Positions 1-64,000 of a stretch of 64,000 nt of DNA are shown one piece after another. Below the pieces are notes generated by a model. The model was not told the origin of the DNA, made no database searches, and worked only from the letters and a program-made list of their open reading frames with translations. Position 1 is the first letter of the stretch. The number at the start of each line of letters is the position of its first letter. This DNA comes from Octopus vulgaris. Lineage: Eukaryota. The position numbers and the translations under genes are program-made. The stretch spans positions 41,602,001 to 41,666,000 of the forward strand of contig OX597822.1 in assembly GCA_951406725.2 (NCBI GenBank). The letters are read 5' to 3'.

Positions 1-92
1 TGTTTTTACGTATTTTCGTATTCTTACTCATGTTATCATTAATATTTTTACGTATTTTTGTATTCTTATTCGTTCCCGTCCTTGTTTTGTAT

Positions 93-238
93 ACATTCGA
101 GGCTTTCTTCCAAGGAATCTAATGAGCTTGGCTTAGATTTTCCTTTGGGGCTGGCCAGGTCGGAGCAATCTCAAGATTAATCAGCCAAAATTGCGAAGAT
201 GATCCGGTTCTTGACTGAATATTGAAGGCTTCGAATGT
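93..238 (+). ncRNA. Second copy of the ring-topology hammerhead with mutated core
   Basis: Same helices, perfect stem I UCAAGA/UCUUGA and K-turn GC-GAA-GA. Core has GAAA changed to AAAA (187) and CUGAAGA to CUGAAUA (220). Confidence 0.55.
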
Positions 239-827
239 CCCGTCCGTGTTTTTTGTATCATCTTCTAAGTGTTTTGCGTTCTTGTCCCAGTTTATATTTT
301 TTTACATATACATATATATATAGCGGCGCCCGTACCCTTTTTGGTCTTGTATGTAAGTACATATTTTCTTTAAACTTGGTACGACTCTATAACACTGTCT
401 CTCTCTCCCTCCTCTCCTACATTTCTCTGCCTTTCACACTTTGCACTCCACTTTGATCTGTCTCTTTCTCTCTCTCTCTCTCTTCTCCTCCTCCATTGTT
501 CCTTGTTCCCCTTTTTTCTCTCTTCCTCTGTCCCTCTTTTCCTCTCTCTTCTCCTCACACTTGACTAACTTTGGACTGCTGTCCTTTTCGTGATTAGCAG
601 CCGCCGAAGCTAGACACATCTTTTTTCTCTCTTCGCCTCAAGCCATTTTTCTAATGCGCCAGCTCAAGTTCACCCGTCCTGTCGAAAAGACGCCCGTCTG
701 TGACGTCCTGTTTTTGTTATTATTATTATCATTATTGTTTTTACGTATTTTCGTATTCTTATTCATGTTATCATTATTATTTTTACGTATTTTTGTATTC
801 TTATTCATTCCCGTCCTTGTTTTGTAT

Positions 828-973
828 ACATTCGAGGCTTTCTTCCAAGGAATCTAATGCGCTTGGCTTAGATTTTCCTTTGGGGCTGGCCAGGTCGGAG
901 CAATCTCAATATTAATCAGCCGAAATTGCGAGGATGATCCGGTTCTTGACTGAAGATTGAAGGCTTCGAATGT
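828..973 (+). ncRNA. Putative hammerhead ribozyme with non-canonical ring topology and kink-turn; intact core
   Basis: CUGAAGA 950-956, GAAA 922-925, AUC site 903-905. Stem I 906-911/944-949, stem II 884-889/916-921, stem III 900-904/925-929. K-turn 897-899/930-935, helix 890-896/936-942, outer 15-bp stem 828-842/959-973. Confidence 0.65.
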
Positions 974-1122
974 CCCGTCCGTGTTTTTTGTATCGTCTTC
1001 TAAATGCTTTGCGTTCTTGTATCAGTTTGTATTTTTTTACATATACATATATATAGCGACGCCCGTACCCTTTTTGGTCTTGTATGTAAGTAAATATTTT
1101 CTTATATATATATATATATATA

Positions 1123-1290
1123 CATCCGACAAGCTTCTTTCAGTTTCCATATGCCAAATCCACTCAAGGTTTTGGTCGGCACGAGGCTATAGTAGAAGAC
1201 ACATGTCCAAGTAAGTTGCCACACAGTGGGACTGAAACATAGAGCCACGTGGTTGGAAAGCAAGCTTCTTACCACAACAGCCAGGCTTGG
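1123..1290 (-). mobile_element. tRNA-derived SINE family A, 5' half
   Basis: Reverse complement of the head seen at 5626 and 53981. Confidence 0.8.
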
Positions 1291-1832
1291 GCCTAGCAGT
1301 TTTTATTTTCCTTTTTTTTATCTACACTTTAAACGATCTCAATAAATGAAGGTTAATTTGTAAACTTTCTCAAGACTAGTGCAGTAGAATAACGTATGCT
1401 ATAAAAGGTATCCATCGGGAGAGGGATTAACGCCGAATATCGTCTTGAAATCTTTATATCTTTGTTGCTTTAAAAGACAATTCAGTACAGTTTAAATTTT
1501 GTTACATTATCTAAATGAGTGAAATTTAATACCTCAAGATTGATGCCACAGAAAAAGAATTGAGCAACAAAAAGTAGTCAAATCAGAAAGTAAAGGCCAA
1601 ATCCATCTTTATGCTATCGTATGTCAATCATTTTAGAAAAATTAATTAATTTAATTCAGCTTTTCTGAACGATCTAAATGAGAGAAATCTGATCCTAAAA
1701 ACCGACTCAAAATTGGCAAAGTAGGATAAATCTTATGGAGCAAAAAGTGATTAAATTTTTGAATGTGACAAAAATTCTGAGGCGTATTAAGCAGTGTGTG
1801 CATGTGTATGTGTGTGTGTGCGCGTGTATGTA

Positions 1833-1893
<61 letters not shown>

Positions 1894-1919
1894 ATATATA
1901 AGGATATATATATATATGG

Positions 1920-1952
<33 letters not shown>

Positions 1953-2154
1953 CATTTATATATATATATATATATACATAAATATATATGTATATGAATG
2001 TATGTAACTGGTCGAGATTTTGAAGTCACTGTCAAAATCATTCATGTTTAAGAATAATTTTGTACTCAATAAAAGTGTAGAGTAACCCATCAGATTAATA
2101 TAAAATTGTTCTTATAACTGAACATAAAAACAAACATTAAAATACATACATACA

Positions 2155-2203
<49 letters not shown>

Positions 2204-2313
2204 ACATATATTTTTTATATACTTCACATCATATATTTTATGTATATTTTGTATATCAATGTTTTTTTATAAACCTTTTTTTTAAAACTTATATCAGTTT
2301 TATCCAGCTTAAG

Positions 2314-2908
2314 GATGGATCGTCTGCTGAAACACGTTGCAGATTGTGTACCTCCAGAAAATCAATCTGGCTTTCGTGTGGGACGTGGCATTGCTGATAT
2401 GATCTTTTCAGCTAGATAGCTTCAGGAGAAGTGTATGGAACAGGGTCTGGATTTATATCAGGTTTTTGTCGATCTGACAAAAGCCTTTGATACCTTTAAT
2501 AGAAATGCACTGTGGAAAGTCCTCCAGAAACTTGGGTGCCCTACAAAGTTCCTTGCTTTGGTTAGGTCTTTTCGTGAAGACATGAAGGGTAGTGTTAATG
2601 TTAGAGGGAAACTGTAAGAGCCTATCTCAATAGAAAATGTAGTGAAACAGGGGGATATTCTGGCACCGACCCTATTTGCCATATATTTTGCGATGTTTTT
2701 TTTGTATTGCATTCAGAAACTGCACATATGGTGTTTATATCCATTATCGAACCTCTGGCAATATATTTAATATCAGGCGCTTTGCTGCAAGAACAAAGGT
2801 GTTTACCTCTATCATAAGAGACCTTTTGTATGCAGAGGATTGTGATCTAGTAGCGCACACAGAGATTGATATGCAACACATTTTGAATGCATTCTCTGGT
2901 GCTTGCAC
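2314..2908 (+). pseudogene. RTE-clade LINE reverse transcriptase fragment
   Basis: PENQSGFR, FVDLTKAFD, LQKLGCP, VKQGDILAPTLF and DLLYAEDC (YADD site), with stops and frameshifts. Confidence 0.9.
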
Positions 2909-3075
2909 CAGCTGAAACTCAATGCTATCGTTAATAGCACGAAATTGCGTCAGACCTACTGGCCGATAACTGATGAGGAACTGGGGAAATTCTGTGTCTA
3001 TTTTCCGTTCGTTTCTGCATTTGCTATATACCTTGCCATTCCGTATCTGTTTTTCATTTGTGCATTTTCTATACA
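2899..3075 (+). mobile_element. Probable PLE terminal repeat, second family, carrying the same ring-topology hammerhead
   Basis: CAAU-G-C-UAUCG-UUAA-UAGCAC-GAAA-UUGCGU...CUGG-C-CGAUA-A-CUGAUGA (2920-2976). Related fragment at about 4367-4440 on the minus strand. Confidence 0.55.
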
Positions 3076-3092
3076 TTTACACACACACACAC

Positions 3093-3138
<46 letters not shown>

Positions 3139-3162
3139 GTACACATATATATAGAAGGACAA

Positions 3163-3362
3163 AGACCTTTTCGGTCTTGAATGACCATGGGTTCGCACCT
3201 AGGACGTTCTCGTCCGAGGCACAAGTCTGGGTGAGGTTGTTTCATTGAAGACCGACAGTCGCCCATGCCAGCCTCCCATACCAGCCTCCCCTCACTACAC
3301 CTCGGATGTTGTCCAAGGGAAAGGCAAAGGCCGATACAGCTTGGCACCAGTGATGTCGCAAT
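3163..3362 (-). mobile_element. SINE family E, 3' part
   Basis: Reverse complement similar to 50065-50257. Confidence 0.75.
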
Positions 3363-3369
3363 CTTTTGA

Positions 3370-3630
3370 CAGCAGCTATGCTGGGGCACAGCCTTGACAG
3401 GTTTAGTCGAACAACGCCTGGTACTTATTCTTGCCGAACAGCTAAGTTACGTGAACATAAGCAAACCAACACCGGTTGCCAAGCAATAATGGCTGAGAAT
3501 CACCTCTCAAGGCTTTAGTCGGTCCGAGGCTATAACAGAAGACATTTGCCCAGGGTACCTCGCATGTAGAACTGAATCCATGACGACATGGTTGAGAAGC
3601 AAGTTTCCTATCACACAGCCACGCCTGTAT
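3370..3630 (-). mobile_element. SINE family A, deleted copy
   Basis: Pieces of the head and 3' half of family A. Confidence 0.7.
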
Positions 3631-4366
3631 ATAGCTATATATGTGTGTGTGCATGCGTTCGTGCGTGTGTGTGCGTGCGTGTGTGTGCGTGCGTGTGTAT
3701 GTGTGTGTGTGTGTGACTACGTATAGCTGTTGCTGTATTAGTCTAAAAGGCATGTATTTTCAAGAAAATGTAAAGACAACTTTATGGCAAAGGTGACAGC
3801 GGGGAGGTGCTGGTTGGGTAGTGGGAGCCTCAGTGATGGTAAAGGTGGTAGTAGGAGGGGAGGCGGAGATACTTTACACAAGGGAGAAAACTAATAGTAC
3901 TCTTAGTTGATGGATTTGTGCGTGTCTATATATCTGTATTAATGTTTAAGTGTGAGAGAGTATGTGTCTAGTGCGTAACGTTTGTGCATGTAGATTTTGG
4001 CCTATATGTACCAACGCAAGTGTATGTATATGTTTGCGAGTGTACAGAGACAAATACATATAGAAGCGTATAAAAGTGCATATATGTGTATATGCGTATA
4101 CATTTACATACATACATACATGACATGACATGACGGCTTCCAATAAATACATGTCCAAAGAAGTGCACACGCATTTTTATATATTTATGTATGATGCATG
4201 TGATTATATATGCGTGTCCATATTTATATACATACATACACATATATATAAATACACACTCACACACATACATATACACACATTAATATATATAATATAT
4301 AATATACTTATATATATATACTTACATATAATATATAATATAATTATATATATACTGAGTGTACAA

Positions 4367-4440
4367 CCGGACGGGAGACAAACACAGAAGGTACCTAATT
4401 CTTCATCAGTATATCAACCGTTTGGTAATACTCAGTATTA
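4367..4440 (-). repeat. Fragment of the second PLE-type repeat family (stem I strand plus CUGAUGA)
   Basis: Minus strand GGTTGATATACTGATGAAGAATTAGG...TTCTGTGT resembles 2961-2998; flanked by TA repeats. Confidence 0.55.
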
Positions 4441-4469
4441 TATATATATATATATATATTCAAAATGTG

Positions 4470-4666
4470 ACCGCGTGTGTACCGTTGGGGATATATATTT
4501 TTTTCCTCCGTCTTCCCTTCTCTGGATCTTTCCTTTTCCTTGTTTCTGCTCGAAATGATCAAACCCTCCTTCTTCCCTTCCTTCCTGAGCGTCCAATAAT
4601 ACCTATATTTGTTCCATGTTCTCAACGTTGTTGTGTTTTCTCTTTGTGTTTTCATGTTTGGATTAA

Positions 4667-4670
<4 letters not shown>
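4470..4670 (+). repeat. Degenerate PLE pseudo-LTR with the hammerhead partly deleted
   Basis: TTTCTG-CTCGAAATG...TTCCTGAGCGTCCAATAATAC parallels 56143-56216; TA-flanked. Confidence 0.5.
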
Positions 4671-4700
<30 letters not shown>

Positions 4701-4879
4701 AGTACAGAGAGAGAGAAGAGAGAGATGAGTGTTTTTTACCTTGTTCCAACAATTAACACGGAAAAAATAAATAAATAGTTACCAGGTTAGCAAAAGTCTC
4801 ACTAAGTAAAGATGTTGTAACTCCTTGTTTATAAAGGTAGAAACTTCGTGTTTACGTGGAGATATTTTTGTATTATATA

Positions 4880-5097
4880 TATAATACAAAAATATCACAA
4901 GAACGCAAAACATCCAACCAGTTAGGTGATAGAAAAAATGGACAACAAAGATCCAGATAGACGATACAAAGAAAACAAGGAGGAGGTCATTCGGAGTTTT
5001 CTTTCCTCAGTCGACTTCCAAATTATCCTTGCAATTTCGGCTGGTTATACTCGAGATTGCACCAGTCTGGCTAGCCCCAAGGAAAAACTAAGCTAAG
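4880..5097 (-). mobile_element. Diverged copy of the 1-1103 pseudo-LTR with ring hammerhead (5' truncated)
   Basis: Minus strand CCTTGGGGCTAGCCAGACTGGTGCAATCTCGAGTATAACCAGCCGAAATTGCAAGGATAATTTGGAAGTCGACTGAGGA, and shares GTTTTGCGTTCTTGT. Confidence 0.75.
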
Positions 5098-5211
5098 AAA
5101 GGAATGAGGAGAGAAAACAGATGGAGAGCAGGAACAAAACTTGCATTTTGAATAAACGGTTGCACATGGTACATTGGTACATTGACTGAAAGGAATTAAG
5201 TGGTTGGAGAC

Positions 5212-5306
<95 letters not shown>

Positions 5307-5625
5307 CCTTGGTCAGAAATGGCTCAGGTCGTGACATAGCAACATTTGGAGAATGACCCAAATCTATCTTCTTTTATCTTTAATATTTTGTTTACAGCGG
5401 CTGGACATCTTATTTCTACAACGCTTCAAACTTTCTTTTCTCTCTCTCTCATATCTGGTCTGTTGTTCTCACATTTGAGAAGTTTTGAGCAGGAACATTC
5501 CACCAGTATTCATTCATATTAATGCTGAATATGCCGTAACTTATTTCCTTTTTACCTTAAGGTTAACTATTCATTGTATTTTGGCCACAACATAACTCCT
5601 CATAGACAAAAAAATTTCTTATTAT

Positions 5626-5787
5626 TAGGCACGGAGGGCTTGTGGTAAGTAGCTTGCTACAAGGATGGTTCCGGGTTCATCCACTGCGTGGCATCTTGGG
5701 CAAGTGTCTTCTGCTATAGCCTTGGGCCGATCAATGCCTTGTGAATGGATTTGGTAGACGGAAACTGAAAGAAGTCTGTCGTATATA

Positions 5788-5840
<53 letters not shown>

Positions 5841-6057
5841 TTGTGTGTCTGTGTTTGTCCCTCTAGCATTGCTTGACAACCGATGCTGGTGTGTTTACGT
5901 CCCCGTCACTTAGCGGTTCAGCAAAAGAGACCGATAGAATAAGTACTAGGCTTACAAAGAATAAATCCCGGGGTCGATTTGCTCGACTAAAGGCGGTGCT
6001 CCAGCATGGCCGCAGTCAAATGACTGAAACATGTAAAAGAGTAAAGAAAGTAAGAGT
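5626..6057 (+). mobile_element. SINE family A, full length with internal (TA)n(TG)n
   Basis: tRNA-like A/B boxes (TGTGGTAAG...GGTTCA), conserved body, GTAAAAGA tail; many copies in window. Confidence 0.9.
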
Positions 6058-6330
6058 ATATATGTATTGTAATTTTTTGTGACAACCAGTACTTAGCACA
6101 ACAAATCTCTTACAAAGCTTTCACATTTTACTTTTGACAATCTTATTTTTAATGAAATCCTAATAGTTTTAATGAACTTTTTCATATTTTCTCAAGATTT
6201 TTCCTTGTAAACTGTTTTTAACATGTTCTTATTATTATCAAAGAATGTATATATGTATTGCAATATTTTGTGACAACCAGTACTTAACACAACAAAGCTT
6301 TTACATGTTACTTTTGACAATCTTTTTCAA
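6058..6330 (+). repeat. Local direct duplication
   Basis: ATATGTATTG(T/C)AAT.TTTTGTGACAACCAGTACTTA...TTACTTTTGACAATCTT at about 6060 and about 6252. Confidence 0.8.
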
Positions 6331-6392
6331 AAAAAGTGAAACCGGTCAAGTGAATAAACATCTTTTAAAATTGCATTTTCAAACCTTCTTTC

Positions 6393-6491
<99 letters not shown>

Positions 6492-6496
6492 ATATT

Positions 6497-6528
<32 letters not shown>

Positions 6529-6529
6529 T

Positions 6530-6695
6530 GCGACGGGCTTCTTTCAGTTTCCATCTACCAAATCCCCTCACAAGGTTTTGGTCGGCCCGAGGCTATATTA
6601 GAAGACACTTGCCCAAGGTGCCACATAGTGGGACTGAACTCGGAACTATGTGTTTGGTAAGCAAGCTACTTACCACATAGCCACTCCTGCGCCTC
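6530..6695 (-). mobile_element. SINE family A, 5' half
   Basis: Reverse complement of the family A head. Confidence 0.85.
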
Positions 6696-6762
6696 TTTAT
6701 ATACATATATATAAATATGTAATATGTGTGTGTGTATATATGCATGTATGTATGGATGTATG

Positions 6763-6793
<31 letters not shown>

Positions 6794-7335
6794 GTAATGT
6801 ATCATAGTATGTAAATAAAATATCACACCCTAATTATGTATCCATTTGGGTGGTCATCAAAATATCTATCTGTCTCTGTATGTAAGATAGGAGTCTCTGT
6901 TATATTAGATAAGGACATATGGCAGAGACAAGAAGAGTGTGGATTGTAGAAGAGAGGAGCCAATAATTTCCACAACATCATTATTCACTGTCATATGACA
7001 ATAATCACCAATACAAAGAGCAAAGAACTACAAAGAACTACAAGAGCAAAACATAACACAAGCAAGTTTACACTCCTCGTCCATCACGGTCTCCATTATC
7101 TCCAAACCGGAAACACGACAACATGGTGATAAATATGTTACATACTAAGCCACACGCATTGAAAGCCTTGACACATGCGCACTCACACACACTCACAAAC
7201 GCGCGCGCGCGCACGCACACACCCACACACGCACACATACATGCACACACACGCACGCACTCACGCACACGGACATGAGCACACCCGCACAAAAACACAT
7301 ACAGGTGCTTATAATTCGGGCGTGTGTTACGTCGT

Positions 7336-7427
<92 letters not shown>

Positions 7428-8326
7428 CATATGCATCATCGAAGCTAAAACTCTACAAAAAGTTATCTGCGAGTTTCTTGCTTCCGATTTTTGGACGATA
7501 ATGAGCATAAGAAATTGTTTAAAACAGATGGAACTAAAGCTTTGAAGGGATTAGACAAGCTTTGTTAGGTTAATTATTCTGATTGGTTTACCAAATAACG
7601 GTTGTACAAAAATATAAAAATGGGAGAAATAAATAGATGGTGTTAGGGATTATATCATCTAGAGAAGATAAGAGGAGGGAAAAGCGGAAGACGAGCCATA
7701 AATAATGAAATGAAATCTTGAAAGAGAAAGAGTAAAAGAAAGCAGTCGAATAAGGGTAAGGATTTTTACAAAAATATAGCTTTTTAAAAATTATGTCCTG
7801 TTGAATGTGAAATACAAATCTGCAGTTTAGCAAGCGGTGAACAGAAAAAAGTTTATTAAAATCTGCTTCAGGGAATGGTCAGAATGTGGCGGGGAAGAAC
7901 TTTATCTCAAAGATCAGTCGTTACGAAGAAAACATTGAAAAAGTAAATATTTAAAAGCAAGCCTGCAGGAATGTAACAACGGTTTTTTTCGTTTTGAAGC
8001 TTATAGGTCTTAGCAATAGAATGAGAATATTACAATGTAGCTTTAAATAAGAGCCATACTTGTAGAATGCAATGTGCTTTCTACACTAAACTTACACATA
8101 ATAAATTACTTTAAATATTGCCTTAAATTTAGAAACCAAAGAATATCACTTATTTAGAAAGCTAAATGAAAAGTCAGGTACATAAATTTCTCTTCCAACC
8201 ATTTGCTTATCATTATACATCTTGATAATACAAAAATTCTAGAATGTTTCTCTGTACCCGAGATATCTCAGAAATAGTATGTTTTATCTTAATTTTTTTG
8301 CATATTTATTTTCATAATTATTTTCA

Positions 8327-8765
8327 CAGGCCAAGGAGTTACTGTGTCGTAAGTACTTTGCTTACCAATCACATGGTTCCGGGTTCAGTCCCACTGCGTG
8401 GCACCTTGGGCAAGCGTCTTCTACTATAGCCTCGGGCCGACCAAAGCCTTGTGAGTGGATTTGGTAGACGGAAACTGAAAGAAGCCCGTCGTATATATGT
8501 ATATATATATATATATATGTGTGTGTTTGTGTGTGTGTGTGGGTGTGTGTGTGTGTGTGTGTGTGTGTTTGTCCCCCAACATCGCTTGACAACCGATATT
8601 GGTGTGTTTATGTCCTCGCAACCTAGCGGTTTGGCAAAAGAGAATGATAGAATAAGTACTAAGCTTACATATAATAAGTCGTAGTGTCGATTTGCTCGAC
8701 TAAAACGCGGTGCTCCAGTATGGCCGCAGTCAAATGACTGAAATAAGTAAAAGAATAAAAGAATA
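8327..8765 (+). mobile_element. SINE family A, full length
   Basis: Aligns end to end with 5626-6057. Confidence 0.9.
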
Positions 8766-9185
8766 CTTACTTTCAGTAGTACAGTACAAATTTTTGTGAC
8801 ATTTAGATCTCTATTTATTAATGAAAACAAGTAAACACAATTTTAGTTTGTTATTTCTTGACGAAAAAAGTCATGGCTTCCGTGATGTCAACACACATAG
8901 ACACATACAGGATACACACACATATAATGAATGTCATGGCGTGTTAAACAACACAAACATACGTCCGCTATCTGTGACATATACACACATACATAGTCTT
9001 TGCGCTCTCTAAGAAAAAAAAGAACGTCGACTTTTTGATGTACACAATATTTTAATCATTTAGAAATATTTTTAACTGAATATGATTTCAAAAATGTAAG
9101 CTGTTTGTACAGTAAGTATTTATATTTTAGCTTTCTTTAAACAGACAAATTTTTTAAGGTTTTTTAAAAAATATTTTCAAGTCGC

Positions 9186-9610
9186 TAATTTCCGTAAAAA
9201 TTTTTTTATTTATTTACTTTTATTTTAAAGTAAAAGAGAGGAGAAAGTGAAAGATGTATGTATGTGTATATGAAATGGACGTGTGTGTGTGTGTGAAAGA
9301 GAGAGAGGAAGAGAGAGAGAGAAAGAAAAAGAGAAAGAAAGAGTGAGTGAAGGATATGTTGTCATGTATACGTACATACATCAACACGTGTACATCTTTT
9401 TTGTATGTACGTGTGCGTGTGTGTGTGAAAGAGAGAGAGAGAGAGTGAACGTGTGTGTTCTCGTGTATGTGTAAGTGACACACTCTCTCTCTCTCTCTCT
9501 CTCAACACACACACACGTCCATTTCATATATATGTTCATACATCTTTCACTTTCTCTTCTTTTTCACTTTAAAACAAAAGTAAATGAATAAAATTCTTTT
9601 ACGGAAATTA
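9186..9610. repeat. Inverted repeat with arms of about 110 bp
   Basis: 9186-9295 (TAATTTCCGTAAAA...GAAAGTGAAAGATGTATG...TATGAAATGGACGTGTG) is the reverse complement of about 9505-9610. Confidence 0.85.
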
Positions 9611-9976
9611 ACGAACAAAATTAGCTGATACGGATGACAGTTCTGAGAGCCAAAGCGAAAGATTGCCTCGAAGAGAATACCATTACAAAAGTTTTTTGGG
9701 AGTGCATTCAACGTATCTCAGCTACAAAGATTTGGCTGCTATTTCTAGCAAGCCCTGCTACCACGTAACAGGTTTTTGCGATAAAGGACCCGAAATACTT
9801 GTTACGTGGTAGCAGGGCATGCAAGAAATAGCAGCCAAATCTTCTCTTTTGCAGGAAAAGGAGCCGTTTACGCATGATCTCGATGTCACATTCGTTGAAA
9901 GCATGCGAAATAACCGTGAAAAGAAAAATAACCCATGAAACAAAACTCCGTTGCTGGGAAACTCAGACTTTTCAGG

Positions 9977-10003
9977 TGACCCAACGTGTCACGGGTAGTC
10001 TAG
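9977..10003 (+). mobile_element. Possible Helitron 3' end
   Basis: Hairpin-capable GTGACCCAACGTGTCACGGGT followed by AGTCTAG|T. Confidence 0.45.
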
Positions 10004-10649
10004 TGATTTAGCTAAAAGTGATGAGTGACGACAATCCAATGTTTTGTCTAATATATCTATTTTCAACAAAGTGGCCACTTACAATGAAGTATAAAAACGA
10101 GGTTTTTAAGGATAAGATTTATTTCGATGCGAACAATTTAAGAGCATAAAATTCATTTATTTACTGCTCTTTTGAGATTTAATATAGATAAATGATTTTT
10201 TAATTGGAATAATATTACATTAAGTTTCAATTGTCTTCATAATTTCGCTTGGAGAATAGCAAATAATAACTAAGAAATTTAAACAGCTATCTTAATCTAG
10301 CAATTTCTATTCATACAGTTGTTTTAACCCTATAAATTATCGATTAAATAATTCGGGTTTCGAAATCAGTAGATTACTGTACAAAGGTGCTTAAACGAAC
10401 GACTCATTTTCCAAAGCTTATAATATTTCGGGTAAATACTTGAGTGCTGAAGGTGCTGTTGTTCTCGGCCTCGGAATGCAGAAGTTGATGTTTCATCATA
10501 TGGGGAAGCAGCTCCGTAGATTTTTTCTGCCTCTTCCTTGGTGGTATTAGAGATATAGGCGAAAAAACTCCCGCAAAACAGCACGAGCTTTGTTGAATTA
10601 GACGGTGTGACTCTGGGCTAGGTGTTTCTCTCATCCTCAGTGCTTCACT

Positions 10650-12120
10650 TGTCCTCTCTTTTGAACCAGATGTAATAACTTGTTTTCTCAGCGGCTTCTG
10701 ATAACTCTCTGGCATCACTTTTTGCCTCTTTCGCAGCTAATCCAAACCTCCTGAGCATCGAGTAAACCCTGGTTTCAGCAAATTCTGTAACACTTTACCG
10801 TACAAGGAAGTCATATTGCCTCCCTTCCTTTGTTTACACAAAGTTCAACTAATTCGCTGTCTTTTCTGTCTTTCCTGAGGGAAGTCTTCGCTATTCTTTT
10901 CTCAGAGAAATGTCAGTTCTGTCATCTTTACCACCTTCCTTTCTTCGCACCATATGACAAAGTTGAGTCTCTTTGTGGCAAAAAGGTGAGAATAGATATT
11001 TACCATCAAGGCCAAGAGAGACCTCTCGAGTCCCCCCACCCACCTATTCTGTACCATTCTCCTTCCTTGCAGTGGCTGACTTGCAGTGCAAAACTTTATC
11101 TTATTCTCCACTACTTACGGTCCTTTCGTTGTTAATTCACTTTACAATTTCCACCACTAACTCAACTCGTACTCTTAGTATTTTGTTATGCTTCCATGTG
11201 TATCTGTACTCCAGACTAGTAGGCAATCGAAGAGAATGTATCCCATCGTTTCAACTTTTCCACATTTGCGCAGACCACTTGCTTCTATCTTCCAACGCGT
11301 TAGGTTTGCAGGACAGTAAGCACGTCATAAACGGAACGTATCAGAAAACCTCTGGCTCACATGACCAAAGTTCTATCTATCCAACCTTTCGCCTAACCAC
11401 AAACTTCTCCCAAGTAGTACACTGTCCCTGTTGGCAACATTGTACCAGCTCCATATGGCGGTTTTCGCCTCTTCTTTTGTTATCTGGTTAGATATTATAG
11501 CCTGTTTCATTCAAGGCATGGTATAGTTTAAACTCGTTGTTTCCAAGGCCTTCTCTATTGGTCTATGTGTGACCAATTATATCCCCATATTCTAGGGACA
11601 CCACAAACTTCTCTGTTACTTATGAAGTTATCCACTTTCCTTGAGTTCTCAACTCTGGTGGAGGAGGAATGGATGATGTAATCACTTGAATGGTACAGTA
11701 TCAGTACTGCTCACAACTTTTTGTACTGCTCACAACTTTTTGTACTGCTCAACTATTCATGGAGTGGGTATCTCTAATGGACTTTCGTTCCTGCAAAAAG
11801 CTGTGATTGCAAGGCACTATGGCAATCCTTGCCATCTGCGAATATTGATGTTACAATTCCATTCAATTTTCGCAACCCGTATCAGTGCAACTTTCAACAG
11901 AGTTAACTGAAAACTCTCTGAAACATGTCATGCAGATGTCTGACCAGCAAGGGGAAGCGGCTGACCTCCCCTGTTCGAAGGTTATAATGGACACAGGTTC
12001 GTGTGTCATATAGCTAGCTAGAGGCGATGGCCTCTTGGAGCTAATCAACGGCAGCTTTAGTCTTAAATTTATGGACTGCCATATTAACTTGGCGATAACT
12101 GTTAATTTCCAGTACCGCTG
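10650..12120 (-). pseudogene. Decayed REL-endonuclease LINE (HERO/NeSL-like), C-terminal half
   Basis: Minus-strand remnants QQGQCTTWEK, LWSCEP, YRYTWKHNKIL, VIWCEERKVVKMTELT and ELSEAAEKTSYYIWFKRE, with many stops. Confidence 0.7.
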
Positions 12121-12317
12121 CCGTAGTCTCCTTTAGAGAGACTTAGAAATTTTAATATTTCTAAAGTTATGATTTAATAGGCAATGATATAATTTCAGAA
12201 ACTTTGAAATATCTCCTGTCACAAGTTTAGCGAAGTAAGTCTAGTCTTTAAAAGACATTACAATATCAGTGACTATAAAATCCATTACAAGACATTGGCT
12301 TCGACATCTGACACAAA

Positions 12318-12512
12318 ACCAGTAAGTTCGGGAAAATGGGTAAGTCGATTACATCGACCCCCAGTGTTCAATTGGTTCTTGTTTTATCGACCTCGAAAGG
12401 ATGCAAGGCAAAGTCGACACCGTTGGCATCTGAACTCAGAACGTAAAGTAAGAAGAAATCCCGCTAAGCATTTTTCCCGGTGCGGTAACGATTCTGCCTG
12501 CTCGCAGCCTTA
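12318..12512 (-). mobile_element. SINE family B (Meta-SINE-like core)
   Basis: Reverse complement of TTCTGAGTTCA...GTCGACTTTGCCTT.CATCCTTTCG.GGTCGATAAA. Confidence 0.8.
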
Positions 12513-12812
12513 AAAACCATTACAAGATATTATAACATGTCAAACTTTATGATAAGGATTTCAAAAGCTGTAATCTTTGTATTTCTCAAAATCTAGGAAT
12601 TCATACCATGAATCGAAATATTGTTGAAATATCTGAAAATATCAAAGTGAAAGAGTTGTTAGAGTATCGGATTGAACGCCCAGTGTTATCTGTTCCGATT
12701 CTATGCGCTCGAGTTGAAATCTCGCTCTGCATCCTTTATCTGGGGTGCTAACCGAAACATTCGCCTGGGTTTCTAAAGTCCCCACTTTTCTAACAATGTA
12801 TGTATGTCTGTT

Positions 12813-12959
<147 letters not shown>

Positions 12960-13699
12960 GCTAGAAATTAATGTAAACAGCTATGCGCAATGTTATACCA
13001 TAAAGGAAAAAACTTAATCGTCACTAGGTGTGAATAAGGGTGTTGAAGCACCTACATTGCTAGAAATACTCTTAATACTGTTGGAAGAGCGCAATGTATA
13101 CACATACTGACAAGGGAGGTAACCGCCCCATGCCCACCTCTAAGATCACCAGACTAGGCCTAATTTCGCCTATACCGTAGGCAACGTCAATGGTGATTAC
13201 TCAGACGGGGACAGTCTGCCAGCATAAGTATATTTATCATAAAAATTTATGGATGATTTAGCGAAATGCTAACGCGTATACTAAAAATATATATAAACAG
13301 CTAGGTGCAATATAATGGAGGCGGTTGTGAATATTTGTAACAAGGGGGCATCTATCACTAAACAATATTACAGCCGAATAAGAAACATATAGACCTCGGA
13401 ACTCTCTACATTCAATAATACAGTGTCCCACAATGTATTTGCAGTGCGAGTACTCTTATCAACGTTTGGGTTATTGATTGGACACTTAATAAGATACGCC
13501 ATTGATTTGAAAACCAAGAAGATACTGACCAGCTCTAATAATTTTTCACATCAACAGCGACGCAGCCCGCTTCTGGCTAAAACGAAAACAAGAAGGCAGA
13601 GGCATTTGAATATTGTATCATATTCTTTCGGCAACATCTTTTAACCAAGTTTCGAAGTGCATCCTTTGACCAAGTTTTCATACACGAGGAAGGTGCACG

Positions 13700-14790
13700 A
13701 CTCTACCGCAACGTATCATCAGATAAAAGGATGAGTGTATGTCAACAGAAGACTATGCATGGTTATGTTAGCAAATAGCTCCAGAATGACAGTAACATTG
13801 ATCATCAAAGCAGTTTATCATGAACCAACAGTCAGATTACTAACTCTCACATTGAAGAGTATGCGTTTGCAATCCTGGAATAGCAACCAAATACCTAATG
13901 CACAAAGGAGTCAAAGACGCAGGGAAAATGCCAAAATATGATACCCAATGCGGACTTTGTGAAGTTAACACCGAGGATATTACCCACATCATAAGCAGCT
14001 GTCCAAAAACTTCATCGCTTCATTATCTACCGATGAGGCATGATGTTGTAGCCAAGACACTATATAATGTGATACGTCGTAAGATTAATCCTAAGGCCAA
14101 AGAAATAGGAACCCAAAGTATGGTAGAGGCCATACTCATGATATGAATGAGTACAAGTGGAATGTCAAAGTTACAACTTCAATAAAATGTAAACATAATA
14201 AACTAAACATAGGGGTTTTCGGACAGAGAAGAGAAACTATTAACGCAGTGGAAATTAGCTGCCCGGCGGATGTCGTCAGAAAGCTAAAGATCAGTGAAAA
14301 ACAAAACACCTACGCTGAACTATTGAGAAATCTACAGCGACTCTACCCGGATTATAAGTTCATGTTTATGCCTGTAATTATTGGAGCGCTGGGATATGTA
14401 ACAAACAGGCTAAACACCAATCTTGAGGAATTAGGCTTCTCAAAACTAGAAAGAAGAAAGCGAATTAGAAGATTACAGATTCAAACTATCGCTGGAACTG
14501 TAAAAATTTGTAAAACTTTCCAGAAGTTATATATGCGCATGTCTCGACACGCAATTATATATACATGAGAAGACATGCATAAAACAAATCATACAAATCT
14601 GGACATACACTGACACCAAATACTGCACACATACGCATAAACATGCACAAATATCCTGTTGTTGTTGAAATTCCAATGAAGGGTTTTGGGATCTAAGTTA
14701 GAAACTGGTTCTTTCTCTATTGACAAGAAATCTTGAAATGAAATTGAGTAACATACAGACAGACACTTAAACCCACATACATGCTTACAT
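13700..14790 (+). pseudogene. REL-endonuclease LINE 3' portion (R4/Dong-related) ending at (CATA)n
   Basis: CCHC knuckle CGLCEVNTEDITHIISSC, RHD motif, VEISCPAD, PVIIGALG; frameshifted. Confidence 0.85.
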
Positions 14791-14959
14791 ACATACCATA
14801 CATACATATATACATACATACATACATACATACATACATACATACATACATACATACATACATACATACATACATACATACAAACATACATACATACATA
14901 CATACATACATACATACATACATACATACATACATACATACAGCTCCAGCTTCTATATC

Positions 14960-15248
14960 CACACTATGAATTCATATTCATACCAATTGGAGCACTAGGT
15001 TTTGTAAGTAAATGCTTAAAGGAGAATCTGGATAAACTGGGATCTTCAGAAAGATAAATCGACCGGCTAATTCGTACATAACAAGTGCAATCTGTGACTG
15101 GAACAGTATAGATATGCAAGATTTTTCTCAAGTTCCGAATGTGAATTTGTCTGTGTTTACTACATCCCAAAGATGGAGTCTTGTATCTTTGTTGGAAACC
15201 GGCGCCCTCTTCAGTGGAAGATTTATAATAATTCAAAAACAGAAGAGA
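14960..15248 (+). pseudogene. Short 3' fragment of a related REL LINE between (CATA)n tracts
   Basis: YEFIFIP-IGALGFVSKCLKENLDKLG...QVQSVTGTV parallels 14350-14510. Confidence 0.8.
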
Positions 15249-15302
15249 CATACATACATACATACATACATACATACATACATACATACGCACACACACT
15301 GA

Positions 15303-15341
<39 letters not shown>

Positions 15342-15625
15342 CAGCAGCAGCAGCAGCCCCCAACTACTGTTTGTAAATACTACCAACTCCTCACAACACC
15401 ATTATCTCTACTCTGGTTATAAACAACAGCCAAGGTCGGAGATCGGAGTGAGCGGGTGTGGGTGCGGAGAGAAATGTAATACCCGAGTCTCACTCATCGC
15501 TAGATACGATGAGTTAATAGGGGTGGACGGGTAGTTAGGCTTGGGTGAACATAGAGATAATGTAGAAGGTGGATTTTGTTATTGTCATCTGTCTCTGTGG
15601 CTTATTTTGTGTGTATACATACGTG

Positions 15626-15700
<75 letters not shown>

Positions 15701-15777
15701 TGGTGGGGTGTCAGTGCTTGTATGACTGTCTGTGTTTTTATGTATGTGCGTGTGTGTATCATTGTTTATTTCTAATC

Positions 15778-15847
<70 letters not shown>

Positions 15848-16222
15848 GTGTGGCGGTCAAGTGACGCTGACCAGACCACTGCGTCTGGTTCGGTCCTAAC
15901 ATTAACATTGTCTTTTGACACTGAAAACATTAGGGTAGGTGTGTGGTGATGCTGTTGGAAGTGGTGGCGATGGTGCTGGCATCATGAGTACAGTGGCGGG
16001 GTAGGTAGCGATGTTGGTGTTAGTGTCGGTGGTAACGGTGGCGACGTTGGCAGCAGTGCTGCTGCTGGTGGTGGTGGTGGTGGTGGTAACGAAGGAGCGA
16101 GTTACTGGCTCACTAGTAGCTAATGGTATAGTGGTGTTTAAGTTGTATGGTGGGGGAGGGCGGTGGTTGCTGATAGTAAAAGGATTTGTTTATGGTGACC
16201 ATAAAATCTGGAAGAATCTCAA

Positions 16223-16624
16223 CATAGGCGCAGACGTGGTTGTGTGGTAAGTTTGCTTCCTAACCACATGGTTCAGTCCCACAGCGGGTTCAGTCCCACT
16301 GCGTTGCACCTTGGGCAAGCGTCTTCCTCTATAGCCTCGGGCCGACCTAAGCTTTGCGAGTGGGTTTGGTAGACGGAAACTGAAAGAAGACCATCGTATA
16401 TATATATATATGTGTTGGGACGGTCTGCTTTTATCCCCATCACCGCTTGATAACTGGCGTTGGTGTGTTTACGTCTCCGTAACTTAGCAGTTCGGCAAAA
16501 AAGACCGGTAGAATAAGTATCACGCTTTAAAGAAAAAAGCTACTGGTATCGATTCGTTCGACTTTTAAGGCGGTGCCCCAGCATGGCCGCAGTCCAATGA
16601 CTGAAACAAGTAAAAGATAAAAGA
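16223..16624 (+). mobile_element. SINE family A
   Basis: Full-length similarity, with a small internal duplication of GGTTCAGTCCCAC. Confidence 0.85.
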
Positions 16625-17412
16625 TGTTTTTCATCGACCCAGAATATATGAAAGTCAAACTTGACACCTGTGTGATTTGAACTCTGCAATTAGAGACTGT
16701 CATTTACTCTCGCAATTTGCCCTTTTTAACCACATTTACAGTTCTAATGGGAGAGTATGTCCACGTCTTTTCCCATCCATTCCCCTTCAGACCTCATCTC
16801 TCCCCACTTTGAAAGAGATTTTCGAGCTGAGTTTGATTTCAATATTGGTAGTGACCGAAAGTAAAAACTGAGAAATATGAAATATATAGTTTTGTTGTTT
16901 TTGATAGCAAGATTAACGGTTAAACTTTGGCGAAATAACTGTTTATGACTGGTTATTAAATACAACTTTATCTTCTATACACATTATGGCGGCTGGACTT
17001 AATAGTGACACAAAGAAAGTGGTTTGTTGGAAAATAAGTTATCTGACGACACTACGTTGCTGACAATCGGTTTTCCGAGAATAAAAAACGAAAGGCATGA
17101 AAAACACATTAGAACGTTAGAGAGGAATGCGATATCAATGAACAGGAGAAGAATTTCGTTGTTTGGTAAAAGAAGTCAGAAGAAAATCAATAGGAATATC
17201 CAAAAATATTTAGTCTCAGTGGAAAATAATAATTTTATTCATTGCTTTATATGAGAACTTTCTCCATTTTGTTGTGAAGGGATATAAGAACGATATCTGT
17301 AGTGTTAGGACAAGTCAAAGCTACTGTGGAATGGATCCATTAAAATGTGATATATAATATATAATCTATGGACGCCGATCTCGGGTGATGTTTACTAACA
17401 TTGATTCAGAGA

Positions 17413-17427
17413 CCGCTAGATGGCGCT
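17413..17427 (+). promoter_or_regulatory. CTCF-like core motif
   Basis: CCGCTAGATGGCGCT is close to the CTCF consensus CC(A/G)(C/G)YAG(A/G)(G/T)GGC(A/G)C and lies in non-repeat-looking sequence. Confidence 0.5.
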
Positions 17428-18339
17428 GTCTTGCTTCTCTGAGACTGAGGAAAAACAAACTATAAAATAAACTGAGTACATCTAAAATGGTCGTTAAGAG
17501 CGATTTATTACCTGTTTTATGTCGTTTTTGTCGTTGCTGTTGTTTCAGTTGTTGTTGCTGTTGTTTTTTCTATTATTGTTTTTTTTAATTCATACTGTTG
17601 GTGTTGTTGTTGCTTTTGTTGTCATTGTTGCTGCTGTTTTGATCGGTGATTTTTTTTATTTTTTTTTATTGTTTTTGCGGCTGTTTTAAGTGTTCTAAAT
17701 AAATTTATAGAATTCAAAAATTAGATGAAATATTGAGCTGACGGATGTAAAATTTGTGGTGGTGGTGGTGGTGGTGGCGGCGGCGGAGGGGGACAGCGGT
17801 GTTTTTATTGTTATTGTCGTTTATAGTGATGGTTGTGATAGTGGTGGTGGTCGTCGTCGTGATCGTCATACTATTGTGAACTGTTGTTTTTGTTGTTTAT
17901 TCCGCAGGTTAGTCATAACTAAGGTGACCTTTGATCAAAGATATTCCAGACATGACTAACCGTCCATCTCCCCGACATTTCATAGCTACGGCTACATTTT
18001 CCAATGTCAATCTCCATTTGCAGACGATGAATTATAATTTGAGGGAGAGTAACTATGCTTTTCACGTGGAGCGACCGACCACAAAGAGGTTCCTTCATTG
18101 AATCAGTGAAACAGTGCTACCACACAGGATAAATAAGTACAAAAGTTTTGTTACAAGAACGATGTTTATTTATTAAACGTGTGAAAACTTTTCCTGTAAA
18201 TGTTGTCACCCAGAAACAAACAACTACATCACTACATTACCACGTGACTATTTCTTCTTGAAATTTAGTTACGTTACTTGAGATACACCGACATATTGTA
18301 CTTCCTGTTTATTAGTTAGGACCACAGAATATGAAACAC

Positions 18340-18785
18340 AATACAGCCCCACAGCATAGATCTATGGTATAGGATTGCGACATAGGGTCAGAGTATAAGG
18401 GCGTAGCATAGGGTTGCACACAATCTTTATTTAACCCTTTTGATACCAACCTGGCTGAAACCGCTTCTGGCTCTGTAGGACAAATGTCTTGTTTTCATAA
18501 GTTTTGAGTTAAAATCTTCCATCAAACCTTTGTCACAATTTATGTTCCTAACACTAGCGTAATGATAACTAAGTTATTTTACTAAATTCTTTGTTGTATT
18601 TAAAATTAATTGAAACAAACACAGAGAATCTCAAAATAAATACGGTAACGAAAGGGTTAAGGTCACAATGTAGGTTCACTGCATAGAGTCACGGTATAGA
18701 TGACAGTTTGGTGTCATGGCTTAGGTCCCAACATGACGTCACAGTATAGGGTCAAGTATTGGGTCATAATCATGAGGTCATAACT
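18340..18785. repeat. Degenerate minisatellite of about 15-17 bp (GGGTCACAGTATAG-like), interrupted by a MITE
   Basis: Repeated AGGGTCA/CAGTATAG/CATAG variants on both sides of 18435-18656. Confidence 0.6.
18435..18656. mobile_element. piggyBac-type MITE
   Basis: TTAA|CCCTTTTGATACC ... GGTAACGAAAGGG|TTAA: imperfect TIRs with TTAA TSD. Confidence 0.85.
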
Positions 18786-18990
18786 CCTTTTGTCTACCAA
18801 GGCGTTCCTGCAGTGATCGAAGCTTTTCTTGAATTTATTTTTCGTTAAATGGATGAATTCCTCATTAGTCGTCTGGATGAGATGAACTATTTACTCTATC
18901 AAAGCTACGGGTGGCACAATCATCGCGGTATAGAACACCTAGATGAATGGTCAGTTGCTTCTGCTGTGCTCTAAGCATGGCCAAGATATA

Positions 18991-19302
18991 TGAAGGCGCG
19001 TGGCTAAGTGGTTTGGGAAGATCGTAAGGTCCTGAGTTCGATTCCTTGTGGGGCGTTGTGTCCTTGAGCAACACACTTTATTTCACGTAGCTCAATTCCA
19101 CTCAGCTGGCAAAAATGAATAGTACCTGTATTTAAAAAGTTCAGCCTTGCCACAATTTGTGTCACGCTGAACTTCTCTGAGAACTACGTTAAGGACACGC
19201 GTGTCTCTGGAGTGCTCAGCCAATCGCATACTAATTTCACAAACAGGCTGTTCCGTTCATCGGGTCAACTGGAACCCTCGTCGTCGTAACCGACGGAGTG
19301 CT
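18991..19302 (+). mobile_element. SINE family C
   Basis: tRNA-like head (TGGCTAAGTGG...GAGTTCGATTCC); second copy at 62100. Confidence 0.85.
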
Positions 19303-20276
19303 AGTTACCACGACATATGTTTTCCAAAGTCTCAGCCCAGATATAATGATCTTAATAGCTCTAAGAAGTGGGATCACTATCAAATTTCCGATTGGCTTGC
19401 AATGTTAACTTCTATCTGTTGTAGGTTAGTGTTTTATCCATGGAGAAGATTTGTCTATAATCTGCTTATGATACTGAAACCGGAATTGAATGTCTGCATC
19501 TTAAAAGCTAGTGTCTTTGAAATTTTCACAGAACGACGTACCTTGAAGATACTTTAATGAAAATTTTAAAACACTGATGTTAGTTATTGGCTCAGTTGTT
19601 ACAAGTGTCACTCTACTTAACAAAAGGTCAACGGTTCGTGTCTCGTCACGAAAAGGCATCGGACTTCACAGACAGATATCTTAGATCAGACAATCTGATT
19701 ATATTTGAGAGGGCCACATAAATAATAACCTTTACTTGTCATGCGTGACTTAAATACTCTCAGAAATACTCTCAAAGAAAAGCTTACATTACAGAATATA
19801 GCCAAAATAAAATTTTCACTTTCTATTTTTCAATGAGATAGAGGATCATTAGAAAAATAAATTGGTAAAAACAAAAATGCGAACATTTGAATAATATGCA
19901 AAATCGTAAAATGTTATATAAATGTAAATGTATGTAAATATATGTAAATATATTTAAATTTATCTTCTTTCATTTATATTCTTCGCTATTTTGTTTTCGC
20001 AAAAAAAGAATTGATACTGAGAGAATGTTAACAGGCCAACTCAAAGACGCTCATGAAATGGATATATTTCACAATCACATTTTAAAATGTATGAGAAAAT
20101 GATTCACAACTAAACTAGCCTGCATTTTACAAGACAAAATATTTAAATTACAGATCTTTTATCTCTCACTCTCTCTTTCTTTCTCTCTCCCTCTCTCACT
20201 CACTCTCCCTTTCACTATCTATCTATCTCATATATATATATATGTGCATGTAGAAAAAATATATATACATTTATAA

Positions 20277-20308
<32 letters not shown>

Positions 20309-20342
20309 GCGTGTAAGTATGTAGGCATGTATGTATGCATTT

Positions 20343-20385
<43 letters not shown>

Positions 20386-20856
20386 GTATGTATGTAAGTA
20401 TGTATGTATGTATGTATGCATGCATGCATGTGTGTATATCTAAAGAGAGATAGACAAAGAGAGAGACAGAGAGAAAGAGAAGTTATAATGTATTTAACAA
20501 CGAAATATAGTTAGTCTCGCTGTAAAAAATATAACCCTCAGTTTGACCATAACAGAAACTAGACTCGTGGAGATATCAGACTAGTTGCATTTCTCTCTGT
20601 ATATATACATTATAATACAAACACACGCGCACACACACACATACATATATACAGAGGCGAAACTAGAAGTCCCAGTCAAACCACTTTATCTGTAATAAAT
20701 CTAAATCTATTAAAAATATTGAACCCTTTCGACCATAAATGTTTATTGTCTTATAAATTTGTGTGATTAAGAAGCTCGCGTCACAACCACATGGTTTCAA
20801 TTTCAGTTCCACCTTAGGCAAGTGTCTTTTACTATAGGCGCCGGGCCGACCATTTT

Positions 20857-20904
<48 letters not shown>

Positions 20905-20946
20905 ACATACGCACACACGCACACACACACACACGCTCACACACAT

Positions 20947-22081
20947 AAGGTGTTTCGGAGTAAATTAGACAGTTTGCATAAAAGGAAAAAAGAACAAAAA
21001 TTATAAATCTTTATATCTATAAACGGCAAAATGTCTGTGTATCTGTGTGTCTGAGTGTCTGTGTGTCCTTTATACAAATCCACAGTTTTTCACGTAAAAG
21101 GGTCGCATTTTCTATGGGCTTTCAAAACTATCTGAGGGTGGTCGGGAAGATCTTTTCATTTCCCCAGTCACCCCAGAAAGTCATTAAAAAATCGATAAAC
21201 CGACCCCTTATGATCATAAGTTATGGGCATATCCATTCAAAATCACTAAAACATAGAAATTTGTACGCGGTCCGTGCGTACAGCTAGATACGCCAATAGG
21301 CTGTCGTGTTTTTTGATTGGACGGAGATAATTTTATCCTTGACAGTTGAATGCGCATGCGCATTTGTAGACAGTCTGTATGACTCAGCGCATTTTTGTGT
21401 TTTCCGAAGACGCGTTATCATGTGTGTTGGCTTTCAAACGTGCACGCTTTTTTGATTTGAGAAATGCAGGGAATAATTAACGAGTTAGACCAAGTGACTG
21501 ACAAGAGAGCGGGTTTTTCACGAAAGACCAAATATGCTTGAGTAACACTAGACCCAGCAACGCCGGGTCATAGTGCTAGTCCAAAAAAATAAAAGTATAT
21601 TAAAAACAATTAAAACCTATCCATTAAACTGTGGTTAGGAAATAACAGTTTACTTAGAGTAGCCACCGCGGCCTCAAGACGGCTCCGGAACCTGCAACAT
21701 GTCGTCTGAATTGAGCCTAAGACCCTGTTCATCGGTTGTTGAATGAACTCCAATGTATAGGCGGACTCAGTACGCCTGTTGTGTCCCTTCCTGTTGGCCA
21801 CGGCTTTTTATTCTCCGTTGCCGCCGTCCATGTCACGTCTTAAATCCTTTGCAGAGTTCACAGAGCACTGAGCAACAGTCATGATGTTGACATTTTCACA
21901 CCCGAGTTATTAAGATACAGGTAACTCTTTTCCAATATTCATATGGTTTCCAATCTTCCATGTCAGATAACTTTTTTTCAACAACAACTTTATGTTTTCC
22001 ATCGCTGTTTACTATTCGCCACTACATCAATCTGTCCCTGAAAAAATGAGTTACAGAAAGATCATCAAATTTAGCTAGAAC

Positions 22082-22086
<5 letters not shown>
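20947..22086. mobile_element. Non-autonomous Tc1/mariner-like element
   Basis: Imperfect TIRs AAGGTGTTTCGGAGTAAATT / AATTTAGCTAGAACACCTT with TA flanks; minus-strand remnant CRFRSRLEAAV resembles a transposase C-terminus. Confidence 0.55.
21008..21579 (+). mobile_element. Non-autonomous Helitron nested in the Tc1/mariner-like element
   Basis: A|TC start, 3' hairpin GACCCAGCAACGCCGGGTC, CTAG|T end, no TSD. Confidence 0.8.
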
Positions 22087-22116
<30 letters not shown>

Positions 22117-22264
22117 AGGTTTGGATTTGATTTGAAAAGCCCACTCGATTGGGAGAAAGCGCTAATCCGAATGATATGATCTGAATGATATGATATATAT
22201 GTAAAAAATGTAATATATAAATAAATATCTATAAATATGAACCATCCGATCTGATTACCTCATT

Positions 22265-22314
<50 letters not shown>

Positions 22315-22404
22315 TATGAATATTTTTATTTTAGAGATAGTAGGCCCCTTCATCTCACCATATAAAAAGAATTTTTATTTTAAATACCTACTGTTTTAAT
22401 ACTT

Positions 22405-22499
22405 GGCTACACGTGTTTCATGAGGTACATCCTCCGGTTCCTAAACCACTCCGTGTTTTCCTGGAACCCTTCTTAAAATGTAACCCCAATCATCAGACC
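22405..22499 (-). ncRNA. Putative type I hammerhead ribozyme with long stem II
   Basis: GGU-CUGAUGA-[UUGGGGUUACAU...GGUUCC...GGAACC...AUGUACCUCAU]-GAAA-CACGUG-UA-GCC; palindromic stem III, GUA site. Confidence 0.6.
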
Positions 22500-22899
22500 C
22501 TTATATCACTTTATCAACATTTAATACAATAAACTTTATTGTATTGATGATTGGGGTTACATATTAGAAGCAAACACTAAGTCATGAGCACAATTAAGTA
22601 CCTCAAATATATCCAAAATAGAAATTCTCCAGCCCACTCGAGACACGTGCGATTCGAAATGAAAACTCTCATAGAGTGAGAGAGTCCGGAAGTGAACACT
22701 ATTAAATTTACATCTAATATAGGATAAAATTTTTCGAAAAAAATGTTATCAATGGCCAGCATATTAAAAAATACCTTTAAAGGTTAAATAAGTTGTTTAT
22801 ATATATATAAGATTGCAGAAGATTGTTCTACACTTTAAATTGATGTAATGAAATGATTGCATTGTTCAATACGTGATGGCTGCAAAGTGAGTTCGAGGT

Positions 22900-23480
22900 A
22901 AGTCATAGCTTGAGTGTTCTTATAAACATAAGCAGCACGGATGTGGCTTTCATCCCTGCTTCAGACCTACACTCTTTTGCACAGACGAGCCAACGATGGG
23001 CGCCTCTAGTACCAGAAGTTATGTGAGCTTTCTACCCACACTGCCACATGGCATTCTTCATTGAGTATTTTCCCCTTTTCTGCCACGGCCAGCCATAGTA
23101 TGCAACACATAACAGAGATGTCAAAAGAGGTGTTAAAAATCAAGTAATATTTGCGCCTGAAATCTTATCAAGTGGGGAGAAATATTGCACAGAGCCAAAC
23201 CCAGTCTCCAAACAACGTATTCATTTGCCCCAAAACAAGAATTCGTCTTCATCATTGAATGCAAACGAAGTCGCAGTTGTTACATCAGATTTTTCCTTCT
23301 CCTAAAGACTAAACAAAAACGTGGAGTCTTTCACTCTCACCTGTTGAATAGGCGTCGACTCTACTGAGTTCATTCGTCCTTTAACAAGTTTTCTTTTTCG
23401 CCCTGTAGGTCGTCCAACGAAAACTAATCTTCTTGCCAAGCAGCTTGGTAGGGTTCCCGTTTTAGTATCCGACGCTCAGA
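22900..23480 (-). mobile_element. Possible LINE (RTE-like) 5' region
   Basis: Minus strand AGTCTTTAGGAGAAGGAAAAATCTGA resembles RTE 5' UTR motifs; no clear ORF. Confidence 0.3.
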
Positions 23481-23616
23481 CGATACAACAGGATGTATTC
23501 AGTTTCATGTTACCGGTTGCACTAAGAGTGACCAGTGCATTCTGACACGCACACGCATGCATGTACACATACATACATACATATGTATATTCATATGTGT
23601 ACTTATACATTTTATT

Positions 23617-23665
<49 letters not shown>

Positions 23666-23726
23666 CAGACAGGCAATTAGATATACAAACAGCATACACA
23701 CGCATGCACACGCATGCGCTCACGCA

Positions 23727-23778
<52 letters not shown>

Positions 23779-23829
23779 AACTGATCAAACTACAGACGCC
23801 AAGAAAATAATTAAGACAAAGTAAACAAT

Positions 23830-23905
23830 AACACGGTCGTTATGGAAACATTCCGGAGTAAACTGGTTAGACCGGAAATGACGGAAATAGTTATATCGGA
23901 AGGAT
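23830..23905. promoter_or_regulatory. Promoter-like motif cluster (RFX X-box-like site plus several ETS-like sites)
   Basis: GTCGTTATGGAAAC, CCGGAAATG, CGGAAAT and CGGAAG within about 70 bp. Confidence 0.35.
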
Positions 23906-24489
23906 TTGTAGCGAGGATTTTACTGGAATCATTCTAGATTGTCAATAACCAACCATTATGAAATATTTCCTTCTCCGATTACACCCGATAGGATTTCATT
24001 TGTTTTCTAATTTGTAAACAGATATAACTGTGTGGTTAATAGGCTAGTATTGCAACTATGCGGTGCTAAGATCGATCCCAGTGTAATTCGCTTTGGGCGA
24101 ATACCTTCGAATTTAATTTCTGTTGACCAAATTGATATTTGTCCGAAAATCTGTTTTATTATAGATGTTTTCGATCTAGTTTGGATTCTTTGCCATCAAA
24201 TTTGAATTCTTTGGAATCAAATTTGAATTTTTCAATTGGTGCTCAAGCCTTGAAACACAAAGAGAGTTAAACTACATCAGATGTAAGGGAATACATGTCT
24301 ATCTTATCTAACTCGTCCAGTAGAGCCCACTAATTGATATCTGAAAAGTTTGATGAAATGACTAATGAACACTGCGATAGCTTCTACCAAAAGATGCTCC
24401 ATTACTGACCATCCCTTGACCATTAGCACAGTACAGTCGACGAATTACATCATACTGTGAGCATTGTGAAGTGATCAATTAATAAATTT

Positions 24490-24740
24490 TAATCTCTCTC
24501 TCTCTCTCTGCCTTTGTCCCTCCCTTCCTCCCTCTCTCTCTCTGAATTTTGTCCCTCCCTTCCTCCCTCTCTCTCTGACTTTGTCCCTCCCTTTCTCTCT
24601 CACTCTCTGCCTTTGTCCCTCCTTTTCTCTCTCTCTCTCTCTGCCTTTGTCTCTCCCTTTCTCTCTCTTTCTGCCTTTGTCCCTCGTTTCTCTCTCTCTC
24701 TCTCTCTCTGCCTTTGTCCCTCACTTTCTCTCTCTCACTC
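24490..24740. repeat. Pyrimidine-rich minisatellite (CT)n-GCCTTTGTCCCT
   Basis: About 7 imperfect units. Confidence 0.85.
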
Positions 24741-24992
24741 TTTGTATGTGTATACTTCTGCACGTATATATATATATGTGTGTGTGTGTGTGTTTGTGTG
24801 TGTGTGTACGTGTGTGTGTGTGTGTGTCTATGTATGTGTATGTGTGTGTTTGCCTTCAGCGCAAAACAAGCTGAATGTCCAATCAGCCGTGCCAAGTCGT
24901 CAGCTTGAAAAACAGCTGCACCCGATTGACTCATTCCGTAAACCAGGTAGGTGGTGTGTGTATGTGTCATGTATATTATTGTGTATAGGCAT

Positions 24993-25023
<31 letters not shown>

Positions 25024-25130
25024 TACAGCAATGTGTGTACGTGTTTGTGCGTGCGTGTGTGTCTATGTGTTCATCATCATCATCATTATTATTATTATCA
25101 TTATTATAATTATTGTTGTTATTATTATTA

Positions 25131-25183
<53 letters not shown>

Positions 25184-25505
25184 TGTTGGAAATCCTGGAG
25201 TCTTGCATGTATAGCTGGCTTGCTACCTGCAGCCTACGGTACCGTGCTATCTGTTATTTTCAATTATCTAATTCTGATTACGTATTATTATTCTGATTAT
25301 TCTGACCGTGCCCAGGAGGTACAGTTCTCCTGGGCACTTTGTTCCCACTTCCTTTACATCCTCTTGATGCCTTCTGATACTAACCCCCCCTTCACTTTTC
25401 AGGAATAATTGATACTATCTTCATCTTCTTTATTTTCCACAGTCGACCTGTCTTGCATTTAAGTGGGTTGTTATACGTCTATGTTTTTTGCCTTCCTTCT
25501 TGACT
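25184..25505 (-). pseudogene. REL LINE 3' end fragment in (TAA)n
   Basis: Minus strand LLGTVRIIR resembles the R4/Dong C-terminus; (TAA)n on both sides. Confidence 0.55.
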
Positions 25506-25530
25506 AATATTATTATTATTATTATTATTA

Positions 25531-25608
<78 letters not shown>

Positions 25609-27063
25609 TATGTTTGACTTTTGCTTTATGTTTGTACAAGTTGGCTCCAAGTCTCACCCAGAGACTTCAAGAGACAACAGGTTGGAAGTTCACGTTGTTG
25701 TTATGCCTAGTGTGCCATATATTTGGGGTTTTTTTGGTGTTGTACTAGTGAATGTCTAATAAATAAATTTTTAAAAAAAAGTTTGTTTTAAACCTTGAGA
25801 TTACATAGAGAGTATTTTGCGTAGGATATGAGCAGTTCCCATGAGCACTATCTTTTGAATTTCTGCCATTTTTGGGTTTCCTGGTATCTGAGTTAGGTAG
25901 CAATCAGCCCCTTTCGCTATCATTCCCAGGGCACCTATGACAACAGGTATTGTTTTAGTCTTCAAGTTCCACATTTTGCTGATTTCTATTTCAAGATCTT
26001 TATATTTGCTCAGTTTTTGGTAGGTCTTGACAGATACGTTTATATCGATTGGGAGTCATATCAATGAGGAGGCTTGTTCTTTGTCTGAAGTCTTTCAATA
26101 TGTCTGGCGTGTTTGCATCTATCTTTCTGTCAGTTTGAATGGTGAAGTTCCAGAGGAGTGAGATGTGGTCATTTTCAAGCACTGGAGGTGGATTGTGTTC
26201 CCACCAGTTTTTTCATGGGGCAAATCCAGGTTTTTGCAAATTACCCAGTGAATATATTGTGCAGCTCTATCATGCCTGTTGAGGTACTCTGTAGGCGCTA
26301 GAAGACTGCACTTGGAGACAACATGATCAGTGGTTTCATTTTGTTGTCGACATACACGACATGTTGGGCTACTGCCGTTCTTTAATATGTTGGCCTGGTA
26401 GTTTCTTGTTGGTAGGCATTGATCTTTAGCTGCTATGATAAACCCTTCTGTTTTAGATTTTAAGCCAGAGGCCATTAGTCATTGATGGGTCAGGGCTTTG
26501 TCAATATCTGCATTATTCGCTCTCTTTGGGTATTTGCCATAGAGAGGTTTTTCTTGCCATTTATTATTCAGAATATCTAAGGCCGCAGTTTTGGCACAGG
26601 TTTTCATGCGCTTAGCTTTTTCTGTGCTTGTTTCTTGTATGACTATCTCTAATTCCGAAATTTGTTGTATTCGGAATTCACTTAGATATTTCTTTGGCTG
26701 TTTTGTTACTGAGTATGATGCTTTCTTGTTTTCATGTTTTGAGACAAGTTTTAACATCCAGTTCTCAGACTTTTTCAGGTAGGTGTCTAGGCCAATTGTA
26801 GCAATCTTCATTGTTATTGCCAGTTGTAAAAGACCACGGCCTCCCTCTTTTCTTGGCAGATAAAATCGTTCTGTATCTGCCTTAGGGTGGTGCATTCTAT
26901 GCATTGTCAACAGTTTTCGTATTTTTCTGTCAAGCTGACATATTTCAGTAATTGACCAGTTAACGATATTGAAACTGTAAGTCACGACTGGTATGGCTAA
27001 TGCATTGATCGCTTCGATCCTGATTCTCGCATTCAGCTCTGTCTTGAGTATTGCTCTCACTCT
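25609..27063 (-). mobile_element. 5'-truncated R4/Dong-like LINE
   Basis: MHHPKAD, RKEGGRGL, KPLYGKY, CRVC..ETTDHVVSKC, RHD, PDI...LLID motifs; (TAA)n on both sides; frameshifts. Confidence 0.9.
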
Positions 27064-27083
27064 TATTATCATTATTATTATTA

Positions 27084-27147
<64 letters not shown>

Positions 27148-27204
27148 CATCATTATCATCATCATTATTATCATCATCATCATCATCATCATCATTATCA
27201 TTAA

Positions 27205-27267
<63 letters not shown>

Positions 27268-27365
27268 CATCATCATCATCATCATTATTATCATCCTCAT
27301 CATCATCATGATCATCATGATCATCATGATCATCATCATCATCATTATCATCATCATCATCATCA

Positions 27366-27417
<52 letters not shown>

Positions 27418-27439
27418 CATCTTCATCATCATCATTATT

Positions 27440-27850
27440 TTTATTAAATTTTACTTCTCAGAGCTCTCTTACTTGCTCTGGTTAATTCTGTAAGAGGGGA
27501 CAGCAACTTGTTGTCAAAGGTCTCACGGGGTCTCTTCCTACGAATTATAAGACTTGATACTTAGATATTAGATATCATGGAAGATACCTAACACCAAAGT
27601 ATCAATTTCAAAATCCTCGCTGTTCCCAATATAACAGCTTTTTAGCATGCTCTACCCTCTTATCAATTCCAATTTCTCAAACTTCATTGTTAGTGCTCCG
27701 AGTCCCCCTACAACTATTGGAAAGACAGTTTCTTTCTTCATTGCCTACATTCTTGCAATTTAGTAACCTTCATTTTTCCAACCCTTTTGTCACCTACGCG
27801 TGCGTTCCCGGGTATGGCAATATCTATAATCTTAGTTTCTTTCTACCTTT
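27440..27850 (-). pseudogene. Decayed REL LINE 3' end
   Basis: Minus strand PIVVGDS.. and KAVILGTARIL; next to (TAA)n. Confidence 0.65.
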
Positions 27851-27883
27851 TATCCACTACAATTATCATTATCACTATTATTA

Positions 27884-28927
<1,044 letters not shown>

Positions 28928-28928
28928 A

Positions 28929-29679
<751 letters not shown>

Positions 29680-29685
<6 letters not shown>

Positions 29686-30058
29686 GTGTATATATGGTCA
29701 TGGGTTCATTCCCACTGCGCGGCACCTTGAGCAAGTGTCATCAACTATAAACCCCGGCTCGACCAAGCCTCATGAGTGGATCTGGTGGAGAGAAACTGAA
29801 AGAAACCCGTCGTATATACATGTATGCGTGTATGTGCGTGTCTTTGCGTTTGTGTTTATTATCCACAACTTGACAACTGGTATTAGTTTGTTTATGTCCC
29901 CATAATTCGGCAGTTTAGCAAAACAAACCGAAAGAATAAGGAGCAGGCTTTAAAAAAAATAAGTACTGGGGTCGATGAATTCAACTAAACTCTTCAAGGC
30001 GGTGCCCCAGCATGGTCGCTACCCAACAGCTGAAACAAATGATAAGAATGATAAGAAA
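29680..30058 (+). mobile_element. SINE family A
   Basis: Similar to 5626-6057. Confidence 0.8.
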
Positions 30059-30141
30059 TAGCAGAGATTGCGATATTCTCTCTTGATGTTAGTTCTAAAC
30101 ACCTACCACACAGACACACACACACACACGCACGCACACGC

Positions 30142-30198
<57 letters not shown>

Positions 30199-30219
30199 AC
30201 AGCGCATACATAATTTTAC

Positions 30220-30257
<38 letters not shown>

Positions 30258-30263
30258 GTGTGT

Positions 30264-30551
30264 GTGGAGGCGCAATGGCCCAATGGTTAGGGCAGCGGAC
30301 TCGCGGTTGTAGGATCACGGTTTTGATTCCCAGACCGGGCGTTGTGAGTGTTTATTGAGCGAAAACACCTAAAAGCTCCACGAGGCTCCGGCAGGGTGGT
30401 GGTGATCCCTGCTGTATTCTTTCACCACTCTTTCTTCCGTTGGCCTGCTCGCTTAGCCAGCGGGGTGGCGTCATTCGAAGGCTAAAACAATGCAAATGCA
30501 TTGTGACCAGCGATGTGTAACTACATCTGATGGACTGGTCGGTCACGTGAT

Positions 30552-30558
<7 letters not shown>
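30264..30558 (+). mobile_element. SINE family D
   Basis: tRNA-like head TGGCCCAATGGTTAGG...GGTTTTGATTCCC; related head at 49798. Confidence 0.8.
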
Positions 30559-30600
<42 letters not shown>

Positions 30601-30603
<3 letters not shown>

Positions 30604-30787
30604 TCTTTTATTCTTTTACTTGATTCAGTCATTTGAAGTTTTAGTCGAAGAAATCGACCCCAGGACTTAGTCTTTGTAAGTCTTGTACATATTCTATCAT
30701 TCTCTTTGCTGAACTGCTAAGTTACAGGGACATAAACATACCAGCATCGGTTGTCAAGCGAAATCAGGGGAGATGACAAATACAGAA

Positions 30788-30800
<13 letters not shown>
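30601..30800 (-). mobile_element. SINE family A 3' half (matching 5' half at 32356-32500)
   Basis: The two halves are separated by a mariner and a PLE fragment inside the internal microsatellite. Confidence 0.75.
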
Positions 30801-30828
<28 letters not shown>

Positions 30829-30829
30829 C

Positions 30830-32058
30830 ATCAGGTCATACCATGAGTTCTATCCGATTTTACCTTTTTTTAAATTGAATGAAATTCAATATTTTAGAAT
30901 GTCTAATGGTATTAAAAATTATTTTTATGTATTTATGTACATTTAAACTAATTAAATATTATTTTACAGAATAATAGAATTAAAATTTCTTTGATTAAAA
31001 CCCTTTCTAATATGGAAGTATCTAAAGAGTATTTGAGGCACATAATTCTTTATGAGTACAAAAAAGGAAACTCTGCAGCGGAACCGACTCGAAACATACA
31101 CTCAGTTTATGGGAAAGAATGCTTGAATGAAAGAACTTGCAGAAGATGGTTTGCAAAATTCAGAAGTGGAGATTTCAGCCTTGAAGATGAAGATCGAACA
31201 GGACGTCCAGTTGAGTTTGATGATAAGCTTCTTGAGGCATTACTTGAAGAAAATCCTGCATTATCAGTTGAAGAACTGGCAATAAAACTTAGTTCAAACC
31301 ATACAACTGTTCATTGTCATCTTCAACAACTTGGAAAGGTTCCGAAACTTGGAAAATGGGTGACTCATGAATTGTTCGAAAGCAACCGCAAATCCCGAGT
31401 TGACATCTGCTCTTCTCTCCATTCTCGCGAACTCATTTCATCCTTTTTGGATAGACTTGTGACTGGTGACGAAAAATGGATCTTCTATTGAAATGTTAAA
31501 CATCGTAAACAGTGGCTTGGTGAAAGGGAAAAAGCTCAACCACAACCGAGAAGGAAACTTCATGGGGGAAAAGGTTCTTCTCTCTCTATCTGGTGGGTTT
31601 GCAAAGGAGTAATAAATGCTCAAATCTGCTGTCAGCATTTAGAGCTTTTGAAACAAGCTTTGAAAAAAAAAAGGAGTGATGTTTCATCAGGACAAGGTGC
31701 AACCCCACACTGCAAAGATCACATCACAGAAGATCGAAGAGCTTGGTTGCGAAAAATTTCCTCATCCACCCTATTCTGCCGACCTTGCTCCTTCAGACCA
31801 CCATTTATTTCGTAGTTTACAGAATCATTTGGTGGACATAACTTTCGCAAGCCAGAAGGGGGTCGAACCTGACATTTCAGAGTTTTTCGCTTTGAAACCA
31901 AAAGAGTTTTACGTTGATTGGATTTAAAAGCTTGCAAATAGATGGAAGGAAGTCATAGATAATCAGGGAAAGTACATTGATGATTAAATTTCAATTAAAT
32001 ATAACATTTGATCACTTGTTTCCTTTATTCAAAATTCGGGCAGAACTTTTGAGATGAC

Positions 32059-32063
<5 letters not shown>
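30830..32063 (+). mobile_element. Mariner (DD34D) transposon with both TIRs and pseudogenised transposase (about 31012-31987)
   Basis: TIRs ATCAGGTCAT...AGTTCT.CCGA.TTTT, TA flanks; WVTHEL, TGDEKW, HQDKVQPH, YSADLAPSD; stop at 31489 and frameshifts. Confidence 0.95.
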
Positions 32064-32096
<33 letters not shown>

Positions 32097-32099
<3 letters not shown>

Positions 32100-32277
32100 A
32101 GAGTTTACGAAAAAAACAAAAGACGAAGACAGGTGGTGTATAAAACAAACAGATGTATTAGTATAACGCTCAGGAATAGAAAAGTGTTTTACGTTTCGAG
32201 CCTACGCTCTTCTACAGAAAGGGACACAGAAAAAACAAGGAGAAAAAAACATGTGTGTAGTGGCTAACGATCTATCA
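32097..32277 (-). mobile_element. PLE pseudo-LTR fragment with minimal hammerhead (32187-32220)
   Basis: UUU-CUGUAGA-A-GAGC-GUAG-GCUC-GAAA-CG-UA-AAA; TA-flanked; homologous to 42965-43150 and 56040-56280. Confidence 0.8.
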
Positions 32278-32355
32278 TATATATATGCATATACATATGA
32301 ATATATATATATACATATACATATACACATATATATATATACATATGCATTCATA

Positions 32356-32500
32356 TACGACGGGCTATGTTGAGTTTCTATCTACCAAATCCACTCACAG
32401 ATCCTTGGTTGGCCCGAGCCTATAATAGAAAACACTTGCTCAAGGAGCCACGCAGTGGGAATGAACCCGGAACCATGTGGTTGGGAACAAGCTTCTTATC
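32356..32500 (-). mobile_element. SINE family A, 5' half
   Basis: Reverse complement of the head. Confidence 0.8.
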
Positions 32501-32628
32501 ATGCAAAAAATGTATGTATGTTTTTACGTATGTCGCAGAGCATGTATACGTGTATATAAGAGAGTATACATACATACATACATACATACATACATACATA
32601 CATACATACATACATACATACGTGTATG

Positions 32629-32675
<47 letters not shown>

Positions 32676-33499
32676 TATATATATTTGGGCAGTAAAGAAA
32701 TATATATATATATATATATATGGTACAGAGTACTCTATTCTTTATCTATACTCGTTATATACATCCATCAAAAGCATTGCCTGTGTGCATATCTGTGTGT
32801 GTATGTATGCCTGATGTCGCCATCTCTGTCCATATGTTTGTGTATATATATATGTGTTTACATATGCATTTTTATTTAAGTATACGTATATGCATGTTTG
32901 CATGTGCACGTGTATGTCTGTAAGCTTAAAGAGATGAGCGAGAGAGGAAGAACAAGAGAACGAGAATAAACAACATGCGAACGAAAGAGATGGTGAGATA
33001 AAAGAGTATTGGTAATACAGAGGAGGCAACATTAAAGTCATCTCCTTTTAAGTGAAGGAACTGGGAGACGAATGAGTAATGTGATCACATAATATATAGA
33101 ATAATATTGACGAAGAAACAAAATATGAACGAACGAGAACAAAATGGACGTCTGGCAGTGAATATATCATGGAAGGAAAAAATCTAAGTAGAGAAGAAAA
33201 TATTATGTATGAAAAAATAAAACGAAAATGGACGAGACATCGTGAATAATCATAGTCGCTCTGGTTTCATCAAATTTCAATGAATCAAGCAGCACCATAT
33301 TATGAAGGGGAGATATGTTTAAGGTTGGCGCCATTTCCAGTAATTTTCGATGTGGTTAATGGCCGCTAGTTAGAACTGGACTTCCTCACCAAGAAGAACT
33401 TGGTGCGGTGCGGTGTGCTTTGGTGTGGTGAGGTGGGGGCAGGGGGTGAAATGAGTCATATGTGAGCTCTTTCTCTCGACCCTCACTAGATGATATGCA

Positions 33500-33532
<33 letters not shown>

Positions 33533-33842
33533 CATACGTATTTATGCATATGCATGCATTATACATATATATATACATATGTATACATATATATATATAT
33601 ATGCATGTATAAACATATACATATATATATATAATATATATTATATATGTTATATATATATATATATATACTATATATTACATATTTATATATAATATAT
33701 ATGTATATATATGATATATATTATATATTATGTATCTACTATATAAGTACGTAAGCATGTATGTATACATTTATATACATATATATATACACGCACATAC
33801 GCATATATGTACGTATTTATATATATATACATACATACAAAC

Positions 33843-33903
<61 letters not shown>

Positions 33904-33921
33904 TATGTATGTATATATATA

Positions 33922-33960
<39 letters not shown>

Positions 33961-34372
33961 GGGCGTTTTGTTTGGGTGTATGTGTACATGGACATATAAA
34001 CACATTAATTCAAGTATACTTACAACTTACGTAGAAATGAATGCAATATATCACAGAATTTCTGTCACATGCACACACATACACACACATACGCACACGC
34101 ACACATACACACACGTACACATTCGCATGCATGCATGCGTATACTGTGTGAGTGTATACATATACTTATGTGTGTGTATTAGCTGTGTTTATATCTGTAA
34201 ATATTATAGCTAAACTCATTAATACTCATATGCTTATATATTTGTGTTCACACATATACACACATATTTATCTATTTGAAAGAATACATATATTTCCCCA
34301 ACATTAATATATAGTCAACTGTTTTTCTCCTATTGTGTGTGTGTATGGATGGAGGGACGGATGAATGTATGT

Positions 34373-34440
<68 letters not shown>

Positions 34441-34470
34441 TATATATATACATATATACATATATATATA

Positions 34471-34540
<70 letters not shown>

Positions 34541-34615
34541 TATTTATACATATACATATATATATGCTATGTGTATTTGTATATGTATATATAAGTATAT
34601 CTGTGTCTGTGTGAG

Positions 34616-34713
<98 letters not shown>

Positions 34714-34984
34714 GCTATATATGCATACTAAAATACTGCAGAGACTAGAGTATCACATACGGTAATACAGAGAGAGTTGAAAATCTTAGCCAAGATTAAC
34801 CTCACCACTGGATAACAAAAGCTCCCTCTGGCAGTGTTGCAATTCTAACAAGGGCGATAAGCCACTAAAGAGCTATTTCAGATTTGTGGAAAATAAAGAT
34901 CACGCTTTTCCCGATAGGAAAACAAACGAATGTCTCATCAGCAAAATATATTCTATTCACTTGACAAGACTGGATGTTCAATAT

Positions 34985-35232
34985 AAATGGAAACTATGAA
35001 GAAGCCTTTCGTATGTGTATGCCTTTGTGTCTGTACTTGTCTCTCTTACACAACGCCTGGAACAGGTCTTAGTTTGGTTAAGTCCTTTTCACTTAGCGAT
35101 TCGGGAAAAGAACCCCGATAGAATGAGTGCCATACTTAAAATCTAATCACTAGGATCGATCTAAAATCTCTTCAATGCAGCGCCCCAGACTAGCCTTAGT
35201 CTAATGACTGAAACAAGTAAAAGATAGAAGAT
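34985..35232 (+). mobile_element. Old SINE family A copy
   Basis: Diverged body and TGACTGAAACAAGTAAAAGA tail. Confidence 0.7.
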
Positions 35233-35365
35233 AAGCGATAATAACTAGTTATAAACATAAGCGTTCCTGTCACACTCACACACACATATATACACATTTA
35301 TATATACACACACACACACTAACACACACATATACACACAGACACACACGTATCAACTATTTTCT

Positions 35366-35432
35366 TATAAGAGTTGTCTGCTTTGTGTTATGCCGTGCTG
35401 ATGATTCCTAAGGAGGATGAAACAACGCTATA
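35366..35432 (+). ncRNA. Degenerate type III-like hammerhead motif
   Basis: GUUG-UC(35378)...CUGAUGA(35398-35404)-UUCCU-AAGG-AGGAU-GAAA-CAAC; stem I weak. Confidence 0.4.
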
Positions 35433-36047
35433 CATTACCACTAACGACTCGAAATTTTAACTTCTTTATAATGTGAATGACAAAAGAAATATTGAATATG
35501 TTGCGCACATGCGTTACTCCTTGATTCAAATTTCAAATTTACAAAATTAATTTAATCTTGAAGGGATTGTCTCCCCTTTGGTTGTTGACCATCAAAGTTA
35601 TATTACGTGCTTGAACTACTGCGATTTCTTAAAATATCCACTGAAAATCAACGACAACGGTCACAGCGAGATGAACATGAAGAATGTTTCTTCTAACTCA
35701 TCATGAGAGATAGGCCCATAGAATGAGTCTATAAGAAAAGGCCCATCCTACAGGTCCATCCTACACATCTCTGTATATCTTCTCATCAGCCTTCTATTAT
35801 CTCGCAATCACACCAAATATTTCACCCAATTTTTTCCCTTCAATTTCACCCCCCGGAATTCTCACTCTGCTCATATCTTATCTTACATTCAACGACCTAT
35901 CGATGTACAAGGCGAACATAAGCCGTATTTCTCTAACCAGTCTGGGATGACATTCTAAAATTATGTGCAACCTTCCACCTTTCAGGACAAGAAAAATTCT
36001 TTCATGATTTTTTTTTTTTTTAACCTTTTCAATGTATTTCTGATTAC

Positions 36048-36240
36048 TATTAGCCTTCGCGCGTAAGCGAAAGCAGGGTATTGTAATCACTCGTTTTTGT
36101 CTGTTTGTCTGTGTTTCCAAAATTACTGGAAAACAGCTGAACGGATTTTCACTACATTTGTCAGAAATACTCATTGGGTGAGTGGCACGAAATGATCATC
36201 TTTAAAGAAAAATTTTAATCGAACTTAAAAATTTCCCGAT
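36048..36240 (+). mobile_element. Helentron/DINE-1-like non-autonomous fragment
   Basis: Subterminal hairpin TTCGCGCGTAAGCGAA, TGTCTGTTTG microsatellite and CTGAACGGATTTTCA motif typical of such elements. Confidence 0.55.
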
Positions 36241-36643
36241 AAGCAAATGGTTATATTATTTTGTTCACTTTCTTTTCCATACGAATCGATCCTCGTCTGC
36301 GTGTGTATAGATCATGGTGTACTAACGTCCGTAGACACGTGTGGGTACATACATACAGACTGACAGACAGACATAGATATGCGACCGTGTATGCGTGTGT
36401 GTCGTGTGTGTGTGTGTGTGCGTGTGTACTGTGATGGATTTGAGGGTTTCGCTTATTTACGAGTTGGTTTCTTAATTTCACCAGAGTATACATACCTATA
36501 ATGGTGATACTTAAAGAAATAATAATAACTCAGTTCAATTAAAAAGCATGGGTAACACATCGTAAGTCACACTATAATTTACGAAAAAATTTATCTGCGC
36601 ATAGGGTGTGCATCGCCCCTCCTTTTTTTCATTAGTATTTTTA

Positions 36644-36835
36644 TATGTTTGACTTTTGTTTTGTATTTGTACAAATTGGCTCCAAATCTCACTTACATCA
36701 AGAGTCAAGTTAGAAGTTCAAGTTGGTGTTATGACTAGAGTGCCATGTATTTGGTTTTGAACAAAGTATTGTTCTAGAGAATGTTTAAAAAAACAAAATT
36801 TTTTATAAGTTTGCTTTAAAATATGGGATTACATT
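36644..36835 (-). repeat. 3' UTR fragment of the 25609-27063 LINE family
   Basis: Aligns to 25609-25805. Confidence 0.8.
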
Positions 36836-36876
36836 AATTTTATTATTATTACTATTGTTGTTGTTGTTATTATTAC

Positions 36877-37368
36877 TATTGAGTGAGATAAAAGTGCTTG
36901 CCATCAAAGTGACACTGGGATAAAACATACGAAATCCTGTATACCCATCATGACTACCCGTCTAATAAGGGTACACCAGGCACATGCACCTCAACCATAT
37001 GTGCAGGACATAGGGATCTCATATAAAGATAAACAGTGCATAAACTTGCAGATGTGGCCCAGTTAGAATTTTCTTCAGGTCGAGTACCCCATCCCGCTCA
37101 AATGGTCTTTGAATAAGAGTTGTTTAAGAATGTTGAACGAAACACCCATGTCTCCAGGGGTGTATTATTCAAGCCCCAAAGAATTCCTCTCAACACATGG
37201 CTATGATGCTCCCCCACTACTTCTGCGCGTGATCAAAGATGCACATATCGTCAGCCACTAAGGGACATGGTCAACTGGTTAAGGTCAAACAACTGACAAG
37301 CAAATCTGTGGTATTGAGCAGAATATTTATTGTAGCCCATCTTTTATACCAAAACAAAACAATGTACA
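36877..37368. mobile_element. Second copy of the 500-bp TAA-associated repeat
   Basis: Colinear with 27884-28387. Confidence 0.85.
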
Positions 37369-37371
37369 TTA

Positions 37372-37458
<87 letters not shown>

Positions 37459-37494
37459 ACATCAACATCATCATCATCATCACCATCATTATTA

Positions 37495-37975
37495 TAGTGA
37501 GCCGGCGGATTCGTTGGCACGCCGGGCAAAACGCTTAGCGGCATTTCGTCCGTCTTTTCGTTCTGAGTTCAAATTCCGCCGACGTCGACTTTGCCTTTCA
37601 TTCTTTCGGAGTCGATAAATTAAGTACCAGTAAAACACTGGGATCGATTTAATCGACTAATCCTGTCTCTCAAAATTTCAAGCCTTGTGCCTTAAATAGG
37701 AAGGATCATTATTATTATTATTATTGGTGGTGTTGTTGTTGTTGTTGTTATTATTATTATTATTACCGGGAGCCGGCGGAATCGTTAGCACGCAGGACGA
37801 AATATTTAGCAGCATTTCGCTCGTCTTTACGTTCTTCGTTTAAATTCCGCCGATGTCGACTTTGCCCTTCATCCTCTCGAGATCGATAAAATAAGTACCA
37901 GTTGACAGCCAGGGGTTGATATAACCGGTTTCCCCTCCCCTCAAAAACATCTGGCCCTGTGCAAAAATTTGAAGA
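37495..37975 (+). mobile_element. Two tandem SINE family B copies (about 37495-37705 and 37767-37975)
   Basis: GAGTTCAAATTCCGCC...GTCGACTTTGCC core. Confidence 0.85.
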
Positions 37976-38815
37976 AATTTTAAGATTTAACTATTCACAG
38001 GCACTTGTTATTATAGGGATTATTTGTTTTCAGTCCCTACATTAGGGTTGTCCCTATTTCAAGATCTTTATATTATCTTAAATAATTTCACTATTTTCAA
38101 AGTAATTTTATCATCTATTGGGATTGATACTTCCATTACGGGGCACTTCCTTTCCTTGTGGTAGTTGGCAATAATAACCAACCGATTAACTTTAATTCTG
38201 CTATTTTTTCACAACCATCGGAGCGCGGAGTTCATTACGAACGCACGTTCTTGAGATACTTGTGATCAATAATCAGTTTTGTGTAGGAACCGGAAAGATA
38301 GGTATGAACACGCAATGCGCATGTGCATCCTGAGTTCTTAAAATGGAACAGACGAATTAAAACGCAATGCACATGTCAAAATAAGACGGTAAAAAATAGT
38401 AAAACAAGTTATATGATGGTCTGTATGCTACGCCTGACCCCACAGTCGCACAGGTTTGCTGCAGTTTTATTGCTGTACACTAGCGCATCCTAGACTAACA
38501 TCGTTTTGTCTTTTTTCTCAAAACTTTCCAGGTGAATATCAAGACTGTAATGTTAGCCTAGCAGCAGTATGTCAAAGCCCCCACCTCTGCTATGCGTGTG
38601 GATATATTCTTGTTCTGACTAAATATGGACGACTAATGAAATATCGTTGACCGTTTCTTTCTCCAACTCCACACTCTTGTGGAGTTGCTGTATTCTGCTT
38701 CATTACATAGCTTTGGTGACGTCTGCTGAGAAGGCTTTAATTTTTATACAGCATCAAGAATCTTACCATCTCAGCTTTGGATCTTTCATTCCTCACAAGT
38801 CATTTGTGTGTGTTT

Positions 38816-38864
<49 letters not shown>

Positions 38865-39059
38865 CACATTTTTTAAGTACTGGCCATGTAGGAGCTTTCT
38901 TTGCTATGACTTTCACTTGTTATTATCCGCTAGTTTCGTTATTAACTTCATTTATAGTCTTTCATATTTATAGCTGTTTGTTTCTTTTTTCTCCTCACAA
39001 ATTTCTGCAACTTCAGATTCTGTTCCAAAACAGAAACATATTTTTATAGTTATTCCGCC

Positions 39060-39107
<48 letters not shown>

Positions 39108-39233
39108 GTAAGTATATATATATATATATATTCTTTTATTTGACTGCTGCCATGCTGGAGCACCGCCTTTAGTCGAACAACACTGCCTACTTTGCCTACC
39201 TAAGTGGCACGTCCCTGATACATACATATATAT

Positions 39234-40227
39234 AAGGTCGTCAAGTATGAAATTTGCTAATGTTTTATATACAAGGAATAGTTTTATTCATCAAAGTATG
39301 CACCCATATTGTCAATACACTTTTGCCATTTCAGCAGTAGCTTGTCCAGCCCGGAACTGTAAAACCCTGGCAATCTAAAGTCAATAAAATCTTGGAAAGC
39401 TTGTTTTACAGCATCGTCAGAATTAAATTTTTTTTCCTATCAAAAAGTTAACCAAATTCTAGATGAAGTGGTAGTCAGTGGGGGCAAGGTCAGGTGAATA
39501 TGGTGGGTGATGGAGAACTTCCAACTCCAACTCCTGTAATTTCGCCAATGTCATTTTTGCGATGTGTGGTCTGGCGTTGTCTTGCAATAAAATAGGAGTG
39601 GATCTGTTGACTAATCTAAACTAGGTTGGGTTTTTTTGGGGTTTTTTTTTTGGTCTTTGTTTTTTTGTTTGTTTTTTTTTGTAAGTTTCTGCATCATCTA
39701 GTCCAGTTGGCTGCAGTATACTTCGGCCGAGATTGATAAACCATGTCTAATGAAATCGTAATGGATCACGCCTGCGCCAGACCACCATCTGCTTCTTTTG
39801 ATGAATTTTGCTTTATGGATTCTCTTGGTGGCTCGACTTCGTTCAGCCATTGTGCTGGACGTTTACGGTTGTTGTATTGGATCCATTTCTCCTCAAATGT
39901 TGCAATTCGATTAAAAAAATGATTCATTTTTGTGACGAGAAAGTAGCACAATGCTGGCTTCCAAACGTTGCTGTTTCTGATTTTCATCGAGTCCATGTGG
40001 AATACATCCAACTTTTTCACTTTACCGATTTATCCATCTCTAAGCAAAAGTAGCAAGAAACGATTTATAAATACTTTATAAAGCGTAAAATGAGTTAGAA
40101 TAAAGAAATAGATGTGTCAGCTTTCTAACAAAAAAATTAGAATTGTCAAAATATAATAATGGCGCAAAATGAGCAGCTGTCAAAGTTTTCCATACACCTT
40201 ACTACAAATTTCATACTTGACGACCTG
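39234..40227 (-). mobile_element. Internally deleted mariner with both TIRs
   Basis: 22-bp TIR AGGTCGTCAAGTATGAAATTTG; minus strand QDNARPH and HPPYSPDLAPTDY. Confidence 0.93.
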
Positions 40228-40302
<75 letters not shown>

Positions 40303-40357
40303 TATACAGAGAGAGAGACAGACGGACAGGGGGAGGGAGAGAGAAGCAGAGAGACAG

Positions 40358-40410
<53 letters not shown>

Positions 40411-40999
40411 TATGTACGTGCGTATTATGTTCAATACGTATAAACTTATAATGTGTCTATGTATATATCTAATATGTATGTATCTGTACATAGTTATACA
40501 TGTGTGTATGCGTGTGTATTAACGTGTTTGTATGTATGTATGTATGTATGTATGTATGTATGTATGTATGTATGTATGTATGTATGTATGTATGTATGTA
40601 TGGAAGTGTATAAACGTTCTTAATTCTTTGAATTCTTCCTAGAAATAAGGTTATCTAAAAAGAGAAACAAACCTCCGTCGCTGGAATTTATGTAACAACA
40701 ACGACGCTAAAATGTTATATTTTGAACTTTCGAAAAGTTTTGCATACTTTTACTTTTCTGCTTACAGATTGTATTACGAAGTCTGTATAAGCATGTTTTA
40801 CAGTATTTGGTGATTATAGTTAGAAACGTAGATCTATATTCAGGGTAAGTAAGCTATAGGTTTCAAACGTAGTTATCCATAAATAGTCACTTCTCGGTGA
40901 CTTTGAAATAAGGGTTCTAATATACAGGGTGACAGACCTCTGTAACCGTGTGTGCGTCTGTGTGCGTGTTTAGATAGAGAGACAGACAGACAGACAGAG

Positions 41000-41087
<88 letters not shown>

Positions 41088-41156
41088 TGAGAGATAGATG
41101 AGTATGAATGAATGTATATATATATATGTGTGCATGTGTGTATATATGTATGTGTA

Positions 41157-41239
<83 letters not shown>

Positions 41240-41355
41240 GTACATATATATATATATACACGCGCGTGTGTGTATGTATATATGTACATGTATATATGCT
41301 TGTATGTATGTGTGTATGTATGCATGTATGTATGTATGTATGTATGTATGCATGA

Positions 41356-41386
<31 letters not shown>

Positions 41387-42043
41387 CATGCATATATATA
41401 CTTGTATATATATGTGGGGGTGTAGGGAAGCGTATATGTGTATCTGTAAGTAAGCATATACATAAGAAAACGAAGTTTTAGAGAAGGTAAGGGGACGTTT
41501 TCCCAGACAAAAGAATCATGGTTTAGGCGACACACAGACAAGAGAAGTTAGACAAATAGACAGAGAGAGAGAGAGAGACAAATAAAATGAGGTAGAAGGG
41601 TGAACACAATGGTGAGTAATGTGGAGGAGCGAGAGAGAGAGAGAGAGAGAGAAAACGAAAAAGAAAGAGAGAAAAGGAGTTTGATAAGGAGCGTGGGTTC
41701 CTAGGGAGGGAGGCAGAGCAATTGATGGAATGCTGTGAAATGAAACAGATCATCTGGGTTGTTCAGTTTAATCCCCGGCTGACGAGAAGCGTGTAAATTG
41801 ATCAGTCAGGATTAGCTTTCTTCTTCTTCTCTTCATAACACTAACCAACCCCCGCCACCCACCACACCATGTAAACCCTGCCTAATACACGGTGACTGGG
41901 GCGGAGGGACCCCCACCTTCACCACCCCTACTCTCACAGACGATTCCTTCACGTGGATGCAGACAGATAATATATACATACTTATATACACATACCAATC
42001 TGCCTGTACGAATCAACAAATCATACACGTACGTGTGTGTGTA

Positions 42044-42080
<37 letters not shown>

Positions 42081-42194
42081 CCATACTTTGTATGCATGCA
42101 TGTATGTATATATGCATATTACATACATACACATATATATACATATATACACACATATATATGTATGTATATATGTATATATGTATGTATGCAC

Positions 42195-42235
<41 letters not shown>

Positions 42236-42520
42236 TGTATGTATGAATGTATGGGTGGATGCATGGATGAATGTACGTACGGATGTATGTATGTACGTAT
42301 GTATATAAATATGTGTGTGTATATATATATATATATATATACCTATAATACATAAATATACGCACACACACCTATACACACACTGATATAGTATCAATAA
42401 GAATATTTCGAAGTTAAAACTAGAATGATAATTTAGCAAAGCACTCAAGGAAATGTGTGTGCGTATATACGTGCCAGTGTATATGTACGCATATATATAT
42501 ATACATACAAACATATATAC

Positions 42521-42594
<74 letters not shown>

Positions 42595-42964
42595 CATATA
42601 CACTTATGTCAAACGGGATTGGCCACAACAGGAAAAATAAGAAAAAAAGCACATACAAAGGACGTGTATATGCTCATCAGTTATCAGCCAAAAATCATCA
42701 CATTTTCGGCACCTTCCAATAAATAATATTGTTAATTTTGACGGTGTCAGGGACATAAGCTCTTACAGAACAAATAAGCGGACATGATAGACGAACACCA
42801 GCAATAAAGAATAAAACGAGTTATGAGGAAAACAGGAAAAATATATTTAAGACAAAAGAAACAAATATGCGAGGACAGTAACAAATATATATATAGCAAA
42901 CGACACAGAGACATTTGTATACATAAAAAAGCCTTTTGGCTATGCGATAATATATATATATATA

Positions 42965-43692
42965 GTTGAAATTTACAAAAAAAAAAACAAAAGACGAAGA
43001 CAGGTGTATGAACAACAAATAGATGTATTAGTTTGACGCTCGGGAAAATGAGAAAGTTTTTCACGTTTCGAGCCTACGCTCTTCAACAGAAAGGAATAAC
43101 AGAAAATAAACACAGTGAGAGTAAAAAAAAACTTGTGGATTTAGCGATCAAACATGTCGATTGGCTAGGAAAAGGTTTTGACAGGAGAGGTAGAAAGAAG
43201 GGGAGATTATAAAGTATTGGTGATCCTAAAACGAAGGTGTGCGTGCGTGTGTATGCATGTGAGAATGTGTGTATGTGGATAGGGGCTAGTGACTTTGGCG
43301 TGTGGATGTGTGTGTGTGTGTAAGTGTGTGCGTCTGTAATGTGTGGGTATGTGGATGATAGTGCGTGGGTGTGCCGATGATGGCGCGTGGGTGTGCAAAT
43401 AATGGTGTGTGGTGTGAGTGCTGGAAAGTGGTCAGTTCTAGTGCGTGTGTGATGGTATAGGGTGGTGTGATGTGGTATGGTAGTGTGTGGTGTGGGTTAA
43501 GGGAGTGTCAATGAAGAGAGAAGGTGGGTAGGAGTGAAGAGAGGAAGTAGGTATCAGAAGAAGAGAGGAGAGGATAGGAGTTGAGCACATATGGCGCAAA
43601 GGAGCGAAGGGAGAAGATTAATTCCAGTTCACGGCGAAGGCGGGAGTCCGGATGGCCCCTGTGCAAAGACAATCCGAACACAGACAGGTGTT
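42965..43692 (-). mobile_element. 5'-truncated Penelope-like element: GIY-YIG C-terminus, 3' UTR and pseudo-LTR with minimal hammerhead (43059-43092)
   Basis: Minus strand HLSVFGLSLHRGHPDSRLRRELELIFSLRSFAPYVLN (43575-43690) fits the PLE R..E..I..L....P.GLN end; TA-flanked. Confidence 0.8.
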
Positions 43693-43699
43693 ATATATA

Positions 43700-43900
43700 T
43701 GGGTGAAATGCTTAGCGGTATTTCGTCTGTCGTTACGTTCTGAGTTCAAATTCCGCCGAGGTCAACTTTACCTTTCATCCTTTCGGGGTCGATAAATAAA
43801 GTACCAGTTTCGCACTGGGGGCGATATAATCGACTCAATCCCTTCGTCTGTCCTTGTTTGTCCCCTCTATGTTTAGCCCCTTGTGGGCAGTAAAGAAATA
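43700..43900 (+). mobile_element. SINE family B
   Basis: Core and tail as at 44227. Confidence 0.85.
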
Positions 43901-43937
43901 TATATATATATATATATATATAACACCTGTATGTATG

Positions 43938-43970
<33 letters not shown>

Positions 43971-44042
43971 GAGTAAATATCACCTTCCATGAAATATAAG
44001 ATTATCCATAAATATATAAATTTCTGTATTTGTATATGTGTA

Positions 44043-44075
<33 letters not shown>

Positions 44076-44226
44076 ATATATAGTCATATATAGTGTATGC
44101 ATCTATATATGCGTAGTAATGGAAGTTCTATCAATCATTTCTTCTGACTAGGTTACAAGAATAACACCTAACTAGATAGTGGGGTTCATAGAAGAATTTA
44201 ATCAATAGATTAGATTATAAGGGAGG

Positions 44227-44465
44227 AAGGCGACGAGCTAGCAGAAACGATAGCACGCCGGGCGGAGTGTTTAGTGGTATTTCGTCCGCCATTATGTTCT
44301 GAGTTCAAATTCCGTCGAGATCGACTTTGCCTTTCATCCTTTCCGGGTCGATAAATTAAGTACCACTTACGCACTGGGTCGATATATTCGACTTAATTCC
44401 TTTGTCTGTCCTTGTTTTCCCCCTCTATGTTTAGCCCTTTGTGGGCAATAAAGAAATAAGAAATA
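44227..44465 (+). mobile_element. SINE family B, full length
   Basis: AAGGCGACGAGCTAGCAGAA head to AAGAAAT tail; ATAAGGGAGGAA on both sides suggests a TSD. Confidence 0.9.
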
Positions 44466-44684
44466 AGGGAGGAAAAAGACAATGTAACAAATTATAAAGA
44501 GCAGATTGTAATGCTATCAGAAATTCGCACAAGCAAAGAGAAAAAAAGAGACAGATCAGTTTATTTGTTCAGATAAAGTTATTGCTTTATCTTGGAGGAC
44601 CTGCTTCAGTTGCCAGAAACATGTTAAACTGTGCAAAACGTGAGAGAAAAATCCAAGATATTTCTTGCAATAAATACATCTTAA

Positions 44685-44884
44685 CCCATTAAGTCCCACT
44701 GTCCTATAAACAAGACACTAAAGGAGAACATTAAAAGCTATATCACATTGTCTCCGTGTCCTATTTATAGGACACCGAATATTTCCATTTCTACTTGAAG
44801 TAAAGGAGTTTTATTAATTTCTTTTTCATTTCAACCTATTTTCAATCATCTGTAAAAATTTTATATACTCTGGGACTTAATGGG
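44685..44884. mobile_element. piggyBac-type MITE, 200 bp
   Basis: Perfect 14-bp TIR CCCATTAAGTCCCA, TTAA TSD, internal TGTCCTATAAA inverted repeats. Confidence 0.92.
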
Positions 44885-45634
44885 TTAAGCAAAATTTATT
44901 CATGGGCCCTTAAAATACTACTGCGGCTCTTCAACTGACTATTTTACTTGTGTGAACCGCCAAAAATCTTATATGGAGCCCATCTGAGAACCACCGGTAT
45001 AACCCATTATGTTGATTGATGAAAAGAATTTCTATTGATATCAAGATGGACGTCACTGATCAAATAAAAAAAACATAATGCCGTCATCTTCATTCTTTTG
45101 CTTACTTTTATAGTCTACGAAAATCGGTATTAATCCCGGATTTACAGTTTGCATAAAATGTTATTCGGATTAACGGGATACTTTTATCTGATTTCTTTAC
45201 CTCTGCATTTCGTTGGCCAGGCTTTAAGGTGAATTGCTGACTTGGTATTTACCTGGAAACCCCTAAGCCTCTATTCCCTAAATATATTTCTCCACTCTTT
45301 CGTTGGTGCACTGTGAACGGATTACCTTCGGAATGGAGAAATCATACATCGGTTTATCACTCAATTATTTCCCTATAGTTTGGAGTACATAAAACTACTT
45401 ATTTATTTTTAGAAAACAACTAATTCTTTTATACATAAGATGAGCTGGAGGATATATCATTTTGAGTGGAGGATAGGAAACAGAATGACATCGATCTCGA
45501 CTCGAAACGGGAATTTTAGATCCCATAGGAGCCTATCCCTTAACCCCTACTTAGTAGGATTTGAGTAAGATCAATTTTAAGTACAGAATAATGAACATTT
45601 AAAAATCTGGATAACTTAATTCATAATACAGCTC

Positions 45635-45802
45635 TATATCTAAGAGATGAGGAATTTTGTACATTATTTACATTTGACGGATATTTGTCCTCATCTTGTT
45701 TGTTGTTAACACAACATTTTGGCTGATATACCCTCCAGCTTTCATCAGGCATCTTGGGGAAATTTCGAACCTGGATTCTCATTCCTAAGGTATTTTTCGA
45801 TG
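45635..45802 (-). repeat. PLE-type repeat with decayed minimal hammerhead (about 45706-45752)
   Basis: CUGAUGA-AAGCUGG-AGGGUAUA-UCAGCC-AAAA-UG-UU-GUGU; the changes fit CpG decay of CGAAACG. Confidence 0.55.
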
Positions 45803-45814
45803 TTGTTGTTGTTG

Positions 45815-45849
<35 letters not shown>

Positions 45850-45852
<3 letters not shown>

Positions 45853-47920
45853 TAGTTTTATTTTTTATAGCGTGCTTTCACTTCACTACCGAGCGCAGCT
45901 CTGTGTGCCTTGGGTGTGTGCTGTGATTTGTTGTGATGCTCTGATGGTTATTGTATGGAAAGTGTTCTGCGTAGGATGTGTGCAGTGCCTAGAAGTGCAA
46001 TTGTCTGTATGTCATATGTGTTTGTAAGTCCTGGTGTTTTTGTTATGTATTTGTCTGAATATTTTTTTATCATGCCTAATGCACCTACTATGATAGGAAT
46101 TGTTTCTGTTTTTAGATTCCACATTCTGGTTACCTCCATTTCCAGGTCTTTGTATTTTGAAAGTTTCTCCATTTCTTTTAGAGACACGTTGTCATCTGCC
46201 GGTATTGATACATCAATTAGAAAGCATTTTTTTCTTCATGATCTCTGACAACTATATCTGGTCTGTTGGCCTTAATTCTCTATCTGTGTGTATCGGCATA
46301 TCCCAAAGTATGGTTGCTTTCTCGTTTTCTGTGATCTTTTCTGGTGTGTGTCTATACCATCTTTTTTCTGTTGTTATTCCATAATGTTGGCATAGCTTCC
46401 AGTGTATGTAGGTTCCAACTCTGTCATGTCTGTGAATATATTCCTTCTTAGCCAGGACTGGGCAGCCAGAAATAATATGATTTATTGTTTCTTGTCCATC
46501 TCCACATATTCTGTAGTTACTTGATATATTTCTTTTCATTACATGTTTTTGGTAATTTCTGGTGGGGAGGCTTTGGTCTTGTGCTGCAATTAAAAATCCC
46601 TCTGTCTCTGCTTTGAGTCCTGAGCTTCTCAACCATTGCTGGGATTTTTGTTTTGCATTTAGTTTAGTCCAGTATTTACCGTGAAGGGGTTTTTCTTGCC
46701 ATCGTTTTATCATGGTTCTTTGCTGTTCTAGTTTTAGTTTGGATTTCATTTGTTTTATAGCTTTTGTTGTTTCTTCATCTTCTTCTTCTTCTTCTTTATA
46801 TTTGTTAGGTGGTATGATTTCTTGTTTGTATTTGTCAGCTTCCTTAAATACTGAGAACAGTTTTTTGTTTTGCTCTTGTTTTGCCGCTATTTGTATCAGT
46901 TTTCCTTCCTTCTGAAGTAGATATTTTTGCAGTCCTATGGTGGTTATTTTATAGTAGTTTTCCAGCTGTATAAGACCTCTACCACCTTCTATACGTTGTA
47001 TATATAGTCTTTCTATGTCAGATTTTGGGTGATGCATCCTAGACCCTGTCATTATTTTTCTTGTTTTCCTATCTATTTTGGTCAGTTCATTTAGTGTCCA
47101 GTTAAGGATATTGTAGCTGTAACTTATAACTGGGACAGCTAAAGTGTTAATACCTATTATCTTGTTTTTAGCGTTGAGCTCTGTTTTTAGTATTGATTTA
47201 ACTCGTCTATAATATTCTTTTTTTATTTTCTCTTTCATTTGTGTGTGTTGTGTCTTATCTAGTTCATGGATTCCTAAGTATTTGTAAGTTTGGCTTTGGT
47301 CTAATTCTTTTATTTCATTGGTTTTATCTAGTGTGATGTTGCTACTCTTAACTAGTTTTCCTCTTTTCATGGTTACTTTGGCGCATTTTTCTAATCCAAA
47401 TTTCATATCTATTTCTTTGGTAAATCCATGAACTGTCTTTAATAGTGTTTCCAGCTGTTTGTCATTTGCAGCGTATAGTTTTAGGTCATCCATATATAAA
47501 AGGTGGCTGATCGTTTTGCCGTAACATTTATATCCGCATCCAGTCCTATTTAGCATATCAGATAGAGGTGACAGTGCCAAGCAGAAAAGGAGAGGAGAGA
47601 GCGTGTCTCCCTGGAATATTCCTCTTCTAATGGGGATGGCTTTGGTTTTCATGAGTCCCTCTTTTGCTTGGAGCTGTAGCACTGTTTGCCATTTATTCAT
47701 AGAGTACCCAATGAATTTTATAATTGTTGGTGCTACTTTGTTAATGGCTAGTGTTTCGAGGATCCATGTGTGGGGGATGCTATCAAACGCCTTTTTGTAG
47801 TCGATCCAGGCCATACTGAGGCCTTTCTTCTTTCTGTGGCTGTCTTCAGTTATGGCTTTATTGATCATTAGTTGATCTTTACAGCCGTATGAGCCTTTGC
47901 GGCATCCTTTCTGCTCTTCT

Positions 47921-47921
<1 letters not shown>
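45850..47921 (-). mobile_element. 5'-truncated R4/Dong-like LINE (RT, CCHC, REL endonuclease) inserted in (TAA)n
   Basis: 538-aa ORF 46252-47868: WIDYKKAFDS, GIFQGDTLSPLLF, LYMDDLK, RHD. Frameshift near 46270 to PD..D..K domain, stop at 45948. (TAA)n on both sides. Confidence 0.95.
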
Positions 47922-47990
<69 letters not shown>

Positions 47991-48749
47991 CTTCCAGGAC
48001 GAGCCTCGTCTTCTAGGATATAGTTTCCAGCTCGGAATTTCTAGAACCACCATTGACACTGGCTTACACTTATTGTCCAATCCCCATATACTACATTAAT
48101 ATTCCTCGCACTTTCCGTTGCATCGTTGCCTTCATTGAACTAATAAAGCAAATTATGCCGAATATGCTCCTTTGTCACTTGCATTATAACTTTGAAAAAA
48201 TAACTGTTAAAATCGAACTGCACTCTTCAAAACTTGCACTGAGAATAAGTACAAGGTAAAATTACGACCTGATTTTATAGCATGTTGATGCAGATAGTTT
48301 ATCCCGTCCCCCTCCGACTTTTAGTTCATGCAACTGAAAAAGCCGCATTATTTATGGGATGACCCTATAAAATTTAACGACAGTTTTTTTAACGAGAAAA
48401 TTGTGTATCCATTCAAACGACGGGAGAAACCATTGATAAAATTTTTATTTAAAGTCTGCATTTTTTATAAACATAAAAATGTTACAACTTAAGATTAATT
48501 CCACTAACTTCGCAGTGTCATCATCTCTGTTTAATTGTCTGGTGACGAAAGGGGTAATTCTTTGGCCAGGAATGTAGAATATATAGGCTCATGATGTGAA
48601 CATCTGTGTAATCCGTAGCTATTATCCTCACATCGAAGGGATCAGTGGTATGTTATTTTTGTTATCCATGTGGTATTACCGTAGAAAGGAAGGACATGCT
48701 TTTTGGTGTGAAATAAATCAAAATCATTAGATTTTATTGTAATATTGGT

Positions 48750-49570
48750 TCTGGAGAAGTTGGAAGCCACTGTACGAAAGTTGTTTGGTCATAGAAAGAA
48801 AAACAGATCCGGATATCGAACAGGGAGAATTAGCAATAAAGTTTAAGGGGCTGAAGTAGAACCGATTAACGACAGTGTTAGAATTATTCCAGAGAAGGAA
48901 TTTTAATCTTCGAAATAATAGCATATCAAATATATTTGCTGACGATGCCAAGGTCAGATTTCAAGGAGGTGGGATGTAGTTGATAATCTTTCTGGATGGG
49001 TGGCTGGTAATTTGCGGGTTGTTTAAGCATGAAATAAGATTTATGGACTGAAAGGATATCTCTTATCTCTTTTGTGTCGAATAACAATGTTTTTCGTCGA
49101 TATCTTAAATGTCATTTAAAGTTGCAGGTTAAGTTTTTAAGTAGGAACTAGATGCAAACAAAGTTGGACAGGAATCGATGGTAAGTTCTTTTATCAAATT
49201 CATAAAGGTTTTTAATTTTTGTTCGAGTCTATGAAAATATTTTAGTCTTCTTGATCCATTTATTCTCTCTTTTTCTTTTTCTTTTTTTTTTTTTTTGTTC
49301 CCCGAGATTGTTTCAAAAATTATTTGTATGTTAAGTCGATTTTAACGTTCTTAATCATCAAGAATAAATCGTGTTCAAAAGAAGCAAGATATTAATCGAT
49401 TTACAAGATTTCACTTGGTATTGATCTTGATTAAGTTTTCGATAGAATCCTTCTCGTGAAAATATTTTCCCCATTTAATGCTTTTGATGAAATTTTCTTC
49501 TTTTCTTCCTTTCTTTTACTTGAAGCAGGCATTTTTTTAGGTATATCTTTATGGTGAGATAGGGATAATC
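48750..49570 (-). pseudogene. Heavily decayed Penelope-like reverse transcriptase, N-terminal part
   Basis: Minus-strand remnants EENFIKSIKW, FEHDLFLMIKNV, NLYEFDKRTY, SDLGIVSKYI, FDI. Confidence 0.6.
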
Positions 49571-49797
49571 TTCTTGGAAAAAATGGTACTTGTGGTTATA
49601 CTGTCTATCAAAATTCCGGATTACCAGCCCAGATTATGTTACATCATTGGACTATCTCTCAGAGTACGTCGATTCTTCACACCTGATTGCAAATACACAC
49701 ACATACACACAAACACACGCACAGACATACACACACACACACGCAGCACATACACAAATATATGTGTGTCTTTGCATGTGTGTGTGTGTATATTTAG

Positions 49798-50257
49798 TGG
49801 AGGCACATGGCCTAGTGGTTAGAGCAGCGAACTCGCGGTCGAAAGCTTGCGGATTCGAATCTCAGACCGGGAGATGTGTGTGTTTATGAGCGGAACTCCT
49901 AAGCCCCACGCGGCTCCGGCAGAAGGTAACAGCAAACTTCTGCTGACTCTTTCGCCACAACTTTCTCTCACTCTTTCCTCCAAATGGCTCAGTGGTTAGA
50001 GCGTCGAGCTTACGATCGTGAGGTTGTAAGCTCGAATCCCAGTTCACTCAGCTGTAGAAATGAGTTGCGACGTCACTGGTGCCAAGCTGTATCGACCTTT
50101 GTCTTTCCCTTGGATAACACTGGTGGCGTGGAGGGGAGGCTGGTATGCATGGGCGACTGCTGGTCTTCCATAAACAACCTCGCCCGGACTTGTGTCTAGG
50201 AGGGTAACTTTCTAGGTGCAATCCCATGGTCTGTGTCGTGACCGAAGGGGGTCTCCG
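49798..50257 (+). mobile_element. SINE family D head (49798-49982) joined to SINE family E (49983-50257)
   Basis: Two successive tRNA-like heads; tail shared with 3163-3362. Confidence 0.8.
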
Positions 50258-50307
50258 ATATATATATATGGTTAATGAGAGACGGAAGATGGATGATGCG
50301 TGAATTT

Positions 50308-50420
50308 TATTGATCACTACAATTGTTTCGACCCATCGATCCCTTATAGGTGGGATACTTAAAAATTTGCTCAGTAGCATCCGACCGACGGTAAAGATGC
50401 ATCTCTTCGGGTGATAAATA
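50308..50420 (-). ncRNA. Putative type I hammerhead, U4C core variant, branched stem II
   Basis: UAUUUAUCAC-CCGAAGA-GA...UC-GAAA-CAAUUG-UA-GUGAUCAAUA. Confidence 0.55.
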
Positions 50421-51259
50421 GACACAACTCGTTGAAATAACAGTTCCAAGCAGCAAATTAAAAGATTTAGCTTCATTTATACAGAAGATCACTTATAAAA
50501 TAATAGATGCAAAAAAGAAACAAATACGCAGTACAGCGAAAAAGTATTAAATATAACCGTTAACGGATATGGATGTTTAAACGCACTCGCGTAGGTTGTA
50601 TGGCGCATGTACACTCGCTCAGACAAGCATCCACGAAGATGTAAGCATACGCACACGTGTGGTCTGGCATGCATACGTTCACATAGAATTAAATAGCTAC
50701 TTGGTGTTTATAAGAATGGGGAGGTTAGAGCAAAATTTAATTCATCCATACATTAAGGTGAATTATGTTAACAGTTACTCATATTCATTCTCACTGCATT
50801 GTGTGATGATGCATTTATATGCATGTAAGCATTTTGAGAGACTTTCAGAAATTCTATTAATGATCTTCTTATTGGTTCACAGAATAAACAGAGATTCCTC
50901 GGAGCAGAGTCGGCATCTCCTGGAAATGATATTATATGATTTTGCGTGCCTTACTATGGACCACGTTATGTTATACCTAATTTTATCTTCCTTAAGTCGC
51001 CACACAAAATAGGCCTAAGATCTTGAATGTCTGTTATTGATTTTCTTGAATACATACACATAAATATATGTATATGCACACAAGCAGACACCTTGGCACG
51101 TACATATACATACATGCACGCACAAACATGAACATACACACTACCGACATTTATACATGTATGCAGGCATCATAACCAACAGTAAAATACATTAACACAT
51201 ACACATATTTATTCACAGATGCACAAACACACGCGCATACACACACATGTGGTTGTCTA

Positions 51260-51828
51260 TCGAATCCAGTGACGACAAGCTTCTTCTTCATATTTGGATA
51301 CATTGATAACTGTCCAAACCAATCCATGATGCGTGCCAAGGTTTCTGTTTGTATGCTTGAACGGAACCAAACGTCAACGCGGAACCAAACGTTCAACAGA
51401 TGGAACGACTCAACACGGCTATTCAAGAGAAAAGACCTAATCGTCAGCATGGAGTTCTGCTGCACGACAACACCCGCCCTCATATCGCCAATATGACCAA
51501 GGAAGCCATTCAAACGCATGACTGGGAAGTGCTGCCTCACCCGCCATACTCTCCTAATTTGGCACCAACGGAATTCCACCGCTTTCGATCTCTTTCAAAT
51601 GCTATGCGCGGAGTTTCGTTCAACACTGATGCAGAATTGAGAGCTTGATTGGATCAATTTTTCGAGTCGAAATCGAGCGATTTCTACCAACGAGGTATTG
51701 AAAATCTTGTTGGAAAGAAATTGTAAACAACAAGGGTGAAGACATTCTTGATTAATTAGTTATTTTTTATTAAACCGTTTAAAAAATTTAAATTTAAAAA
51801 AACGGCGGGAACTCAGTTACCCACCTAA
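51260..51828 (+). pseudogene. Mariner 3' fragment with right TIR
   Basis: LLHDNTRPH, HPPYSPNLAPTEF; ends GGGAACTCAGTTACCCACCTAA-TA. Confidence 0.9.
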
Positions 51829-51990
51829 TATATAAAAGGCATGGATACATATAACAAATGAAGCGAATCCATACACACACATACACACACACACAAGAAA
51901 TTTCATGGACGGCCATAACAATGTCAATAACACAATTAATGACAGCAGCAGCGGCCGTGACAACGATGGCAATAACAACAACAAATACCA

Positions 51991-52220
51991 ATTTCTTTAC
52001 TGCCCACAAGGGGCTAAACACAGAGGGGACAAACAAGGACAGACATAGGTATTAAGTCGATTACATCGACCCCAGTGCGTAGCTGGTACTTAATTTATCG
52101 ACCCGGAAGGATGAAAGACAAAGTCGACCTCGGCGGAATTTGAACTCAGAACGTAACGACAGACGAAATACGGCTACGCATTTTGCCCGGCGTGCTAACG
52201 TTTCTGCCAGCTCGCCGCCT
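51991..52220 (-). mobile_element. SINE family B, full length
   Basis: Reverse complement of the 44227 copy. Confidence 0.9.
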
Positions 52221-52567
52221 GGCTGAAAATACCACGATGGCAACACCGTGGGCGAAAACACGTACACAGAGGAATACAGAAACTGTACCATTGGTTTTTT
52301 TTTTTTTTGGTGGGTGGGGTCTTAGGACAGCAACAACACAGTGGATGAGAGGATGGGGCTGAGGGGAAGGCCACACAGCTGCTAAAACTATGACGCACAC
52401 ACAAACATACACACCCACACACATGCACACACGCACACATACACACACACACACACAAGGGCACAAACGCATGCGCACATTAGGATACTTTTCTTAGAAG
52501 AACAGAAGGGAGTAGGTGGAGCAAGAACACACACGAAAACGAAAAGTGTCACTGAAGAGGTCACAGA

Positions 52568-52878
52568 TGGACAAATGTCTTCTAGTATAGCCTCGGGCCG
52601 ACCAAAACCTTGTGAGTGGATTTGGTAGACGGAAGCGGAAAGAAGCCCGTCATGCGTGTGTGTGTGTGTGAGCGTGCGTGCGTGCGTGTGTCCTCCAACA
52701 TCGATTGACAACCGATGCTGGTGTGTTTACGTCCCAGTAACATAGCAGTTCGACAAAAGATACCAATAGAATAAGTATTCGGTTATCAAAGAATAAGTCC
52801 CGGGGTCGATTCGTTCGACTAAAGGAGGTGCTCCAGCATGGCCGCAGTCAAATGACTGAAGCAAAAGAATAAAAGAAT
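52568..52878 (+). mobile_element. SINE family A, 5' truncated
   Basis: Body and tail match. Confidence 0.85.
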
Positions 52879-52952
52879 ATATATATACACACACATGCAT
52901 ACATACGTACGTACACATGCACAGGAATACGTGTGTGCATGTGCGTGTGTGT

Positions 52953-52983
<31 letters not shown>

Positions 52984-53297
52984 ATGGGAAGTGAAGAAAA
53001 AAAAAGTTAGCTGCAAAGCAAATGAGGTGGGAATGGTCTCATTGGACGGAGAGTTGGTTTGGGATAAAATGTTTGATATACGGAGAACAAAGGGGCTTTT
53101 CTGAGCGATAAATGGTCCCCGAGGAAGACGCTGTGTACGGGGAGTCGGGGTAGAGCATTAGTAAGACAGTGTGGCGACACCACGGAACACGTTTCTGGCA
53201 GAGTGCCTCTCCTGCCTAATGGAGAATCCTAGAATCCAATGCCAAAACTCTCCGATAGAACTTCGCTTCTTCACACAGAATTCTGTCTCTACTGCTG

Positions 53298-53328
<31 letters not shown>

Positions 53329-53446
53329 TACTACTACTACTGCTGCTGCTACTACTACTACTACCGGTCCATTGATTAACTCATCTTCATACTCTCTTCC
53401 CTCTCTCTCTTTTTCTTCGCCTCTGTCTTTCTTTTTCTCTCATCTG

Positions 53447-53514
<68 letters not shown>

Positions 53515-53520
<6 letters not shown>

Positions 53521-53760
53521 TTTCTTATTTCAGTCATTCGACTGCGGCCGTGCTGGGGCACTGCCTTGAAGAGTTCAGCTGAACTAATGAACTCCCTAAC
53601 CCCCACCCCCCAGTAACAATTTTTTAAACCTGGTACTTCTGCTATCGGTCTCCTTTGCCGAACGGGTAGCTTACATGGACGTAAACAAACCAACGCGGGT
53701 TGTTAAGCGGTGGTGGTGGTGTAAGAGGACAATCACATACACAAAGACATTTGTGTGTGT
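53515..53760 (-). mobile_element. SINE family A, 3' half
   Basis: Reverse complement of the tail. Confidence 0.75.
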
Positions 53761-53981
53761 ATGTGTGTGTAATGGTTGACTAACAGGTTAGGGATAGAAA
53801 GCGAGGATGAAAGAAGAGACTGCTGTGGTTTGTAGGGATGGTGATGGACTAAACATGAAGAGCTTTCAGAATAATTAATGTGCTCAAAGATAAGGTTGGT
53901 CACCAGAAGAACCAAATAGAGTAGAAAAAGAGAATAAGTACAACCTGGTTTATATATCCACAGTAAATACACATATATACA

Positions 53982-54388
53982 TAGGCGCAGGAGTGGCTGT
54001 GTGGTAAGTAGCTTGCTAACCAACCACATGGCTCCGGGTTCACTCCTACTGCGTGGCATCTTGTGCAAGTGTCTTCTGCTATAGCCCCGGGCCGACCAAT
54101 GCCTTGTGAGTGGATTTGGTAGACGGAAACTGAAAGAAGCCTGTCGTATATATATATATATATATGTGTGTGTGTATGTGTATGTGTTTGTCCCCCTGCA
54201 TTGCTTGACAACCGATGCTGGTGTGTTTACGTCCCTGTCACTTAGCGGTTCGGCAAAAGAGACCGATAGAATAAGTACTGGTCTTACAAAGAATAAGTCC
54301 CGGGGTCGATTTGCTCGACTAAAGGTGGTGCTCCAGCATGGCCGCAGTCAAGTGACTGAAACAGGTAAAAGAGTAAGAGTAAAAGAGT
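53982..54388 (+). mobile_element. SINE family A, full length
   Basis: Very close to 5626-6057. Confidence 0.92.
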
Positions 54389-54405
54389 ATATCACGGTAT
54401 AGCAC

Positions 54406-54481
<76 letters not shown>

Positions 54482-54841
54482 AAATACACCTACACACATA
54501 ATTATATACAGGATGTTTGGGCTAAATTTTAATGTTTTCTTGTTTTGTTTTTTCTAGAACTCGATGTTTTGGTAAATAGCTAACGGCGTTGGAGGGTATA
54601 AAGATTAAAGTTGTAATTGAGAAAATGTTTGCTGAGATGGAGAACTGGAAACCATCCTAATATTGGAAAAGAGTAACCTGTGTCATGAGGATCCGCGTCG
54701 GGTATCAAAATGCTGATGTAATGACTGCTGCTCAATGCTTTTATGAACTCTGTAAAGGCTGTAAAATGTAACAAAAATTTCGGGCCTTGCGCCTAGAGTA
54801 GAAAAGAATTATGTAATGAGGGAAAATTATATTTTTAAGAT

Positions 54842-54960
54842 AGCAGCAAGTATGGGAGACAAGTCCTGACATGTTTCAGTCGTCAGGCATCCTCAGTTAA
54901 GCAGCAAGTATGGGAGACAAGTCCTGACATGTTTCAGTCGTCAGACATCCTCAGTTAAGC
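54842..54960 (-). repeat. 58-bp tandem duplication, each unit with a minimal hammerhead-like motif
   Basis: Minus strand CUGAGGA-UGUC-UGAC-GACU-GAAA-CAUG-UC-AGGAC, twice (one substitution). Confidence 0.6.
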
Positions 54961-55035
54961 ATAAATTTCACTTTACAGAAGTAAAGATAAGAGAATAATT
55001 AAATAAATTATATTATTAAATAAATTATATTATCA

Positions 55036-55250
55036 AAGCGGCGAGCTGGCAGAACCGGTAACTTGCCAACTGAAGTGCTGAGAGGCATTTAGTCGGTCTT
55101 TACGTTCTGAGTTCAAATTCTCCCAAAGGTCAACTTACCTCTTTATCCTTTCGCTGTCGATAAAACAAGTAACTGTCAAGTACAGAGATCGCTGTGATCG
55201 ACTTGCCCCTTCCCTCAAAAACTGCAGGACCTGTTGGTGAAGAAAATCTA
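55036..55250 (+). mobile_element. SINE family B, diverged
   Basis: Head and core match. Confidence 0.8.
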
Positions 55251-55482
55251 AAATTGATTTGAAGAATTTGCAAGAAATCTCATTAACAAGGAAATATCCC
55301 CCTCGTCTCCGAGTTTTTTTTTTCTTTTTTTTTTTTCGCTTGTATTTCTTCATTTCTGTCGGTGCTTCTGATGGCTGGTTAAGGCTTTCACCAACATTGC
55401 AGTACTCGATCCGGCAAGCTTGGGTTAAAAGTGTCCCGGATATCTGGAATTTCCGGTTTTCTGGAGACAGTGTCTAAATATA

Positions 55483-55710
55483 TACTCTTTACTCTTTTAC
55501 TCTTTTACTTGTTTCAGTCATTTGACTGCGGCCATGCTGGAGCACCGCTTTTAATCGAGCAACTCGACCCCGGGACTAATTCTTTTGTAAGCCCAGTACT
55601 TATTCTATCGTTCACTTTTGCCGAACCGCTAAGTGACGGGAACGTAAACACACCAGCATCAGTTGTCAAGCAATGCTAGGGGGACAAACACAGACACACA
55701 AACACACACA

Positions 55711-55772
<62 letters not shown>

Positions 55773-56278
55773 TATACATACTAATACGTACTAATACATA
55801 CTAATACATACTAATACATACACCAACCCCATACATACGCACGTCCACACCAATCCTACGCACTAATACTCTCTCATACACACACACACACACACACACA
55901 CCCTTATACATACTAATACATACACAAACCCTATACATACACACGTCCAGACCCCTCCTACGCACTATTAGCTGGTCCTTCAACCATATTATCAACCCTA
56001 TTATCTCCCCTTATTTCGCTCTCGCGTCTCATGTTTGATCTTTGACCTCTGGCCGAAATCAGATCGCCATGTTGATTCGTTAGCTACTGCACGCATTTTT
56101 TTTCTCTCCTTCTTTCTGTGTTTTTTTTTCTCTCTGTGTATCTTTCTGTTGAAGAGCGTAGGCTCGAAACGTTAAAGACTTGTTTTATTTATATTTCCTG
56201 AGTGCCATACTAATACAATTGTTCGTTTGTTTTCCACCTGCCTTCGTCTTTTGTCTATTTTCATAAAGCTTCCCGTTA

Positions 56279-56355
<77 letters not shown>

Positions 56356-56519
56356 GACGGGCTTCTTTCAGTTTCCGTCTACCAAATCCACTCACAAGGC
56401 TTTGATCGGCCCGAGGCTATAGTAGAAGACACTTGCTCAAGATGCCACGCAGTGGGACTGAACCCGGAACCATGTGGTTGGTAAACAAGCTACTTACCAC
56501 ACAGCCACTCCTGCGCCTA
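55483..56519 (-). mobile_element. SINE family A split (55483-55712 and 56353-56519) by a PLE end (+ strand, about 55760-56280) carrying a minimal hammerhead at 56141-56178
   Basis: UCUUU-CUGUUGA-A-GAGC-GUAG-GCUC-GAAA-CG-UU-AAAGA; (TA)n on both sides of the insert. Confidence 0.85.
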
Positions 56520-57594
56520 AAAAATATAAAATAAAAAATATACTAAAAATATGAAATAAATTACAATAAGTAGAGAACTACATTGTATTTAAAAGATTTA
56601 ATTTAATACTCTTCCAAAGAAGGGCGTATTTAATATTTATTAATCCACTTAAAACATTTTTAAATATATCATACCGTACGATATATATAGTAGAATGTTT
56701 ATAGGTTGAAAATTAAACGAAGAAATGTAAAGAACATGATTTTATTTAATAGATACAAATACAATTTAACATATTTCTAAATCAAATTAATCAACTTCAA
56801 AACTAAGATATTTGCTCAATACAGAGTATAGCACGATATTCCATCGCATCCCCGGGTTTCTGAAAGCCAGATAGGCGATACGATACTATACTAGAAAATA
56901 GAATAGGTATATGATATAAGGGAAGTAACTCAATTCAGAGTTTAAAGAGTTATTTCCCCTATACCATTATTATATCGTTTCCTTCCATCAGTAGACGAGA
57001 TCATTCTTAATCCAGTCGACGGATGGTCGACATCCTTCCAGCCATGACTAACCTGTCCCATTTTACATATTGTGTACCTTGGTTTTTGTTATCCAATGTA
57101 GCTTTCGTTTTCTTAAGGAATTTAGTTACGATCCGAGAGAAATTTATCCATTATTTCTAACATATCGACCGACAACGAAGAAGTTCTTTTGATGTGGTCT
57201 TGTTTATGTGAGAACGTTTGTGTATGTGATGTGTGTTCGTGCCTATGTGTGTACGCGTGTTTGTATATATATGGGTGTGCCTGTGCGTAATGTGTGTGTG
57301 TGTGTGACGTATACATATGCTTGAATGTTTATGTATGTTTGTTTATATGCACGTTAGTGTATACGTCTACGTGTGTGTGTGTGTCTGTATGTATGAAATG
57401 GTTATGTATGTGTTGTGGATGTATGTATTTGTGTATACGCGCGTGTATGCTTATGTCTTGGTATATGTAGGTTCGTATATTTTGTGTGTGCGTGTTTGTG
57501 TACGCGCACGCGTGTGTATGCGCATGCGTGCGTGCGTGAGGCGAATGACCTTACGATTATGAGACGAATGCCCTAATGACTTAGCCAACTGTTC

Positions 57595-57760
57595 GACCTA
57601 CAGTTGTGCTGGGGCACTGACTTGAAGGGTTTAGCCAAACAAATCGACCCCGGTACTTATTTTGAAACTCCATCAGTCTCTTGGGGTAAACCGCTAAGTT
57701 ACTGGGACGTCAACAAGCTGGTTGCCAGGGGGTGGTGGAAGGACGAGTACAAACGCAAGG

Positions 57761-57795
<35 letters not shown>

Positions 57796-58512
57796 GATAC
57801 ATACATACATATAGATGTGTGAGTGTGTGTGTGTGTGTGTGTGCGTGTGCCTATGTGTGTGTACGCATTTGTGTATATATGGTTGTGCCCCTTGCGTAAT
57901 GAGTGGCTGTGTGGTAAGTAACTTGCTTGCCAACCACATGGTTCTGGGTTCAGTCCCACTGCATGGCACCTTACTATATCCTCGAGCTGACCAAACCCTT
58001 GTGAGCAGATTTGGTAAACGGAAACTGAAAGAAGCCCATCATATGTATGTGTGTCTGTGTTTGTCCCCCCCCCCCCCTACCATTGCTTGACAACCAATGG
58101 TGGCGTGTCTACATCTCTGTAACTTAGCAGTTCAGCAAAGGCACCAATAGAATAGAGTACTAGGCTCACAAAGAATAAGTCCTGGGGACGATTTATTTGA
58201 CTAAAGACGATGCTCCAGCATGGCCGCAGTCAAATGAGTGAAACAAGTAAAAGATGGGTGCCATTTAAATGGCACCCATCCATGACCACAGCCTATGATT
58301 CACAGGTGCCTTTTACATGTCACTGGCAATGGCCATGACTACAGTTTTATGGGTGTCATTTACATGACACCAGCACTGCCACAAAGTTTGCTTCTTAACC
58401 ATATGGTTCTGGGTTCAGTCCCACTGTGTGACACCTTGGGAAGGTGTTTTCCACTATAGCCTTGTCAATGGATTCAATTCAGTAAATGGAAACTGAAAGA
58501 AGTCCATCGTAT
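57595..58512. mobile_element. Cluster of SINE family A pieces (57595-57770 minus; 57900-58254 plus; 58383-58512 plus)
   Basis: Similarity to family A. Confidence 0.8.
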
Positions 58513-58534
58513 ATATATATATATACATATACAA

Positions 58535-59202
58535 CATCATCATCATCATCATCATCATTTAGCGTTCGTTTTCCATGCTGGCTTGGGTTGGACGGTTCGA
58601 CTGGGGTCTGGGAAGCCAGGTGGCTGCACCAGGCTCCAATCTGATCCAGCAGTGTTTCTACAGCTAGATGCCCTTCCTAACACCAACCACTCCGAGAGTG
58701 TAGTGGATGCTTTTTACATGCCAACGGCACAAGGGGCCAGAGGAGCTGGCATCGACCATGATCAGATGGTGCTTTTTACATGCCACTGGCACGGAAGCCA
58801 GTCAAGGTGGCACTGGCATCGGCCACATTTGGATGGTGCTTTTTACATGCTGCCGGCACGGGGCTCACAACTACAATTTCCATTTGATTTGATTTTGATT
58901 TTGCTGATGTTGATGTGCTTGACTCAATAGGTCTCCTCAAGCACGGCATGTCACCCTACAATCCAAGGTACTTTTGAGTGGGCTGGTTATGCCGCACTGG
59001 TGTAGGTTACAACTGTGGACTGACTTTATTTGCTGGGTCTTCCCAGTCACAGCATACCTCCAGAGGTCTCGGTCTTTTGTCATTGCTTCTGTGAAGCCCA
59101 CCGTTCAAAGGTCATGCTTCACCACCTTATCACATGTCTTCCTGGGTCTCCCTCTACCTCGGATTCCTTCCACTGTTTGGGAGTGGAACTTCTTCACACA
59201 GC
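58535..59202 (-). mobile_element. RTE-related 3' end and SINE-like tail family F ending in (GAT)n
   Basis: Minus strand RGRGRPRKTCDKVVKHDL (about 59105-59165); tail shared with 61080-61410. Confidence 0.75.
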
Positions 59203-59271
59203 TCTATATGTATGTATGTATGCATGTATGTGTATATATATGTATGTGTATATATATGTATATATACATAT

Positions 59272-59482
59272 TTTATATCTTTTACTTGTTTCAGACATTC
59301 AAATATTTGACTGAGGCCATGCTGGAACACCACCTTGCAGGGTTTTAGCTAAACAAATCGACTCCAGGACTTATCTTGAGCCTTGTACTTATTTTATTGG
59401 GCTCTTAGAACAAACCTCTAAGTTACAGGGATGTAAACAACCACCACCAGTTACCAAGTGGAGAGCAAACACAGACACAAAG

Positions 59483-59537
<55 letters not shown>

Positions 59538-59547
59538 GATACATATA

Positions 59548-59593
<46 letters not shown>

Positions 59594-59756
59594 TACGATA
59601 GGCTTCTTTCAGTTTCTGTCTACCAAATCCACTTACAAGGCTTTGGTTGGCCCAAGGCTATAGTAGAAGACACTTGCCCACGGGTCCACGCAGTGGGACT
59701 GAACCCAGAACATGTGGTTAGTAAACAAGCTACTTACCACACAGCTGCTCCTGCAC
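59272..59756 (-). mobile_element. SINE family A, full length
   Basis: Reverse complement of family A. Confidence 0.85.
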
Positions 59757-60201
59757 ATATTTTTTTTAATTATTTTTATAAATTATATATATTTATTTTA
59801 TTATAAATGCAAAAAATCCCCACAGAGGAATCAATGTAAGCTTAAATAGTAAACCGTGATAGGTGAACCGCGACAGTTGTACCACGACAGGTGATCCGCG
59901 ATATGGTGAGGGATTACCGTAATTAAATTATATATGGCACATTTTATTGTTTTCCTATATATGTGATTCATGGTCTGTGGCAAAACTGTCTCACATGAAA
60001 CCAGTTCGTGGTGTGAAAAAGGTTGGGGGATTGCTGGAGTAAACGATAAAAAGTGAAGGGTGGAGTCGAAGAAGCGACTAAGTTATGATAATGAGATAAG
60101 GAGAGAGGAAGAGACAGATAACAGAAGGAGGAGAGACAGAGAGGAAAGAGAAGAGATAGGGATGAGTGAGATATTAAATTATCTTTTCACCTCATAGCCT
60201 T

Positions 60202-60249
<48 letters not shown>

Positions 60250-60819
60250 ACTCTCTCTTTCTCTCTTCTCTATTTTCTCTATCACCACCAACACCGAAAA
60301 CACTCCCTCGTTTCTCATGATGTCATCAAACTTGGAAACTTGTATCTTAAGAGTTTCTTAATCTTTGCTTTTGCTCCATAATTTACATCAGAGCCTCACT
60401 GTGACACATCTATTACACAACACACACATGCATGGATACACAGATACACACACAAAGACAAAAACATAGACATATACATATGCACACAAGCACACACACA
60501 CACACACACACATTCACACAATACCATTACATACATTTATTGAATCACATTTAGTGCATAACACACAAGCACAAACACATATTCATATGCACACACACAC
60601 ACACACCTTTCGTTTGTAATCAATATCAATCTTCACATCCATGTTTGCTTGATAACTTGGCATTTGCTCCCTCTTTTTCTCTCCCTCTCTCTCCCTATCT
60701 CTCTCCCTCTCCCTATCCCTCTCTCTCACTTTTACCCTCTTTCTTGTTTCTCCCTCTCTCTGTCTAAGCTTTCCATTCTTTAAGCATCTTTCAATATATT
60801 TATCTATCAGAAAAAGCCT

Positions 60820-61411
60820 CATGGAGGCATCTGGCACCCATGCTGGCGGCACATAAATAGCACCTGTGGAGTATTGGACCTCATGGAGGAAATATAGCCA
60901 ATGCCAGTGGTACATAAAAAGCACCTTTGGCCGTTGGGCCCCACAGAGGCAATGACAAATGACCAAGACATTTGGCAATATGCCATGCTTGAGAAGAAGA
61001 CCCATAGAGACAAGCAAAATCATAGCCATGGCCAATACTGGTGTCATGCCACTGGCATCCATGCCAGTGACATGTAAAAGCACTCATTACACTCTTAGAG
61101 TGGTTGGCATTAGAAAGGGCATGCAGCTGTAGAAACCATGCCAAATAAGACTGGAATCTGATGCAGCCCCTCAGCTTACCAGCCCTGATCAAACTATCCA
61201 ACCTATGCAAGCATGGACAATGGATGTTAAAAGATGAGGATGTTGATGATATATATATATGGCATTAGGAAGGGCATCCAGCTGTAGAAACTCTGCCAGA
61301 TCAAGATTGGAGCCTAGTGCAGCCAGCTGGTTTGCCAGCCCTCAGTCAAAATCGTCCAACCCCTGCTAGCATAGAAAGCGGACGTTAAACGATGATAATG
61401 ATGATGATGAT
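60820..61411 (+). mobile_element. Family F element plus second tail copy (61260-61411)
   Basis: GGCATTAG.AAGGGCAT.CAGCTGTAGAAAC...GTTAAA.GATGA twice. Confidence 0.75.
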
Positions 61412-61430
61412 AAATATATATATATATATA

Positions 61431-61914
61431 AGGCAAATAAGAAAATGGAGAGGATAATCAATCGATAGACATCAGCCTGTATGTAGACATTCATTTATAT
61501 CTATTTATTAATTGATTTCAATCATATGTATAAATAATCAGAATAAACCAATGAAATAAGCAAATAAACAAGTAAATAAATAAATAAATAAACAAATGAA
61601 TAAGAATAAATGAGTGAAAAATAGTAAACTTTTACAGCTGTTTCTTGCCCAGTCTGCCAAGTTTCTGTGCCCTTGGCAGATTGGGCAACCCCATAGAAGA
61701 AACAGGCGTAAGACCTTAGTATTTTTCACTCATTTATTCTTATTCATTTGTTTATTTTTATCTATCTATTTACTTGTTTATTTGCTTATTTCATTGGTTC
61801 ATTCTGATTACTTATACATGTGATTGTAATCAATTAATAAATAGATATGAATAAATGAATGTCTACAGGCTGATGTCTGTCGATTGATTATCTTCTCCAT
61901 TTTCTTATTTGCCT
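61431..61914. repeat. Fold-back of about 484 bp (arms about 193 bp plus paired centre)
   Basis: 61431-61623 is the reverse complement of 61720-61914; inner hairpin 61645-61661/61672-61688. Confidence 0.92.
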
Positions 61915-62099
61915 CATAAATTCTGGATAAATTTCTGTTTTACTTCCACTCATACCTAGTATTCAAATGTGATATTGCCCTGCAATAGTAAGCACTTGGA
62001 TATAAATACATAGGTATACACCCAATAGTATGTTGGATATTTATTATCCCTTAGATGGTTGCGTAACCTCTAACTAATAGACATGTGTGTGTGTGTGTG

Positions 62100-62395
62100 T
62101 GAAGGTGCATAGCTTAGTGGTTAGGGCAATAAGCTAACAATCATAAGGTCATGAGTTCAATTCCCAGCAACTTTATTTCACGTTCCTCCAGTCCACTAAG
62201 CTGGCAAAAATGAGTAGCACCTGTATTTCAAAAGGCCAGCCTTGTCACACTCTGTGTCACACTGAATCTCTCTGAGAACTATGTTAAGGGTTCACATGTC
62301 TGTGGAGTGTTCAGCCACTTGCATGTTAATTTCATGAGGAAGCTGTTCCATTGATCATATCAACTGGAACCCTCATCGTCAAAACCGACAGAGTG
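62100..62395 (+). mobile_element. SINE family C
   Basis: Colinear with 18991-19302. Confidence 0.85.
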
Positions 62396-62650
62396 ATCCT
62401 AGAAGCTAGGATCACCAAGCATAGATTGGCATATTTCGGTCATATTATGCGGAGAAAATCCCAGAAGGACATCATGCTCAGAATGGTCAGTGGCAAGAGA
62501 GGAAGAGGCCGACCAAGAACCCGCTGGCTTGACACCATCAAGAGTGATACCGGAATGGACATAGCCAATCTGAAAGAAGCGGCCCAGGATAGAACTGACT
62601 GGAGGACACTGATCCAACGAGTAACCGAGAGTTGACTTCAGCTGAGTGGA
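62396..62650 (+). pseudogene. RTE LINE 3' end
   Basis: RLAYFGHIMR...GKRGRGRPRTRWLDTIK...AQDRTDWR. Confidence 0.9.
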
Positions 62651-62685
62651 TAGATAGATAGATAGATATATATATATATGTATAT

Positions 62686-62900
62686 ATTCTTTTATTCTTT
62701 TATTTGTTTCAGTCATTTGACTGTGGTCATGCTGGAACACCACCTTTAGTAGAGCAAATCGACCCCAGGACTTATTCTTTGTAAGCCTAGTACTTACTCT
62801 ATCGGTCTCTTTTGCCGAACCGCTAAGTTATGGGGACATAAACACACCAGCATTGGTTGTCAAGCAATGTTGGGAGACAAACACAGACGCACAAACATAT
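62686..62900 (-). mobile_element. SINE family A, 3' half (head remnant at about 63352-63410)
   Basis: Reverse complement of the tail. Confidence 0.85.
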
Positions 62901-63834
62901 ATATATATACAGCTTGCTGGCAACATCTCTGTACAAGACTTACATAACTTCTACAGGCCAATCATCAAAGCCGCCTCCCTCTCTTCTTCCTCATCATCAT
63001 GGTCATCATCATCACCAGCGTCGTCATCATCATCATCTTCATCATCTTCATTTAATGTTCACTTTTCCATACTTGCATGGGTTGGATGGAGTTTACTTGA
63101 GACAGATTTTCTACAGCTTTCTGTCACCAACCCTCCCCTGTTTCCACACAAGGTAATATTTCCTTTCATGGCCATAAATTTTCTCGCAGAAGATTGGAAA
63201 TGAATGACACAGTATGGTAGGGACACTCATTTACAAGTATCCTATGATGTCAAGCCAAGGAAACAACAAACACACTCACACACACATAACACCCAGAAGA
63301 ACTTCGCTTGACCTGGGAATAGAGTAAAACACATTTGCACATGGTGTCACACATGTGGAACCATGTGACTAAGAAGCAAACCTCTTACCACACAGCCAAA
63401 CCCATGCCTACATCTAGTTTTTAAAAGACCACCAAAATAAAGAGTATGACACCAGATCAAAAGCCTTCTACAGATCAACAGATGCTTGATAGAATGATTT
63501 ACTCTTAGCAAGGAATCTCTCTTACATACACTAGGAAGAAGGCATTGGTGGTACCACTTCACAGCAAGTACATTTTAGGTTTGTACCAGGAAGAGATATT
63601 GCCAGTACCCCTCTCCAAACACAGACCTGATCTGCATCTCATCTAAACTTTCTTTTTAGTTAATTGTGCCATAACTCTTTCATAACTTGATCTATCAATT
63701 TGATACTCCACTGTAGTTGACTCTTGACTCTCTCTCTCTAATCTACTTACTTTGCTCTTGTAGCAGTGAAATTATGATACTACTATGCTGGTCATTGAAC
63801 ATGACCCCCACCTTGAACTTGACTCAAGACATAA

Positions 63835-64000
63835 AAAGTATCCAATGTGGTGTGCAAGACAGATGACTGTGATGGTATGGTGATGTGCTGTGTATGGATG
63901 AGGAGACCTGTGTGAAGAAATGTCACTCCCTAATAGTGGAAGGAACCCATGGAAGAGAGAGGCCCAGGAAGACATGGGATGAGGTAGTGAAGCATGACCT
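63835..64000 (+). pseudogene. RTE-related LINE 3' fragment
   Basis: GRERPRKTWDEVVKHD, same family as 59105-59200. Confidence 0.75.

Follow-up and report, generated by a model that had tools for sequence, protein, structure and literature searches.

We identified a family of repeats in the Octopus vulgaris genome that very probably represents a functional hammerhead ribozyme family, carried in the 3' terminal repeat of Naiads (Penelope-like elements) and their non-autonomous derivatives, with the ring of catalytic strands split open and a predicted cut after C905. The copy described here lies at positions 828 to 973 of the plus strand of the window, that is, the whole 64,000-nucleotide stretch that was analyzed (assembly GCA_951406725.2, contig OX597822.1, positions 41,602,001 to 41,666,000 of a 2.8-Gb genome), and coordinates below are window positions.

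Core, helices, and copies

Each element named in the initial annotation sits at its coordinate on the plus strand, and its statement that the order of core strands lies outside types I to III was upheld, the order being reversed and without an Rfam hammerhead match. From 5' to 3', the copy begins with the 5' strand of the closing helix, helix IV (828 to 842), whose partner (959 to 973) follows two U's facing two U's; the helix was taken from the MFE fold, and its junction-proximal part covaries between families. Hairpin V (845 to 883), also from the MFE fold, ends directly 5' of G10.1, and families A, B, E, F, and G have a hairpin of differing sequence at this place. The stem II 5' strand GGCUGG (884 to 889, G10.1 being G884) is located 5' of the remaining core and covaries with the 3' strand UCAGCC (916 to 921, C11.1 being C921), and the helix d 5' strand (890 to 896), which corresponds to the interaction helix between stems I and II in type SGC, covaries with its 3' strand (936 to 942). 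These are followed by the nonbulged K-turn strand GGA (897 to 899; 3n, G2n, and A1n), seen in aligned copies and family consensuses, the stem III strand (900 to 904), which ends in U16.1, and H17 at C905, where a step in 5'-truncation density supports the predicted cut (905/906). The stem I strand 3' of the cut (906 to 911) leads into the linker UUAA (912 to 915), which runs from the stem I tip to the stem II tip as in type SGC and measures 1 to 4 nt across families. Beyond stem II, positions 922 to 929 hold G12-A13-A14-A15.1 (GAAA, 922 to 925) and the stem III partner strand (925 to 929), followed by the bulged K-turn strand (930 to 935; a variable 3-nt loop, G1b, A2b, and 3b), the covarying stem I partner strand (944 to 949), and CUGAAGA (950 to 956), corresponding to C3-U4-G5-A6-N7-G8-A9.

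The window copy has a flaw in stem I, U910 opposite U945, where the family has G910 in about 99% of contig depth, and another in helix d, A892-C940. The window held 3 matches to the core part of the search pattern, where 0.01 would be expected, and none of 100 shuffles reached 3. Folded alone, positions 820 to 980 gave a modestly stable MFE structure (z -1.79) in which the closing stem, the hairpin, and stem II formed and a competing hairpin replaced helix d and stem I; the full fold is pseudoknotted and beyond scoring by a nested MFE tool. An Rfam search of positions 1 to 5000 (E <= 10) returned 63 matches, with no ribozyme and no hammerhead among them.

All 8 family and subfamily consensuses contained C3 U4 G5 A6 N7 G8 A9, G12 A13 A14, A15.1-U16.1, an H17 other than G, and G10.1-C11.1, with A, U, G, or C at N7 depending on the family and C or A at H17. 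Stem I was paired in 46 of 48 and stem III in 40 of 40 consensus cells, and helix d in 46 of 49 (family F, whose bend differs, was omitted). A, E, F, and G have mutually unrelated stem II sequences, in which the two mates change together by family (GGCUG/CAGCC, GACAC/GUGUC, GAAGG/CCUUC, GCRCC/GGYGC), with helix lengths constant across families. In 18 aligned copies, 92.7% of cells were paired over the 23 pairs of stems I through III plus helix d, compared to 21% to 44% in slid-register controls, and two-sided changes were identified in 16 of the 23 pairs (5 of 7 in helix d). The covariation score was 0.530 against 0.264 for shuffled copies, with 0 of 500 shuffles reaching it; these copies are related and were chosen for good preservation, which inflates the shuffle contrast. 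The pairing scheme of the initial annotation was thus borne out across families. Consensuses of E, F, and G also retained the core though their copies were collected by DNA similarity and not by the core pattern (1,746, 1,663, and 297 candidates, respectively), and their N7 and H17 vary as hammerheads allow. Judged from sequence conservation and covariation, the ribozyme is a real hammerhead under selection.

The pattern combining core and K-turn letters gave 2,513 + 2,552 matches in the genome, that is, at least 5,065 core-intact matches, and the reversed pattern gave 0 + 0. A first look with positions 825 to 976 had returned 2,331 candidates in the 2.8-Gb genome, and a looser pattern revealed divergent families (327 matches, control 36). 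The window copy belongs to a full 735-nt non-coding unit, a non-autonomous Penelope-like element (368 to 1103, plus strand), whose body ends near 1055 and whose tail extends to about 1103. Upstream of this unit is a partial repeat that begins 27 nt before the window, with a tandem ribozyme copy 735 nt earlier (93 to 238, plus strand) whose core is damaged by A in place of G12 at 187 and U in place of G8 at 220. Further copies comprise one of subfamily B (5004 to 5079, minus strand, 76 bits), an old degenerate one of another family with a GACAC-type stem II (42674 to 42750, minus strand, 29.6 bits), and a possible degenerate one of yet another family (2899 to 2976, plus strand; stem II GUGCU/AGCAC, G at position 17), matched weakly at 13.1 bits (E 0.14). 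Directly 5' of the latter, at about 2320 to 2900 on the plus strand, is a degraded reverse-transcriptase-like coding fragment, which we take from its motifs to be of non-LTR type. The window also contains many copies of a dispersed 200-nt SINE-like repeat beside (TA)n, for example, at 1130 to 1290, 5681 to 6045, 8309 to 8554, and 53964 to 54379. Contigs under six organism labels contain part of the window stretch.

Splitting of the catalytic block

Type SGC (HRIMA-1), with reversed strand order, a short I-II linker, and helix d, was described and validated by Eckert et al. 2023 (PMC10085705), where it cleaves in vitro and requires all four helices. The octopus RNA shares with it the reversed ring S-G-C, the intact core, the I-II linker of about 3 nt, and helix d. 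Type SGC opens between helix d and stem III and has CUGANGA joined to the stem II strand (PMC10085705), whereas in the octopus form the K-turn strand connects helix d to stem III and the opening is at A9/G10.1, at a four-way junction. Type CSG, known in the same paper from two metagenome sequences, represents a third way of opening this ring, the break lying between stem III and helix d and block C being intact. The octopus RNA has the ring order of types SGC and CSG, the short linker, and the interaction helix, and its block C is interrupted; the three are different openings of one ring, the octopus one being inside the block. This block (CUGANGA plus the stem II strand) was assumed to be unsplittable by Eckert et al., according to whom known alignments lack insertions of more than 1 to 2 nt at A9/G10.1 (PMC10085705).

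The opening at A9/G10.1 proposed in the initial annotation has one obvious competitor, an ordinary type SGC ribozyme with the stem II strand directly 3' of CUGANGA and the upstream match incidental. The S-G-C order and linker fit this type (PMC10085705), and GGCU occurs 5 nt 3' of A9 in the window's subfamily, but the stem II registers after A9 paired in 8, 16, and 19 consensus cells out of 40, compared with 39 out of 40 for the first five pairs with the upstream partner, and the bases after A9 pair instead with the strand 5' of hairpin V. The covariation largely refutes this arrangement, and we give it hardly any probability. The hairpin of families A, B, E, F, and G stops either at G10.1 or one nucleotide short of it, and pairing with the strand immediately 5' of the hairpin begins at A9 or no more than two bases away from it. 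What holds generally is a helix starting at, or at most 2 nt from, A9; a closing stem of 15 bp is peculiar to the window's subfamily. Support for helices IV and V was read family by family, automatic helix picks being wrong for G, E, and D, the last with 3 copies, two of them truncated. On this evidence, helices IV, V, and II and the core form a four-way junction at A9/G10.1, in which V may stack on IV and II on the core. The 15-bp stem and hairpin that the initial annotation saw as holding CUGANGA near stem II are both present, as parts of a conserved four-way junction and not as accessories.

What is new is the split catalytic block, the four-way junction, the octopod K-turn, and the setting in animal genomes and Naiads; of the novelty claimed at the outset, the reversed order, the short linker, and helix d were already known. 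In the main text of Eckert et al. 2023 (PMC10085705), "kink," "K-turn," and "Octopus" have 0 occurrences, and type SGC is reported there only from metatranscriptomes, whereas the octopus form is repeated at high copy number in an animal genome. In the literature covered, no description was found of a hammerhead opened at A9/G10.1 or of one containing a natural K-turn, though a variant with extra helices at that place may have been described in older papers. That standard descriptors miss the ribozyme also proved correct, with no Rfam match and with the RNAmotif files of Eckert et al. needing the stem II strand right after CUGAUGA. With a split-block form added, the scheme of six permutations no longer covers every case, and no current descriptor detects this form.

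Naiad hosts and the bend between stem III and helix d

The Penelope-like context suggested by the initial annotation was confirmed through family E, which in its ribozyme part is letter for letter the 3' end of the autonomous elements Naiad_Obim and Naiad_Ovul in the published consensus files. In these consensuses, the ribozyme is on the coding strand, about 1 kb 3' of an ORF with N-terminal GIY-YIG and C-terminal RT, which thus lies upstream of the terminal repeat for family E. The window's family is non-coding and has no Naiad ORF; the Naiad ORF was not recovered in sampled genome loci, and an autonomous element was not found for families A, B, F, and G. We infer that the window's family A may be mobilized by the Naiad enzyme. 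Naiads were reported to lack a canonical hammerhead by Craig et al. 2021 (PMC8557442), who list eight "half core" Naiads ("HHR_half_core"), Naiad_Ovul among them; the split structure went unrecognized in the text and files of that paper.

Among the octopus copies are partial tandems and inverted 5'-truncated partners, a 3' tail is present, and the targets are (TA)n or microsatellites, the same insertion pattern as that of Naiads (PMC8557442). Non-coding units measured 721 to 786 nt in family A and 863 to 910 nt in family F, and 15 tandem pairs were listed at 563 to 910 nt apart, with some loci counted twice. Like metazoan non-LTR retrozymes as described by Cervera and de la Pena 2020 (PMC7229834), they are non-coding, tandem, low in GC, hammerhead-bearing, and present in thousands of copies. 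Retrozymes have canonical type I hammerheads, units of 150 to 450 nt, and circRNAs (PMC7229834), whereas the octopus units are 720 to 910 nt long and mostly 5'-truncated, with a hammerhead that is not of type I. At 353 to 600 of the window (plus strand), we observed a possible spliceosomal intron (GUAAGU at 353, CUAAC at 565 to 569, AG at 597/600), with the donor in 5 of 7 family A tandem loci (720 to 790 nt, first match intact) and the branch point less often; Penelope elements carry an intron at this boundary according to Craig et al. 2021 (PMC8557442).

Two young Penelope-like elements adjacent to some copies were considered as partners and rejected, having no common ribozyme and being separate insertions, with the adjacency arising through common microsatellite targets. 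One of them, a very young element (L158 and L213; G000:C16, C3), has a 717-aa ORF with C-terminal GIY-YIG, 2.6-kb tandem units, at least 147 copies identical over 120 aa, and a type-I-like hammerhead at its 3' end with CCGAAGA instead of CUGANGA. The other (L198 and L211; G000:C15, C9) has a 784-aa ORF, 4.4-kb tandem units, and a hammerhead-like 3' motif with an altered core; neither fragment was named in a Pfam search.

We surveyed by eye the last 450 to 600 bases of 32 of the 54 Naiad consensuses in File S5 of PMC8557442. The split architecture with helices IV and V was identified in full in 8 of the 32 ends (Obim, Ovul, Amil, Aacu, Anas, 3_Chem, 2_Movir, and Plae), from octopus, corals, a hydrozoan, a box jellyfish, and an acanthocephalan, which amount to about five independent cases, the three Acropora and the two Octopus entries being near-duplicates. 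Amil, Aacu, Anas, 3_Chem, 2_Movir, and Plae have ribozyme sequences unrelated to the octopus form. Degenerate split forms were identified in 2 ends (Bfor and Esco), type CSG in 6 ends from nematode and spider (Parc, 2_Nbra, 3_Nbra, Hcon, Hpol, and Smim), and no clear ribozyme in 14. Twister-like motifs (UCACAAG loop) were observed in the remaining 2, at the 3' ends of Naiad-1_Movir and Naiad-4_Chem. The split ribozyme is probably the unrecognized hammerhead of many Naiad elements, and the ends surveyed suggest an exchange of one ribozyme class for another at the Naiad 3' end. A common conserved, structured-looking non-hammerhead motif was also observed at the 3' ends of Naiad_CGi, 1_Skow, 1_Chem, and 2_Chem. 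In the two Clytia Naiads, this motif is preceded on its 5' side by a stretch that is presumably HDV-like.

A standard kink-turn, such as Kt-7 or that of box C/D RNA, has a 3-nt bulge, G.A and A.G pairs, and a C-G closing pair. The signature reported in the initial annotation was recovered in 7 of the 8 consensuses, with the 3-nt bulge and tandem G.A/A.G in standard register, whereas family F deviates in keeping the tandem GA/AG with a non-standard loop. The C-G closing pair was present in 6 of 8 family consensuses, with U-A in E. G2n and A1n were invariant in 18 of 18 aligned copies, the search pattern itself holding GGA or GA, and the loop varied (GAG, GAA, UAA, AAA, GAU, AAU) while GA was constant. 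Families E and G have U.U at 3b.3n, and we take their K-turn to be box C/D-like. In the non-octopod split Naiads, the bend between stem III and helix d is a bulge, an internal loop, or a side hairpin by eye, with no K-turn. The K-turn signature at the bend was present in octopod families and not in cnidarian and acanthocephalan Naiads, which have bulges or a side hairpin there; judged from the consensuses, the K-turn would be one solution for the bend, seen in octopod families.

There was no convincing match among the metagenome (at least 120) and viral (87) pattern loci: in the helix test, 1 of 120 metagenome loci was marginal and the rest failed, and 0 of 87 viral loci passed. A covariance model run over 100 sources gave two weak metagenome matches, with no upstream stem II by eye; this model is not sensitive, having missed families E (L080) and F.

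Truncated copies and proposed mechanism

Truncated family A copies were collected with a query intact from 922 on and mismatched at 884 to 888, and the first 100 of its 1,867 matches covered 85 distinct loci, tallied by hand on one chromosome stretch. The first element base fell at 906 to 922 in 70 of these loci and at 889 to 905, a window of equal length (17 nt), in 7, while 4 began at 885 to 888 and 4 were internal deletions. A second family A search with a different anchor found 15 copies beginning at 923 to 944 on the same stretch, and the step was significant (binomial p 2e-14 and 2e-13). In a script check of the first 26 loci, 22 started at or after 906, and most of the checked loci were single inserts ending near 1055. 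About 21 of the 70 starts clustered at 915, the peak, and just 6 were exactly at 906, so that trimming or microhomology annealing to (TA)n must be invoked. In family F, 18 of 22 truncated copies began on the 3' side of the predicted cut (18 vs 4, p 1.4e-4), and in family E, 6 of 10 did, giving no significant step (6 vs 3 to 4, p 0.38), the filter having let full-length copies through. We read the pile-up of 5' truncations just 3' of 905/906 as an indirect, genomic footprint of in vivo cleavage, left by reverse transcriptase running off the cleaved end, and the ribozyme is probably active in vivo. Two further loci were noted, an inverted family F pair whose junction is at the predicted cleavage site (G000:C1:89951440) and a family A copy whose 3' end is joined directly to a truncated family F ribozyme (G000:C2:10349319), the latter suggesting template switching or targeting between families.

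In the mechanism that we propose, the three core strands would be arranged in a reversed, non-circular order, and a long hairpin (helix d, a sharp bend, and stem III) would bear a 20-nt loop that pairs with both flanks to give stems II and I. The tips of stems I and II would be tied covalently, replacing the usual loop-loop contact, and in octopod families the bend would be the K-turn, which may fold helix d back. The chain would enter at G10.1 and exit at A9, and the four-way junction of hairpin V (5' of G10.1), helix IV (3' of A9), stem II, and the core would keep A9 against G12/G10.1 without a covalent link. The RNA would cleave 3' of position 17 (C905), and the 3' product, retaining the end recognized by the element's reverse transcriptase, would be copied back as inserts of 140 to 150 nt starting at or just after the cut. 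Crude three-bead rigid-helix 3D models, built with A-form and core distances and never strain-free, closed the ring only with a tight bend (about 10 to 40 degrees) and a frayed sixth stem II pair, a pair that is often a wobble or mismatch in families; the best closed model had a strain of 88 against 70 for the open control. These models make a cis ring plausible, not proven.

The active form of minimal Penelope hammerheads is a dimer, and the same pairings could be formed here by a dimer or domain-swapped pair from tandem copies instead of a cis monomer, a reading we consider unlikely. It would suit the occurrence of copies in tandem, covariation is blind to cis versus trans, and a closed chain, passing twice along three helices, might be knotted, as in 12 of 31 crude models. 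The other 19 were unknotted, as were 5 of the 6 with the lowest strain (88 to 129 vs 70 to 83 for the open control), helix lengths are constant across families, as expected of a tight ring, local closure of the junction by helices IV and V was seen in each family examined, and type SGC was assayed as cis co-transcriptional cleavage (PMC10085705). Somewhat less probable still is that the hammerhead-derived RNA now mainly binds protein (of the L7Ae family, or RT) and cleaves little, with truncations due to RT stalling and (TA)n microhomology. In its favor, much of the RNA goes uncut, given the many full-length and tandem copies in which the ribozyme is intact; truncations peak at the AU-rich 915; and the K-turn of E and G resembles that of box C/D RNAs. 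Against this, the same AUC at 894 and 903 has 1 and 2 to 3 events compared to about 21 at 915, a structural stall would be unexpected at 915, where all local helix partners have already been copied, and the catalytic residues, but not the K-turn, are retained in three phyla among the Naiad consensuses surveyed. The preferred reading remains a cis-folding ribozyme that would cut after C905. In its widest form, which we offer tentatively and think rather less likely than not to hold as a whole, this would be an ancient cross-phylum hammerhead, folding in cis and with its block split by the four-way junction, whose octopod K-turn is bound by the host's Snu13/15.5K (L7Ae family) to close the ring, with a protein-gated balance between cutting and full-length copying of the retrotransposon RNA.

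The split block breaks the stated rule that CUGANGA and the stem II strand stay together, and the K-turn suggests how the geometric puzzle of Eckert et al., the joining of helix d to stem III, could be solved. The truncation step may serve as a readout of ribozyme cleavage from genome sequence alone. Non-circular permutations now have named animal genomes as their setting, where thousands of copies are available for dating and covariation analysis, and the K-turn would provide a possible handle for protein control.

Follow-up and report, generated by a model that had tools for sequence, protein, structure and literature searches.

Hammerhead ribozymes of type SGC, as set out in the accessible part of Eckert et al. 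2023 (PMC10085705), carry a full core in the block order S-G-C, a short linker between stem I and stem II, typically of 3 nt, and an extra 'I' helix that joins the far sides of these two stems, and they are described there from metatranscriptomes only. That text assumes CUGAnGA and the adjacent stem II strand to be inseparable beyond one or two bases, and the available part of Perreault 2011 holds single-base core insertions only. The type I hammerheads of PLE pLTRs and non-LTR retrozymes (PMC8557442; bioRxiv 10.64898/2026.07.22.740005; PMC11167929), as far as the consulted portions of these sources extend, lie near the 3' end of a Penelope-like unit and are accompanied by partial tandems, inverted 5' copies and short non-coding derivatives. 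Craig et al. 2021 (PMC8557442), in the portion available to us, name tandem and inverted layouts as hallmarks of Penelope-like elements and describe the Naiads as being without canonical hammerheads, with flagged core motifs ('HHR_core', 'HHR_half_core') that fit no descriptor.

Here we follow up a hammerhead-like stretch within 64,000 nt of Octopus vulgaris DNA, hereafter the window. We consider it highly probable that this stretch, truncated at its 5' end and decayed, is one copy of a non-coding dispersed repeat, intact copies of which are predicted to form an SGC-order hammerhead opened between A9 and 10.1, likely self-cutting and spread by a Penelope-like, probably Naiad, retrotransposon. 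With more reserve, we lean towards the wider proposal that the layout is a new topology beyond the six block permutations, which joins SGC order and an opened core to a five-helix junction and a kink-turn brace, and that it would be the missing Naiad ribozyme from ctenophores to cephalopods, would cleave in vivo and would set the 5' end of the template, full-length copies arising from religated circles. If this is true, stem II would not have to adjoin CUGAnGA, as has been assumed, non-circular permutations would reach into animal genomes, and there would be a reason why Naiads seemed to have no hammerheads.

The window copy and the repeat behind it

A sequence-only reading of the window had placed the segments of a hammerhead between 2899 and 2976, and a check of the sequence found each of them there. 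The left end of the motif abuts a fragment that, from its motifs, we take to be of RTE type. This fragment is 86-93% identical to 11 other genomic copies and matches Pfam RVT_1 at E 2e-4 over 2420-2614, under the curated cut-off, and its homology stops at 2908. Because the copy of the repeat, which we call family B, is 5'-truncated at that position and fused to the RTE fragment, the GUGCU at 2899-2903 that appeared to serve as stem II partner is RTE coding sequence. The earlier suspicion that this overlap is coincidental was right: position 2899 is G in the window and A in 11 of 11 other RTE copies, and GUGCU stands 4 nt from the d strand as against 1 nt for strand IIa in the family. That GUGCU/AGCAC, which could form five pairs, is a selected compensatory stem II of a functional copy is hardly credible to us. 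GUGCU belongs to the RTE sequence, the A in IIb of the window copy recurs in five other B copies with no matching change in IIa, and the copy combines G17 and a broken first stem I pair with the absence of both P0a and the hairpin.

Compared with its family, the window copy is missing the native IIa, the hairpin and the 5' strand of the outer stem; at H17 it has G where the family has A, the first pair of stem I is broken (C for U, giving C.A), and the GA of the kink is AA. The predicted cut would follow position 2924, where the G had already been named as not cleavable, correctly as it turns out. A stem III of 7 bp, also proposed at the outset, did not hold, as it has 4-5 bp in the family and the proposed outer pairs are not kept; family stem I has 6 bp (2925-2930/2964-2969). 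Judged by its letters, the window copy is a dead fossil that would not cleave. Its value lies in pointing to an old family that gives independent helix sequences.

Table 1. Features of the window that bear on the predicted fold; positions count from the first letter of the window, strand in brackets.
Feature	Position (strand)	Remarks
Family A copy, same predicted fold	828..973 (+)	one stem I mismatch at 910; tandem partner 93-238, 735 nt upstream
Decayed RTE-type non-LTR reverse-transcriptase fragment (presumed type)	2297..2908 (+)	fused to the family B repeat, outside the motif
GUGCU	2899-2903 (+)	looks like the stem II partner; part of the RTE coding sequence that by chance replaces strand IIa of the family, lost here
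Family B copy, 5'-truncated	2908..3077 (+)	-17 (predicted cut as reference) through to the tail; ends at a (CA)n run
d strand (CCAG 2908-2911) and non-bulged kink strand	2908..2917 (+)	family GA at 2916-2917 is AA here
Block S	2920..2930 (+)	stem III 5' strand 2920-2923; H17 is G2924 (A in the family); stem I 5' strand 2925-2930
Linker and block G	2931..2948 (+)	4-nt linker 2931-2934; stem II 3' strand 2935-2940; GAAA 2941-2944; stem III 3' strand
Bulge, GA and d'	2950..2962 (+)	3-nt bulge, GA 2953-2954 and d' (CUGG 2959-2962) of the predicted kink-turn
Stem I 3' strand and core heptamer	2964..2976 (+)	2964-2969; CUGAUGA 2970-2976
Outer stem P0, 3' strand	2977..2989 (+)	P0 partner and hairpin deleted in the window copy
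Second family B remnant	4349..4425 (-)	placed at 4367-4440 by the earlier reading; d' region to tail; without GAAA and block S
Family C copy, same predicted fold	4974..5097 (-)	5'-truncated within the hairpin

From 2908 on, the sequence belongs to a dispersed repeat with 44 matches (from the best 40 of 310 candidates scored), whose unit is about 780 nt long and non-coding. Its consensus was built from the 17 copies with upstream homology out of 26 assigned to B. The majority order begins with the outer stem strand, a hairpin, IIa, d, GA, IIIa, H17, Ia and a 4-nt linker, and continues with IIb, GAAA, IIIb, a 3-nt bulge, GA, d', Ib, the core heptamer and the outer stem partner. Majority pairing is kept across these 17 copies in 80/85 cells of stem I, 60/84 of stem II and 73/85 of stem III; the d helix, with 77/118 cells paired, is weaker than in families A, C, D and E. 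The majority core is intact (CUGAnGA, GAAA, A15.1-U16.1, NUH), and H17 is A in 12 copies, U in 2, C in 2 and G in 1, so that 16/17 are cleavable. As read from these copies, family B is old and its pairing in part decayed.

The consensus thereby bears on what had been predicted for it before it existed. An NUH site was foreseen and is present as AUA, with A, U or C at H17 in all but one copy, and the foreseen outer closing stem is found in the majority. GUGCUA had been expected directly 5' of CCAG; its place and structure stand, as GUGCC lies directly 5' of d and pairs with GGCAC before GAAA, whereas its letters do not, and no GUGCUA subfamily was found among the 79 rows of the family B anchor search. 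Loss of the stem II partner or of NUH from the consensus had been named as grounds for giving up the fold, and the consensus has both. The second fragment, on the minus strand, is indeed a remnant of family B (72% over 67 nt, E 0.003), yet one in which GAAA and the cleavage block are absent.

How specific is this pattern? A pairing descriptor for the strand order, with H17 left free, matched the window at this site alone and found 0 matches in 60 locally shuffled windows, a weak test because the descriptor was shaped on the observation itself. The pattern of order and spacing, which contains no pairing rule, gave 7,025 matches genome-wide against 50 for the reversed control. An Rfam scan of window positions 1-8000 gave 79 matches up to E 10, none of them to a hammerhead family. 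Nested folding, a method that cannot show pseudoknots, did no better on the window copy than on shuffles (z -0.56) and recovered only P0, the hairpin and stem II in another B copy (L002; z -1.51).

Several B copies (L336, L343, L361, L386-L392) form a subfamily, B2, with a different linker and, in most copies, a 5-bp stem III; five of them carry the same uncompensated G-to-A change in IIb as the window copy. The bodies of families A and B open with a short similar word followed by a long CT-rich tract (window 375-395 and the body of L002; BLAST E 0.5), possibly a common promoter or start signal, and show no clear similarity to each other beyond CT-rich sequence.

A predicted opened core in six repeat families

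Pattern searches brought out families A, C, D and E and a Naiad type with the same spacing as B. All six follow the strand order P0a - hairpin - IIa - d - IIIa/NUH/Ia - linker - IIb/GAAA/IIIb - bulge/GA - d' - Ib/CUGAnGA - P0b. This order does not match those of types I, II and III (CGS, GSC and SCG without pseudoknots), but is S-G-C. It resembles type SGC, as presented in the accessible part of PMC10085705, in block order and full core, in the shortness of the linker between stems I and II (4 nt here and 1 nt in the Naiad type) and in having an extra helix, here the d helix, between the far sides of these stems. It differs in that IIa lies 5' of the whole ribozyme while CUGAnGA runs into the outer stem P0, in that a predicted kink-turn connects stem III to the extra helix, and in its occurrence in an animal genome in thousands of copies. 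From the type I hammerheads of PLE pLTRs and non-LTR retrozymes, as the consulted parts of the sources present them, it is set apart by the non-circular order and the opened core, and type I descriptors miss it. The openly accessible literature that we searched contained no description of this layout.

The core is opened between A9 and 10.1 by the outer stem and the hairpin. No stem II strand stands directly 3' of CUGAnGA; its partner lies upstream, and the 3' bases form P0. The layout would thus work like an SGC hammerhead yet fails one of its defining features, and with IIa 5' of the ribozyme and CUGAnGA entering the outer stem, the block held to be unbreakable in the accessible text of PMC10085705 is split by two helices. 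In families B, C, D and E strand IIa is reached through P0 and the hairpin with few or no unpaired bases; P0 of the Naiad type is short, about 3 bp. P0 and the hairpin may hold IIa beside A9 and so replace the covalent link, while the kinked III-d arm would draw stem I and stem II towards each other at their far ends, in the manner of the 'I' helix of type SGC. Were this an ordinary type-SGC hammerhead, IIa would come immediately after CUGAnGA; the block order agrees with that, and family A does offer a 4-bp partner 5 nt after the core. We regard this reading as very improbable. In the five families other than A, the bases that follow the core form no pairs with IIb; in all of these but the Naiad type they are paired instead with the upstream strand of P0, and IIb pairs and covaries with the upstream IIa. 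For B this reading is already refuted by sequence.

Support for the opened core comes from comparison between the families. Majority strands of stems I-III from the six families form 86 of 90 cognate Watson-Crick pairs, a score reached by 1 of 720 label permutations (mean 51.7). Families A and C are related, as are B, D and E, which leaves about three independent groups, and with three deep groups no rank better than 1/6 can be attained; this rank was reached. An alignment of A, C, D and E, comprising 29 hand-picked full-length copies with neither B nor the Naiad type and from families that also yielded the structure, has 91.9% of 665 cells paired as against 21-44% in slid controls, and in 16 of its 23 pairs both partners have changed. 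By the two measures based on counts of pairs or types, this alignment was no better than the shuffle control (62/500 and 319/500). The d/d' helix is paired in 90% of cells in these four families, with 4 of 7 pairs changed on both sides. Kink-turns are characterised by a 3-nt bulge followed by tandem G.A and A.G pairs. The majority sequences of all six families have a bulge and tandem GA of this kind, which the window copy has lost, and the joint between stem III and d is predicted on this basis to fit the kink-turn consensus.

The suggestion that a structural class is at work here, rather than the accident of one repeat, is supported by these six families and their covarying helices; a failure of the helices to covary had been the other ground for abandoning it, and compensatory changes between families were found. 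Less exact was the statement that family B is unrelated in sequence to the repeat at 828-973: stems I and II do differ, whereas the linker, the spacing and the inner pairs of stem III are common to both. Altogether we regard family B, as predicted from its sequence, as a non-autonomous Penelope-like repeat whose hammerhead, with a split core in SGC order, is likely to cut itself.

The family A tandem of the window (93-238 and 828-973) has a period of 735 nt, and its first copy is mutated in both core motifs; the insertion has its start at a (TA)n run shortly before the window (L172). Around 42640-42750 on the minus strand (GAAA at 42707) lies a decayed remnant of the same order that belongs to another family, with a D-like stem I and a different stem II strand.

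Edges of truncated copies and the predicted cut

Shortened copies across the genome begin at or just after the predicted cut, which suggests that the RNA likely cut itself. For family A, an anchor at +57 had 4,130 matches, and edges were taken from the first 100 listed, 60 of which were full-length by eye and 40 were mapped. After removal of 9 full or internally deleted copies, 1 ambiguous copy, 1 at the anchor edge and 1 duplicate, 28 edges remained among the matches listed: 4 in -54..-1, 15 in +1..+13, 7 in +14..+30 and 2 in +31..+56. The contrast of 15 edges in +1..+13 with 1 in -13..-1, likewise among the matches listed, has a sign-test p of 2.6e-4, for a range picked after seeing the data. 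Family A stubs in 3-kb loci (L210, L214, L218, L220 and L228) stand alone and are about 150 nt long; one further stub (L226) has another copy 900 nt away.

For family B the anchor was set at +13 and is blind to edges beyond that position; it gave 79 matches against 5 in the control, and a tighter downstream anchor gave 6 matches only. Of the 71 matches examined, curation by hand removed 9 that were not B, 33 full or internally deleted copies and 1 duplicate, and 2 whose downstream homology was short were left uncounted. There were 23 edges in -4..+13 and 3 in -60..-5, the window copy being one of the latter. At -1..+3, several of the B edges lie at inversions and have no (TA)n at the junction (L334, L340, L353, L010). 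Among 19 Naiad-type loci one, with two copies, starts at +1 and four start upstream; the anchor used there is blind to +4..+13.

Could the fold be real but not catalytic? It might be an element that binds protein or stalls reverse transcriptase, for example through the kink-turn, so that the edges would result from stalling or from (TA)n microhomology at the linker. Many edges do fall at +8..+13, beside the AT-rich linker, where they abut (TA)n and such microhomology could help; the core is interrupted where the accessible text of Eckert 2023 reports no insertion above 1-2 nt, and the small Naiad-type sample has no pile-up. This alternative nevertheless seems to us clearly unlikely. Both core motifs, the A15.1-U16.1 pair and A, C or U at H17 are kept across families with different helices, the edges stop sharply at +1, AT-rich words upstream draw few edges, and inversion junctions without (TA)n fall at -1..+3 as well.

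If the RNA is indeed self-cutting, the transcript would fold into the opened core and be cut after H17, which would leave a 5' end at +1. Reverse transcription would start in the downstream tail and run off at +1 on the cut template, and the loss of a few bases on joining would give stubs of 150-180 nt. On uncut, multimeric or religated circular RNA the site would be passed, giving longer copies that comprise the unit and part of a second lap. For a lizard Penelope element, the accessible part of PMC11167929 likewise has reverse transcription start in the tail downstream; the hammerhead of that element relied on protein, could be dispensed with for insertion in vitro and gave rise to no read ends, and cleavage may therefore not be essential. 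The pile-up of edges would then be a genomic footprint of cleavage and bear on what hammerheads do in Penelope-like retrotransposition.

A probable link to Naiads, and other Penelope-like elements

Family B occurs in partial tandems (L002, L019) and as inverted 5' copies (L006, L010, L340), and its copies usually end at microsatellites. Since partial tandems and inverted 5' copies match the hallmarks given in the accessible part of PMC8557442, its layout is Penelope-like. Motif scans found neither a reverse transcriptase nor a GIY-YIG endonuclease ORF in the B unit, and protein-motif scans of the examined loci found no ORF attached to family A, B or C. From its sequence, family B would be non-autonomous at best.

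The Naiads, in the accessible portion of Craig et al. 2021 (PMC8557442), share with the present repeats a (TA)n target and, by eye, the same layout at the 3' ends of 10 consensuses of File S5, with different helices. These are Naiad_Bfor, whose stem I has only 2 bp, three from Acropora, Naiad_Obim, Naiad_Ovul and four others, from a file of 54 Naiads whose core words were mostly covered. They differ in that the paper, in the part available, proposes no fold, in that the nematode Naiad entries seen have ordinary-order cores (several arthropod entries are not clear) and in that family B has no ORF link. Three exact words of families A and B are absent from the supplement of Craig 2021. A 19-nt word of the Naiad-type motif has 741 matches genome-wide and 0 in the control, and in two loci (L329, L331) the motif lies downstream of a decayed reverse-transcriptase C-terminus whose DNA matches the octopus Naiad consensus; this fragment has no Pfam match, and the Naiad N-terminus (GIY-YIG, CxC) was not recovered. 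As motif scans found no ORF adjoining any B copy, the Naiad link of family B rests on analogy, by which family B is probably driven by Naiad.

That B was mobilised by another element, be it a Neptune-type Penelope, Hero or RTE, is a possibility that we hold to be rather doubtful. It would fit with the lack of a Naiad ORF beside B and with a Neptune-like endonuclease end upstream of one B copy (L084), but a (TA)n run lies between them there, and the Neptune-like end seems, by eye, to carry an ordinary-order core of its own. Moreover, Hero-like 3' ends have the motif in 0 of 4 cases, the RTE in the window is interrupted mid-ORF, and B has the tandem and inverted layout.

Fragments with C-terminal GIY-YIG or a reverse transcriptase with PKIH and YIDD lie beside B, C and A copies (L084:2954-3271 minus, L132 and L231, respectively); from these motifs we take them to be Neptune-like Penelope elements. 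As partners of the repeats these reverse-transcriptase and endonuclease fragments were considered and judged to be separate insertions. The window also contains several decayed fragments of non-LTR elements with a restriction-like endonuclease (Hero-like), at about 13200-14600 (+), 45900-47700 (-) and 25800-29700 (-). After a Hero-like 3' end and a (TAA)n run, at about 45730-45770 on the minus strand, lies a hammerhead-like core of ordinary order whose GAAA is mutated and whose heptamer is followed by a hairpin, probably a pLTR piece of another Penelope-like element, and a compact hammerhead-like core, likewise of ordinary order and with a 3-bp stem II, is found at about 54930-54960 on the minus strand.

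Follow-up and report, generated by a model that had tools for sequence, protein, structure and literature searches.

Repeat copies in the window

The window, a stretch of 64,000 nucleotides from Octopus vulgaris contig OX597822.1, carries a damaged copy of a repeat on its minus strand. Homology to the repeat family ends at about position 5098, inside a hairpin that we call Pin, so that the 5′ strand of the outer helix is missing, as the original prediction had noted. The 39 best other copies in the genome are 91–94% identical to this one. Its parts, all on the minus strand, are as follows.

4875..5098, minus: 5′-truncated, decayed repeat copy of subfamily B with its 3′ end in a TA run, identified by sequence comparison
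5077..5091, minus: 3′ strand of Pin; the 5′ strand is lost
5072..5076, minus: 5′ strand of stem II, detached from A9, with G10.1 at 5076 and a lesion, G5072A; the stem II region reads GGCUAG (5076-5071)
5064..5070, minus: 5′ strand of helix d, with CCAGA at 5070-5066 and a lesion at 5065
5061..5063, minus: non-bulged strand of the K-turn, GGU here and GGA in the subfamily
5049..5060, minus: cleavage block, with the stem III 3′ strand, C17 (5055) and the stem I 3′ strand (GCAAUC 5060-5055, UCGA 5054-5051)
5055/5054, minus: predicted cut between these two positions, from the core pattern, 5′ junctions and a descriptor
5031..5043, minus: stem II 3′ strand, GAAA (5038-5035) and stem III 5′ strand (CCAGCC-GAAA-UUGC, 5044-5031)
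5018..5030, minus: K-turn bulge and GAU (AAG-GAU, 5030-5025), then the helix d 3′ strand (UUUGG, 5022-5018)
5004..5016, minus: stem I 5′ strand (lesion C5015G) and CUGAGGA core (5010-5004); UCGA-CUGAGGA spans 5014-5004
4988..5003, minus: 3′ strand of the outer helix P0, AAGAAAACUCCGAAUG; its partner was lost through truncation

The CUGAGGA, GAAA and GCAAUC motifs, with C17 at 5055, lie where they had been placed, and all hammerhead core bases of the copy are intact. When it is compared with subfamily B, mutations private to this copy fall in stem II (5072), helix d (5065 and 5021), the K-turn (5061, which breaks the GA) and stem I (5015). The copy is probably inactive, a damaged witness of its family. 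A perfect 36-nt palindrome (4861-4896) at its 3′ end is an inverted duplication of its last bases.

Plus-strand relatives at 127-263 and 862-998 are 74–76% identical to the minus-strand copy. The plus-strand parts are listed here, with a further repeat copy.

829..972, plus: near-intact ribozyme of the young subfamily A, from majority comparison, folding and the descriptor; P0 829-844/957-972, Pin 845-883, stem II 5′ strand 884-888, C17 905, GAAA 922-925, CUGAAGA 950-956
94..237, plus: upstream tandem subfamily A copy with core lesions (AAAA for GAAA, CUGAAUA)
171..905, plus: full non-coding repeat unit of 735 nt, cut site to cut site
2909..3010, plus: truncated, decayed copy of a further repeat family of the same topology, with CUGAUGA at 2970-2976

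The family of the 2909-3010 copy has different stems, and three relatives at 80–84% identity show P0, Pin and all stems when inspected by eye. A minimal descriptor of the topology matched the window only at C17 905 (plus) and C17 5055 (minus), and matched nowhere in 40 doublet shuffles of the window; CUGANGA alone is not enriched there (31 versus 26.7). No hammerhead appeared among the 150 of 228 matches listed in an Rfam scan of the window, which gave only microsatellite-driven miRNA matches. Energy folding, which cannot model crossing stems, recovered P0, Pin and stem II of the intact copy (z −2.71) and folded the minus-strand copy no better than shuffles (z −0.71).

Two other places in the window resemble hammerheads. 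At about 45700-45748 on the minus strand, another abundant repeat carries a hammerhead-like motif in canonical order (CUGAUGA, stem II, GAAA), whose stem II 3′ strand is UCAGCC, as in subfamily A. At 54830-54954, also on the minus strand, every unit of a 58-nt tandem repeat contains CUGAGGA, CUGACGA and GAAAC; this is possibly an array of minimal hammerheads.

A hammerhead core split between A9 and G10.1

From 5′ to 3′ the strands of the repeat ribozyme run P0 5′, Pin, stem II 5′, helix d 5′, GA, stem III 3′, C17, stem I 3′ and a linker, followed by stem II 3′, GAAA, stem III 5′, a 3-nt bulge with GA, helix d 3′, stem I 5′, CUGAnGA and P0 3′. The hammerhead blocks thus follow a non-circular order, with the cleavage block first, then the GAAA block and last CUGAnGA; the 5′ strand of stem II lies upstream instead of following A9. 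This is not a circular permutation of the three-way junction without crossing stems seen in types I, II and III. Sequence comparison places stems I, II and III plus d between two junctions, joining them into a ring, with a K-turn consensus between stem III and helix d. The K-turn is predicted to bend stem III back to the second junction.

P0 and Pin abut A9 and G10.1. There is no linker in subfamilies B and E and a U.U in A, and the same abutment, with no or U.U linkers, is found in octopus, coral, ctenophore, hydrozoan, box jelly and acanthocephalan sequences. The two extra helices would therefore close the break in the core as a four-way junction. Judged from its sequence, the conserved structure is a new architectural variant of the hammerhead.

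Conservation and covariation

The exact core pattern had 3,682 matches in the octopus genome (2.8 Gb) versus 0 for a reversed control. In viral contigs it had no match, and its two metagenome matches were rejected as chance, having no stems. From 124 matches, 120 full-length copies were retained in nine subgroups after three poor copies were dropped and one mis-binned copy was removed. All 14 core bases and the four G/A bases of the K-turn are fixed in all nine subgroup majorities, as is the K-turn arrangement of a 3-nt bulge and tandem G-A/A-G beside a canonical helix. N7 is A, G, U or C across the same majorities.

The stems vary in a paired manner. In stem II, the upstream strand and its partner ahead of GAAA change together (GGCUG/CAGCC, GGCCG/CGGCC and GCACU/AGUGC), the second of these belonging to a subfamily with a double change in stem III and the third to older subgroups. 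A pattern that forbids the usual stem III pair led to that subfamily (6 of 12 matches); its A-U to G-C double change has 360 genome matches versus 24 for a control, and a C-G to U-A double change in stem III is also present among the subgroup majorities. Blemishes include an A.C in helix d of young subfamily A, an A.G in stem II of subgroup E2 and three mismatches in P0 of B.

Covariation was counted in an unfitted MAFFT alignment of 47 copies, over 29 pairs in five helices; stem II was excluded, being out of register in the E subgroups of this automatic alignment. In this alignment 89.9% of positions are paired, compared with 18–44% in slid controls, and there are 123 double-change cells, with 13 pairs showing double changes, compared with 40 in shuffled and 11–32 in slid controls, although the copies are related and such counts overstate independent events.

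The window copy itself reports on the family only in part. The original prediction took its stem I change, UCAA/UUGA to UCGA/UCGA, to be compensatory, and this is a true difference between subfamilies; stem I, however, has six base pairs, and a second double change, A-U to U-A, had been overlooked. The G-U to G-C change in the distal pair of stem II is present but one-sided, and the pair is broken in subgroup C. Two further proposals, helix d as CCAGA/UUUGG and the bulge strand AAG-GA-U, had treated private mutations as changes of the family: the subfamily B majority (31 copies) has UCUGG and AAA-GAU, and helix d has 7 bp. Calling GGCUAG and GGU lesions was correct, since among the first 100 of the 345 subfamily B matches GGCUG occurs in 93 and GGA in 98; C5015G, which puts a G.G in stem I, is an additional lesion that was missed. 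UUUGG, the AAG bulge, GGU, GGCUAG and CUGG are thus not subfamily characters, and GAUU is found in 95 of the first 100 of the 345 matches. As the alignments read, the stem I change is the only one of those listed from the window copy that is truly compensatory between subfamilies.

The forecasts made for the subfamily were borne out. The K-turn GA is restored in 98 of the first 100 of the 345 B matches, and the 5′ outer strand of the subfamily B majority pairs with AAGAAAACUCCGAAUG at 13 of 16 positions. The proposed ring topology also stands, supported far more by the double changes of older subfamilies in stems I, II, III and d and by Naiad retroelements than by the window copy.

The repeat element and junctions at the predicted cleavage site

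The repeat unit is 735 to about 830 nt long, with one ribozyme per unit and mostly under two units per copy. The units have no shared reading frame, and the 28 long frames in the loci contain only unrelated transposon domains. The 3′ ends of copies lie at a TA tract 142–152 nt past C17, and the 5′ ends vary; partial tandems and inverted 5′ pieces also occur. This insertion pattern at (TA)n is like that described for Penelope-like elements (PMC8557442). Subfamily A copies are 98–99% alike. Contigs of four other organisms and four runs that we guess to be RNA cover the ribozyme; such contigs show neither ends nor levels.

If tandem transcripts are cut, genomic copies beginning at the cut would be expected. 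We screened for copies with a base other than C just ahead of the stem I 3′ strand and classified them by eye. Subfamilies A and C gave 346 matches. Of the first 100, 77 join the repeat to foreign DNA, mostly (TA)n, exactly at the predicted cut; two control sites gave 12 of 59 and no more than 21 of 86 (P ~2e-12 and 5e-13 versus the cut site). The pile-up is bracketed by controls on the 3′ side of the cut only, and the junction position is ambiguous by one base, a T common to the TA target. In subfamily B the pile-up is weak, with 12 of 55 junctions at the cut versus 3 of 47 at the control (P 0.047); for junctions to TA only the figures are 5 of 55 and 0 of 47 (P 0.06). Some of the control-site matches form another subfamily, whose stem III has GCGAUC and whose stem I has UCAGGA. 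Two loci, C5:20368563 and C5:31479813, carry a single additional A precisely at the boundary of C17 and the base that follows it, which might derive from a ligation or a template-jump junction.

Taken with the conserved core, these junctions make self-cleavage by intact members likely, to a degree that we would call high. A conserved fold without catalysis would serve instead as a structure for reverse transcriptase binding or packaging, and the 5′ ends would pile up from stalling of the enzyme. A Penelope-like reverse transcriptase does bind an RNA structure, and hammerhead cleavage is described as dispensable in vitro (PMC11167929); moreover, most repeat copies span the cut site, and copies of the Naiad type show no 5′ pile-up (2–4 of 28). 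Yet the invariant bases are exactly the catalytic ones of the hammerhead, with N7 free; no majority and no Naiad sequence that we read has G at H17, which is always C or A; and the pile-up falls at the predicted phosphodiester, not four bases further. We regard a non-catalytic fold as unlikely.

Cleavage could also occur in an ordinary type-SGC or a dimeric hammerhead, with stem II formed by the bases after CUGAnGA or by a second molecule, in which case the four-way junction would not be the active form. Subfamily A has GGCU five bases after A9, and dimeric hammerheads have been described from Penelope-like elements. However, the bases after CUGAnGA pair with the stem II 3′ strand at only 1–3 of 5 positions in all nine majorities, whereas the upstream strand pairs at 5 of 5 in eight majorities and 4 of 5 in one, and the abutment of P0 and Pin on A9 and G10.1 is kept from octopus to acanthocephalan. 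These observations leave such a form slightly less credible than a non-catalytic one. Chance complementarity in a decayed repeat, with changes inherited by descent and the structure unselected, is very improbable: the copies are indeed related and the window copy alone folds like its shuffles, but several independent double changes in four helices, the subgroup majorities and the covariation test contradict it, the descriptor found nothing in shuffles, and the same topology recurs with unrelated stems in other phyla.

We therefore favor, with a probability of roughly 0.8, the reading that the minus-strand stretch is a truncated member of a retrozyme-like, non-coding repeat family, in which intact copies are predicted to fold as a self-cleaving, split-core, non-circular hammerhead whose likely origin is the 3′ ribozyme of Naiad Penelope-like retroelements. 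P0 would stack on Pin and cross the stem II axis as a four-way junction, keeping A9 stacked on G10.1 without a covalent link. Tandem transcripts would be cut after C17 to give monomers of 735–830 nt; copies starting at the cut would come from the cut linear RNA, those spanning it from circles closed by re-ligation or from multimers left uncut. A Penelope-like reverse transcriptase would use (TA)n targets for priming, some 150 nt past the cut. Against this reading, we found no precedent for activity of a split core, and the account of Eckert et al. (2023; PMC10085705) takes it as given that CUGAnGA is an unbroken block that stays joined to its stem II strand.

Putative ribozymes at Naiad 3′ ends and the mobilising element

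Craig et al. (2021; PMC8557442) reported Naiads as lacking a canonical hammerhead, flagging only "HHR_core" and "HHR_half_core" motifs, among them eight half cores. We surveyed by eye the last 250–600 bases of 31 of the 54 consensus sequences in their supplement, taking names on the assumption that the supplement file follows the order of the metadata. The split ring with P0 and Pin was found in 7 of 31 3′ ends (Obim, Ovul, Amil, Bfor, 3_Chem, 2_Movir and Plae) and an intact type-CSG hammerhead in 6 (Hcon, Hpol, Parc, 2_Nbra, 3_Nbra and Smim); the remaining 18 show neither form or are unclear. The 3′ ends of Naiad-1_Chem, 4_Chem, 1_Movir and the oyster Naiads have conserved structured motifs that look twister-like, which would suggest that Naiads swap ribozyme classes.

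The octopus form (Naiad_Obim, Naiad_Ovul) has stem II GACACC/GGUGUC and stem I CUGCCC/GGGCAG and keeps the K-turn. It shares its topology with the repeat, with no detected sequence identity. It has 789 matches in the genome studied here, whose Naiad-type ends are nearly identical to published Octopus sequences. Eight 5-kb stretches around such ribozymes contained no long Naiad frame; the link to Naiads thus rests on the published consensus sequences.

Cephalopod Naiads are described as long inactive (Craig et al. 2021; PMC8557442) and subfamily A is young, so the present driver of the repeat could be an element other than a Naiad. It may be a Penelope-like family with 781-aa RT-GIY-YIG frames, although BLAST of the repeat against this family gave low-complexity matches only, and a comparison of terminal sequences identified no mobilising element. 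The loci L201, L206 and their relatives represent a young family of this kind, with (TA)n ends and a minimal hammerhead-like motif (UUGAUAA...GAAAC) near the 3′ end.

Comparison with known systems

The closest described architecture is the type-SGC hammerhead (HRIMA-1), reported by Eckert et al. (2023; PMC10085705) from metatranscriptomes only. The repeat shares with it the S-G-C block order (cleavage site, GAAA, CUGAnGA), all core bases, a short linker between stems I and II, and a helix joining the distal parts of these stems (helix I in SGC, d in the repeat). In type SGC, CUGAnGA runs on into stem II without a break, and the RNA has its ends between helix I and stem III. In the repeat, block C is interrupted: the RNA ends fall between A9 and G10.1, where two extra helices close the gap, and the K-turn connects d to stem III. 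Core insertions described earlier by Perreault et al. (2011) are short ones only.

Animal non-LTR retrozymes are non-coding tandem units with one hammerhead each and are thought to be moved by Penelope-like elements via circular RNA (PMC7229834; bioRxiv 10.64898/2026.07.22.740005). The repeat likewise consists of non-coding tandem units with one ribozyme. However, retrozymes have type I hammerheads in units of 150–450 nt, whereas the repeat has units of 735–830 nt with no type I hammerhead, its ribozyme being invisible to type I descriptors. With Naiads, as described by Craig et al. (2021; PMC8557442), the repeat shares (TA)n targets, 5′ truncation, partial tandems and inverted 5′ copies, as well as the split ring and K-turn of the octopus Naiad 3′ end; unlike Naiads it has no ORF. 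The K-turn follows the standard kink-turn (PMC5435971) in its 3-nt bulge and in the G-A and A-G pairs beside a C-G pair. In the repeat it lies inside stem III of a hammerhead; the coral and several other Naiad versions lack it and use other bulges.

The full-text literature searched, in which few subscription papers are covered, yielded no split-ring topology and no non-circular hammerhead in an animal genome or in Naiads.

Implications

The split core breaks the assumption of an undivided CUGAnGA block in the 2023 classification, and the K-turn suggests how stem III reaches the distal helix, a point left open in the account of Eckert et al. (PMC10085705). As far as we could find, non-circular hammerheads would be new both to animal genomes and to any known element; the split ring and CSG forms together offer a direct answer to why Naiads seemed hammerhead-free. 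A natural four-way junction in the core also provides a ready insertion point for ribozyme engineering. More broadly, we lean toward the view that Naiads and their non-coding parasites are the genomic home of non-circular hammerheads. On that view, an ancient ring form with a split core would extend from ctenophores to octopus and would be active although A9 and G10.1 belong to separate strands at a four-way junction; nematodes and spiders would have CSG forms. Cleavage in vivo would be recorded as thousands of insertions, and the metatranscriptomic SGC and CSG hammerheads may descend from such elements.
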